NCBI GenBank assembly: GCA_026936335.1
Contig: JAPMXV010000037.1
Coordinates: 1 to 64,000 of the forward strand
Reading direction: 5' to 3'
Source of the DNA: Mantamonas sphyraenae STR306
Lineage: Eukaryota > Protista > CRuMs
DNA: 64,000 nucleotides
A model generated the notes under the pieces. The model searched no databases, was not told the DNA's origin, and saw only the letters and a list, made by a program, of their open reading frames with translations. Position numbers and translations under genes: made by a program. Shown here piece by piece: positions 1 through 64,000 of this stretch (its first letter is position 1; the number at the start of each line of letters is the position of its first letter).

Positions 1-141
1 ACCCTAACCCTAACCCTAACCCTAACCCTAACCCTAACCCTAACCCTAACCCTAACCCTAACCCTAACCCTAACCCTAACCCTAACCCTAACCCTAACCC
101 TAACCCTAACCCTAACCCTAACCCTAACCCTAACCCTAACC
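1..141 (+). repeat. Telomeric repeat array (CCCTAA)n / (TTAGGG)n; chromosome end
   Basis: About 23 perfect tandem ACCCTA units from base 1, with an abrupt transition to unique sequence at 142. Confidence 0.99.
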
Positions 142-413
142 ACTATATTGTGTCTCCCCTGATATGGTGAGTCCGGTCTACGTTATATGAGTTACGCTTG
201 TGTCTGCTGTGGGGTGGGTGAGTTGGGTGGTGACATGGGGCAGTGGGCAATGGGTGGGAGTAGAATTGTTGCTGGTGAGTGGTCGCTGTCCTGCAACGCC
301 GTGCAGTCAGCACTGCCCATCCGCCTTCAACCAAAAGTATCACCAACATCCACAACTCCCTCCACCAGTCCAACACAATCCGCATACATTCCAGTACCAC
401 CACCACCACCACG

Positions 414-3400
414 ATGGACAACGACTACTCAAGCACTCCGAAGCATCAACACACACCCAACACCTACCCAGCGTGCGTTCTGCCTTCCACTCCGTTTTTT
501 TTTGACTGCCCGCTTCTCCCGCTTCCTTGCCTCCTCCATGCCTCCGTCGCTTCCCTGCACACCTCCCCTGCATCTCCACTTCCCCATCACCACCTCCACT
601 GCCTTCTCCGCTCTTCGCCGTTCCCCTCTCCCCTGTCACTGCCCTCCCCGTTGCCAGTTTCCCGGTCTGCCAATCTCCTCCCGTTTTCCCCTCCCTGCTC
701 GTTTCAGCCTCCCTTTACCCCCGCTTTTGCCCTGACGGCGTCCATTCCACCTTCCGCTCACCGTTCCCACCCCACCCACCCCGTCCCCGTCTTCCCCACA
801 GCTACGCGTACATGGTCCCTCCCATGGCTGCCCAGCCGTTTCCGAACATGCTGCCCGTCCAAGACGTACAAAACCCGTACCAGCACCCACAACCACCCAT
901 CATCTGGGTCCCTGTCAACACCCATCCCCAGCAGCACCACGCATATGCTCATCACGGCCATTCATACTACGCCTACCCTCCTCCGCCGCCTCCTCAGCCG
1001 CGACAAACCGCCCAGATGCACTTCGCTCAGACTCCGTTGCACCCTCCGCCTGCTCAACCCACCACAAACCACAACCGCGTCCCCAAACGCACCAGTCCTG
1101 CCATTGTCGGCATCACACGGACTACATCCACCACCACATCGTCGTCCTCCTCCCACCAGGCCACACGGCAGACTGGAGACAGCGACGACGACGACGCAGA
1201 CCAGGACACACACACACACGACACCGGCGACGTGGAGGACCTGAGGTTCCTGAACTTTGGCAACCGTGAACCACGGTCACCCTCCAGCAACACAGAGTGG
1301 ATGACCAGCTCATGGATGGAGGCGTACGAAGAAGACGGCGAGGCAAACGACGCCATCCAGCAGCAAGTGGACGACGAGGTGGACACCCAGTGCCCACTCT
1401 TCATTGCAGATACTGGTGATGCCATGGATGAGGAGTACATGCCGCAAGACGACAGCGACGACGACGCAGACGACATGGAGCAGGAGGACGCGGACGAATG
1501 GCAGCCGAGACGCACAAGTAGAGGCCGCACACGACGTCGCAGAGGCCACAACAGCCGGAGAACTGGTCCACAGAAGTTGAAAGGCAGCGGACAGCGCAGG
1601 CGCAGGGTCACGGCAGGCAGTGGCACAGAGACAGGAACGTCGAGCTCACTGGCAAGGATGGCAGTGAACGGAGACACCGGCGCAGGGAAGAACGCAGGCG
1701 ATGACAAGACGAGCAAGTTGCCAGATGGCGTTGTGTGCAAAGGGTGGACAAAGGGACCCAGTGACGAGCGCAGCCACAGCAACAAGGAGGAGCACACGGC
1801 ACTGCTGATCCACATGCACACCCTGGCCAACGAGCATCCCATCGACAGTATCCCCGACCTGATGACCCTACAGGCGCGTGTTGTGGTCTGCCATGGCACC
1901 GTGGCCACGCTTGTCCGACAGATTCAGCTCGCTCTGGGCAACATTCCCCTCTCCCAGGGCGACATGGCCTTCAGCCTCAGCCTTCTCGGCCGTGACATGG
2001 ATCAATATGCGTGCAGCGCTGCCATCCCCAACGCTGGTCTGGCCATGGGTGTGACAAAGGCTGGGTTGAAGGTGTGTTGGCTGGAGGAGCCACACGACCA
2101 CGGCGACCCCAACTACGTCCTCCTCCACCTGATCATGACAGAAATGGACACCCTCGGCGACAGGCCCCATCCCACCACCTGGAAGGAGCACAAGCAGACC
2201 CAGCTGTTGCTGCAGAAAGCACGACGACTTGCTGCCAACGACAGCGACCCACACTGGACACAATGCGACTACGACCACCACCACCCCACCACCAAGGTGG
2301 ACAAGTGGCATCCCGAGTCTGTGCGCAGTGGCTGGAGCAAGACCGGCGACGAGCGTGGCAGCTGCACGGCGCGGGAGTTCCTGACGCTGCTGGCACACAT
2401 GAAGGCACGCGCAGCCAAGCACCCTCGCCATCAGCACACACACGAGCACCATGCACTGCGTGAGCTGATCAACAACGGCAACCTGCTGTCCCTGGTGCGA
2501 CACATCATCCTGGCGCTGGGCAATGTTGGCGTACCGCCTGTCGACCTGGCCTTCTTTGTCCGCCTCCTCCGGCCAAAACTCACCTACCAAAAGGTGCAAG
2601 GTGCCATCAGCGCCACCCTCACCCGCGGCGTCACCTCCCTCTCCCTCAAGATCGCCTGGCTCGACAAACCCCAACCCAGCGACGCCACGCTGCACACCCT
2701 CCTCCACACCCTCATCGACCGCATCACACCCCACATCACCACCCGCCCCACCACCTATACACTCGTCAACGCCCTCCGCATCCCCGAGCGTGATTTGCCG
2801 GAGCCCACAGAGGAGGAGATCGTGGACGATGGACTGCCAGATGGCGTTGTGCGCAGTGGCTGGACGTTCTGGCGCAAGGGCGAGCGCATGCACAGCAACA
2901 AGAAGGAGCACACGGCACTGCTGAACCACATGCACACCCTCGCCAACGAGCATCCCATCGACGACATTCCCGACCTCATGACCCTGCAAGCGCGTGTTGT
3001 GGTCTGCCATGGCACCCTGAACACGCTGGTCCGACAGATTCAGCTCGCTCTGGGCAACATTCCCCTCTCCCAAGGCGACATGGCCTTCTGCCTCACTCTT
3101 CTCGGCCGTGATATGGATCAACATGCGTGCAGAAATGCCATCCATGACGCTGGTCTGGCCATGGGTGTGACAAAGGCCGGGTTGAAGGTGTGCTGGCTGG
3201 AGGAGCCACACGACCACGGCGACCCCAACTACGTCCTCCTCCACCTTCTCATGTCAGAGATGGACACTCTCGGCGACAGGACCCATCCCACAACCTGGAA
3301 GGAGCACAAGGAGACCCAGCTGTGGCTGCAGGAAGCACGACGCCCTGCTGCCAACGACAGCGACCCACACTGGACACAATGCGACTACGACCTCCACCAC

Positions 3401-3982
3401 CCCACCACCAAGGTGGACAAGTGGCATCCAGAGTCTGTGCGCAGTGGCTGGTGCAAGACCGGCGACGAGCGTGGCAGCTGCACGGCGCGGGAGTTCCAGA
3501 CGCTGCTGACACACATGAAGGCACGTGCAGCCAAGCACCCACGCCATCAGCACACACACGAGCACCTTGCACTGCGTGATCTGATCAACGCCGGTAGCCA
3601 GCTGTCCCTGGTGCGACACATCATCCTGGCGCTGGGCAACGTTGGCGTGCCCCCTGTCGACCTGGCCTTCTTTGTCCGTCTCCTCAGACCACGTCTCACC
3701 TACCAGCAGGTGGTTGGTGCCATCAGCGCCACCCTCACCCGCGGCGTCACCTCCCTCTCCCTCAAGATCGCCTGGCTCGACAAACCCCAACCCAGCGACG
3801 CTACACTGCACACCCTCCTCCACACCCTCATCGACCGCATCTCACCCCACATCACCACCCGCCCCACCACCTATGCACTCGTCAACGCCTACCCCATCCC
3901 CTCCTTCACCCTTCCCAAGCGCAAAGACCCTTCCTCCTCCTCCTCCTCCTCCTCCTCCTCTAAACGTCAACGCCTGGAATGA
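414..3982 (+). CDS. Subtelomeric hypothetical nuclear protein with an ABAB four-domain repeat (putative HTH-like modules)
   Basis: ATG at 414; predicted phase-2 intron 473-801 (GTGCGT...CCACAG) joins in frame to ORF 527..3982. Pro/His-rich then acidic/basic N-terminus, a duplicated 372-aa period, and a C-terminal NLS-like KRK...KRQRLE. Confidence 0.8.
1718..3889 (+). repeat. Intragenic tandem duplication, units 1718-2773 and 2834-3889 (period 1116 nt)
   Basis: CCAGATGGCGTTGTG at 1721 and 2837; CTCGTCAACGCC at 2762 and 3878; high nucleotide identity throughout. Confidence 0.95.
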
Positions 3983-4115
3983 ACCCCACTCCCTTCCCGT
4001 CTCACCAATCGCTCTAGGAAGCTTCTGCTTCTTCTCCGATTGCTCAACGGCTGTGCTGAGGGGAAACTCTCGTTGACTCCAGCGCTCATAGGGCCACACG
4101 AACCATCCACACACA

Positions 4116-4755
4116 ATGTCGGCCGTCGACTGGGAGGGAAGGGTGCGACTTACTGCAGCGGTCAATGGATTCTCTGTCACAGAACTCGATGGCTCCCCGT
4201 GCGTCTGTATCAACGGCATGCGTGTCTACGGGTCCTGGAAAGCCATTTTTCTGGCCATGAACGACCTCACCGGCGGGACGTTAACAGACCATTTACACTC
4301 CTCCCCCTCCTCCTCGGAAGGTATGTATGAGTTTGAGGAAAACGGGGTCTCCGTCGTGAAGGAATCGTTGAGCAGGCTGCCGACAGCGCGTCAGCGCCAG
4401 GCATTCGTTTTTGGTCCGTGCAGCGACGTTTCCGACTCGGACCGCCATGTGTATGATTCCCGGCGCTGCTGTGGAGGTGCATACTACTCTCATAAGCACA
4501 ACTGCTGTGTGGTTCCAGTGGAGGCAGGTCTGGACGAGCACGAGCCATGTTCTCTGGAGTTTTTGTTCTTCGACGCAGGCAGCCCTCGCAAAAGGAAAGC
4601 GGAAGAACTGCACTTTTTTCTCCACGACACCATCTTCTTCCCAGACATCTGTTCCAACCAAATGGCGGTACTGCAAGACGAGATTGCCGTCATTGCCTCC
4701 TGCTCCGGCGTTGCGGTTGTGCCGCTCGACTGGGGTCAGCTCAAAATGCCTGGGC

Positions 4756-4817
<62 letters not shown>

Positions 4818-7800
4818 TTCGACTTCAGCGAAGTGTTTCCTTTGGATGTGGACGGATGCGATGAGGTATGGGATACCTTTGCCGGTGATGATGCTGCAGT
4901 GGTTGGACTGGCAGTTGTCGATGAAGGTGCCCCGCAAACGTTTGCTGGCGCCCGTGTGCTGCTTCTGATTCACGGAATCATCGACATGGATCGATGGGAG
5001 AAAGAACACGGTTTGATGGAGCTCACGTGCAACGAGAGCGGAAAATGGTCGCTCTCTTGGGCACAGGTCATCGAGCTGCCAATCGAGATGCCCAAGACAG
5101 GCGTCACGATGCTGCACTGGAAACCATCCTCCATGGACACTGATGAGTACCTGTTGCTTGTTGGCACCCATGCATCGGTCCTGGAACTCGTGGGAATCAA
5201 CCTGCGAACAATGCAGGCAGAAGTCATCCCAACGTCAGGCAACAAACCATGGCAGTCGTTGCATTGCTCCGCCGTGTTCATCCGAAACAACATGCTGGCT
5301 ATTTTTGGAGGTCAGACATCGTCCCATGTCGTCCCCGTTTGGTTGGTCCTCGATCTGCGCCTGCTGCAGTGGCTCGCTCCCGTGTTCTGCGACTGGTCGG
5401 ATCCGCGGCTGTTCCGCAAGCAATTTTCCTGGACGGTGGGACCCAAGCACCTGTACCTGCTCAGTGATGCGGCGACCCCACTCTTCGATGACCCGCGGCC
5501 TGACTGTGCCGTCGAGCTTCCGTGCATTCTACGAACGCCGTTCACACCCGCGCGCCTGTCAGATCTTGGCGACGCGTTTTTGCACAAGGTGCGCCTCTTG
5601 ATTTGGATCAACGGTGGCGACCACGAGGATTCGACGTGGAGTGAGACTCCTCTGCCGCAAGAGGTGATGCAGTGCATTGTGGATTGGATGGCTGTCCAGC
5701 AGACCATCGACGAGTCGATCGACGAGAGATTCGACGACAAACAGGTCGTGGCTCGGCTCGAATGCACCGTGCGTGAGTACGAGGAGCTGGCAGATTCAGG
5801 GCCGGTCAATTTCCGTGTGAGCGTGCACGAGGGTGCCGAAGTGCAAGTGGCAACCAGCTTCATCGCCAACACCAAGCACAGCGCCACATGGCGAGAGCAT
5901 GTGCGCCACTCGCTTGTCACCGACGGTCTGCTTCCCGCCGCTGCGAGCGTCCCGCTCGAACCAAAGGGGCAGCAGCAAGAATCGACAACGAACGGAACCC
6001 AATTCCACAAGTCGACCGAGCCCAAGGCTCCCACGAAGCACAAATCCGATGCGAAACCTCCAAAAAAGCAACGCACCCACCGAGCCAAGAAAACCGCTGC
6101 TGCATCGGCAACGATGTCCCACGACAAAACGACCACCTCGTCCTTCACATCGAATGCCCTCGACACGCTTGGCAACGAAAAGGCACGCCCTCGGGACACC
6201 CTTACGTCGCTCAACGTCGACGTCAGGCACGCTCAGGGGCTGATGGCGCCCGCGACCTTCTCACTTGCGCCGTCTGCTTCGTACGACGACTTGCGAACTG
6301 CCATCGAGCGAACGACACTGCTCGAGGGGAGTTTTACAATCAAGCAGGTGGACGAACACGGCCACCCGGTGTGCAAGTTGCGCAACGACACCCAGTTGAC
6401 GGCGATCAAGGCGGGCTTGGAGGCAAACGGCGGAGGCCAACAAGCGCTGCACCTTTCTGTGAACGGAGGCGACATCCGCATCCGCGTGTCGGTGGAAGGA
6501 AACGTACATCTCGTGGAAGTGGACCAAGCCGACACCGTGGGGTCTTTCTGCGAACGCGTGAGCGAGCAGGTTCTCCCCAACGTGAAGCGGACTTGGTGGC
6601 TTGAGACAGCTGACGGCGAGCGCATCTCTTCCGTGGAGCACTTGTTCTCACACGCTTCGGAGATTCTGCATGTCAACCTCTCCCATCCTCACCTTGAGTT
6701 CGTGCTGGCCGTCGATGGCGAAGTTGTGGGTGCTGCGACCCTCCCCTGGAGCTCTTCGTTGGGCGCCTTGACCGAGGCCGTACGCGAAGCTACCGGCCTG
6801 TCCAACATCGCATCCATGCAAACCGACGATCTATGCCTTGGCTCAGAAAATGATATGGACACCCTGCGTGAGCGCGTGGAGATGTCCGAGGTCCAAGTGG
6901 TGCCGCTGGCAGTTTCACCGACACGCCGCCGCTACCACAACAAGAAAGCCAAGGAGGGTAAACACCAAACACATGCGCATCAAGGGACATTCTTCATCTC
7001 GGCAAACGGTGCAGAGTGCACGCTGGATTTGGATTGGACGTGCAGCTTGTCCGATTTGCGGCTTTCCTTTTCATCCGCCCTCGGTCTCAGCGACATGCCG
7101 CACAGCATCCGCCTGTATGATGGAAAGCACTTGTTGGCAACACTCAAGTCTCCCTCGGACATGGGGCAGCTGGCACGCCTGCGTGATGTTGCCCCAACGA
7201 GTGGTCGGTATTCGCTGGTGCTCAAGGAGACGCCAGTTCAAGACGCCTCCAGCGCGATGGGCAAGTTCATTGTCGCAATGGATGGGACGCAAACAACGCT
7301 GGAGCTCGATTGGACTTCCAGTTTGACTCGCGTCCGAAACTCCATCTCCTCTGCGCTGAACATTGGGCCACCAAAGACCATTCACCTTTTCGACGGCGAG
7401 AAAATGCTGGCCACTTTGAAACGAGCATCAGACATGGTGCACTTCACCCGCCTGCGCTATGCAACTCCTGAGAACGGCTCAATGTTTACGCTGTCGCCAG
7501 CGTTCTCGCGGGCAAGACCACACGCTCCCAAAGGCAACAGCATGGACGCGTGCTTCTCTCTGCAGGCCGAGTACATGGACACGCGTGTTGATGTGCGCGT
7601 TAAGCGCAGTTGCACCGTTTCGGGACTCCGCAAGGCCATCGCTTCCGCCCTTGGTCTCACCAAGAAGAAATGCCAGCACATGCCGCTGTTTGCAGGTGAC
7701 AACTTTCTGATGAACTTGTCCCGAGCCAACCAAATGCCCGCACTTCGCAAGGCGGTGGCCAGTGGCCAGAGTCTTTGCGTTTGCATCGGCGGCGCCTCGG

Positions 7801-8498
7801 CGAAGGTGCCCTCGCACACCACCTCCTCCCCAACCACCCCCACCTCCTCCTCCTCATCCTCCTACCCAACCACCACCTCCACCACCACCACCTCCTCCTC
7901 CTACCCAACCTCTTCCTACCCAACCACCACCACCTCCTCCTCCTCCTCCTCCTCCTCCTCCTCCACCTCCTCCTCATCCTCCTCAACCACCCCCATCACC
8001 TGCATCCTGACACACGACAACACCACCACCACGGTCACCTTCCCAAGGCAATCCTCCATCGCCCTCCTCCGCAACACGATCTCCGACGCGCTGGGCGTCC
8101 CCACGTCGTCCTTGGAGACGATGATCCTCACTGATGCAGCAGGCAAACCTCATCCTCTCTCCAAGGCAGCCGACATGCGAGTCCTGCGCGAATCCGCTTC
8201 ATCAGACCCTGGCAACAAGGTCTCTCTCACCATCCCGACCGAGCAGCGCGAACCCCGTCTTTCCATCAACTTGATTCGCGGCTTCACCATCGCCCAAACG
8301 ACCATCCCGCTTGACTCGGACTTTGCCACACTCCAAAACGCCACGTCAACCGCCTTGTCCATCCCCACATCCTCCTGCACGACCATGTTCCTCCTGGACG
8401 GCATGAAACCCTTGGGAACGATCACGTCGGACCGAGACATGGCCTCCTTGTTTGAATTCGCATCCAACTCCACCGTCACTCTCCGCCTCCCTGAGTAG
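4116..8498 (+). CDS. Hypothetical 1460-aa protein: acidic/Kelch-like N-half plus about 8 tandem PB1/ubiquitin-like (beta-grasp) domains
   Basis: Uninterrupted ORF. Kelch-like segment (LAIFGGQ...LDLRLLQW), an F-box-like LPQEVMQCI motif, a PB1-like FTIKQVDEHGHPVCKLRNDTQL segment, and repeated 'L.W..Sl..LR.aIs.ALg...L.dG..L..L....DM' units. Confidence 0.75.
4757..4817 (+). repeat. (GAC)n trinucleotide repeat encoding poly-Asp
   Basis: Directly visible. Confidence 0.95.
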
Positions 8499-8537
8499 AT
8501 CGAATTCAGTAATCACTCTTCGTACATTCCAAATCCC

Positions 8538-11500
8538 TCACCTTGCTGCCCCCTGCCTCAGCCTCTTCACCGCCCTCGCTACCAAATCCCCCCTCTCCAC
8601 TCCACCTGCGCCTCCCGCACGATTCCTCCCCCTCGCTTCCCGCTTCATATTCCCCTCCAGCTCCTTCACCAGATTTCCCGCAAGACGCCCCACTGACAAC
8701 ACATACCCAACAACGATCCCCATCCCCACCGCGTACACCACCACAACGGCCCACTGCGGGCTCGAGTCCGAGTACACTGCAATGCACACGGAATACGACG
8801 TCAACGCCAGCCACATCATGCCCGACGCCACCACGCCAGACTCCCACCCCAGCAGCACACGCAGCCCCATCCCCGTCGCCACCGGCGCAAACACAATCAT
8901 CAACCACCCCGAAACAACCACCACCTCCCGTACATCCGCGTACATCCCAGCAACCGCCATTCCGCCCACGTGCACCCAACTCGACACGCAAAATGCACCC
9001 AAAGTCGTCGGCATTGCCTGGTGGATGGTCTTGCCTTCGAACAGCGTCATCACCATCAACACCAGCGCGTGCACGATCCCTCCCACCTGCCAATCAAAGA
9101 CACTGACAACAGTTGCCAGTCCACCCATGTACAAATCGTCCAACCGCCCTTCCGCCCTCTTTCCTGCCGAGCCTCTGTTCCACCAAACCACGACCAGCAG
9201 CCCGACAACATTGCCCATCCGCCGTATCGTGAACCCGTACGTTGCATCCCCATCAGCATCCATGCCCAACGCCACCGCGACTGCCGTCCCAAGGACCACC
9301 CCCACCCCCACTGCTCCTACCCGATGCCAATCCACTTTCATCCCCACGCCCCAACACAGCCATCCAACCCCAACGCTCGCGTACACCGCTTGCGCTGGCA
9401 CAAGCGCCACCAATCCCTCCACCACAGACCACCCCATCGCCACAACAAGCCAAGGCCCAATCATCAACACCAAGTTTGTCCCCTGAGTTGGTAGTGCAAT
9501 CAATGTCACAAGCACAGCCACCACGGTCGAACGCAACTCGGACCCTGACCCGCTCATAGCCGCCTCCCACAGCCCAGTCACAGCCCCAGCCGCAACCCAA
9601 GCCCCTACCCAGACCAAACACGCCGCAAACGCCAACAACCGCGCGTGCTTTTGCATCAAGTCCACAATGCCCGTCTCTCCGCTCTCGGCTTCCCCAACAG
9701 AGGCGACCCTCGATCGCACCTGGCCCGAACTCACCCGCACTCGCTCTTCCGCATTTCTCTCCGTTCTCTCCACGCCCAGAAGCTCGAGCGCATGCGGAAC
9801 TTCCTTGAGAACCTCGTCTGGCAGCATCATCAGCACGTACAAGTTATAGTGCACCTCGTCCTGCAGCTCCAACAACGAGGGCCACACAAGCCCCACCGCC
9901 ACCCCAACCACCACAAACATCCCAAGCCCCTCCACAAGCCATGTGAGTGGCACCCATTGATCCAGACGCTCCTCAAGCTGCTCATGGGCAACCCCCACCA
10001 CCGCACGTGGCCCGGCTTCCAGTATCCCCGACTGCGCAATCAGCACCTGCTCCACCACTCGGTTTCCCTCTGCAGGCAATCCATACTCCAGCCAGCCCTC
10101 CATCACTGTCCAGTATGCATCCACAAGCGACAGCACTCCGTGAAACGCGTTCCGCCTTTCCCAAGCAGTCGTGCACGCGTGCTGTGTGCACAGCTGTGAC
10201 GTGTACAGCATCCGCACCATCCTCGCATTTCCACGCGTATCCACCGGAACCATCAACTGCATCTTCTTTGCCGCTGTTCTCATCTCAGCGGCGGCCGCGC
10301 GTACTGCCGATGCGTTCCTAACATTCCCTTGCACGTACGCTGTCACCACAGGTCGCGCCTTCACAACTGCGCTTTCCAGCTTCGATGCAGCCGCAAGCAA
10401 TTCCATGCTGTCCAACATCTCGGTCTGAGACAGCGCCGTCAGCCCCAGTACCACGCCCATGACAACCATGAGCAAAACCAAAGCTATCCGTATCCTGCTC
10501 CCAGGAGAGCTCAGCCTTGCTCGTGCATCCCCCAGTGTCCCATCCCATGGTGCAGCCTCCAATACCTGAGGCGTCGCCGTTCCATGCGTGCCGCCTTGCG
10601 AATCGAGCGGCGTTGACATCGCACGGGTTCCCACCATCGATTCCAGTGGCGACTCGACCGCAGGCGACACCGAAACCGCGTATCGGCCCGCGTACCCCTC
10701 GTACTGAGCCGCCAGACCCCTCGCCACGCTCCGTGGAACCCGCCGAATTGTCATTGTCGCCCTTCGCTTTTCCAGGGCACCTGCTCGAAGGTTCGACCGC
10801 ACTCCCACGCTGTACGATAGCAAAAGCACCAATATCACCTGGAGGAACCCTTGAAGCACCTCTGTGGTGAGCGCGCGCATGGCACGTGTTGACACAGCCA
10901 CCACCACAGCGCGCTGACTTTCCAGCAACTCCTGCAACCTCTCTCCGTTGTCAACCACAAATTGCATCCCGTTCAGCACGCGCTGCCATCCCCCATCTCT
11001 ATCCTGGGCCGCGGACATGTTCGCCTGAGACGCCATCTGCGAGCTGTACGCCACCGTCGCCAACGCCGCCACAGAATGCATCCTGATCACTTCCAAGGAC
11101 CCGTTGCCACTCCTTATCTCCACGTCCACCACGTGTCCCTGTGCCACCCATTCAATTGCCTCGTTGGCGCGCGTCGGCGCTCGCGCTAGGTCCATGTTCA
11201 CCCGTGCCAACTCACGTGCACACCTCTCCATGTGGCCTGCATACCCACTCATGGCACCACTACCCACAAACCAATCCAACCAAGCGAGTCGCGCCCTCGA
11301 ATTCCCGTCCAGTGTCCCGTTCCCACTGGTTTGCTCCATCAGCAGCTGCGTCCTCTCCGCAGCCCCCACAAACGCGTTTGCCAGCGACTCGCAGATCGAC
11401 ACGGCCCTGCGTGCCCCCAGAAGATCGCATTGCATCTCTGTCGATATCGGTTGACGTTTTGACGCAAACAACCGTACTCCGGTTGTCACGAACAGCGTCA

Positions 11501-14500
11501 CCAGCGACACCCCCACGATCACCATGAGCACACGCCGCAACGCAATCAAGCTCGCATTCTTGTTTCGCTCGATGCTGCGAGACACCAGGCCCTTTCGAGC
11601 CACTCGCGCACGCAGTGTCTGCACCCTCGTCTGCACATCCACCTCTTCTCTGCTCTCCGGCACAGAGCTGAGAGGAGTGATCCCAGGCACGCTCTCTCCA
11701 TCTTCAACTCCAACAGCAAACTTCACGTGTACCGGTGCATGCTCTCCCGTCTGTTTCCGGTGGTTGCTCCTGTTCCTGCGACTGCCCGACGACGACGAGC
11801 CAACAGACAAGCTCCGGTCCCTCTTCAACACGCTCACACCATCCCCTTCTCCGTTCCCCACCGTGTGCACCTTTGAAAGCGGCGATTTGATCGCTGGGGC
11901 AGTCCCACGCTTCCCCATGGTCTGTTCTCGGCTCCTGCGTCGACGTCTCTGTTGACCCTGCGACGCCGTGTTGCCCTCCACCGCCACCACGAGCACCCTT
12001 TGATGCTCAAGCCATATCATCAGGCACGGAACCTTTCCACATGCAAGTATGGGCAGCGCAAAATTCCCCATTGCAGTCCCGTGCGCCCGAGCTTCCTCGA
12101 CCAACCTGCTTGCCTGCACTCCCCCCTCCACTGCCTGCACCACCACATCAACCGCCCATCCGCGCATCCTCTCCGGTTCCATCTTCTCCTGCATGCACCA
12201 CACCTTGGTCAGGTTGTTCCACGTCCGCAGAACCAACGTTCCGCCGTCGCTTTCTTCAAACCCCAGCAGCAGGTGTCCGCTGTGAAGCGATGGATCCACG
12301 TGCATCCTCAATCGCGACACACCGTCCCCTAGCTCTTGCCCATCGGCCAATGTGAGCATCAGCTCCCCCTGCGCAGACACTGCGGCCCACACTCGCTCCT
12401 TCTCCAGCAACGCCATCCGGTCCAACCTGCCCATTACAAGCACGCTCAACCTCCTGTACACCAGCTCGGTGCAGTTCCAGTCCAGCACGCATTCGCTCTC
12501 CACTGCCACAATCTTCCCAAACCTGTTCACCTGCAGCGAAGCCTTACTCTGACCCAGGCCGGCCTCTCGCCTCCTCCTTGCCTCCACAACAATCTCCAAA
12601 TGGTCTGCCTTGGCCTGTAGCTGCATCGCCACCTGATCATTCCCCATCACCTCCTCCATGAATCGTGCATACGCCCTAAACACGCGCGGTCTGCGTGGGA
12701 ACCGCTCCACCAACGCCAGATACTTCGACCGTGTCTGGCGCTGGCACACCACAATCTCCTTCATCAACGTCTCCAATTCCCCCATGTCCACCTCTGCGTG
12801 CATCTGCATCGACCAAAATCGCTTCAGAAGCGTCAGCGTCCGCACATGCCTGGCCTCAGCCAGATCCAAGCTCGCCTGCAGCTCCATGTGCGACACAACC
12901 CCCTTGACGTTTTTGGTGTCATCCACCACCCGCATATGTTCCAGTGTGATCATCAGCGCTACATCCGGCTGCGGAAAAAGCTCAAACAAACTCGAGAGAT
13001 CCACGTTGCTTTTCCCGTCCAGCAAAGCCATCTGAGCTCGGTGATAGCACAACCATAGGTACGCGCTGTGACGGTACAGCTCCAGCGCACATTTGTACAG
13101 CTCCAGCACCTCCACGTTGCCGCGACCGAGCGATCGCCCCAGAATCTCCACCTCAAACACAGACTGCACCTCCACCGGCACTCCATGAACCACCAGCACA
13201 TTGTCAAACCGGTCTGCAACCACCCAATCTCCATCGTCTACCTCGTCCCCGATCGGCGTCGGAAGCACAAAGTGCTTCTCCATGACATACCCAGCCGCAA
13301 ACCATCCTGCCACCGTACCCAGGGCTGCGAGCATCGTCCATACCAGCCACAGAATCCAATTGACCTCTGCTGACACCACAGCGGCTGCCACCGTTCCACA
13401 CACACCGCCCATGGTCAAGGCCATCGACAGCTGATTTGTCCTCAACGAGTAGAACGGCATCATGTATCGCTGTGCCACCGCGTAGGCACCCAACAACACC
13501 ATGTACATGATGACGTACCACCGAACACTGTCTTCCTCGCCCACCAGGCCACCCAGCCGAGACACTGCAAACACAGCCAGCATCGACCGCACCACAAACC
13601 ACAGAGCCGCCACCCTTCCGTGCGCCTGAGCACCCTCCGAATTCGACTCGGGGTCCGTGCTGCACCCACACAACGTCCACACAAGGCCCATCACAAAAAG
13701 CAAAGCGAAGCAAAACCAGCTGAGGCCCCTCCCGTTCGCAAGCAGCACACACATCATCGGCATGTACAGCGCGTGCACTGCCAAAGGCAGCCACAGCCTG
13801 AGCAACTGCACAGGCCACATCAGGACAAACTGCTGGCGCCACACCGATGCCAGCGTGTACGCGACCAGAATCGCAGTTGCCAGAACGCATCCCTGCACCC
13901 AACCCACCAGCTGCTCAGCCATCGGAAGGAACAGCAATGTCCGCATACCGATTCCCCGCACAGAGCCGCCTCCTTCTCCTCCTCCTTGACGCAGCACTCC
14001 TGTGTGAAACGTGTGGAAGATTTTGTGGAGAGTCAGAAAGCTGCGCAAAAATTGGAAGAAAAAACCTCTCACTTTCCTCGCCGTCCATCGTGATCCACCT
14101 CGACCCACTCATTCCCCCTTCACCAAACAACTCCCCGTGCGATCCATCTTTACACACGCACACACCCTCCAAACGCCGCGTCTTCCCTTGCCTGTCTCGC
14201 ACACGGATCGCGGGAGTGTGGTTCTGCGCGGTGGACTTTTCCCTCTCCATCTGCGCTTTCGTTTCTTTTCACCACCACGCATCCAACCACACGACACCCA
14301 CCAACCCCATGCATGCAGCAAAATCCACCCATCCCTCAATAAAACCCATGCACACCTCCTGCCAATCGCACACACAGCTCGCCATGCACCCTTCGCCGTT
14401 TAGAAAAGGACACCCATCCCCTCGATTCTTCTCGCCCACTACCCACACCCACACCGCGCACTCCCCACCTCCAAACCCAATCGCACACATGCACACACCT

Positions 14501-14836
14501 CCCCACAAAGTTTTCGCTTTCCTGCACTGGCTCCTTCATCCCATGTCCAATGCACACAGCCATGTGGCCAGAACAACCACCCTTTTCCACCTTCCCCATT
14601 CCTTCTCCCCAAAAACTTCCAGCTCACTTACCTGCAGGCTCCAGTAACGCCATCGTCTGAAAGTGCTCCAGAACCACCACAAACATCACCACCGCTGCCC
14701 TGGGCGTGAACCTGTCCTTCAACAGCAGCCACATGGTACTCGCCAACGCCGCCCGCGATTTCTGCAACCACCACGGCGTGTGCGTCGCCCATTTCTCCAC
14801 CACATCCACATACGTGTCATGAACGTGCTCTTCCAT
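8538..14836 (-). CDS. TmcB/TmcC-like (tiny macrocysts) multi-pass membrane protein with degenerate PAS and a C-terminal TauE/SafE-like TM domain
   Basis: Exon 1 at 14836-14632 (MEEHVHD...LEHFQTMALLEPA), intron 14631-14000 (GTAAGT...CACAG), then ORF to 8538. N-terminal TM bundle (AQAHGRV, MPFY), a TPR-like region (LVERFPRRPRVFRAYARFMEEV), a PAS-like segment (LQVNRFGKIV..), paired TM segments, LMMLP, then about 10 further TMs. Confidence 0.75.
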
Positions 14837-14879
14837 CGACTTTACGCACGCTTCCAATCCGAAAAGCTTGATTGATTGG

Positions 14880-16849
14880 TCACACCATCGCGTACCGACC
14901 CGGCCCGTCTCCACACCCTCGCGCCACTCCGTTCTCGTCCAAATCCAGTGCCAGCACGCGATCAGCATGCCGGTCCCGAGCACTCGTCCCCAGCATCCCG
15001 GCCACTGCCGCTCCACCCGCGTTGATCCAGCCCGAGTTGGCTACAAAACGCGACGCTGCAATCACGTCCGCTTCCTCACCGCTCCAAACCGCCTGCTCCA
15101 TCATCAATGACGCCGCGTACAGACGCGCCAGATGGAATGCAAACGCACGTGCTCCACTCTCCATCGCCTCTTGGCCCTCCCCCGCCGCCGTTTGTGCGTA
15201 CATCACCGTCTCCTGCAACACACGCCGCGCCGTGTCTGCGCTCACCTGCAGCCCTGCCACTTCCCCCGCCGCTGCAAGCCGTTCCTCTACACGCTGCAAC
15301 AGCAGAGGAAGCGAATGCGACTGCTGCGAACCCAGCACTCGCAGAACGTCCAGCGAAAGGACGTTCGTCGTCCCCTCCCAGATGCTCAGCACCTGAGCAT
15401 CACGCATCAGCGTCGGCACGTACGTGTCCTCCATGTACCCAGCCCCTCCAAAGCTTTCCACCCCCTCGCTTGTCACTGCGATTGCCTGCTTGCCCAGGTA
15501 TAGCTTACCCAGAGGTGTCAAAATGCGCAACAGGTCCTCTGCCTCCCCGGCCTCGCCCCTTGCCACGTCACTCATCCCCTGCAGATGTGCCATGTGCATC
15601 ACCATTTGCAGAGCCCCGCGCGTCTCCACCTCCAGGTTCGCCAGTGTCCGCGTGTGCAGCGCCTGCTCGCTCAGTGGCTTTCCAAACGCCACACGCCGGT
15701 GCGCATAGTCCCGCGCAAGCGCCACCATACGTCGCATCTGCGCCACAGACGCCCCGGCGTTATAGATCCGCGTCACGTTGAACAGCGTCGAGATGTTTGG
15801 CACGCCACGGCCCTTGGGACCTGCCAGCACAGCCACGCTTCCATTCAGCTCCATCTCTGCCGTCGGAAGCTGCTTCGTACCCATTTTCTCCTTCAGACGT
15901 CGCACACGCATGTTGTTCAGGCTTCCGTCCTCCTTCCGCGTCCGCAGGAAAAACGACGACAGCCCACGCGTCCCGCTGCTCCCCTCGTTCCCGTCCTCCT
16001 CGATCCGCGCCAACGTCATGGCCATCTGCGAAGTCGTCGCACTTGTAAAGTATTTCACTCCCGTAAGCGAGTACGTCCCGTCTCCGTTTGGTCGCGCCAC
16101 CGTTTCCGTCCCGCCAACGTCCGAGCCCCCGCTCTTTTCCGTCATCCACTGGCCCGACGTCCAGAACCTCTCCGGGTCTCGCGACGTCAAACGCGCATAC
16201 GCCTCCTCCAAATGCGCCCCTCCGTGCCCGTTCTCCCCCAGCGTCTCGATCATCTTGGCCGCCCCGTCCGTCATCGCCAGTGGGCAGTTGTAGATTGCAG
16301 ACGACGGCCCAAACATATACAGCTTGGCAAACTGCAGCACACGCGACTCCGCCCCATACGTTCGCTCGTACCCCAACGCCACCAGTCCCTCTTCCGCGCT
16401 CACCCCGTCCAGCTTCTTCCACCCGCTTGCCGTCTTGATATCAGACGTCTCCCTGTCCGCCCTGTCAGTCCTCTGCCCGCTCCATCCCGCCTACTCTTCT
16501 CCCTTCTCCGCGCTCACCTTCCCCACGCGTCCACAGACACCAGTTTCGGCAAGTCTTTTGCGTCCATGCAGTCCTTTGCCATGGCCCACACATCCGTCAC
16601 CACACGTTCCCCAAACCTCTCCAGCTCCTTTCCCCACTCTTCTTGCACCCGCTCCCGCCCTGCAATTCGTTCCAGCACTCCCTGCAGCGCCGTGTCCTCC
16701 AGCCACTGATTGCCCAGCTTTGGCGGCTCCTGCACAAACCCCTCGCCCTGGCTTCTGCTCGACATCTGCACACTGCCTATTCCCTTCTGCATCTCCACAC
16801 TCGCAACACATGCCTTTGTCCCCTTTGCTCTACAGCTACGTGCAAACAT
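14880..16849 (-). CDS. Acyl-CoA dehydrogenase, AidB/ACAD11-like
   Basis: Motifs CPLAMTDGAA, SGQWMTEKSGGSDV, KYFTSAT, RLKEKMGTKQLPTAE, FGGAGYMED and SIWEGTTNVL. Intron 16517-16453. Confidence 0.93.
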
Positions 16850-16935
16850 GATCTTGATTTTTCCTTGGCAAAGTTTTCAAGTGGGTGGGTGGGGCCCTTT
16901 TTTTTGGTTTGCCAGCGACCCCGCACGTTCCTCTC

Positions 16936-17665
16936 TCACTCGTTGTCCTTCAGGAACTGCGCATACTCACTCTCGCTCATCAACTCCGCTGCCTCCACTG
17001 CCTCCTTGCTCACCTGCAGCTCAAACAGCCACCCTGCTCCCAGCGGGTCCTGGTCCACCAGCGACGGCTCGGTTTCCAGCGCCTCGTTTCCACGTGTCAC
17101 CGTCCCGCTCACCGGTGCGTAAATGTCACTGCACACGCCCCAAACCCACACCCACACCGCCACCCGCCACACGACACCCCCCGGGTCACCCGCAACCCAA
17201 CCATGCCGACGTATCCCGGCAGCAACGCACCTTGGCGTCAGCATGCGAATCCCTTACCCCACTTGCCTCTCATCCCCCTCCCTATCACTTCCCTCACCCC
17301 CCACACCCGCGCCTCACTCCCAAACCCTCCTCCACCCCTGCCCTCCCTCCCCCCCCCCCCCTCCCTCCCTCAACCTACCTCGTTGCCTTCACGCTCTCCA
17401 CCACCGTCACGCTATCCCCGGCATCCACCGCCGCCCCATCGTCCACGGGCTCCACAAACACCACGTCCCCAATCTCCTTGGCTGCATATTCCGAGATGCC
17501 CACGCGTGCCACATCGTCTCCCTCCATGCTCACCCACTCGTGGCTCTTGGTGTACTTCAGCTCCGTTGCGTAGCACGCCACAGACAGCCCTGCTGCCATC
17601 CCGACCATACCTCCACTGCTCTTCGCCACTGCCGATTGTGTCTGAGTAACAACGCGCGAAAACAT
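16936..17665 (-). CDS. GCSH: Glycine cleavage system H protein, mitochondrial
   Basis: [15 protein letters not shown]...IGDVVFVE, lipoyl-Lys motif [15 protein letters not shown] (formed across intron 17378-17129), DPLGAGWL; transit-peptide-like N-terminus. Confidence 0.95.
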
Positions 17666-17744
17666 GCCCTCTGGATTGGATTTGCCTGCCTTCGCCGCCG
17701 CCACTCCGGCTCCCTCCGCCCCCTCCCCCCCCAAACAAACAGCC

Positions 17745-20700
17745 ATGTTTCGCAGTCCATCCTCCCACGAGCTGGACGAATATGTCGTAGACATAAACCA
17801 GCCGGACTCGGACACAAACACACGACACCCGTCCAACGTCATCTCCACGGGCAAGTACACCGTCTTCACCTTTGTCTTCAAGAACACCATGGAGCAACTC
17901 CGCCGCCTTTCAAACATCTTCTTCCTCCTCACCGCCATTTTTGCCAGCATCCCAGGTATGCCTCACTCTCTCCCTCGGCCCTTTCCTCCCTGCCCACCCT
18001 TTCCCCCCCAGCCCGTCGCCGCCCAATTTTCCCCAGCCCCTTGCCTTCTCCCCCTTCTCCCTCCTCCCTCCTCCCTCCTCTCTCCTCCCGCCTCCCTCCT
18101 CCCTCCCTTCCCGCCCTTCCTCCCCTTCCCACACCCGCACGCCCCGCGCCCATCTGCCCTCTTCCTCTCCTTGCTCCACCAGCCTCCCCAGCCTCCCTCC
18201 GCGCCCGTTGCAAACACTCACCCGCCATCCCAAAACCCCCTCCCCCTCCCAGGCATCTCTCCCGTCACTCCCATCACAAGCATCGCCCCACTCGTCTTTG
18301 TCATGTCTGTCACTGCCGTCAAAGACGCCTACGAGGACTACGTATGTCACCGCCTGTGCCACATCCCCGACCCCGCGCATGCTCCTCCACTTTCCTTCCA
18401 GCCCCCCTCAAGGCCCTCCCTGACCCAAACCCCCCTCCCCACCCCCCTTCCTCCAGCTTCGCCACAAGGCAGACAACATCACAAATTCCCGCACCTACGA
18501 TGTCATCCGCAACGACCCTGTCACAGGTGCCCCGACCACCCAACAGATCCAAAGCCGCAACCTCCGCGCTGGCGACATCCTCTGCGTACGTAAAGGTCAA
18601 CAGTTCCCCGCAGATCTCCTTCTCATCTCCTCTTCCAACGACTCCTCAGAATGCTACATCGAAACCGCAAACCTCGACGGAGAGACAAACCTCAAGATCC
18701 GCAAGAGCTGTTCCCTCACCGCAAACCTCACCTCCGTGCCCCAGCTCGCTGCCTTTGCTGCAAGCCTCACCGCCTCCCAGCCCACCGAGGACTTTGACCA
18801 CTTCAACGCACGCCTCCACCGCACTTCCGATGGTCAAACCACACACGTCACCACCGACAACCTCCTCCTCGCCGGTTGCCAGCTCAGAAACACCGCACAC
18901 ATCTACGGCGCCATCGTCTACGCAGGCCATCAGACAAAGATTCAGCTCAACCAGCACAGCACCCCGTCCCGCTTCTCCAAACTCGAGGGCATGCTGAACC
19001 GCCTCGTCTCGGGCATCTTTGCCGTTTTCCTTCTCACCCTCTCCGTCTCCTCCCTCGTCAATGGCCTCAACTACGACTTTTTCAAGTCCCACTCCTACCT
19101 CCGCTATTCCTCCGACGACAGTGGCACCGCAGTCGGCCTCAACAGCATCATGACAAACTTCATCCTCTACTCCTACCTCATCCCAATCTCTCTCTTTGTC
19201 ACCATTGAGCTCGTACGCTTTGCACAGGCCCGTTTCATGGAGTGGGACATGCGTTTCTACAACTCCGAACTCGACATTGGCATGCAAGCTCGCAACAGCT
19301 CTGTCAACGAGGAACTCGGCCAAATCGAGCACATCTTTTCCGACAAGACCGGTACCATCACTCAAAACATCATGCGCTTCAAGAAGGTCTCTGTCGCAGG
19401 CACCCTCTTCCACCATGCCATCGACGCCCAGGTGTCGCAAGCCATCGCCAATCACACCATCGACCACGAACAAGCCCACGAGTTCCTCGTCGCCATCTGC
19501 GTCTGCCACACAGCCATCCCAGAGTTGGACGATGCCACAGGCAATCTCGACTACAACGCGCAGAGCCCCGACGAGGCCGCCCTCCTCAAGGGCGCACGTG
19601 AAAACGGCTACACCCTCCTTGAAGTCTCCTCCTCCGCCATTCGCGTTGACATCAATGGCGTCGATCATGTCTACGAACCACTCGCCCTGCTCGAGTTTGA
19701 TGCCGACCGCAAGCGCATGAGCGTCATCGTGCGCTGCCCCGATGGCTCCATCCGCCTTTACGCAAAGGGCGCAGACAGCTCCATCTTCCCCTTGGCCGAC
19801 CCCTCTCTCGACGACGACGACGCCCGCTCCGTCACCCAGATCCACGTCAACAAGATGGCTGAAGATGGCCTCCGCACCCTCGTCGTCGCATCTCGCCTCC
19901 TCCAACAGTCCGAACTCGACCTGTGGCTCACTGCCTTTAAGGAAGCCAACGAGCAGATCGACGCCGCACGCACCCAAGCCCTCCGCACCTGCTACAAGCA
20001 ACTCGAGCGCGACTGGCAAGTCATCGGTGCCACAGGCATCGAGGACAGGCTCCAGGACTACGTTCCCGAAACAATCGACTACCTCCTTCGAGCCGGCGTC
20101 CGCATTTGGCTCCTCACTGGCGACAAGCACGACACAGCAGTCAACATCGGCCGCAGCTCACGCCTCATCACACAGGACATGGAAATCGTCAGCATCAAGG
20201 GAAAGTTTGGCGAGGACAAAATGCTTTCCATCCTCAAGCACGCCATCGACCGCTTCGAAAACCATCGTCCAGACTCCACCGCCCCTAACCTCTCTCGCGC
20301 TGGCGACCCGCCCTCCATCTCCTCCTCCTCATCCTCCTCATCCTCTTCCGCCTCCGCCTCCGCCTCCGCTTCCGCACCCACCTCCTCCGACAACCCTGAG
20401 CCGGCCTCCTCCAAACACCAGGCCATCGAGGCTCTCCCAGACATCAGCGCTGCCGCCCCATCCTCTTCTGCCACACGCACCCCTTGCCTCGTTGTCGATG
20501 GTCGCGCCGTCCGTTTCCTACTTACCCACCACGACGAGCTCTTCCTCCACTTTGCCTCTTTGTGCCACTCGGTCGTCTGCTGCCGCGTCAACCCTGGCCA
20601 AAAGAGCGACATTGTACGCCTCGTCAAACTCAAACACAAGCGCATCACCCTTGCCATTGGTGACGGTGCCAACGACGTCGCCATGATCCAGGAGGCCCAC

Positions 20701-21669
20701 GTCGGAGTCGGCATTCTCGGCAAAGAGGGCACCCAGGCCGCACGCGCCGCGGACTTCTCCGTCTCCTTCTTCCACCACCTCCAACCACTCATGTGCATCC
20801 ACGGACGATACTCCTACGTCCGCCTCTGCTTCCTCATCACCTACTCCTTCTACAAGAACATCGCCTTTATCACTTCCCAGTTCTGGTACTCCTTCTTCAA
20901 CGGTTTCACCGGCCAGATTCTCCACGAGAGTTGGATGATGACCCTCTTCAACACCATCTTTACAGCGTTTCCACCCCTCCTCGCGGGTATGTTTGAAAAG
21001 GACGTCGACGAGACCGTCATCTCGCGGTACCCGGTCGTCTACCGCCCCCTCAAGCACGACATCTACCTCAATGCCCCATCTTTCCTGCGATGGATTGCCT
21101 TTGCCATCTGGCACTCTCTTGTCTTTTATTTTGGCGCCTACTTTCTCTACGAGCCCAACGGCGTCCTCTTTGCCAACGGCCAAGTCATCGGCCATTGGGC
21201 CTTTGGCTTCCTCGCCACCACTGTCGCCGTGCCCACTGTCATCTACAAAATCGCCCTCGAAACACGCTACTTCATCTACATCACACATTACGGCCTCTGG
21301 GGCTCTCTCGGCCTCATCTTTGCTCCTGTCTTTCTTCTCTACGCCCTCATCCTTTGGCACCCGGCCGACTTTTATCAGGTGCCCTACAACCTCTTCAACA
21401 GCCCTTCCTACTGGCTCGGCAGCGTCATCCTCCTCCCAATCATGTGTCTCCTCCCAGACCTGGTCTACAAGTACGTCCAGCGCGCAGTCTCCCCGAGCCC
21501 CATGCAGGTCTACCAAGAGGCCGTCCTCCTTGAACGCTCCGCTTCCTCCTCCGCATCCTCCGCGGACGCCCCTCCCTTCAAAAAGACATCCATCGGGCCC
21601 CATGAGTCCATCCCACTACGCCGCAGCAATGCTCGCTTTCACTCCCAAGAGTCCGACCTGAGCACGTAA
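17745..21669 (+). CDS. P4-ATPase phospholipid flippase
   Basis: NVISTGKYT, LDGETNLK, YLIPISLFVT, DKTGT, SPDEAAL, GATGIEDRLQ, LTGDK, GDGAND and YSFYKN. Introns 17956-18252 and 18342-18456. Confidence 0.96.
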
Positions 21670-21739
21670 CCACACAGCACACAACACAGCACACCATCAA
21701 ATTGACATCAACCTTCCTTCTTCTTTCTCTTCCTTCTTC

Positions 21740-24700
21740 CTACATCCATGGCGCCCACCCAATCCACGTCCGCCCCAGCACATTCAGGTCCGTCGCGTGA
21801 TCCAACAAACAATCCACCTGCTGCGTCACGCTCAACCCACTCTCTCCCAACTGGGCACGCACATTCTGCTCCTTGTCGCCACTCACCACGTCCCTCAGCT
21901 GCTCCGCATACTTCCGCCCGTGGTGTTGTTCAAGCTCCGACCACATGATCGACGCGCTGTTCCATCCCTCCAGCTTTCGCCGCGCCACCTGGATCTTTAG
22001 CTTCGGAAACCACTTTTGCGGGTCCTCCTGCGAGTCGTCGAATCCGCTCTGTGACTTGGACGACATCCGTGCCCAGTCATGCCAGTTCAGTAGCGGTTCC
22101 CTCACAAACACCGCCATAATGTCCATCAGCACCTCTTTCTTTGCCCGCAGTGCACCCAGCGCATGCACCATGTTATGTTTCAGCAGGCCCTGCGTGTCCA
22201 ACGGCGACAGGAAATGCACAAACTGCCTCGTCATCCGGAACGGCATCAACTCGGGATACGGAAGGAAGCTCGTTGCCGTCCCAAATGCGTGTCCAAAGTC
22301 AATTCCCACCACCGTCCCTGCACTTTCGTCAATCAAAAAGTTGTCCAGATGTCGGTCGCCCACACCCAGCACATAGTTCGCCACCGTCGTCGTCGCCAGC
22401 GATCGCGCAAACACAGACCGCAGCCGCAGAAACGCCTCGTGCGACGCACAAAGCTTCACAATGCCTCGTCGCAGCAGGTCTGCAGGCACAATGTCCACAA
22501 TTCCCTGCATGCGCTTCACCACTTTCGCCCGTTCTGTACCCAGAAGCGTCATCAGCTTCTCGTCCAACCTCTTTTGCTCCATAAACACTTTCCGCCACTT
22601 GCTGTACTCCTCGTGCGCCCTCTGGTGCTCTTCCTGTCCCTCTCCTTCCAGAATCCGCTTCAGCGGCGTCGTCCGCTGAACCCACTCCAGAACACCCACC
22701 CGCGTGGTCATCGGCACCACACTGTATGTCTGCACGTCCAGTCCTCGCTTTCGCGTGCTGCTCTCTTGCCCAAACACCGTGTTCATGATCCCAAACAACT
22801 GTTCCAGCCGGTGGTCCAGCCGCAAGTCTTCACCCCCCTTCACCAGAAACGGATACTCGCGCTCGTCGTTGCCTCGGAACTTCAGCCGCTTCGGCTTGCG
22901 CATCGACGCCATCCGCAGCAGCACCGGATCAAACCCAGTCACCATCACGTGATGGCTCGCGTCCGGTATGTCTTGCCCTTCATATTGCCCGGGAATCTCA
23001 ATCTGGTTCGTCAGCTGGCTCGACGCCTGGAACGCCGCAAGCCACGCAGAGTACGCCTCCAAATTGGGCCGCGACGATTTTTGCACCTTTGCCAATTCGT
23101 TTTGCATCTTCTTGGCCAAGTCGTCCCATCCCCGCAGAGCTTCTCTCCGCTGCGATCCCTTCAGCCGTGATCCGCTCTCTCCGCCCACGACCTCCAGGAA
23201 CGCGCTGCGGAACTTGTGTGCCACCAGTCGATTCAAGTTTGTGCGCCGATGCCCGTCCCCGTCCACGTCAAACACGTCGTCCAGCACCTCCTCCACAAAC
23301 GCCCGTGCTTGCTCCTTGCTCACGCGGTCCTGTTGCACCATCTGCTTTGCTTCCGTCCGATAGTCCTTGAAGCGCAGGTTCGGCTCCGTCAACATGTAAA
23401 ACTCCTTCACCATGCGTCCCAACGTCGGGTTGTACAGTCGCTTGCGCAGATCTGCCGTCACTACCTCGAGTCGCTGCGGCATCCCTGTACGTCCGTCGCC
23501 CATCGCTTCCGTGCTGATGTGGAACGGGTGGTACACAGCCTGCGGGTACTTCTCCGCAACCAGTCCCAACATTCCGACCACCGTCGCTGCCACCTCCTCG
23601 TTCAGCAGTGCCACCATTTGCGGAATCCACTTGATAAACATCCACGCAGGCACGCCACGCCACTCGTCTCCAATCACCGCCTCCACCAACTCTGGCCTCG
23701 CTGCAAGCAGCTCCAGCAGCCGCGGAAACTTGTCTCGTGCGCGCAGGTTGCCCGCACGCATACCCTGCATCACATGCGTCACCACAGCACGCACCAGCGC
23801 GTTTTCTGTCCGTTTCTCGCGCTCGCTTAGCTGCACGTCGTCCACGTCCATCCCTCTTGACGACGACGACGATGACGACGACGACGACGAGGCGAGCCCC
23901 AGCGATGGGTCACTCTCAAAAGACAACCGCCCGCGCTCCTCGAGCGCCAGCAACCTCTCGTTGCAAAAGTTCACAAACGACACCGACGTCTCTGCCGCCT
24001 CTTGCATGTCCAGAAGGTCCAACTCGTTCACCGCCGCACAGTACCGCTCGTAGGCCACCTTCCACATCGACTCGTCCGCAGCAGACCGCTCCCACTGTGC
24101 CATCATCCCCGCGGCCTCCAGGTAGCTCTCCGCTGACGCCTCTAAGCTCTCGCTCATTGCCTGCCCCTGCTCGCCCATGACACACAACGCACGTGAGAGC
24201 GCACTGCACGCTTCTGCCTCCAGAATGTGCATCCGCACTTGATTTGCGCGCGACCCTTGCACATACTCTGCATCTGCCTTTTTGCGTGCAAACGTGAGCG
24301 CCTTCAGGTACATCTTGGCCGCAGCTGCAGGTTCCCTCTTGTCACGTGCACTGTCGCAGTTCAACGTCACCAACGCCTGCAGCGTCGCAAAGTCGCTGAT
24401 ACGGTTTTGCTGGGCCAGCATCGACTGCTTCATGTAATTGAACGCCGCCTCGTGGTTGTGCTGTTGGCTTGCCCCTTGTGCATGCAGCAGATGCAACCGC
24501 GACAACGCCTGCGTACGGAACGCCTCCGCCTCCGTTGTCGATGTAGAACGTTCCAACTCCTCACTCATACGCGACACAAGCAAAACTCGTGCTGTGTGCA
24601 CATCGTCCCACACCTGGATGTCGTCTACGTGCACAGAAGGCAGCCGCCACCCCCACTGCTCTGTCACCTCTTCACAGCGAGCACGGTCGCCAAACCAAGC

Positions 24701-27700
24701 CGAGGGTGCCTCTGTCCCGTGCAGAAACTGCTGGATGTCATGCAGTACCTGCAGTTGCTGCAGCACGCGATGACGTAAATGCGTCGACAATGCGTGCAGT
24801 GATTGCCACCGCTGCAACAACTCGCGCTGCACACGCTGCAGACGATCCCGAGCCCCGGCGTAATCGCTCCTGAGCAGCGCGTCCAGCACCATTTCTTTGC
24901 CGTAATGGCTGTACATGTACTCGATCCGCTCTGTCTTGCCTGAAATGCTTCCCATCAGGTCATCCCACAGCTCCAGCTTGCTCTCAACCGCCGCCGTCTT
25001 CAGAGCCGCCTTTGTGTAGTATCGCAGAAACAACTCCTTCTCGGCCTCTTGGTCCACAACCCACAAGTTTTCTGCCATCGACCGCTTCACAGATGTCGAT
25101 CGCGCACCCATGTCCGCTTCCAGATTGTCTACCACCAGATTCCACCGTACCATGTTTGCCAACGAGTGTGCCCGCCCGTTGTCCCACAGATTCACCTCTT
25201 GTTGCACGGGCGCGTTTGCCGTGTCCCCGCTCAGTTTCTCCAGATATGCGGGCTGCGTCATTTCGTCGTACAGCGTGTACGCCTGCGCGTAGTCCCCTGC
25301 GAGGAACGCTTGCAACGCATCGTGCGTCGCAGGGTGGCGTGCAATGTGTGCGTCGTACACGGCCAACACCACATCGTCTTCGCCCAGCGCAGCGTATTGA
25401 TCCGCCACCGCTGCCCACATCTCTGTCTTGTCCTGCTCGGCCACGGCGCCCGTGTTGCCCTTGCGCCGCTTTCGACGAGACGACGATGATGACGATGACG
25501 AGTGCAGCTCATGCTGCCCTGCAACATGATCCATCAGCTGGTTTTCCAACACGAGGATGCCCAGGTGCTGCGTCGAAGTCTCTTGGCTCGCCTTGCTGAT
25601 ATGGTTGTGATTCAGCCCAGTCAGGCCCATCTCGTAGCACACTCCCAGCAGCACGCTCGCCAGCTGGCTTGACTGCTGTGTGCGTGACAACATAAACGCA
25701 AGCTGCTCCTTCACCGTGTCCAGCCGCGCATCGGAAGCCGCGGCCCGGCACACCTCGGTACACAGCTGCACAAACACCAAGCTCGCCAACCGCCCGTCCA
25801 GGTTCACCAGCCTCTGCAACGGCTCCACCAAATCCATTGCAGTGATTCCCGTGTCTGGATAGTCTCCGTCTCGGTATGTCCTGGCCAGTTGTACCTGGGT
25901 TGCGCGCTTCACCTTTTGCTGTCGCGTAAAGTCGGCTCGCTGTGCCTTCAGCCTCGCGCGTGCGGCAAAGAACCCGCTGGACTCTTTTGCAGAGCGTCTT
26001 TGGAAACGCCGTTGCACGCGCACAGGCGGTACAGCAAAGCCGTCTTCGTCCACAGCGGCCGCTCCGTGCTGCACCTCCGCCTTCGCCTTGCCTTTGCCCT
26101 TTCCGTCGCTTTGCCTGGGCTTGTATCGAAACAGAAACTTTGGTCGTGCATGCTCATAGCTCGACATTGTCTGCGTTTGTGACATCATCGGGTCTTGCGT
26201 CATCAGCTCTTGCGATTGTGTCACACGAAGCTGCCCTGTTTGCAGCGTCTCACCCCACCCGTCGCCACTGCTGGAGGCAGCTTGCTCGTCGAATTCGTCC
26301 TCAAATTGTGTCGCCATGCTGTGTGCAAACATGGGCGTCATGGCGTGTGCCCCACGCGTGCTCAGCGCGTCCGCTCGCACACGATACTGGCGCGATTGCT
26401 GATTCGTCAACGATGCATACGGCAGCTGTGCGCCTGTAGATCGCGCCACGAGTTTCAACATCAGCGTCGTGGCGTACGTCACAAACTCGCGCCCGGTGTC
26501 CGGTTCAAACGCAGTCGTCAACACATCCTGCAACCGCGCCAGGGCGTCCTTGTCAGCCAACCGTTCCGATGCGTCCCAAAAGTCCACAATCTTGCCTCGG
26601 ATCCCCTCGTCGCTGTCCACCATACCCCGCAGCAGGCAAGTGCGCAAGCTTTCGTGCCCGTCCAAGTGGGTCTTGTCGCGCATAAGCATCAGCAGGTCGT
26701 AGTATACAATGCGGCATTCGACGTTCACATGGCTCGCAAAGGTGTCCTCCACCAACGACAGCACGTGCTCCTGCTCTTCCGCCTCCAGCTCCAGCAGCAC
26801 CTTGTGCAGGATTTGCAGCGACACAAGCTGCACGGCGTCGTCTCTGTTGCTCAACAAGTCCTCCAACAGCGGCAGCAGCTGTGTGTACGTCGACGGTAGC
26901 GCCTCTGCACGCGCCATGATCAGCTGCAACGCTACCACGCGAAACTGGCCATGCAGATTGGGTAGCAGGTGGAAGATCTGTGTGGCGAAAGGGTCCACAA
27001 TCTCGGCGTAGCTCTCTGCCACCTTGTACAGGCACAACAGCAGCCTGTCCACCTGCTTCTGGTTTGCCATTGAATGCAGCGCTTGCAGCAACAGCTGCAA
27101 AAATTCGTCTCTGTCTTCCTGTACGCCATCTTGCTGGTTGTGTCGCACCACCACGCCCGCCACGGTCGCCGTTAGTTCGTACACCCGCTTGGCGTAGTTT
27201 GGGATCTTGCAGCTCAGATTGCTCAGAATCGCTTTGTACAGTCTGTCAGCAGGGATTTGTCGGTCTGTGTCTGCATCGTGCAGCGCAAGCTGGTTCGTCA
27301 CAAGCACGCCCAGCAGCTGCAAACCGGTGAGTTTCCGCAGCGCCTGCTGGCTCGCTGACAAATTCGTCAGCTTGTGTGCCATCACCAGGTTCATGATTGT
27401 GTTCTTGTTCACCACCAGCGTGTCGCGCCACCACTCCATCCAGCTCTTGATGATTTCCAGGTTTGACCGCAGCACTCCCGAGTTGCTGTGGTAGCACCCG
27501 CTCACAAGCATGTTCAACACGTCGTTGGCCTTGTCTGCAAGCAAGGCATCGTCATTTCCCGTGCGCCACTGAATCAGAAGCACCGCCATGTCCCGCACGT
27601 GGTAGTTGAACAGCTGCTTCTCGGATTGGCCATCCTCAGGCTCGCTCCCTCCTTCTGCAGAGTACTCGCTCGATTCCAGCATCAAGTCCAGAAGAGCTTC

Positions 27701-29852
27701 CACAAGTTGCTCTTTCAACGGCTGGAACACACCTGACCTGTTCAGCACAAGCTTCGACAAGAAAAGCCGCACGGTCAACGGCACGCTGCTCTTGCCCAAC
27801 GCATCCACAACCACACCCAGCGCCCCCTTGACTTGCTCACTCCCGAATTTCTCCACCATTGTATCCACCACGCGCAGCATCGTGTTCATCAGGCGATGCT
27901 GGTTGAAGTAGTCCAACTCCAAAAGGTCGCCCTGCTGCTTTCCCAACCCCAGTGTCCTCCCATCGCCGTCTCTCCCCGCACCACCACCACCACCACTGCT
28001 ACTGCTACTGCTGCTACTGCTACTGCTACTGCTCTCCGTTTCCATCATATCCCCAGAGCCCCGCTGCGCGGCTGCCCCGTTGCCACTGCCCTCCCCTTCG
28101 GGTGATCCGCGAAACGCAAGGGACAACGGCACAAATGACAACGACGTGATGCTCCCTCCGGCACTCTCCCTGTACAGATCTGCATTGTGGGCTCGAAACG
28201 ACCGCGAGGCCATGTGTGCCTCCTGCGATGCCGCAGAATAATGCGACGAGCCTGCTTGTTCGATTTCCACAGAGTCAAAGAACGTGTTGTAGGACGCCAT
28301 GTCGCTCCCCAATGACGAGTCGGCTAGGTACGCAGACGACATCACACGCGAGGACATCACAGACGCACGCCCGCTGTACAACAGCCGCGTCGGCGCCAGC
28401 GAGTGTGCAGCAGCCTCCGCCAGCGCAAAGTCAGTCAACGACTCCAACCGGTGCACGTGCTGGTCGTCCAACAGCCTCGTCCACACGCTCGAATCACTTC
28501 GGTCCTTCAGAAGGAATCCAGCGAAAAGTTCGACTTTGCTCTGTGTCTTGAGCACCACAGACGCCAAGGTGTCGTACGAGGCCTGGTGATACTCGTACAC
28601 CAGGCTGCGCTGAAACGAATCGTCTTTGTCCATGCCGTCGTCAAACAGATTGTGCTTGCGCGTCGCCACTGTCGCCTTCATCACTGCCTTGGTCAGCTCG
28701 TTTCCTTCCAAGCTCCCGCGCGCTTCGGCCTCTGCCTCGGTGAACGGGTTCACTTCACTGCGGATGGCTGCAGCGGGAATGAGCTCAAAGAGCAACTGTA
28801 CAAGTGTTAGAGCGGCCGTGTGTTGCAGCACGCTCACCTGCAAGGCCTCGGACATGTCGCCTGCCCCGGAGCGTGCAGCGGGTTTGGCCTGGCACGTCTC
28901 GAGCAGGCCAGCCACGTGCCTTTGGTACATGTCGATGCACAGTGGCATCGACATGTGCTGTACAAGCGGTACCAGCACCTTGTGCAAGCATGCGTGCCGC
29001 GTGGGCACGTCATAGTCCGCGTCGTCAAGCAGCGCGTAATACCGCTCGAACGCAGCCGTCTTGTCCAGATCCGAAAGCGATGCAGCCCATTGTCTCACGC
29101 CCGCTTTGAGCTTGCCCGACAGAGGATGTCCACCTTGACGTAGCACCGGCAGCAACACGTCCGGTACAAACAGGACGCTGCTGCTCTTTGCCAGCGCTCC
29201 CAGGAGACGCTTCAACATCGCCAGGTATGAGCGGTATGCCTTACTTCGCTTGTCCAGATCGTGGTGGCTCAATGGAAAGTCGTACGCGACCACATCGTGC
29301 AGCGCAGCCTCAATGGACGAAGCTGCCGCGCTTCCACGTGCAACATTGCGCAGCACCTTGTCCACAAGCGCCAACGCATCGTATCGCATGACTGAACTTG
29401 TGCCTTCGTGTTGCAACAGGGCCACGTACATGTCGACCAAGCGCCCATACCACGCTGCTTGGCTGTCCAGGGCCGCGGACGCGACTGCCTCATCCGCAAG
29501 AAGTGTTTTGAGCAGTTCCAGAAACTGCCGCGCCAGTTGGATCTGATCCACGCGGTGGCTCGCTTGCTGCCAGTTTGGAAACGCATCCATAGCCTGCAGC
29601 GCATGTGCCACATTGTCGCTTTTGGCCCCGTCCTTGCGAATTGCCGTGTCCAGCGCGCGTTTGAACGCATGCAGCGCCGTGCCCGCCCCTGCCTGGTGCG
29701 TGTTGGCGGCATGCTCCAGCAGTGGCCTCGCCATCTCCTCCATATGTTGGCTCACGTAATCATGCACCTGCTCCTGAAACTGAGCATAAAACATATCCCC
29801 TCGCGACAGCACGACCTTTCCTCTCTGTCCTTCTGCAAGTGCAGAAGACACA

Positions 29853-29896
<44 letters not shown>

Positions 29897-32800
29897 TGAG
29901 GACAAAGACGAGTGCGTCTCACTCACGTCACCCACCTGCTCGCTGTCCAGCAGCATCTCCAGCATCTGGCTCGGGTCTAAACCCAGTGCAATCACGACTT
30001 GCAGCACATGCCCTGCCGTCTCCTCGTCCGGCACATCGGCGGTGCTACTCACCATACCCATTGTCTGTGTGCGCAGGTGCTGGCTCACACGCGCTTGCTC
30101 TTTGCGCTCCACGATACCCACCCTGCAAAACAGCGCAGTTGCCTCCAACAAGTGTGTCAGGGCACTTGGAAGGCCATCGCGTTCGTATGTCCACATGCAC
30201 ACGTCCACAGACGGCGCGCTGGCCACAATCGACTGATAGATGGCCCCCATCACATGCTTCCCGTTGTCCATGCGTGTGCACATCTCTTCGATTGCTCGAT
30301 GTAGCTGTGGCCGCACGACCCGTGTCCATTGCACCACGGGCGAATCGACCACAAACCCCACGCAATGCATACCTTGCAATGCGTCCGTGTCCACAACTGT
30401 TGCGTCCGTTTCGTCCGTGGTCATCGCGTCGCCGCTGCTAGATGTCCAATCCAACAGAACGCGTTCCTGCGGAACCATGCACGCAAGTATCAGTGCCTTG
30501 GCCACGCTGTGCTCCATCATGCACTCGTAGTCAGCCTTGAGCCACATCGTACACAGAAATCGCACTGCCGCGACAAACGCGCGCGTCTTTGCTGCCAGAA
30601 ATTGCGCTTCTGCCTGCATCGTACTCTCGTGCAGCTCCATCATTGGCGGCTGAGCCGAAATGGCAAACCACCCAAAGAAAATCGACAGCTCTTCCGTCAC
30701 CAGCTCACCAATGCGCGCCTGCGCAGCCTGATGACCCAGATCCACCACCTCTGTGTCGAAAGCCCAGCTCAGCCAGTCCAACTCGGCTGTCAGTCCAGCC
30801 AGCCACGTGTGGACAACCTCCTCCGAATACACGGGCAACGAAACATCCTTGGTCGCCCCCTGCAGGTGCGCTTGGATCGATGCAAATGCCTCGCCTGCAC
30901 GCGTCTCTGCAATCGGCAGCGCACGGTTGCCCCACTCTTGTTCAAGCCATTGTGTCCCCGTCGGCTGGCCCTCCACAAGCTCTGTGCACTGAAGGAACAA
31001 TCCCATCGCCAGTTTTTGCACCTCCTCCTCTACCGCCCCCGTTTGGCCAAACATCCACGCCACAAAGCCACTCAGCGACTTGATTTCGCTGTCTTGCTCA
31101 ATATCGTCGCTGGAGAGGCCCACAATTGCTCGCCTGCGCACATTTGCTGCACTTAGCATCAACCTGTGCTCGCGCACGAGCTTCAGCAGGTTCTCTACAG
31201 ATGTGCGCGCGGCAGCACGCGTGCCCAGCGACTCTGGATCCGCGTGCGCCATCCGCAGCGAGTGCATCTGCACACCCACCATTTCCAACACGTACGTGTC
31301 CACCAGGCTGGCTTGCGCACGAAACTGCCGGTAGATGCGGTTGATCACGATGGCCGCCGCCAGCCGCTTGTACGGATTAGCGTGCCGTGCAAAAGAATAG
31401 ATGCGCTTCAACATCACTCGCACACTCGAGTCGTCCAACTCCAGGGCCTTTTTGCTGCTGCTCTTGATGATCCAGTGCAGATGTTCGGCCAGGCAGGTGG
31501 CGGCAAAGTCGCGCAACGCCCCGTTGTCGCTGTGACTCGCTGCCTGCATCAACACATCCAACAGATCCCGCTTGATTTGCAGATCGTGCTCATTGTTCGA
31601 CTTGGTGAACCAGTGGATCGTCTGCAACACCAACGGACGGAACAGCTGTCGTGTCACAGGCTCCACGTCCACAGACAGCTCCAGGGTCACAGGCAGCACA
31701 CTGGCCACAATCGATCCAATGTGCGCCTCTGCTTGCCCGGTTTGGCTGAGCATGTACAGGAACATTGCGTGCAACAGTTCGCTCGCGTGCACCTTGGTTG
31801 CACGCTCTGTCGCGCTCTGTGCCAGGTACACCACTTGCGGGAGCAACGCATCCATGCGCATGCGCACGCCATCGAAAAACGGCGGTTCCCAAAGCAGGTG
31901 CTCGTCTTTGTCCCACTGCACCACCGCCGCGTTTCCCTGCTGCTCCATGTGCAGCGTGTGCACATTGTCGCCTCCCAGTGACCCCAGGAACGACAGTACT
32001 CGAGCCTGCACGTGCATCTCCCTCTCATCTACACTCGCCTCCTCGCCGCCACTGCTTTGTCGCGCAGCCTTGATCTGCAGCGCACGTGCACGTGACGAAC
32101 TCGACGCAAACAGACTGGACTGGTCCTTGAACTGCTGCATCACAGCCTGCTCGCTCTCCGCGTCCCCACCCTGCAGGTAGTCGCACAGCAGCGGCAAGAT
32201 GACGTCCAGATGCGGCTTCAACGCTGCGTGTCCACCGTGGCACAGGCGCTCCAAATTGTCCAGCGTGGCCAGAGCAAGCGGAGAGTACGTCAGACCCACC
32301 TGGAGCGCTTGTTGAATTGCAGGCAGCATCTTCTTGATCGTGACAAAGCCCTGTGGCGCACGCATCACCAACTGGATGCACGCTGACAGCAGCTCGTCCT
32401 TAAACTGTTTCATCGACACCAGCAGGTCGCTCAGGAAGCCCTCAATCAGCTCTTTGCAGTGCTGGTTGTCTGCATGCCCAGCTTCAAAGAAACCGCTGCG
32501 TTCTCCTTGCTCCAGTACCAGTCCCAGCAACTTGTAGTGTCCCGACACCAGTGGCCGCTCATACGACTGCTGGATCAGCAGCCGAGCCAGCGGATAAATC
32601 CATTTGTCCATCAAGCCCCGAGGCGCTTCGGACAGCCACGTGTCTGCAAACACCACCAGGTTCAAATACAGCTGGAAATCCTTTGCGTTGTCCGGCACCA
32701 CACCGCTCTCGTCCACCTCGTTGCTGTTCTGTTGTTGCCCATCCTCCTCCACTTTCTCTTCGCGCGCTCGGTACCCCAGGTTCAGCTTGTTCAGCATGCG

Positions 32801-34792
32801 CACCATGCTCTTGATCACCGTGTCAAACAGAACCCTCTGCAGCCGGTCCACCGTCGTTTCGTCCATGTACGGCTGCTTCAGCAGGCTGCGGTCCATCATC
32901 GCTCTCCAGATAGGCATCAGCAGCTCATGCATTGCCTGCTCCTGTGTCGGGCCATCCATCTCAAAGTACATCCCCTGACTCGAGGAGCACGTCAGAGTCA
33001 GCGCCTGGATGGCCACGTCGTCAAACAGCAGTTGCAACGCCGTCCCGTGCGGATACAAAGCCGCAAGCAACTGCGTCACTGCACGCAGCACCACCTTTTG
33101 CTGCTTGGCGTACATACGCGGAAACTGAAAGAATGCCTGGCTGATAATGGTGTGCAGCGTGCTCGCAAACGCTGCGTCCGCGTCCGGTGGCAACGCCTGT
33201 GCGATGTGCGCAAACGCACGCAGGAAGCTCGCCAGCAATCCCACGCTGTTCAGCTCGGGCGAGTCAAAGTCTGCAAACAAGCCGTTCGTGATCTGCACCA
33301 ATTTGTCCACCATATCCATCAAGTCCTGCTCGCCCAACAGCCGCCGAATGGCCAACGCAAAGTGGCCCAGCCCACTCACAGCCGCCGCAAACTCGCGTGG
33401 TTGCAGCTGGTCCGTCTTCTTGGACACTGTCAGCATCAACTTCGACACCAGGAACTGAAACGACTTGCTGTTCACCTTGCCGTGCTCCGCGAATGCCAAA
33501 AACGTGGCCACCGTTCCAAAGAACGCGTCCAGCGCAGGGTACGCTGCATCATGCAGGTCCCGATTGTCGTGCAGCACGCATGCCATCAGCGAGTCGTACA
33601 CCGCCTCGTGTTCCTGAACCAGGTACGGCTCAAACAGATCCGCGTGGTCCGCCAGCAGTTCCAGCGCCGCCACGCACGCCGCATACCGTGTCGTGTGCTC
33701 CAGATCCCCGAGTACACCCAGGGCGGGTGCGATCACCTTGCCCACCGTGTTGTTCTCTGTCTCGCTCCATTCACCCTCCATCAGTAGAACCCGAACCCGG
33801 CTGTTGTGCATCCAAAGTGCCGATGCTGTGAACGCGCCTGCAAGCAGCGTGTTCTGCGACCCCTTGACCCCTGTGTGCAAAGCATCCAGCACCAGACGCC
33901 GGACTTGCGCCAGGTCAGAGTCGCTCAGAACCTCGGGCGCATACCGAGCTACAGCCCCACACGCGACCAGACACTGTGCCCGAACCGTTTGCGCTTTCAC
34001 GCTCGACAGCAGCCGGTCGCGTGCAATCTGGTAAAAGTTCACTGTATGCAGCTCCTCCCTGGCCAGGCTCGGCAAAGGAAGCTGCAGAATCAAGCATAGG
34101 GGTTCCACACACGCCGCCGCCACGCTGTTTGATTCTTCCACCACGAAACACTGCAAGATCGTGTTCTGTGTCACATGTGACGGTGTCAGCCACGCCTAGC
34201 CTGCGCTTGATCCATGCATCCTCCAATAACACTCACATTGATGTGCACAGCGTGTTCCGCGCTCCGTTGCGGGCCGATAACCTGCAACCAGTCGTGCACA
34301 AGTTGCACCAGGTGAGCCCTCGCCACTGCGTGCTCCTTCACACTCTTGGTCTGTGCCAAAAACTCCAGCACCCCGCTCTCCTGGCCAAAAAGCTGTGCAG
34401 AAACCATGTCTACAAACCCCAGGAGGCAACCCCGTTGTCCGCGCGCGTGAGTGTTCGAGTGTGTGATCACACACCCTTTCACATGTCAGCCCTCCTTCCC
34501 GCGTCCATCGATTGCCTACATACGCCCCAACATGCAGGCTCCCGCTCACGATGCATGCTTGCACACTCCTACACCTCTCCATGGCTGTTCATTCCGCCGC
34601 ATGTCGACCCCACGCCCGTTTCCGTGCAAACCCAAACTCACCGTACTCTTCGGCCAACGCAGACATGCATATTGACCGCATGTTCCCGATCACCTGCACA
34701 GGATCCTCCAGTGGTGCCGTTGGGTTCTCCCCGACGGCCTGTAGCGCTCCCACACTCTTCTCCAGCTGACTCCGCGTCGACACTTGCGCCAT
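21740..34792 (-). CDS. PRKDC: DNA-dependent protein kinase catalytic subunit
   Basis: About 4250 aa with a HEAT/FAT/PIKK/FATC layout; LVKGGEDLRLD, GVGDRHLDN, GIDFGHAFG, MPFRMTRQ and C-terminal LGRTWIGWAPWM. Two short 5' exons (ATG 34792) with GTGAGT donors. Confidence 0.97.
27995..28033 (+). repeat. (CTGCTA)n-like repeat encoding poly-Ser in DNA-PKcs
   Basis: Directly visible. Confidence 0.85.
29853..29895 (+). repeat. (GAC)n repeat encoding poly-Ser (TCG) in DNA-PKcs
   Basis: Directly visible. Confidence 0.9.
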
Positions 34793-34977
34793 CTTGGGAA
34801 AGCTGGTTTTTTTGGTTTGATCAGCGCACTTTGATTCCCACGTCACATCGACTTATCTCACAATTCACTCTCCTCCTCTCGTCTTCTTGTGCCTGTTCTC
34901 CACCACGAGATCCATGCCGGCCCCTTCTGCTCCACCCTGCACTCCTCCGGATTCCTGCCACCTGCCACACGCTTCGA

Positions 34978-35945
34978 TCACCACTCGTCGTCCGAGTCCG
35001 AGTCATCAAACGCCTTTTTACGTTGAAACTGCGTCCATCCCCATGTTCCATGTACCCATTCCCCCTTTGTGTCAGCATACAACGCCCCTTCCGGCCATTT
35101 TTGGCGCGCTCCACCCTTTCCCGCCACCCTTACCGTAATTTTCGACGACCGAGACGAGTTGCTGCCCGAGAGATTCTCCAGCGCATCCACCAGCATCGCA
35201 TCCGTCACCTTTTTTGCCAGCCTGCCCGTCTGCGCCTGCTGCAGCAGGTTGTCTTCAATCTTCTGTGCTCGCTCGGGTTTCACCAGCCGGATGTTTGCCA
35301 CTGTCCTTCCTCGTGTCAGCACCCATTCACACACGTCACACCGCACGCATACCCGCCCCCTGTCGCCTCTCCCTCTTCTGCTGCAATCACCATGCTCTTC
35401 CGTCCACCATCCCCTCGGCAGACAGAAAAATCCCAAACTCACAGCGCGTTCGCGCTTCCGCCTCGAGGATCTGGCTCAGCAGAAACTCGCGTCCCTGCGC
35501 CTCCTCACTCCTGTGCAGTGCACGCAAAATCCCCTTTGTCAGTGTCCCCAAAGTTGGCGCTACCCGTCCCTCATTCTTGCCTCTCCACCCATGCCACTCC
35601 ACCTCCACCTACTTGGCCTGTTCCGACGATCCCTCCTATGTTGCGTGCGTTTCGCCCCGTTAGCACCTGGCCCACACCGCACGCAGCCCACCCCCCCCCC
35701 ACACACACACACATCACCAACTCCCATCACCAACTCCCATCACCAACTCCATTCTCTCCCTCCATGGTCTCTCACAACCTACTCCTCCCCCTCCAGACAA
35801 CTGGCTCAATTGCTTCTGAATCTCAGACTCGCTCTATGCCCATGTGTCAGCTCCACTGCAACCCATGAGCACCTTGCTCCGTACGTCCCTCTTCACCCCG
35901 GCCCTCAACCCTCCCTCCCACTCCTCGTCCCTCCCCACTCACCAT
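34978..35945 (-). CDS. PDCD5: Programmed cell death protein 5 (dsDNA-binding family), multi-exon
   Basis: Spliced model M|SESEIQKQLSQLSGGGG|EGSSEQAK|SEEAQGREFLLSQILEAEARTR|..ANIRLVKPERAQKIEDNLLQQAQTGRLAKKVTD..|FQRKKAFDDSDSDDEW. The 5' exons are less certain. Confidence 0.88.
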
Positions 35946-35995
35946 CGCTTCTCAAACGCGCTGCCTCCGCTCCCGCACCCAACCCACTGAACCCC

Positions 35996-36946
35996 ATGGA
36001 CAAGCGCACGCTCCTGAGCGCCAACCTGAAGCTGCACGGCAGCTACGGTCTGGATGCTCCTGCTGTCCTTCGCAACCTCGCCTTTGCTGCCGTGGTCTGC
36101 GAGCTCATTGGCTGGGTACTCCCTGCCTTCATCAAGAACCAACCTGACGTCCTCCTTGTCTGCATCTCCCTCAGGTACAGCGGCATGTTCCTTCTTCTCT
36201 CCCTCCTCCTCATGGTCATTTCCTCCGTTTACGGCAAGTACCTCGAGCTCGACCTCCTCTTTGCCAAGCTCGGCCTCCTCGGCGACGAGACCGTTCTCGA
36301 CGTTGGATGCGGCAGGGGCATCGTCCTCCACAGTGCCGCAAAGCGACTCGACACAGGCAAAGCCTACGGCATCGACATCTTTGACAGCGGTGCTCAGAGC
36401 AACAACAGCGTCGAGAACGTACGTTCTGCTCTTTTGCCCTCCCCTCACTTCCCGCCGCGACCCACCCACCCGCTTCCCTTCCCTTTCATCGCTGTTCTCG
36501 CTGTACTGCCTGCACCCTCTGTACTCCCCACCTATGTTCAACGCCCCATTCCCCCAACACCTCCTCTCACCCAAACTCCACTGCTCCCCGCAACCACGCA
36601 GACACTTGCTACCAGCCTCGTCGAGGGCGTTGCTGACAAGGTCGACGTTCGCTACGGCGATGCACGCAGCCTTCCTTTCCGAGACGCAACCATGGACGTC
36701 GCTCTCAGCTGCCTCGTCTACCATAGGGTCCCGTCCAAAGATCGCCGCAAGGCCATCCAAGAGTTGTTCCGTGTCCTCCGCCCAGGAGGCCGTGTAGCCA
36801 TCGTCAACCTCTTCTGGGTCGCCTCCACTTACGACTCTCTCCTCCGCGACGTTGGCTTTGAACAAGTCTCCATGACTCCCTGGCACCTGCGCATGTACCC
36901 CCCGGTCCGAATCAACTACGCCACGAAACCCAAATCCGTCGCCTGA
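35996..36946 (+). CDS. Class I SAM-dependent methyltransferase with two N-terminal TM helices
   Basis: VLDVGCGRG motif I, YGIDIF, GDARSLPF and RVLRPGGR. One in-frame GTACGT...CGCAG intron at about 36419-36601. Confidence 0.88.
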   Translation: MDKRTLLSANLKLHGSYGLDAPAVLRNLAFAAVVCELIGWVLPAFIKNQPDVLLVCISLRYSGMFLLLSLLLMVISSVYGKYLELDLLFAKLGLLGDETVLDVGCGRGIVLHSAAKRLDTGKAYGIDIFDSGAQSNNSVENVRSALLPSPHFPPRPTHPLPFPFIAVLAVLPAPSVLPTYVQRPIPPTPPLTQTPLLPATTQTLATSLVEGVADKVDVRYGDARSLPFRDATMDVALSCLVYHRVPSKDRRKAIQELFRVLRPGGRVAIVNLFWVASTYDSLLRDVGFEQVSMTPWHLRMYPPVRINYATKPKSVA

Positions 36947-37078
36947 TAGCCCCTCGGCCACCTCATCGCGCACACACACACGTACACATGCACACACACA
37001 CACACCCTCCCGCGCACTTTTCCCACACCAAAGCGAAACAACCCCGAAAACGAACCCAAACAAACAACTCCTTTCGCC

Positions 37079-37585
37079 ATGTCACAGGCCATCCCTCATA
37101 GTGCAGACATCGAATCCGATGACCCTGCCGCCGCCCACGACGTCTTCAAGGACACAAGTCTCCGCTACGCCGGCTTTGCCAACGAGGTCGGAGAAGCATT
37201 CCGTCCCCTCCTCCGCCTCTGGCACGTCAACGCCACCTACGGCGTCGCCCTCGCTTACGCCCTCGGCGACTCTATTGACAAGGGCTTCAAGGCCTACGAC
37301 ACACGTGAAGACCACGTTGTCGCCCTCCAGGCCAGCGGACACACACTTGTTTGGCAACTCCTCGCCTCCGTCGCCATCCCAGCACTCGTTGTCAATCGTG
37401 CATGTGCCGGCTCCGCTCTTGTATTCAATCGCTATGCACCCAAACCCACTCCCGCCCATGTGAATCTCCGCCGCTACGGCCCCAGCGTCGTCGGCCTTGC
37501 CATCATCCCCTTCATCGTCCCTCCCATTGATTCTGCTGTCCATCACATCCTAGAGTCCGCCTTTGGCAACGATCACCTTAGGTGA
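37079..37585 (+). CDS. MTFP1: Mitochondrial fission process protein 1 (MTP18)
   Basis: DTSLRYAGFANEVGEAFRP, YGVA..Y..GD, LVWQLLASVAIP and GLAIIPFIVPPID. Confidence 0.93.
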   Translation: MSQAIPHSADIESDDPAAAHDVFKDTSLRYAGFANEVGEAFRPLLRLWHVNATYGVALAYALGDSIDKGFKAYDTREDHVVALQASGHTLVWQLLASVAIPALVVNRACAGSALVFNRYAPKPTPAHVNLRRYGPSVVGLAIIPFIVPPIDSAVHHILESAFGNDHLR

Positions 37586-37623
37586 GGCGAACAAAAGCAA
37601 TGCAAAGTTGATTGTTGTGTCCC

Positions 37624-40600
37624 TCACCTCAGCAGACTCTTCACTTTCTCCACAAACGACATAATCTGCACCGTCAGGTAGAATGCAGACAGCACCGTGA
37701 TCAAGCATGCCAGGCACACGACGTACTTGTAGATGCGGCGCACCCAATACTTCAACACCAGGTCGATGCGCATTGGATTGATGCACTCGGGCGGTCGGTT
37801 CGGTTCCATCAGCTCTGGATTCTTGTTCGGAAAGTACTGCGCCTCCCCCACCGGGTCCTCGTCCGCCTTTTTCTTTGTCAGAATGTTCATCGAGACCATC
37901 ACGTACCCTCGCGATTCACGCCGGAAGTTGGGGTGCGTCAGCGGCAACTTGACCTTGCTCACCGCAATCTCTCCCGCCGGGTTGTTCAGCACATCCCGAA
38001 AGTGCTTCGCCAAGTTCCACTGCACCTGTCCAATCAGCTCGCTGCTTCGTCCCACATCCGCATCCCACACCTGGATCAGCATTCGTGGTACCTTGCACGG
38101 CAAATCGTGCGTCAGCTTAATCCGATAGTTGAACAGCCCTCCCTCGTCTCGCGACTTGAAGTGCGTGTCCGTTTTGCCCGTTTGCTGGCTTTCCTCCATC
38201 CCACACGTCACAAAGATGTCGCTGCTCTGCGTACGCTGGTCCATCGGCGGCGTGTCGTGCGTTTCCCACACAATCACACGCAGCTCGTACGGCTCCGGCG
38301 GCGGCGGCCCAATCTCCTCCACGGGCACTCCGCTCACATGCTCCACAGGAATGATCTCCACCCACATTTCCAGCTTTCCCTGCGATCGCGACGACAGCGG
38401 AGAAAACAGGTCCCGCTGCTCACGCGGCTTCTTCCGCATGCTTAGCCACTCCTTGTTGAACAGCCGATCTTCAAGGTCAATCACAGTCCCTCCAATCAGG
38501 TCGTTCTTGCTGAATTTGTCGTAATCCCACACATTCACCACGAGCTGCGAGTTGCCCGGGATCTTGCCCAGCAGCCTGTAGCACTTGTTGAATTGCGGAT
38601 TGTTGTCCGTCACCACAAAGTCCTTGTCGTAGATCCGCTCGTCCTCCAGGTCCCGCAGATACAGCTCCATGAACGCGTCGCTCGGCGTCCCGTCTTCATC
38701 CCGTGACACCAGGTTGATCCCTTGGATCACATACACACGCACTTCGTACTCCTGCTCCTTGAACTGCCGCTGCAGCGACGCCGTATCTGCACGCGCCTTC
38801 ACCTCTGTCACTTTCGGGTTGAACAGCTCCAGTTTGCCCTTGAACTGGCCACACACCTGCAGGCTCCCCTTTGGCGCCTTGGCCTTGGACCCACTCAGTC
38901 CACGCGTTTGCCCACGGATCAGCGGATACACAGGGAAAGGCAGCGTCACAAACGTCTTTTCCAGCTCCGTTCCAATCAATGGGTGCTTCTTTGCCGGATC
39001 CTTGCTTGTCAGCCTCGCCTTTTCCAACTCCTTGTCCCGCTTCTCCTTCTCCTTCGCCTCCTTCGCCTCCCTTGCCAGCCGTGCCTTTTCTTCCGCTGCC
39101 TCTGCTGCCGCTGCCGCTGCCTCTTCCTCCGCTTGCTTTTTCGCCCATGGCGTCATCCACCACTTGCTCGACGACCCGTTCGCTCCGTCAACTCCCTCTC
39201 CCGCTGCCGCTGCTGCTGCCGCCGCCTCTGCTGCTGCTTTTGCTGCCTCCTCCCGCATCACCTTTGGCTTCTTCTTCTTTTTGTGCGTAAATTGCGTCAC
39301 GTTTGTCAGCTCTTCCGTGTCGTCCATCGCAAGAAACGCTGCTGCGTTCATCTTTTTCGGCGCCTTGCCCTTTCCCCCGCGCCCAAAGCCCTTGCGCTTG
39401 CCCGACAGCAGGCCAGTCTTTTCGTCTCCGTCTTCAGCGCCTTCCAGCACGCCCACTTCTTCCTCCATCTCCTCCTCATGCCTCCGCTCATCCTCCACCA
39501 CAATCGTCACCGCGTCCCCGTCACCGCCTCCGTTGATGCTCCCATAGCCCGTTCCTCCTAGCACAGGCAGCGCTTGTGGTGGCTGCTGTTGACTCTCTCC
39601 CACCCCCGCGCCGTTGTCCGTTGCCGCCTCCTCTTCGTCTGCCCCAAAGTCGATCACCACCACATTCCCCGTCATGGCTGCCCCGACTCCCGATCCACTG
39701 TCCGATCCTTCGCCGCTCAATAGCTCATCTTGTCTGTCCAGCGCTTCGTTCTGTCCGAAATCCGCCGCAAGCACAGCCATCATGTCGTCCGACATCTCTG
39801 CACGCACAGCCTTGTTCATCGCAGGTTCCTTGCCCTTGCCACTGTCCTCCTCGTCTCCCTGTTCCCCGTCGCCATCCTTTGCACCCATCGCCTCTGCAGA
39901 CGAGCCCTCCCCGGCCTCCACGTTGCGCTGCCCTTCCATGCGGTCCCACGCCGCGCGCTGTTCGCTCAGCAAATCAAACGACACCGTGTCCAGCGTCGTG
40001 TACTTTGGCGGATGTGAAAACGAGTACTCCGGGTTGTCTTCCAGCCGTGGCTTCAGCCACGTGATGAACGGCAACAGCGGCACAGACGTGATGCCCACCA
40101 GCGGCCTGCTGATACCACCAGCGCGGTAGTCGTACACACGCACGCTCAGACACGGCGCAAACAGAGGGTCGTGAGGGATCTTCACAGGTACCTCGTACAC
40201 CTCCAAGAAGTTCGCACTCGGGCCAGATGGCGTGCTGCTCGGCACACTGCGCACCTTTTGCTCGGGCTCCCCACAGTCAAACTCCACAAACGGCTTGCCC
40301 ACCTTGAATCCACGGAACTTGGTCATGTTTCGCACCCCGACGGCGCTCACCACAAGGTCGCACACCGTGTGCTCGGGTTCCAGCGAGTCCGGCGGCCCGG
40401 GGTACCGCGTCAGTTTGTTTGCGTCAATCAGCTGGAAGCTTGCCAGCACCGCCCCTTCCAATGCCTTGGGGTCATGCATAAACAAAGGCCACCACCTCGG
40501 CCTCGCCTCCATCTCGGGCTTCAGGTCGTGCAGCGGCAGAGTGAATCGCCCAATCATGTCGTCCCCGCCGTATCGATCCGCGTCCATCACCTGCACCATC

Positions 40601-43164
40601 AGCACAGGTGCAATCTCCCAGTCCACAGGCAACTCCACATCCACCACCAGCGTTTCGTACCACTGCGGAAACAGGCTTTCACGGATCATTCTTGTGCGCG
40701 CGCTCTGTCCCGCACACCGCATCACGCAGTATGGGTCCGAGAATCCGTTGTCGTCTGCACTCGGCAAGTTATACCCTTGGTAGAAATGCCCACGCAATTG
40801 GTACTTCTTTGTCACAGGGATTTCCAGTTCCGGACGGGGCGACTTCTGTGTCTCGTGGCCTTCCAACCCCATTGTCAACCGGTACAGCATAATCCCCCCA
40901 AACGCCTCACCCGTAAACTTCTTGTGGAACACGTCCGCCTCCAGAATCTGCCACTGCGGCTTGTGCATCCACACTCCGCTCTCCTTCTGCAACAGGTCTT
41001 TCACCTTGAATCGCATGAAGCCCGTGCGCTTGCCCTTCACCAACAACTCCACAAACACGTCCGGCACATGGTCCAGGTTCTCTGCGTCCAGCTGCTGCGA
41101 CACAAGCGGACGCATCTGGTCAAAGAACGCCGCCTTGCCCCCGTCCACTTTCGCGGACACACTCTGCAAGTTCACGCTACCCAGGCTGAGCTGCACCTGC
41201 ACCGAGTCGCCCTCCTCTGCTTTCATCTCGATCACTTCGTACACGTCCAGGTACACCATGTACGACCGGAGCAGCGGGCCGCTCTTGTTCGCGATGTTCT
41301 CACGCAGTACCCGTGGAATGGTCGTCTCCTTCCAGTCGACAGCCAGCAGCACCTGACCACGGTATGCATTGCCCACCACGTCTCCCCGCTGCACCGCATT
41401 TTGCATCTCCCCGCTCGCTCCGTCTGGCGCTCCGTACAGCGGCAGCCACACTGGGCCGTAGCTCCCATTTTGTTGCGCTTTCTTCTTCTTCTTCTTTCGC
41501 TTCTTCTTCAAATTCTTCTGTGCATCTTTCAGCCCTTCGCTTATTCCGGTCAGCGGATTCAGCTTTTGCGCAAGCGTCTTTGGCTTCTCCTTCGCCTTGC
41601 CCTTGTTCTTCTTGGCCTCCCGCTCCTTCCTACGCGCCTCTTTCCGCTCTTCCTTCCGCTCCTTCTTCTTGCGCTTCTCTTCCGCCAAGTCTTCCTTCGA
41701 CAGGCCTCGCTTCTTGGCCAACTCCTTCTTCAACCGCTTCTTTTCCTCCTTCTTCTTCGCCAGCTCCTTCTTGCTCAGCTCTTTCTCTTGGAAGTTTTCC
41801 TTCAGGTACGCCCAATCCAACTCGGTGTAGCTGATAAAGTCGTCGGCGCTCGCCTGCACACATGCGCACCATCACGCTGCTGCGTCAGTCTCGGTCCACC
41901 GCGCATCCACGCTCGCACTCTGCCGACGTAAACTTACAGCATCCCAGTCAAACAGCTCGATGCGCAGCGTGTTCTGGAAGCTGGTGAACCCAATCATGTG
42001 CAAGACCTCGTTGAACACAGGGTCCAATGTCTTTTTGATCACCGACGTGCTCTGCGGCTTGTTGGACTGGAACGACACCTTGAAGTACGGATCACTTTTG
42101 CCGTTCCAGTCCATTTTAGGTAGGTCGATGGCTCTGTAGAAGCGCACGTCCACTTGCCACGTCTTCATCGCTTCTGTTGTCGGCGGCAACATAACCTGTG
42201 CAACCCCCGGGCGCGTGTCAGTTCCCACCATCGTCACTCTGTTGGACCCCCATAACACTTCGCTTCTGCCCACCCTCGCTCGTAGCATACGTCGTTAAGA
42301 TCGTCATCGCCCTCCACATCCTCGTCGTGCACAAAGGCGTCGTCGCCTGGGCCCAGCACGGTCACTGAAACCTTGAGATAGCCCTGAATGCCGTCGTCTT
42401 CGTGCTCCGACTCTGGGTCCGAGTCCGAGTCCTCCTCTTCTTCCGAGTCCGAGTCCGAGTCGTACGTCTGCAGGTGCTTCGGCACCTTGGGCGGCCGCGG
42501 ATCGTACAGGCCCAACCACTTTTTGTAGATCTCGTGGTGTTCACAGTCGTACACATACTGTGTGTCCAACGTATACTCTCCAATCAGCTCGTTCTTGGTC
42601 ACCGTGTTGGCTGAGAGACGTCACGTGCACACACACACACACACACACACGCAACGCCAAGCGTGCGCCATTCCCCCGCCGTGTCAGCGATCCTCCCGTG
42701 CGTGTACTCACCCGCGCTTCACACGGTTCCGCGCCACGATGCACAACGCGCCATCTGTGGCGTCCCGTACACAGCGCGCGAACGGCGCCACACACACACA
42801 CAGCTCCGTATGATGCACGAGCAGCCTCGTGTTGAGTGGTCTTCCTAAGGCCCGGGTGCGGAAATGCTCGGCAGCCCGTCGCAGCTCCACGCACGCCATA
42901 CGCACTCACACGGCACTTACCATCGTACACAGCCAGCTTGATCTTGCCTCGAAAGAACGCTCGCCGGGTCACATTGAGGTCAAAGTAAAGCAGGGTGTCA
43001 AATACAGCCGACGAGCGCTTCTTGATCACCTGGGTGTACTTCTTCTGGTCCAGCACGTCCACACGCACCACCGGGTCCGACGTGCCCGACGAATCCTTAC
43101 CCAGCAGGTCGCGCACCTCGTGAATATACACGCGCACCTGATAGTCGTCTGTCTTTACACTCAT
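37624..43164 (-). CDS. Ferlin (multi-C2-domain, tail-anchored; no DysF domain apparent)
   Basis: Multiple C2 domains (GKDSSGTSDPVV, MDWNGKSDPY, ADDNGFSDPY, VWDYDKFSKNDLIG), GKLEMWVEI, ELRVIVW, NYR and a C-terminal TM. Four exons with canonical introns. Confidence 0.93.
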
Positions 43165-43226
43165 GGCATGCAGCGGGCCCCTGCTTACACACGCGCACCC
43201 GCGCAACCAAACTCCCGACCCCGCCC

Positions 43227-46200
43227 ATGCACGCACATGCGCCCGTGTGCCTTTGCCTGCTCTTGCTCCTGCCCATATTGGGTGGTGTGCATGCGGCTAT
43301 GCTCAAGGGATCCCACCGCTTTGGCGTTCCCGCGCCTCGTGCCTCGTGGGAACGCGTGTACGCCGCCCAGGCCGCCCAGCTCGGCCTGGATGCAGTTGCA
43401 CATTCAAACGACGCCACGAGGACCTCTGCTGCTCCTCACCACACCTACGAGTGGACTGTGGGCAACGGCACCGTGCCCCTGTGTGCCAACGGCAACCTTA
43501 CCGTCGTCAACAGCACCTGTGTCATCCAAGGCACCCACATCCTCACTCCGGCACAGGGTCAAGACACTGCCACCCTCACCTCCCTTGGCTCCATCTATAT
43601 GGCTCCCTCCAGGTGAGTTTCCCTTCCCAGCATGTCTGCCCGCCAACCTCGGCCTGCAAGAAGACATGCACCACCGTTCCACTCGCCCAATCCCACCTCA
43701 CACGCGTTTCGCCGACCCGCCGTCCGCAGCAACATCCTCTGCCCCGTCACAGGCTGCAAGATCAAACTGGACATCCGCTACAACCTCATGCTGGACTTCA
43801 ATAGCTCAATTGCCTCCGCCTACGTGTTTGTCCAGGCCGACAACGTCACCTTGTCCGTCGAGGCACGCATCGACGCCTCGGGACTCGGCGACAACCGTGT
43901 GCCATTGGGCAAAGGCAAGGTCCAAGGTGCAGGCGGTGGCTACGGTGGCTCTGGTGCCGATTGTGGCATCAGCCAGAATGGGGGTGGCGACGACTACGGC
44001 TTCAACTACGTGATGCAGCCCGGACACCCAGGCAGTCCCTCGTATGGAGACACCCTGGGCGGAGGCGTGATCAACATGCAAGTCACCCACAGTTTGTACC
44101 TCTTTGGTGCCATCAGTGCAAACGGCGCCTCCGCAGCGGACCCCACCGACGGCGGCGGCTCCGGCGGCTCCGTGTACGTCATTGCCAATCAGGTCGAGGG
44201 CTCGGGCCAGGTCACGGCCACCGGTGGCTCCGGTTACAGTGGAGGTGGAGGAGGCCGTGTGGCCGTGAAGGTCCTGGGTGCATACACGGCAGGTCTGCCC
44301 ATTGTCATCAGCGGCGGCCAGTCGCAACAATGCAAAACAGCAGGCGGTTCAGGCAGCTTCTACGAACACCATGGCCACCGCCTGGAGTTTGACAACGGAG
44401 TCAACCTGGAGTCGGCCATCACACACATCGACACAAGCTACAACTTCGAGGTTGTGGCCATCACCGACAACAGCAACGTGATGGTCAGCGGCAACGCGCC
44501 GTTGAACCCGTACGACAGCATGTACGTGGTATCCAGCACGGTGGGCAGCGGTCTCAAGAACTTGGTCATTGCCACGCCCACCTTCACTTGCAAGGGCTGC
44601 GTCATTGACGTCGAGTCGCTCAGTCTATTTGCAAACAAAGTTGTTATCGACAACCAGAGCAACGTACAAGCCAGTGGCACCATGCGCATCAATAGCACAG
44701 GTGACTCGCCCACCGTAGCCCTCTCCGGCACCTTCCAGGTGGACGAGCAATCCATCGTGCGAAGCAGCGGCTCCGTGTCCACCACGGGCCTGTCGCTCGT
44801 CACCGACAGCGTGTACATGGAGGCCATGAGCATTGACATCAACCAGGGCACGCAGATTGTGTCCAAAAAGACAAACTGCAGCCTGGTTGAGCAGATGACG
44901 CCCGAATGCTTTGACCTCATTGGTCCTGACGAGTCCTTCACCAAAGGCATGTACGCATTCTTTCTTGCTGCCGACGTGACTGTGCGCCCAGGCAGTTCCA
45001 TTACGGGCAGCAGCGCCATGATATGCGCAGGCACTCTGGAGCTCTCGGGCACCATCACCACAGACTCGCGCGGTTGCGTCGCTGCCCAAGGCACAGGACC
45101 AGGGTCACAGGTTACCGGTGGCGCAGGCAGTGGAGGAGGCCATGGAGGTACAGGAGGCGATTCGTCGTACTCGGGCTACGTGTCCCCTGGTGGCAACGCC
45201 TACGATTTCCTCAGCCGACCGGGCATGAGCGGCAGCGGAGGCGGATCGAACTTGCTCGGAGGCGTGGGTGGAGGCGTGGTGTTTGTGCGCGTCAGCAATA
45301 CCTTCACTCACAACGGACTCATCGACGTGAACGGAGGAGACGGAACGGGCATCGCCGGCCAGGGTGGTGGTGGAGGAGGCTCCGCAGGCAGTATCTTTGT
45401 ACAGACATCGCTGTTGGTGGGCAAGGGCAGCTTTAACGCCAACGGAGGAGCCGGGGGCGACCCTGGAGGAGGCGGAGGCGGAGGAGGCATCATCCACTTT
45501 GACTGGAATGGCCAAGACACACACAAAGCCGCCCTTGGCTACTCTGGCAAGCTGTCGGCCACAGGCGGGTCCGGGAACGGCGATGCGTCCGATGGAACCG
45601 CGGGCAAAGTGACAGCCGTGCCTTGCGAGCTCGGATATGAAGGCGTGTTCTGTAGCCCGTGTGCAGTTGGCTTCTACAAGGACACGCGAGGCAACCAAGA
45701 GTGCACACAGTGCAGCAATGCTCCATCGACGTCCAACTACACCAAGGGGGCGGGCATGGATGCAACGTGTGCGTACGATTGCGATCAAGGCTTTGTGTTT
45801 CCCACATGCCAAACGCCGTACGAGCTGCTGTGGCAATTTCTCGGCGAAATCCCCATCCTTGTTGGGGCGCTTGTGGTGCTGCTGCTCGTGGGCACGCCTG
45901 CCATTGTGCAGCTGCTTAGACGCAACGACGCAACCGCGTGGGGCATGGGCGCGAGCGGGTCCACGCGCGCAAGCAAGGCTGGCTCGATCAATGGAGTGGG
46001 GGTGGGGCGAGGAGTGCGCTCGTCGAGCAGCTTGCGCACGCACTCGTGGGTCCACGAGGAAACATCGTTGCTGGACCGCACGTCGGCCTCCTTGCAGTCG
46101 TATACAAACGACATGGCCAGCGAGCTGAACTTGAACGTGCACGAGATCGACCATCACATCTGCCGTGTGTTTTTCCACGGCGCAAACACACACACGCTGC

Positions 46201-47672
46201 CGTGGAGCCTTTCGGAGAAACCGCCAAGCATGCTGGAGAAGGACATCGACGCCGAGGAGTGGAGTGAATTTGCGTTGTCCTGCAACGAGATGCTCGTATG
46301 GGAGGGACGCGACGTGTTCGTGTTCTATGTGCTGTGGGTGCTGTGCTATCCGCTGAGCCTGCTGTGGCTGGCAGCGGTCAAGGAACGCAAGGCACGGCAG
46401 TTGCGACGCTTTGTGCAGCACGAGTACGACTTTGCCTTTCTGCACTCGCTGCGCGCACGCAACCTACGCTCCTGCCTCAAGATTACGTTTGACTCACGCC
46501 ACACGGTGGCATACCTGGACATCCTACAGTTTGAGGGGTCGCACGTGGAGGGCCATGATGTGACCATGCCCATGGTGTTGCAGTGCTCAGGTACAGGCAC
46601 GTTCGACTATCCGTTCCAGCTGGACTGGCATGACCCGCTCGTGGCCTACCTGGAAAAGTTTATTGGCACACGCACATGGCGACGCTTCCTCAAGGGTCTC
46701 AATGCAAGGCTGCGCACAGTGGAAGCCAGCTACATGCGCGTGACCACGGCTCGCGTCCACAAGTACGTCTCTGCACAGAACGAGGCTGTGTTCCGCGACG
46801 CAGGCATGCGATGCGACCTGGCCGAGTTTCTGCAAGACAGCACGGATGCCACGCGCCTGGGACTCATTGTCAGTGCGCGCCCTCGGCCCAGAATGGACAG
46901 CGAGGGTCCCGTCGAGACCACACTTGCTTCCCCTATTGCCCACGCCATCCTCGGCTCAAACTCGTTCGTGCTGGACCTGCCCCAGGCAGCAGGGTTCAAG
47001 CTGGAGCCGTCGGGCCTGGTGGCGCGCTTCCCCATCCACTACACTCTAGTGGGTCAGACCGGCACATCCCGGCGAGGCGGCATGGGGGCAGCCACGCTTA
47101 TCCGGGAGTTTCAGCGCTGGCTGACTGGCTTGCTGGTGTCCAACCGAGACCCCAGGTTGTATCCCGTGCCAATCGTGCTCCTGCTTGCTGCACTCCTCGT
47201 GGGCGACTTTGCGACCACAGGCGAGAGTCTGTTTGCATTGTGGAAGCTCCAGGAGCGTGTGGGCTTTGTCATGTCGCTGTGCCTGCTGCCGCTGGGCATC
47301 CTCTCGCCCCTGTGGGGCATTGTGGCCTTTGTGTTGCAACCCACCCAGGCTCAAGCGTGGCGTCACTACCTGGCGGTCAACACAATCAGCCTGGTCAACG
47401 CCGTGGTGCTCATCAACTTTAGCGTGACGTACGAACATCGAATCTGGCTGTTCCCGGTCACCCTGTTGGTTCTCAAGCTGATTGCAGGCTATCTTATTTC
47501 CGTGTTTGTTGGCCATCTGGAAGTGCCCGAAACAGACGTGCTCACCACCAACATGGACGATTTCTGGAGTCCCGTGCTGGATGACGACGGTGAAGTCGAG
47601 GATCGTTTCGACGACCGTTCCAGCGTCGGCTCTGGCGGCGACAAGGGCCGTGAGTTTGGCCAATTGCTGTAA
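43227..47672 (+). CDS. Large glycine-rich membrane protein (resembles the plant At5g11700/At4g32920-type family with an ephrin-receptor-like Cys motif)
   Basis: Signal peptide, GGGSGGS/GGGGGR repeats, CELGYEGVFCSPCAVGFYK, a TM, HHICRVFFHGANT..PW and C-terminal TMs. One intron near 43613-43729. Confidence 0.85.
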
Positions 47673-47699
47673 ATGGATACGAGTGTAATGCTTTCCATT

Positions 47700-47732
47700 G
47701 GTTTGTGTTTGTGTTTGTGTTTGTGTTTGTGT
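47700..47732 (+). repeat. (GTTTGT)n microsatellite in a convergent 3' intergenic gap
   Basis: Directly visible. Confidence 0.85.
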
Positions 47733-47760
47733 GGGTGGGTGGGTTTTCCCTTTGCACCGA

Positions 47761-49399
47761 TCACGAGATCGAGGGCAGGCTGGGGATTTCAGAATCAAAG
47801 TGTTGGTCATTGGAGGAGCCTGCACCAGAGGAGGAAGAGGAGGAAGCGGCGGAAGACGAAGAAGTGCCTGCGGCCGTGACGCCTGTTTGCTTGTTGCCGT
47901 AGCGTCCGAGGAGGCCGCGCGAAGAGGAGCCTGTCGTGGCGGCCAGAGAGCGTGTGTCGACGCGGCCTGGCCCCGTGTACCAGGACGATTGGCCCTGCGT
48001 GTCGTCCTTGGACTGTTTGTAGTAAAGCTTGAGAGCCTTCTCGGCAATCTCCACCTTGCGCTCCCAGTTGCGCACCTTTTTCTCCAGCTCGTACTGCTCG
48101 GCGCGCTGCGCCACGTACTCGAGCACTTCGGGCACCTTGTACTCCTCTTGCTGCTGCTTGAGCTGTTTGTTGATAGATTCGGCCTTGTTGCGCTCCGTCG
48201 TCACCTTTTTGATGTCCTCCTGCACGCGTTTGACCGTGTCCCGCCGGATGTGGATTTCCTTGTCCAGCTTGCTCTGCTCGTTTGTCAGCCGGTTCAGCGT
48301 CTTCTTGTGGTTGTTGAGCATGTGCACCGTCTTGCCTGCCTCTTTCTTCAGATCCTGCACCTCTTTTTGCTTCTCTGCGTACTTTTCCTTGTACTGGTCG
48401 TTCTCGATCTTGAGCTGGTCAAAGTCGATGCCCTTCAGCGAGTCGTTCATCTCCTCCTTCTGCATCAGGTGGTTCTGATTCTTCTGGATGGCCTTGCGTA
48501 GCGACAACACACGCATGCGAAACTGTTCCTTGGTGTGGTCCTGCAAGTGTGTGTGTGTGTGTGTCGCCCGCACCAAGGGAAGTGGCGTCAGTTGCGAGGG
48601 CAAACGTGTGTGCGCATGGTACGCCCAGGCACGACGTGCCTACACCTGCGTGGCGTCCTCCACGCCTGTAACAGGCCCACACCTACCTTTGTCTTTTGCT
48701 TGTCCTCAAAAAACTTGATGATACGGTCGCCCGAGAAGCGTTCCGTGCGCGGGTTCCAGGCAGCCTGCACAATCTCGCGCTGAAAGTCCTCCTCATCTTT
48801 GTGCAATTGGGCCAGGCTGGTGGACGCCTCTTCCAGAGATGCCTGTGTGGTGTGTGGCCCACATGTGCGGTGGCGTGTGAGCATTGTGTGTGCGTGGCGT
48901 GCAGAGAGCGAGTGGACGACGCTCGCCTAACGGTCGACCTGTGCATCAGCGGCTCGAGCCGGCTTACCTTGATTGTTTCGATCTCCTCTTGCCGTTTGGA
49001 GATGGTCAGTTCGCGCAGTTCAATCAGCTTGTCACACTCCGAGGTGGCAATCTCGATCTTCTTTTCAGTGGCCAGCAGTTGTTGCTGGCGGACCCCCTTC
49101 TTCTTTCGTCCCCGCCTGCTCTTGTCGTCCTCCATCATCTCTGTGAGTTCGTTGGGAGACAGTCCCTGCAAATACTGCTGCAGCAGCATGTTCTCCTTCA
49201 AGACCCGCTCATTCTCGCTAAACAGCCGATGCAGCTCCTCCTTTGCTGCAGCCGCTCCTGAACTTGCGCGTGACCTGCAAGCATGTGTCAGCATGGGGAG
49301 TGCATGTGTGGGTGGGTGGGTGGGTGTGTGCAATGACAATACGCAACAGGCTAGTGAAGGTGCACGCATGTGTGGCATGTTTGGTGGGTTTACTCACAT
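47761..49399 (-). CDS. CCDC113: Cilia/flagella-associated coiled-coil protein CCDC113 (CFAP263, DUF4201)
   Basis: QKEEMNDSLKGIDFDQLKIEN, YKVPEVLEYV and WERKVEIAE. Four exons; the start codon is split AT|G by intron 49397-49275. Confidence 0.88.
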
Positions 49400-51061
49400 G
49401 CTCCGTTTCACTTGGCCCTTCTGCCGCTTTTCGGATCCCCCCTTCTTCTTTCCCTTTTTGCTTTTCTCGGACGTCTTCTCCTTTGTGGTTTTTGTCTTCT
49501 TCTTGGGTTTCTTTTTCCGGTTGCCCTCGTCATCATTGCGGTGAGCCTTGCTTTTCTTCGTTTTCGACTTGCCGCCGGCACTGCTCGAGGAGGATTCGCT
49601 GGAAGGATCACCAGTGTGGCTGTTCGTTTTTCCGCCATTTTGATCGATGTCTAACCTCTGACGTTTGCCGTGCTGCGATTGGAGGTCGTTGGCGCTGTCG
49701 TCCTCGAGCTCGTCATCGCCCTCGTCGAGGGTGTCACTCTTGCGCTTGGCTTTGCTGCGAGGCTCGACACGTCCCCCGCGTGAGGCGCTACTTCCCTTGC
49801 GCATGGCGTCGAGCAGGAGTGTTACCTTGTGCCTGTCCAAGCGTCCCGACTCCACACTGGCGCTTGTTTGAAGGAAAAACACGCTGGTATCGCAGGAAGA
49901 CACACGGTACTTTTGGCCACGTCGCATGTGCTGCTTCCCTTCACAAAATCCATGCTCGCCTTGCTTGAGAAAGAGCTCCTGCCGGCGGAACTTGCTGTTG
50001 TGAAGCTCTTGCCACCCTCGTGTGTGTTCCCAGCACGGAATGATGACCACGAATGCGAGTTCAGCCCTGTTGTCCTCGGCCTTTGCCAGAAGGTTGCTCA
50101 TGTGCTCCATGGTTGCGTCCATCACCTCATCCACGAACGGCGGGTTGCACTCGTGGACCCCCGTTGAGGGTTCAAAGTCAAAGAATGATCCTTGCGAGCC
50201 AAACATCCAGTCTGTGTCTGCAAACGCACTGCAGTATCGATCGTTGTAGGCATTCAGTGGCGAGGCAAAGCATTCGCTGGCACATTCAAACACGTCGGAC
50301 AACACACGGAAACTCTCGTCCGTCAGCGCTGCATGGAATCCACCTCCCTCCAGGCACTTGTATCGCAGCAAGAGACAGAACAGATGGTCCTCAAAGCTGG
50401 CGTACTCCATGCTGGCTGGCATGCGTGCAGAGCCGGAGCTGGAGCTGGAGCTGTTGCCGGTGGACGACGATGACGATGACGATGACGATGACGACGGCAA
50501 AGCGAATGCGCGCAGATTTCGCTCTGTGTGCTGTTTGAAGCGTCGTTGCAGTCGTTCGTAGTGCTCGTAGTTGAGCTTGACAACCACGTTGCGGAAGCGG
50601 ACGTCCAGATTGCCCTGCTGGTTTTCGTCGACTTGGACTTGACCCATGGCCATCTTTCCTTTCTTGAGCGCTTTGTAGCCAGTTTTCCACACTTTCTTCA
50701 GAGTTCGAGCACCGTCCAGGGCCTTTGCCGTCAGCTGTTCCACGGTGCGTAGCGCATTCGAGTCGTCCAGTCCGGCCTTGCGAAGGAGCTGCGTTAAGCC
50801 CGGGTCGGCAACGGTGTGCTCGTCCACAGGCAGAATGACGTCTCCCACAGACGCCTCCTCGCGCGTTTTCCCCTCTGCCAGGTTCTTCTTGCGACGCTGG
50901 TGGCCGTCCAGAAGCGTGGCTAGATGCCAACGCTCAAACGCCAGTGTGGGTGCACCTTGGAGGCCTTGAGCCCTGCACATGCTGTCAAATGCCTTGCGCA
51001 GAGTTTGGATGTGCCATTGCCGTGACACCTCCATGTTTGGCCATGTGCAGTCCTGCAACAT
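49394..51061 (-). CDS. PCIF1: Cap-specific adenosine N6-methyltransferase (PCIF1/CAPAM-like)
   Basis: AFERW, LFCLLLRY, ECFASPLN, YCSAFADTD.FGSQGSFFDF, catalytic NPPF and HGFCEGKQH; Lys-rich tail; no WW domain seen. Confidence 0.92.
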   Translation of the reverse strand: MLQDCTWPNMEVSRQWHIQTLRKAFDSMCRAQGLQGAPTLAFERWHLATLLDGHQRRKKNLAEGKTREEASVGDVILPVDEHTVADPGLTQLLRKAGLDDSNALRTVEQLTAKALDGARTLKKVWKTGYKALKKGKMAMGQVQVDENQQGNLDVRFRNVVVKLNYEHYERLQRRFKQHTERNLRAFALPSSSSSSSSSSSTGNSSSSSSGSARMPASMEYASFEDHLFCLLLRYKCLEGGGFHAALTDESFRVLSDVFECASECFASPLNAYNDRYCSAFADTDWMFGSQGSFFDFEPSTGVHECNPPFVDEVMDATMEHMSNLLAKAEDNRAELAFVVIIPCWEHTRGWQELHNSKFRRQELFLKQGEHGFCEGKQHMRRGQKYRVSSCDTSVFFLQTSASVESGRLDRHKVTLLLDAMRKGSSASRGGRVEPRSKAKRKSDTLDEGDDELEDDSANDLQSQHGKRQRLDIDQNGGKTNSHTGDPSSESSSSSAGGKSKTKKSKAHRNDDEGNRKKKPKKKTKTTKEKTSEKSKKGKKKGGSEKRQKGQVKRSM

Positions 51062-51245
51062 CCTCGACGTCCCTGTTCACCCTGGCCGCGTGGGCGCTGC
51101 GCAAGCTCCAGCTCCTACGCTGGATCCGACAATCCTGGCCACGGTACACAAGTTTGCAGCAGTGCGCACACACGGTCAGGGGACAATGAACGGCCTGTGA
51201 TGCGTGCACAACAAGCCTCGCGCTACCCGAGCCAAGAGTTGGAAA

Positions 51246-52315
51246 ATGGACAAGGAACAGGCCACATCCTCGTCTTCGTCTTCTTCCTCTTCTTCTTCCT
51301 CCTCCTCCTCCTCTTCTTCCTCCGCTTCTTCGAGCTCGACCTCGGCGTCGCGCAAGGGGAAGAAGAAGGATTCGCTTGCGCTCCAGCTGGAGCGCCAGGG
51401 AGTCCACGTCTCGCAAAACGAAGAGGGCAAGACGGTTGTGCACACATCCATGCCTGCCGCCATGCCCCCTGTGCTGCAGTATGTGCCCTCGCGCCCCGCT
51501 GCCCACTGTGTTCAACACACACTCGCCGGCCCGCGTTCCACGCATGCTCCGCCCCGGCCCCGTACTGACCCGCATGCGCCTGCACAGGAACGTCGTGTCC
51601 ACAGTCAACCTCGGCACACGCTTGGAACTCAAGATTATTGCCTTGCATGCAAGGAACACAGAGTACAGTCCCAAGGTGGGTGGCTTAAAAGCGGACGGAA
51701 ACGCGCGCCCTCTCCCAAAAAAAAAAGGCGCAGCCGGTCCTGACACAAAGTTTTCCCGCCGCCATGTCTGCAACAGCGTTTCTCGGCCGTCATCATGCGC
51801 ATCCGTGACCCCAAAACCACGGCTCTCATCTTTGCTTCAGGCAAGATGGTCATCACAGGCGCGCGAAGCGAGGAGGCAAGCAAACTTGCCGCACGTCGCT
51901 ATGCTCGAGCAATCCAGAAGCTCGGCTTTGACGTCAGGTTTCACGACTTTAAAGTGCAAAACATCGTCGCTTCGTGCGATGTGGGCTTCCCCATCAAGCT
52001 CGAGTCTCTCAAAATCGACCACTCTGTCTTCTCCCAGTACGAGCCCGAATTGTTTGTAAGTGATCAACCGCACTCCCTCCAGGCACACATCATGCTCACT
52101 CCCACAACCATCCATCCTCTTTCTCCCCGCCCTTGCAGCCGGGTCTCGTCTACCGCATGATGACTCCCAAGCTGGTGTTGCTCATCTTTGTCAGCGGCAA
52201 AATCGTCATCACCGGCGCAAAGAGCCGCCGTGACATCATGAGCGCCTACGACAACATTTATCCTATTCTCAAGGGTTATCAGAAGATGCAGAACCTGCAG
52301 CAAGGCACCGCCTGA
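51246..52315 (+). CDS. TBP: TATA-binding protein
   Basis: [48 protein letters not shown] and [14 protein letters not shown]. Three introns. Confidence 0.97.
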
Positions 52316-52687
52316 GCCAACAAATCCCATTATTCCGTTCGCCCGTTTTGCGCTTGGCGCAACCAGTCCCCACTCTCCTTGCCTTGGGTTCCAGTCTCCC
52401 CAACCGACCACACCCTCCTCATCGCCATTTCCCAGCTGAGCACGTGCCTGTCCTTCTCTGTCAAGAAGATTTGACCACGGTGCACGGCAAATCAAAACTT
52501 GCGAGCATCCAACAACCACCCAACCATGATCATCATCGTCATCATCATCATCATCAACACGTGACGTTCATCCAATAATTCGTCCATTTCGTTCCCTTCC
52601 ATGCTGTACATCAATCATCCCCGTTGTCTCCCCCTTGTCCTTCGCCGTTGCCATCCTGCTCGTCCCCTCACGCATCCGCCTCGCTCT

Positions 52688-53941
<1,254 letters not shown>

Positions 53942-54066
53942 TCACCTTCCTGCCGCCCTTCCTTCACACAGCAACGCAACACATCACCTTCCCCAAAAAA
54001 ACCATCCTCAGGCCGAGCATGCACGCAATGTCCAACCGTCTCGGCTACGCAAGCTGCGCTTTCAAT

Positions 54067-55259
54067 CTAGCCGTCAACCAGAGCTGTTCGCAGCCGCGCC
54101 TGGTGCACTTCATCAAACCCAATGCTCTCCAGATACAATGATACAGAGCCGTACTTTTGATCCACATAGTCTAGCGTTCGCTTCATCGTCTCCCTATTGG
54201 CGGAGGAAAACTCGTCAAAGTCAAGCCCCACTTCGCTGTACTTGCCCTTCAGCTCTTGGATCTCCTGTGCACTCCAGTCGTCAAACATCGAGTTGCTGAT
54301 CTCAAAGTCCATGCAGATGTCGTACCGCGACACCCCTAGGCAGCTCAGAATCAACGCAACCACCAATCCCACGCGGTCTTTGCCCAGCGAGCTGTACATC
54401 AGGATTGGGTGCACCTCGGCCTCACTGGCCAGCGTAAACAACTGCAACATTTCATCCTTGCTGTACTCCAGGTACAGAATAAACAGACCCGCCAACCCGA
54501 TGCCGTTGAGCTGACTCAGAAGCAGTTGCTCAGCCCGCTGCGGTTGGCACGCAAGCACCCACAGCAGACACTGCACCCGCATGCTTGTCGACGCTGCTGC
54601 AAACACTCCCTCCTCCACCAGCTTCTGCGACACAAGCGGTACTCGGTACGCGCTCGTCTCAAGAAACTCCAGCTCCTCAAGATCCTCCTCGCCCACGTCC
54701 TTCACCTTGTAGTGCTTCATCAACTCGGTTTCGTCCGGCTTCTGCAGCGGAGAGTCGCTTTCTGCCTCCTCGTCGCTGCGCAGGTCCACCTGTGCACCCG
54801 TCTGTCCTTGTCAGCCCAAAGTCCGATCTTGGCGCGAAAACCATCCCCCCTCCCCGTTTGTGCGCCTGTGATCAGGCCACGACACCCTCCACACGTTCAC
54901 TCACAAGAGTTCGGATCTTCAGCAACTCCGTCAGCAAAGACACGTCCGATTCAGTCGCCTTGTTCACATGTCCCGAGCGGAACACGTGGTTGCGGCGTAC
55001 ATGCCCCACAACCTCCCTGCACGGAGAAACAACGAACCCGGCGTCTCGGCGTGGGTCAGCAATCTTCTCCATTTGCCACATCACACACACACCTTGGGCA
55101 TACACACACGTCCACGCACCCAGTTTCGTCCGTCACCTCAAAGCCGCCAATGTCACGAAAGTTGGCCACGCCCACCAGCTCGACTGATGAACCACCCGCC
55201 ATGCCACGCCTCCGACGCGGGGTCTTGGGTGTAGCAAACACGTTGCCACTGCTGCTCAT
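54067..55259 (-). CDS. Tyrosine phosphatase family (Y_phosphatase3/IphP-like) protein, predicted catalytically inactive
   Basis: NFRDIGG, VFRSG, LVDLRS, P-loop variant [10 protein letters not shown] and [10 protein letters not shown]. Three exons. Confidence 0.88.
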
Positions 55260-55408
55260 CCAACGTGATCTTGGTTGCGCCAGCGCGTCCACCAAAAAAA
55301 CCGAAACAGCAAGAGTACGTCGCCAAGGCGCTGGAACGCCGGCGTGCACACGTCCCATGGCTCACCCCGTCCCATCACCCACGTTGCCCCTCACCCGTCA
55401 CCACAGAC

Positions 55409-55986
55409 ATGTCCACTCTCGGAGGTGACGTTGAAAAGGGCGCCAAGATCTTCAAGGCTCGCTGCACGCAGTGCCACACCATTGAGGAGGGCGGTGCCAA
55501 CAAGACCGGCCCTAACCTTCATGGTACGTCGACTCGCCGCTCGTCCATCCCTCCACTTACCGCATGCGTGTCTTGACGACCCGTCTTTTGCGCGGACGCG
55601 CGGAAACGTCTGCATTTCCAAAGCACAAACACACTCGCTCACACAGTCTCCACGGATATCCCCAGGTCTGATCGGCCGTACCTCGGGCAGCGTTGAGGGC
55701 TACAACTACACCAGCGCCAACAAGGATGCCGGTACGTTCCCTGGCCATCGCCAACACGGTGCAATAGCCTCTTTCCGAAATATTTCCCTCCCGACCCTCC
55801 GACTCACCTCCTCCACCCGGACCCTTGCGCCCTTCCACAGGCATCGTGTGGAGCGACGAGACTCTGGACCCGTACCTCAAGAACCCCAAGAAGTACATCA
55901 AGGGCACCAAGATGGCCTTTGCCGGTCTCAAGAAGAGCGGCGACCGTGCCGACCTCATCGCCTACCTCTATGAGGCCAGCGCATGA
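55409..55986 (+). CDS. CYC: Mitochondrial cytochrome c
   Basis: [25 protein letters not shown] and [21 protein letters not shown]. Two coding introns plus a probable 5'-UTR intron 55315-55406. Confidence 0.98.
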
Positions 55987-56383
55987 GCACAGACCGAGCG
56001 ACAGACCGCGTGACCCCCTTCCTGCAATATGATCCCAACAATGCACCTGTCACGTGGTCGTCCATCATCTCCCTTCCTGTTCCCCGTCAGCATTGGTCTT
56101 GCTCGAAAACACCGCCGAAACTTCCTGAGCCTTCCGCCGAACGCACGCCAACCCGCTCCCGCTCATCCCCATCCATGCAAGGTGTGTTGTGGTTGAAAGC
56201 GTTGGTTGGTTTTAATGACCCCAGGGTTGTGTGTGTGTCTCTCTCTCTTCCTCTCCCTAGCTCGATGGTTCCAGCACAAACGGAGCGCACCCGCCCCGTT
56301 TGCTCGTCACTTCATCAAAACATCTCTTCCCTGAACTCCCAATCAGTGCGGCTTCGCCAGCAGACCTCGACTGATTACTCGTC

Positions 56384-58378
56384 TTAGTCCACCTCCTCCA
56401 CCTGCGGGCCGTCGCTGCTGTTGCTGCTGCCGCCAGCTGCTCCGGCGTCGAAACCGCCAAAGCCGCCTGCGCCTCCAGCTCCACCAGCGCCAGGGAATCC
56501 ACCGGCTCCGCCCTGCTGACCAGCGTACAGCTTGCTCATGATGGGCATTGCCTTCTCCTCCAGCTCCTTCTGCTGGTACTCGTACTCCTCCTTCGTCGCC
56601 GTCTGGTTGTTCTCCAGCCACTCGATCGTCTCCTTGATCACACCGTCCAGCGTGTTCACGTCGGCCTCCTCCAGCTTCTCCTTCACCTGCGGCTCCTGCA
56701 GCGAGTTGCGCAGGCCGTACGCGTAGCTCTCCAGCCCGTTGCGTGCTGCCACCGTGTTGCGCACCTCCTCGTCCTCTGCCTTGCGCTCCTCGGCCTCCTT
56801 CACCATGCGCTCGATGTCCTCGTCGCTCAGGCGGTCGCGGTTGTTCTCGATCTTGATGTTCTGGCTCTTGCCCGTGCTCTTCTCCGAAGCCGTCACGTGC
56901 ATGATACCGTTTGCATCCACCTCGAACGTCACCTCAATCTGAGGCTGTCCGCGCGGCATCGGCGGGATGCCCGTCAGGTCAAACTTGCCCAGCAGGTTGT
57001 TGTCTGCCGTGCGTGCGCGCTCACCCTCGTAGATCTGGATGCTCACCGCAGGCTGGTTGTCCTGTGCTGTGCTGAACGTCTGCGACTTCTTGCACGGCAC
57101 CTGCGTGTTGCGGTCAATGATGTTTGCCATCATGCCACCCATCGTCTCGATACCAAGCGACAGCGGAGTCACGTCCACCAGCAGCACCTGCGACAGGTCC
57201 TCGCCGCCCTGGTCCGTCAGCACGGCTGCCTGCACAGCTGCGCCGTACGCCACAGCCTCGTCCGGGTTGATGCCCTTGTGCAGCTCCTTGCCGTTGAAAA
57301 ACTCGCTCAGCAGGGACTGGATCTTCGGGATACGCGTAGATCCACCCACAAGCACAACCTCGTCCACGCTGCGCTTGTCCAGCTTGGCGTCCTTCAGCAC
57401 ACGAGCAACCGGGTCCAGGCACGAGCGGAACAGGTCCGAGCACAGCTCCTCGAAGCGTGCGCGCGACAGGCTCGTGTAAAAGTCGATGCCGTCGTACAGG
57501 GCGTCCACCTCGATCTGTGTCGTCGTGGCAGACGACAGAGCGCGCTTGGCGCTCTCAGCTGCCGTGCGCAGACGGCGCAGCGAGCGTGCGCTCTCCGTCA
57601 GGTCCGCTCCGCGGTTCTTGCGCTTAAACTCCTTCACCAGGTGGTCCACCACGCGGTTGTCAAAGTCCTCACCACCCAGATGCGTGTCGCCTGCCGTGGC
57701 CTTCACCTCAAAGAAGCCCTCGTCCACGCTCAGCAGAGACACATCAAACGTACCTCCTCCCAGATCAAAGATGAGGATGTTCTTCTCTCCCTCGTTGTTG
57801 TCCATCTTGTCCAGACCGTATGCCAGCGCAGCTGCCGTCGGCTCGTTGATGATGCGCAGCACGTTCAGCCCAGCGATGCGTGCCGCATCCTTTGTAGCCA
57901 GACGCTGGGCGTCGTTGAAGTACGCCGGCACAGTGATCACTGCGTCCTTCACGTCTCCGCCCAGGTACTCCTCTGCGTCGCTCTTGAGCTTGCCCAGCAC
58001 CATCGACGAAATCTCCTCCGCCTGGTACTCCTTCTTCTGTCCGTGCGACTCCACCTCGATCAGAGGCTTGCCGTCGCTGTTTGCCTTGACCTTGAACGGC
58101 CAGTGCTGCAGATCGCCCTGCACCGTCTCGTCCTGGAACTTGCGTCCAATCAGACGCTTGGCGTCGAAAACGGTGTTGTGCGGGTTGCGTGCAATTTGGT
58201 TCTTTGCTGCCATGCCCACAAGCGTCTCACCGTCCGTGAACGCCACGTACGAAGGTGTCGTACGCTGACCCAGGTTGTTCGGCACAATCTCCACCTTTCC
58301 GTTGCGCCACACACCCACGCACGAGTTGGTCGTGCCCAGATCAATGCCAATTGCAAGTCCGCTTCCAGTGCTGCTCAT
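56384..58378 (-). CDS. HSP70: Cytosolic Hsp70
   Basis: [36 protein letters not shown] and C-terminal GPQVEEVD. Confidence 0.99.
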
Positions 58379-58580
58379 TTTCTTGTGTGTTCCTGACTGC
58401 TTTTTCTCTGTGTATAGCGATGATGTGTTGGTATGATGTCTCTGTAACTCTCTCTCTCTCTCTCTGTAGTCCTGTCTCGCTTGGACTTGGTTTCCTCTCA
58501 CTCACAGAAGTTGGGTTGGTCGTCTTGGTGCATCCGCGGTCCGCGCTTTTTGTACCCTGCGCTTCCACCCAAACTTTCCG

Positions 58581-58600
58581 CGAAGCGAACATTCGCGACG
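58581..58600. promoter_or_regulatory. Candidate heat-shock element upstream of Hsp70
   Basis: cGAAg-cGAAcaTTCgcGACg, about 210 nt upstream of the Hsp70 ATG; matches nGAAnnTTCnnGAAn with one mismatch. Confidence 0.5.
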
Positions 58601-58995
58601 CCGGATTCCGCCCGTCCACACACATGTAGCCCCTTGTGTCGATGCACATGCACCTCACACCACTCTCTGTGCCCTGTCCACCCCTGTGTACTTCTCCCAC
58701 TCCTATGCGTGCCCCATGTCGTCTCCAATCTGCCAAAATCCAACATCCGGAAACTGCCTTCAGCGAAAAAAAAGTTCCGTTCTGCATTCGTCAAATTCGC
58801 CACGCCCCCATCTGGCCTCCATCCACATCATCGCCCTCCCCACATCCCCTACCACCCTTCCACCACCCTTCCACCACGCTCATCCCGCCCGTGTCAAACG
58901 GCAGGACACGTGCAATCGCATCGCCCCCATCCACCCCCCATCCACACTCTCTACCACATCCTCATATCCCCCCACACTCCTCTTCCTTCCCCTTG

Positions 58996-59855
58996 CTACT
59001 CCTCCACCTTCACTTCCATGTCCTCCACCTCGGGCTTCGGCGCCGCCGCAATGTCCCGCGCCCGGCTCACCTCGGCCCCAGCCTTGCTCGCCTTCTCCTG
59101 CACCATCGCCTCCCGTGCCTCCTGTGCGTTTGCCATCCTCGTCTCCAGAGACACCCTTCGGTTCTCCGCCTCCTCGTCCTGTGCATTCTTTGCCGCCTCC
59201 GCCTTCGCCTTGGCCGTCTCCACCTCCTGGCTTGCTTTGCTCTGCTTTGCCGCCAGCTGGGCGTTCCTGTTCTCCTCAGCCATCGCCAGACGCTCATCCA
59301 GTGCCTCTCGGTTCTCCTTGGCCCACTCCTCCACTCCTTCCTTCTGCTGCTTCGCCTTTGCAATCGAACGCTCCACCTCTGCCCCTGCCTTGGCTGCCCG
59401 CTCGTTCTGCAGAGACTGTCCTCACAACCGTCCATCCCGCATCCCATGTGTCCCATACGTGTGTCCCCATGGTCCATCACCGCCCACACCGTCCCAATCC
59501 GTGTCAGTTTCTCATCCCGTCCCGTCCCTTTCTCCTGTCCCGCCCTTTCCTGACATGGCCACACGTCAACCAAAAATGGCGCCAAACAACTCTCTGACAA
59601 CTCTCTGTCTCCCGCCACCAACTTGCCCACCCCTCCCCTCTTCTGTCTCCCCATCCCTTCCCCACCTACCTCCCTGCGTGCTGCTGCTGCTGCCAGCTTT
59701 GCCTCGATTTCCTCCTCGCTTGACGGCGGGCTTCGCTGTTGCGACTCCAGCCGCTCCTTCACGGGGCTCACAAACTCGCTTGCGTCCCCTTCCTTGAACA
59801 GCTCGTCAAACACGATGCAGCTGCCCTTCTCCGTCTCTGTTACTTCCACCTTCAT
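58996..59855 (-). CDS. Stathmin-like protein with three helical repeats
   Basis: Exon 1 at 59855-59670 (MKVEVTETEKGSCIVFDELF..SPVK..SPPSSEEEIEAKLAAAAARRE), intron 59669-59416, exon 2 (..LDERLAMAEENRNAQLAAK..LETRMANAQEAREAMVQEK). Confidence 0.75.
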
Positions 59856-60277
59856 GTTGTTGTTCTCTGTGCTCACTGTCCCCACCCACGTCTCCCGTGT
59901 CAGCCTCCTCTCCTTGTACACGCCCCCACGGATTTTGCGTTGCGGTGGCCATTTTTCCGCCTCAGCCGTTTCTTGTCCATTTTTTCTCCGCCCCTCCTCC
60001 ACTCTTCTCCCACTGCACACGTCGACATGCACCATCAACACACCACAGCACACATGGTCATCCCTCGCGTGCGCTACCGTGCTGCTACCCATGCAATCTT
60101 CATCGGCCATCGACCACCAAACTCACCCGACATGGTTGCTCTTTCTTCTTGTCTTGGTCTGCTGTGCGCACCACCCATCACGCCCATGCAAGTACCATCA
60201 AGACAAGCGTTTCTCCCTCTCCACCTACTCATCGTGTTCGCATACGTCGTCGTTTTCATTTTCGGGACTGGTGTCAT

Positions 60278-61873
60278 CTACTCCCAGGCGTTCCAGGTGT
60301 CCACCATAGTGGACACGGAGCGCTCGGTGTTCATGGCATCCATGAGAAACTCTTGGTTCTGGTGTTGCTCGTACTGATCCATCATCGACAACGGGGACGT
60401 GGTCGAGGTGGGCGACGACGCAAACGAGGCGTTGGCAGTGTCGGAAGTGTCGAAATAATCGAGGGAAGCCTCGGCTGCCTGGTGGGACAGCGAAAGGAGG
60501 GAGCGCGGGAACTGCGCTCGGCCAGACTTGTTGCTGTACAGGGTGTTGGGCGAGTCCTGGTCCTGCATGTCCATGGGATCCTGGTCATGCAGCATCATGG
60601 CTGCGGCTGCTGCGGCTGCGCTCACAGAATGGATGGTGTTTCCACTGCTGCTGTTGCTGCTGCTGCTGTTGCCGCCCGTGTCCGAGCCCACAGAGGCACT
60701 CGAGTCGAGCATCTCTGTTTCGTCGGACATTTGCGACGACACACTCATCACGGAGCTCATCGACACCGTGGACGAGTCGGACACGTTGCGCTGGTGAGAG
60801 CGTCGTGCCGATCCGCTGCGGTAGGTCGACGGGTGTGTGTTGTGGTGCGCCGCTTCCTTGTTGTCCTGCAGATGGTGATGGAGCTCGTCCATCTGCGAAT
60901 GCTGCGCCATCAGCTGGTCGCGCAGGGCAGAGATTGTCTGTTGCGAACGTTCCAGCTGTGCCACAAGCTCGGCCTTCTTCATAGAGCTGACCTTGAGCTT
61001 GGACGGCGCCGTACCGGACATCGCTGCAAGGGCGGCAGACGACGGCGCGGACGACAGCAAAGACGTGGAAAGGGACTTGTTGGCGGAAGATGCAGCACCA
61101 ATGTTGGAGCCGTGGTTGCTGCGCCCTCCACCGTTGGAGTGCTGCGTGATGGAGCTCACCACGCGCGACACGGCGGCCAGGTCGGTTGCGCCTCCAGCAG
61201 CCTCCAGGAACGCATCATGCTGCGCCTGGTGGTTGTTGCCCGTGTCATTGTAGATTGCGCGGCAGACGTCGATAAACAGGCTCATCTTGTCCTTGAGAGG
61301 CATGGACGAGCCCGAATTCAGACGCAGCCGCTTCGCCGCCTGGGCGAGCGAGTCTACGTCCATGTCTGCCTCGCTGACAGCAGAGCCACGGCTGCTCTCG
61401 TACGGTACGGCTCCAGCCTTGGCCGAAGATGCACCGTGCGAGCTGCTACCGCCGCCGCTGCTGCTGCCCGAGGTCGAATCCTCGGTGTCCGTCGAGCGCG
61501 TGCGCGAGCGCTTGCGCTTCGACTTGACCGGGATTCGCAGCTCGCCGGGGCCAAAGTAGCCTTCCTCCTTTGGCAGTACATACACCAGTTCCGGGTCGGT
61601 CTTGCGACCTTGCCTTTTGAAAAAGTGTTTGCCGACGCAGCTGTCGAAGCGTTCAAAGTACAGGTACGTTTCGCGGTCGTCACACGGCGCGCCAGTACGG
61701 AGAATGGCGTAGTCGCGCATGACCTTGCGCTTGTCGTAGATGCGGAAGCCGGTGCCGTTGCTGTCCTCGAAAAACTCGATTCCGGGGAACTGCTGGTCGC
61801 CGGCCACCTTTTGCAGCCACGGCAGAACGTGAACGCGTTTGGTTTTCTCCCTCTTGCCAGTGGTCTTGCTCAT
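60278..61873 (-). CDS. Putative transcription factor with an IRF/ETS/HSF-like winged-helix domain, NLS and coiled coil
   Basis: N-terminal HVLPWLQKVAGDQQFPGIEFFEDSNGTGFRIYDKRKVMR...LVYVL, basic KSKRKRSR, Ser-rich linkers, heptads LVAQLERSQQTISALRDQL and an acidic C-tail. Confidence 0.65.
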   Translation of the reverse strand: MSKTTGKREKTKRVHVLPWLQKVAGDQQFPGIEFFEDSNGTGFRIYDKRKVMRDYAILRTGAPCDDRETYLYFERFDSCVGKHFFKRQGRKTDPELVYVLPKEEGYFGPGELRIPVKSKRKRSRTRSTDTEDSTSGSSSGGGSSSHGASSAKAGAVPYESSRGSAVSEADMDVDSLAQAAKRLRLNSGSSMPLKDKMSLFIDVCRAIYNDTGNNHQAQHDAFLEAAGGATDLAAVSRVVSSITQHSNGGGRSNHGSNIGAASSANKSLSTSLLSSAPSSAALAAMSGTAPSKLKVSSMKKAELVAQLERSQQTISALRDQLMAQHSQMDELHHHLQDNKEAAHHNTHPSTYRSGSARRSHQRNVSDSSTVSMSSVMSVSSQMSDETEMLDSSASVGSDTGGNSSSSNSSSGNTIHSVSAAAAAAAMMLHDQDPMDMQDQDSPNTLYSNKSGRAQFPRSLLSLSHQAAEASLDYFDTSDTANASFASSPTSTTSPLSMMDQYEQHQNQEFLMDAMNTERSVSTMVDTWNAWE

Positions 61874-62927
61874 GGTTGGTAAGCGGCTTCGGGATGAGAT
61901 GGGGCTTGTTGGGGTTGTTGTTGTCTCCAGTGGAGTGGGTGTTGGTTTCTGGGTTGGGGGTCGAAAGATGGCCCTTTTTTTTCGCAGTGTTGCGCAGAAA
62001 CGAGGTCGAATGGGGTCGAACGGGTAGGATTCAGATGTCACGCGAGGTTGCTAGAGATGCGTACGACGTCTGTTCTCTCTCTGGGGACAGCGGGTGGTGC
62101 TCAGACCAATCGGGAATCGATTTGGGGGGGTGCTTTTCGCAGGTGTGGGCGGATGGAAAGAGCGCAAGGGATGCGTTTTTTTCCGGGGCCAAGGTGCGGG
62201 TTTTCCTCCGACGAAATAGGCGCTTGAGCGTTTCAAATGCGTACTCCAATCGGAAAGCGTTGCTTGCTGGCTGTCTGTCGGGCGCACAAAGACGATCTCA
62301 CAATCAAGTGGCTTCGGTGTGCGGCTGCAGAAAGCGTGGGAACTACTGGATGCGTTTCTGCAAGAAACGGAAAAGATGCACACAGTGCACGCACGCACGT
62401 GTCAGTCCATTCTGCTCCGTCAAACACAGCCCACCTTCTTTGCTACTGTGCTATGCATGCTGCACGCGTGCGCATGTCTATGCTGCACCCTCCAAACGCC
62501 GTGCGCTGGCGTCTGCTCGCTCCATGTACGTACCTTTTTTTCGCGTTGCGAGGTTTGGTCGTGTTTCCTTTCGTACACAAAAACGGGTTGATGTTCTGAT
62601 AGGCGGCAAGCGGGGCTATGAGAACAGTTGTTGTGGTACGGTGTCAAAGAAAACTCAGAAACGGCAGTAGACGATTCTCGGTGTAGTTTGGTCTGGGTCG
62701 TCTCCGCTCGCGCATCCGCATCCGCACCCGTTTGATGGCCCAGTCACCGTCACTGCCGCACCATTCCAGACAAGACGATACCCTTGCTGTACACCTGCAA
62801 CTGCCAGCTCCGAAACGCCTCTCGTCCACCCGTCCTGCAACAAGGCCTCTCCGTTCCGAAAGCGCCCCCGCGTCCAGACCATCATCAGCAGCACACACTC
62901 CACACACTTTGTTCACACCCGTCTCGC

Positions 62928-64000
62928 ATGCTCGACACGGACGTCCTTCTGGACGTGGCCCTCACACTCTGTACCCAGGCCGTCTTCTTTGGCTTTGCTC
63001 TTTGGTTCTTTCGCCGGGTCCTCTTTAAAGATTACGAGGTACACTGCGCCATGGCCATCCTGTTCGCACACCACACTGCATTCCCACCATTTCAACGCCC
63101 GTTCTCTTCCCCTTTTCGCCCTTTGGTCTCTCCCCGCCCCTCACACATCCCCCGTAACCTTTCCCGCCTCCCCGGTTTCCCCAACACACACACATCTCAC
63201 AACAGGTCAACAATCCGCTCGTGCAATTCCTCTTTGCAATTGTGTTTTCTGTCTCTGTGGGCATGTTTGAGCTCATTATCTTTGAGATCCTCGGCATTTT
63301 CTCCTCGCAGTCAGTTACCTCGTCCACCACGCTGTGACGTGGCACCAACTCCCTCCACACCTTCCCCTTACCCGTGCATACCGTCGCCACCCGTGACCAC
63401 TGCTAACATCATCCACACACACCGCATACCACTCACTTAGGTCTCGCCAGCTCCTGTGGGACATCAACCTTGGGCTCATGCTCCTCCAAGTCCTCCTCCT
63501 CCTCCCGTTCTACATCTTCTTCCTCTTTCTCACCAGCAAGGGCTGGCGCAAGCGCACCTCTCTCCTCTGCTCCCTGCTGTTTGAAGCTTTCTTCCTCTAT
63601 CTCTTTGAAAAGGTGGCCGATCCCTTCCCCATCATGGCTGAGGAGCGCGCAGACTTTATGACGCGTGGCCTCGGCCGTGTAGGCGTCATCGGCGTCACCA
63701 CCATGGCTGTTCTCTCCGGGTACGGTGCAGTCACCTCTCCCTATCGCTATCTCTCCTATTTCCTGCGCGAAATCAAAGACGAGGACGTGCTCGCCATCCA
63801 GAACCGCATTGGCTACGCCGCTGACCGCATCTGCACAAAGAAGAAGCGCATGGTGGTAAGTTGGAGCAACAGGAAGCCATGTGGTCCCCATTCCTTCCCC
63901 CTCAAAGCTCACGTGTGGCCCCCCGTTTGCAGTTCCTCCGCCACCAGCTCTCTGAGCGCGGCTCCTCCGCCATGGGCAAGACGCAGAATTGGAGCGTGCG
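62928..64000 (+). CDS. GPR89: Golgi pH regulator GPR89/GPHR (GTG family), 5' part; runs off the window
   Basis: FFGFALWFFRRVLFKDYE, FELIIFEILG, GDPFP-like ADPFP and RVGVIGVTTMAVLSGYGAVTSPY. Several introns. Confidence 0.93.

Follow-up and report, generated by a model that had tools for sequence, protein, structure and literature searches.

Introduction

Several described systems resemble, in part, the locus considered here. In mammalian conjoined genes, or transcription-induced chimeras, such as TWE-PRIL and Kua-UEV, the terminal exon of the upstream gene is skipped and the two genes lie kilobases apart. The secreted/membrane switch of immunoglobulin mu sets intronic polyadenylation against splicing; both products come from one gene, and their regulation has been demonstrated. 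In the yeast Yarrowia lipolytica, 42 introns have their 5′ splice site after the first, second or third base of the start codon (PMC13309789). Overlapping gene expression is described as frequent in the compacted eukaryotic genomes of microsporidia and nucleomorphs, in a study to which PMC6009652 and PMC3629993 refer.

The locus described here lies in Mantamonas sphyraenae STR306, in the first 64,000 nt of contig JAPMXV010000037.1 (assembly GCA_026936335.1), the window of this analysis. CRuMs, which include Mantamonas, are deep-branching eukaryotes that lie close to the root in some proposals, and the start-codon introns, microexons and adjoining genes of Mantamonas are therefore relevant to the gene structures that early eukaryotic genomes could accommodate. 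The M. sphyraenae genome holds 9,416 genes, with a mean length of 2,282 bp, in 25 Mb (PMC10492846); the same paper names an RNA run (SRR21818794) and a transcriptome assembly (GKKZ00000000). On the minus strand of the window a gene of the PCIF1 family is followed by one for CCDC113, a coiled-coil protein of the axoneme and the partner of CCDC96 (PMC7987202). A sequence-only reading had proposed that a single octamer serves these two genes as Met-stop, start codon and splice donor, and that splicing there could act as a switch producing an in-frame fusion.

Results

The two genes

The upstream gene is an intronless ORF (49394..51061, minus strand) encoding 555 aa followed by a TGA stop, and is assigned to the PCIF1 family (cap m6Am methyltransferase-like) from a profile search in which residues 218-375 of the ORF, read from 51061 to 49397, matched PF12237 (PCIF1_WW) with an E value of 3.7e-54. 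The NPPF motif is present, with N306, P307 and F309 invariant across the homologue alignment; the Fabomonas tropica homologue (P0051) has His instead of P308 (NPHF). The N-terminal WW domain of the PCIF1/CAPAM family binds the phosphorylated CTD of Pol II. No WW domain (PF00397) was matched in this ORF at E ≤ 0.01, and among 120 listed PCIF1 homologues 119 lack one, P0142 being the single carrier. Two more PCIF1-family loci occur in the genome, and an exact look-up of the product in protein collections gave no record. Conservation stops near residue 430 and is followed by a Lys/Ser-rich C-terminal tail of ∼125 aa, which is longer than in the compared homologues and coding-like by codon log-likelihood (LLR 0.27 per codon); other homologues end soon after the domain or, as in Fabomonas, have a similar Lys-rich tail. 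The last 132 nt of the coding sequence (49400..49531, minus strand) are A/G-rich, with only 3 T and no ATG in any frame. A 12-mer, AAAAGCAAAAAG, common to this tail and the RPL10 leader, showed no association with gene starts and was rejected as a signal.

The exons of the downstream gene, all on the minus strand, were searched one by one, the local BLAST search using the first coding exon with M prefixed. The first of them (48968..49274), comprising the G of the ATG and 102 codons, is 49% identical to residues 66-160 of M. plastica P0001. It is followed by intron 2 (48843..48967; 125 nt, GTAAGC...CACAG), both flanking exons of which align to P0001 and to other CCDC113 proteins, and by an exon of 52 codons (48687..48842) with 46% identity to P0001 residues 161-212 and with 20 more homologues. 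Next comes intron 3 (48541..48686; 146 nt, GTAGGT...TTGCAG, with CTGAC within it). The last exon (47761..48540), of 259 codons and TGA, matches PF13870 (CCDC113_CCDC96_CC) with an E value of 7.3e-35 and is 58% identical to the M. plastica protein. Named matches were to CCDC113/CFAP263 and not to CCDC96, and the profile searches thus bear out the identities first given to both genes.

An exhaustive HMMER search with the first coding exon returned P0001 (E 4.4e-17) and one weak match, P0147 (1008 aa), which was considered as a fusion and rejected as a low-complexity repeat protein. Word searches with the last exon, PCIF1 and the first coding exon, together with the HMMER search, found no M. sphyraenae proteins, and the sole close relative that they found was M. 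plastica CCDC113; two metagenome scans gave no matches. The latter is a free-standing ORF of 442 aa, called complete, with 47 in-frame codons upstream that do not encode a PCIF1-like Lys tail. CCDC113 is single-copy in the M. sphyraenae genome, where a second PF13870 gene, likely CCDC96, is found elsewhere; with a sole CCDC113 gene and a CCDC96-like partner, a free-standing CCDC113 is to be expected.

Splice signals at the shared octamer

On the minus strand the PCIF1 reading frame ends AGC ATG TGA, its ATG occupying 49399-49397 and its TGA 49396-49394. The octamer ATGTGAGT (49392..49399, minus strand) takes in this ATG TGA, reads as the donor AT|GTGAGT and would supply the A and T of the CCDC113 start codon. 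Its hexamer GTGAGT (49397-49392) is a consensus 5′ splice site, identical to that used by RPL10 intron 3, and the octamer holds the sole GTRRG donor-like site within 49700-49392. The acceptor that follows, ttgcag|G, has its AG at 49276-49275, and the next exon opens with G at 49274. These signals delimit a candidate spliceosomal intron of 123 nt (49275..49397, minus strand), in phase 2 within the CCDC113 start codon. Its removal in silico joins AT to G and the sequence from 49273 onwards, giving MSRASSGAAAAKEEL..., in frame with the conserved CCDC113 block, so that the geometry of a split start codon, AT|GT ... AG|G TCA CGC, is found. In the minus-strand reading every coordinate first given for the octamer, the PCIF1 ATG TGA, the donor, the acceptor (49275/49274) and the 123-nt length is correct to the base, and the rebuilt in-frame ATG was reproduced.

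A CTGAC branch-point motif (49287..49291, minus strand) has its A 13 nt upstream of the AG of the acceptor; the same motif recurs in RPL10 introns 1 and 2, in the introns of a GNL1-like gene and in CCDC113 intron 3, and lies 6-58 nt upstream of 3.7% of 13,327 YAG sites. Donor, branch motif and acceptor are thus all found, with correct spacing. The length of 123 nt compares with 125 and 146 nt for CCDC113 introns 2 and 3, and with a span of 61-192 nt among the introns checked in the genome. In composition (C 39%, G 15%) the candidate is C-rich like introns 2 and 3, whose G content is 25-31%, and its in-frame codon score (LLR -0.12 per codon) is like theirs, as against 0.39-0.46 for the CCDC113 exons. 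In donor, branch motif, YAG acceptor, length and non-coding character it has the features of a U2-type GT-AG intron. From the counts of ATGTRAGY (19 occurrences in 528 kb, both strands) and of CTGAC (3.7%), and from the requirement for |G in the right frame, a donor, branch motif and in-phase |G would be expected together by chance at roughly 1e-4 per gene, or in about one case per genome of 9,416 genes. These sequence statistics favour the 123 nt being a real intron.

Donors of the form AT|GTGAGT or AT|GTAAGT always spell ATG TGA or ATG TAA, so that the Met-stop is automatic, and with it much of the triple use; the sole coincidence at the octamer is that the PCIF1 frame arrives in the matching phase. 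AT before GTRAGT was enriched just 1.26-fold in 264 kb, which at that sample size is no visible genome-wide excess. ATGTGAG[TC] closes two other long ORFs on the source contig (at 126060 and 253722), with no tandem gene downstream. A copy of ATGTGAGT at position 191649 of that contig was considered as a second split start and rejected, as the gene there has a contiguous ATG, with the octamer in its leader. The octamer does therefore occur without such a function.

Split start codons in the genome and the CCDC113 start

The RPL10 N-terminus, MGRRPARCY, is invariant and can be assembled solely as AT|GTATGT ... cag|GGGACGCC|gtatgt ... tag|GCCCCGCT. This N-terminus needs the AT|GTATGT splice, so that the genome does contain split start codons. 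A GNL1-like GTPase gene has the comparable arrangement AT|GTAAGG ... CTGAC ... caacag|G. At RPL10 there is no other usable start codon, unlike at CCDC113, where in-frame ATGs are found at 49378, 49369 and 49294. After the PCIF1 TGA the frame is open across the entire 123 nt (ORF 48683..49378), and with in-frame ATGs in an open frame the split start of CCDC113 stays a matter of probability.

The CCDC113 mRNA might accordingly contain no start-codon intron, the 123 nt serving as a CA-rich spacer or 5′ leader with the transcription start site (TSS) within it, and translation beginning at the ATG at 49292..49294 (minus strand; MLTHACRSRASS...); the donor-like octamer would then be a coincidence, or matter for stray read-through RNA only. 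This is considered unlikely, and a start at either of the further ATGs (49378-49376 and 49369-49367, minus strand) less likely still. N-terminal length agrees with either start: homology begins at residue 12-14 of the spliced model, in which 11 residues precede the conserved helix, much as in Diacronema and another homologue (12 each), and a start at 49294 would leave 18, inside the homologue range of 12-21. It is normal in the genome for a contiguous ATG to follow a CA-rich leader directly, for example at actin and a BTB gene, C at -1 being typical of such starts, and there are other gene ends that have ATGTGAG at or near them but no split start. A start-context matrix built from 66 long ORFs scored the spliced ATG lowest (-1.7 versus 0.5 to 3.6) and so slightly prefers contiguous starts, at a strength too weak for deciding.

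Against an unspliced start stands the estimate of ∼1e-4 per gene, by which donor, branch motif and in-phase YAG|G would all have to be fortuitous. The non-coding score of the 123 nt disfavours starts at 49378 and 49369, and the ATG at 49294 overlaps the branch site. Such a gene would also confine its TSS to a window of ∼100 nt, in a genome with verified split starts. At the N-terminus itself, M. plastica reads M-N-SRSSS and spliced M. sphyraenae M-SRASS. Of the three roles first claimed for the octamer, the splice signals, intron length, codon score, the 132 nt upstream free of ATG and the RPL10 precedent thus speak for the donor and split start beside the Met-stop, and the in-frame ATGs still allow CCDC113 to begin without splicing.

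Gene ends and a possible fusion

Close packing is widespread in this genome: distances between convergent stops are 8-100 nt, and adjoining or overlapping tandem ORFs are frequent. After ORF ends AATGAA is enriched 9.6-fold and AATGGA 4.2-fold. A gene-end-type AATGGA (47694..47699, minus strand) is found 62 nt past the CCDC113 stop, and it is the only AATGRA between the PCIF1 tail and the CCDC113 end region; after the PCIF1 stop itself no gene-end motif is recognisable. Since AATGRA is present at just 12 of 40 convergent ORF ends, its absence after PCIF1 is uninformative. Spliced-leader trans-splicing found no support, the M. plastica leader being long and gene-specific. In the structural reading supported by the sequence statistics, the PCIF1 stop lies inside the donor of the CCDC113 start codon, and the earlier statement that no intergenic DNA separates the genes is upheld.

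The same donor-acceptor pair removes the PCIF1 stop and keeps the frame, so that in silico a fusion of 555 + 413 = 968 aa is obtained, with the junction ...VKRSMSRASSG... and the junction peptide SMSRASSGAAAAK. A regulated switch could be built on this, in which PCIF1 polyadenylation in the intron competes with splicing to give PCIF1, CCDC113 and a functional 968-aa fusion. The donor is necessarily part of the PCIF1 pre-mRNA, the lack of AATGRA between the PCIF1 stop and the CCDC113 end makes read-through conceivable, and the two further PCIF1-family loci could free the copy at 49394..51061 for another role. The in-frame splice counts for less, since frames agree by chance in one case out of three and the donor sequence brings the Met-stop with it, and the missing AATGRA means little where most convergent ends lack it as well. 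No protein with both PF12237 and PF13870 occurs among 120 listed of 447 PCIF1 relatives (≤971 aa). The M. plastica CCDC113 ORF, with its 47 upstream codons, shows no Lys-rich PCIF1 tail, adjoining genes are common in the genome, and it is hard to see a function for a Lys-rich, possibly nuclear-targeting tail at the N-terminus of an axonemal coiled coil. A regulated fusion is therefore judged improbable, being unsupported by anything beyond frame compatibility. Its strongest form, that competition between PCIF1 3′-end formation and splicing lets an 8-nt element decide between two unrelated proteins and a regulated 968-aa chimera, is very improbable.

Alternatively, the locus might be one constitutively spliced gene that always yields a single PCIF1-CCDC113 protein, its stop codon present in unspliced RNA only. 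In its favour, no contiguous CCDC113 start codon is forced by the sequence, and no gene-end motif follows PCIF1. It is difficult to reconcile with a sole CCDC113 gene that has a separate CCDC96-like partner, with the free-standing 442-aa M. plastica protein, with PCIF1 homologues that end soon after the domain or with a Lys-rich tail resembling this one (Fabomonas), and with the lack of any such fusion among the 120 listed of 447 relatives, and we regard it as scarcely credible.

Discussion

We lean towards the locus being two separate genes, PCIF1 and CCDC113, arranged head-to-tail without a spacer, the CCDC113 start codon being split by a genuine intron, an interpretation drawn from sequence signals. 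CCDC113 transcription would start within the final ∼130 nt of PCIF1 coding sequence, and the first exon would be a short ATG-free leader, within the PCIF1 coding sequence, ending in AT. Removal of the 123-nt GT-AG intron (GTGAGT ... CTGAC ... TTGCAG|G) would let the G of the next exon complete the ATG of a predicted 414-aa CCDC113. PCIF1 would be translated from unspliced RNA or from RNA without the acceptor-containing intron, most simply if the 123 nt contain the cleavage and poly(A) site of its transcripts. The PCIF1 TGA would then occupy intron positions +2 to +4, and the PCIF1 3′ UTR would lie wholly or partly in the candidate intron. A PCIF1 transcript running past 49275 could splice into the in-frame 968-aa chimera, which is taken as an occasional by-product and not a designed switch. 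The shared octamer thus looks like a neat by-product of genome compaction, a case of extreme gene packing and not a proven fusion switch.

As it stands, the PCIF1/CCDC113 locus is a curiosity that fits genome-wide patterns. If the split start is true, it shows the extent of nuclear gene packing that is possible in a free-living eukaryote, with one gene keeping its promoter and 5′ exon within the coding tail of another and with a splice site that doubles as the latter's stop. It would also offer a natural test case for how 3′-end formation and splicing are kept apart on shared bases, and would caution users of gene predictors, since such programs will fuse both genes or truncate CCDC113.

Among described systems, the start-codon introns of Y. 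lipolytica resemble the candidate in having the donor inside or right after the ATG, so that retention leads to an immediate stop (ATG then TRR), and in belonging to an intron-poor genome with introns crowded at gene 5′ ends. In Yarrowia the first exon lies in an ordinary 5′ UTR, whereas the candidate first exon of CCDC113 falls within coding sequence, the tail of the PCIF1 gene upstream, and the PCIF1 stop codon forms part of the candidate splice site. With microsporidia and nucleomorphs the locus shares the loss of intergenic DNA that pushes promoters, UTRs and termination signals into neighbours. Those genomes belong to parasites or endosymbionts and measure 0.4-3 Mb, against 25 Mb in the free-living flagellate Mantamonas, where the elements that overlap are a splice site and the boundaries of both reading frames. 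Like mammalian chimeras, the locus has tandem same-strand genes and a possible splice that drops the upstream stop and joins the ORFs in frame; unlike them, the predicted PCIF1-CCDC113 donor itself holds the stop and there is no spacer. If PCIF1 RNA ends in the intron, cleavage and splicing would compete and set the C-terminus as at immunoglobulin mu, whereas the alternative product predicted here from the genomic sequence would join two unrelated genes.

Results

The PCIF1 open reading frame (ORF) extends uninterrupted for 555 codons on the minus strand (51061-49397) and closes AGC ATG TGA. Its product matches PCIF1_WW (PF12237; E 3.7e-54) and retains the NPPF motif; no WW domain was found in it by domain search. 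The terminal octamer, ATGTGAGT (49399-49392, minus strand), also reads AT|GTGAGT, a double use proposed by the sequence-only reading and confirmed in the minus-strand sequence. A candidate acceptor, ttgcag|G (49276-49275 | 49274, minus strand), lies 123 nt beyond this donor, with the A of a CTGAC 13 nt ahead of its AG. Once spliced together, AT and G would form ATG TCA CGC ..., translating M-SRASSGAAAAKEEL..., and the proposal that removal of this stretch (49397-49275) would rebuild an ATG in frame with the CCDC113 N-terminus was borne out by both sequence and exon alignments. Queried singly, one search each, the three coding exons on the minus strand (49274-48968, opening with the G; 48842-48687, 52 codons; 48540-47764, 259 codons) aligned with CCDC113/CFAP263 proteins, the last of them matching PF13870 (E 7.3e-35). 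The closest relative of CCDC113 was a protein from Mantamonas plastica (EP00003) that derives from a transcript; the protein collections searched with the PCIF1 and CCDC113 sequences yielded no M. sphyraenae proteins.

The main rival to a start-codon intron is that CCDC113 starts without splicing, most likely at ATG 49294, which we consider rather unlikely. Such a start is formally possible, since no stop codon interrupts the frame past the PCIF1 TGA anywhere in the 123 nt, where ATG occurs in frame at 49378, 49369 and 49294. CA-rich leaders just ahead of contiguous ATGs are usual in this genome, a weak start-context matrix ranks the spliced ATG lowest, and AT before GTRAGT is enriched only 1.26-fold (in the window and a further 200 kb of its contig, C37). 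ATGTGAG[TC] also occurs in one leader ahead of a contiguous start and ends two other long ORFs (C37:126065 and C37:253727, minus strand), each with a convergent rather than tandem gene next to it. Against this stands codon usage, for which long ORFs served to train a log-likelihood score: read in frame, the 123 nt reach -0.12 per codon, in the range of the second and third introns, whereas the PCIF1 tail reaches 0.27 and each of the three CCDC113 exons 0.39-0.46. The tail is thus coding and the 123-nt stretch non-coding. The internal CCDC113 introns (125 nt and 146 nt) are C-rich with CA runs, as is the candidate, whose G content (15%) is the lowest of the three (25% and 31% for the others).

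Across the window and 200 kb more of C37, CTGAC has a density of one per 1,155 nt and stands 6-58 nt before only 3.7% of 13,327 YAG sites, but most homology-verified introns carry it (CCDC113 intron 3, the first two RPL10 introns and GNL1-like introns). In 528 kb (both strands), 19 copies of ATGTRAGY are present. Multiplying the CTGAC-at-YAG and ATGTRAGY frequencies by the need for an in-phase |G, chance co-occurrence is estimated at about 1e-4 per gene, or about one false case genome-wide. The spliced start lies 11 residues ahead of the first conserved helix, compared with 12 each in Diacronema and another homologue, and the predicted N-terminus, M-SRASS, compares with M-N-SRSSS in M. plastica. 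On balance, it seems moderately probable from sequence that the CCDC113 start codon is truly interrupted by an intron and that the gene has its own promoter within the PCIF1 tail.

Split start codons exist in this genome. With the near-universal RPL10 N-terminus MGRRPARCY as the criterion for exon assembly, RPL10 (contig C42, G000:C42:505060-505589; L001:829-1358 in the fetched slice) can be built only from AT|GTATGT, GGGACGCC (a microexon of 8 nt, lying between a 192-nt intron and a second one) and an exon opening GCCCCGCT. A divergent gene starts only ~116 nt upstream of RPL10. A GNL1-like GTPase with MMR_HSR1 downstream (C37:164032-163969; slices L014/L013) is probably another case, with AT|GTAAGG, a 61-nt intron containing CTGAC, and caacag|G; this intron, if retained, would read ATG TAA. 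At ATG 35945 (35836-35945, minus strand), an intron appears to follow immediately behind the start codon (ATG|GTGAGT ... CTGAC ... catag|). This ATG is ~50 nt from the start of a divergent plus-strand neighbour at 35996.

Within the PCIF1 tail the octamer is the sole donor-like site, and ATG is absent from every frame of the 132 nt preceding the candidate split start codon. No aligned homologue has as long a tail as this PCIF1, whose final ~30 residues are unmatched in the compared homologues, a pattern that fits an ORF running on to its neighbour's splice site. Two further PCIF1_WW loci with identical scores (E 7.6e-46), on contigs C17 (G000:C17:152173-152658) and C41 (G000:C41:150327-150812), lie in open frames 444 and 445 codons long and represent either a duplicated paralogue or the same region twice; the family thus extends beyond the long-tailed PCIF1 of the window, which lacks a WW domain.

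Around the stops of long ORFs (-6 to +150; C37:1-264000), no hexamer is more enriched than AATGAA (19 observed, 2.0 expected), and AATGA peaks within 25 nt of the stop, often providing the TGA (C37:1-264000; window and slices L004-L023). AATGRA is a frequent yet not universal gene-end motif, present at only 12 of 40 convergent ends, so that its absence past the PCIF1 stop says little. Of 108 long open frames, 81 terminate in TGA, in part owing to GTGAG donors that close them. ATG TGA G[TC] ends 3 of the 108 (~0.2 expected), an excess that may be due to chance or to ...ATG TGA being favoured at gene ends.

The window is the opening 64 kb of C37 in an assembly that comprises 25,061,354 bases in 78 contigs, with GC near 59%; the published genome has 25.06 Mb, 78 contigs, GC 59.19% and 9,416 mostly mono-exonic genes averaging 2,282 bp (PMC10492846). 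In the window and 200 kb more of C37, from which sequence statistics were drawn, convergent stops lie 8-100 nt apart (8498/8538, 37585/37624 and 47672/47761 in the window), with one pair overlapping by 9 nt, implying 3′ UTRs that are either very short or extend into the opposite gene. Contact or overlap is also common between tandem ORFs, and the PCIF1/CCDC113 abutment is unsurprising in this setting. Actin is present in three copies (~97% identity), and an Hsp70-containing segment has a second copy ~22 kb away (99.3% identity); this recent segmental duplication (window 52506-53970 and 56152-60000+; C37:72824-74284, 74857-76317 and 77994-81833) does not include PCIF1-CCDC113.

PCIF1 pre-mRNA necessarily carries the donor, and any PCIF1 RNA extending past 49275 could be spliced, in silico, into an in-frame 968-aa chimera. 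To this extent the earlier suggestion of a splice-controlled fusion stands; for its function or regulation there was no indication. A substantial or regulated fusion is improbable, and a constitutive single PCIF1-CCDC113 gene highly improbable. The two extra PCIF1-family loci slightly relax constraint on this copy, but PF13870 occurred in none of the 120 matches listed among 447 PCIF1 relatives, which reach 971 aa and so span the length of the 968-aa chimera. In M. plastica, 47 in-frame codons free of any Lys-rich stretch lie upstream in the CCDC113 ORF, which was called complete. The M. sphyraenae genome has only this one CCDC113 gene, with a separate CCDC96-like partner gene; the Tetrahymena counterparts assemble into an axonemal complex (PMC7987202).

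Discussion

When an intron splits a start codon to give AT|GTGAGT or AT|GTAAGT, the sequence always spells ATG TGA or ATG TAA, so the stop after ATG comes free and any in-phase upstream ORF terminates there; the coincidence left over is a 1-in-3 frame match. The choice that would face PCIF1 pre-mRNA resembles the competition between intronic polyadenylation and splicing, and mammalian conjoined genes offer a comparison for the proposed joining. The packing of PCIF1 and CCDC113 may be compared with the overlapping transcription of compact genomes, cited in PMC6009652 and PMC3629993. The candidate CCDC113 intron resembles the start-codon introns known in Yarrowia lipolytica, a yeast with 42 introns that begin behind a start-codon nucleotide (PMC13309789); PCIF1/CCDC113 is a candidate variant in which, with zero spacer, the upstream stop would lie within the splice site of the downstream start-codon intron.
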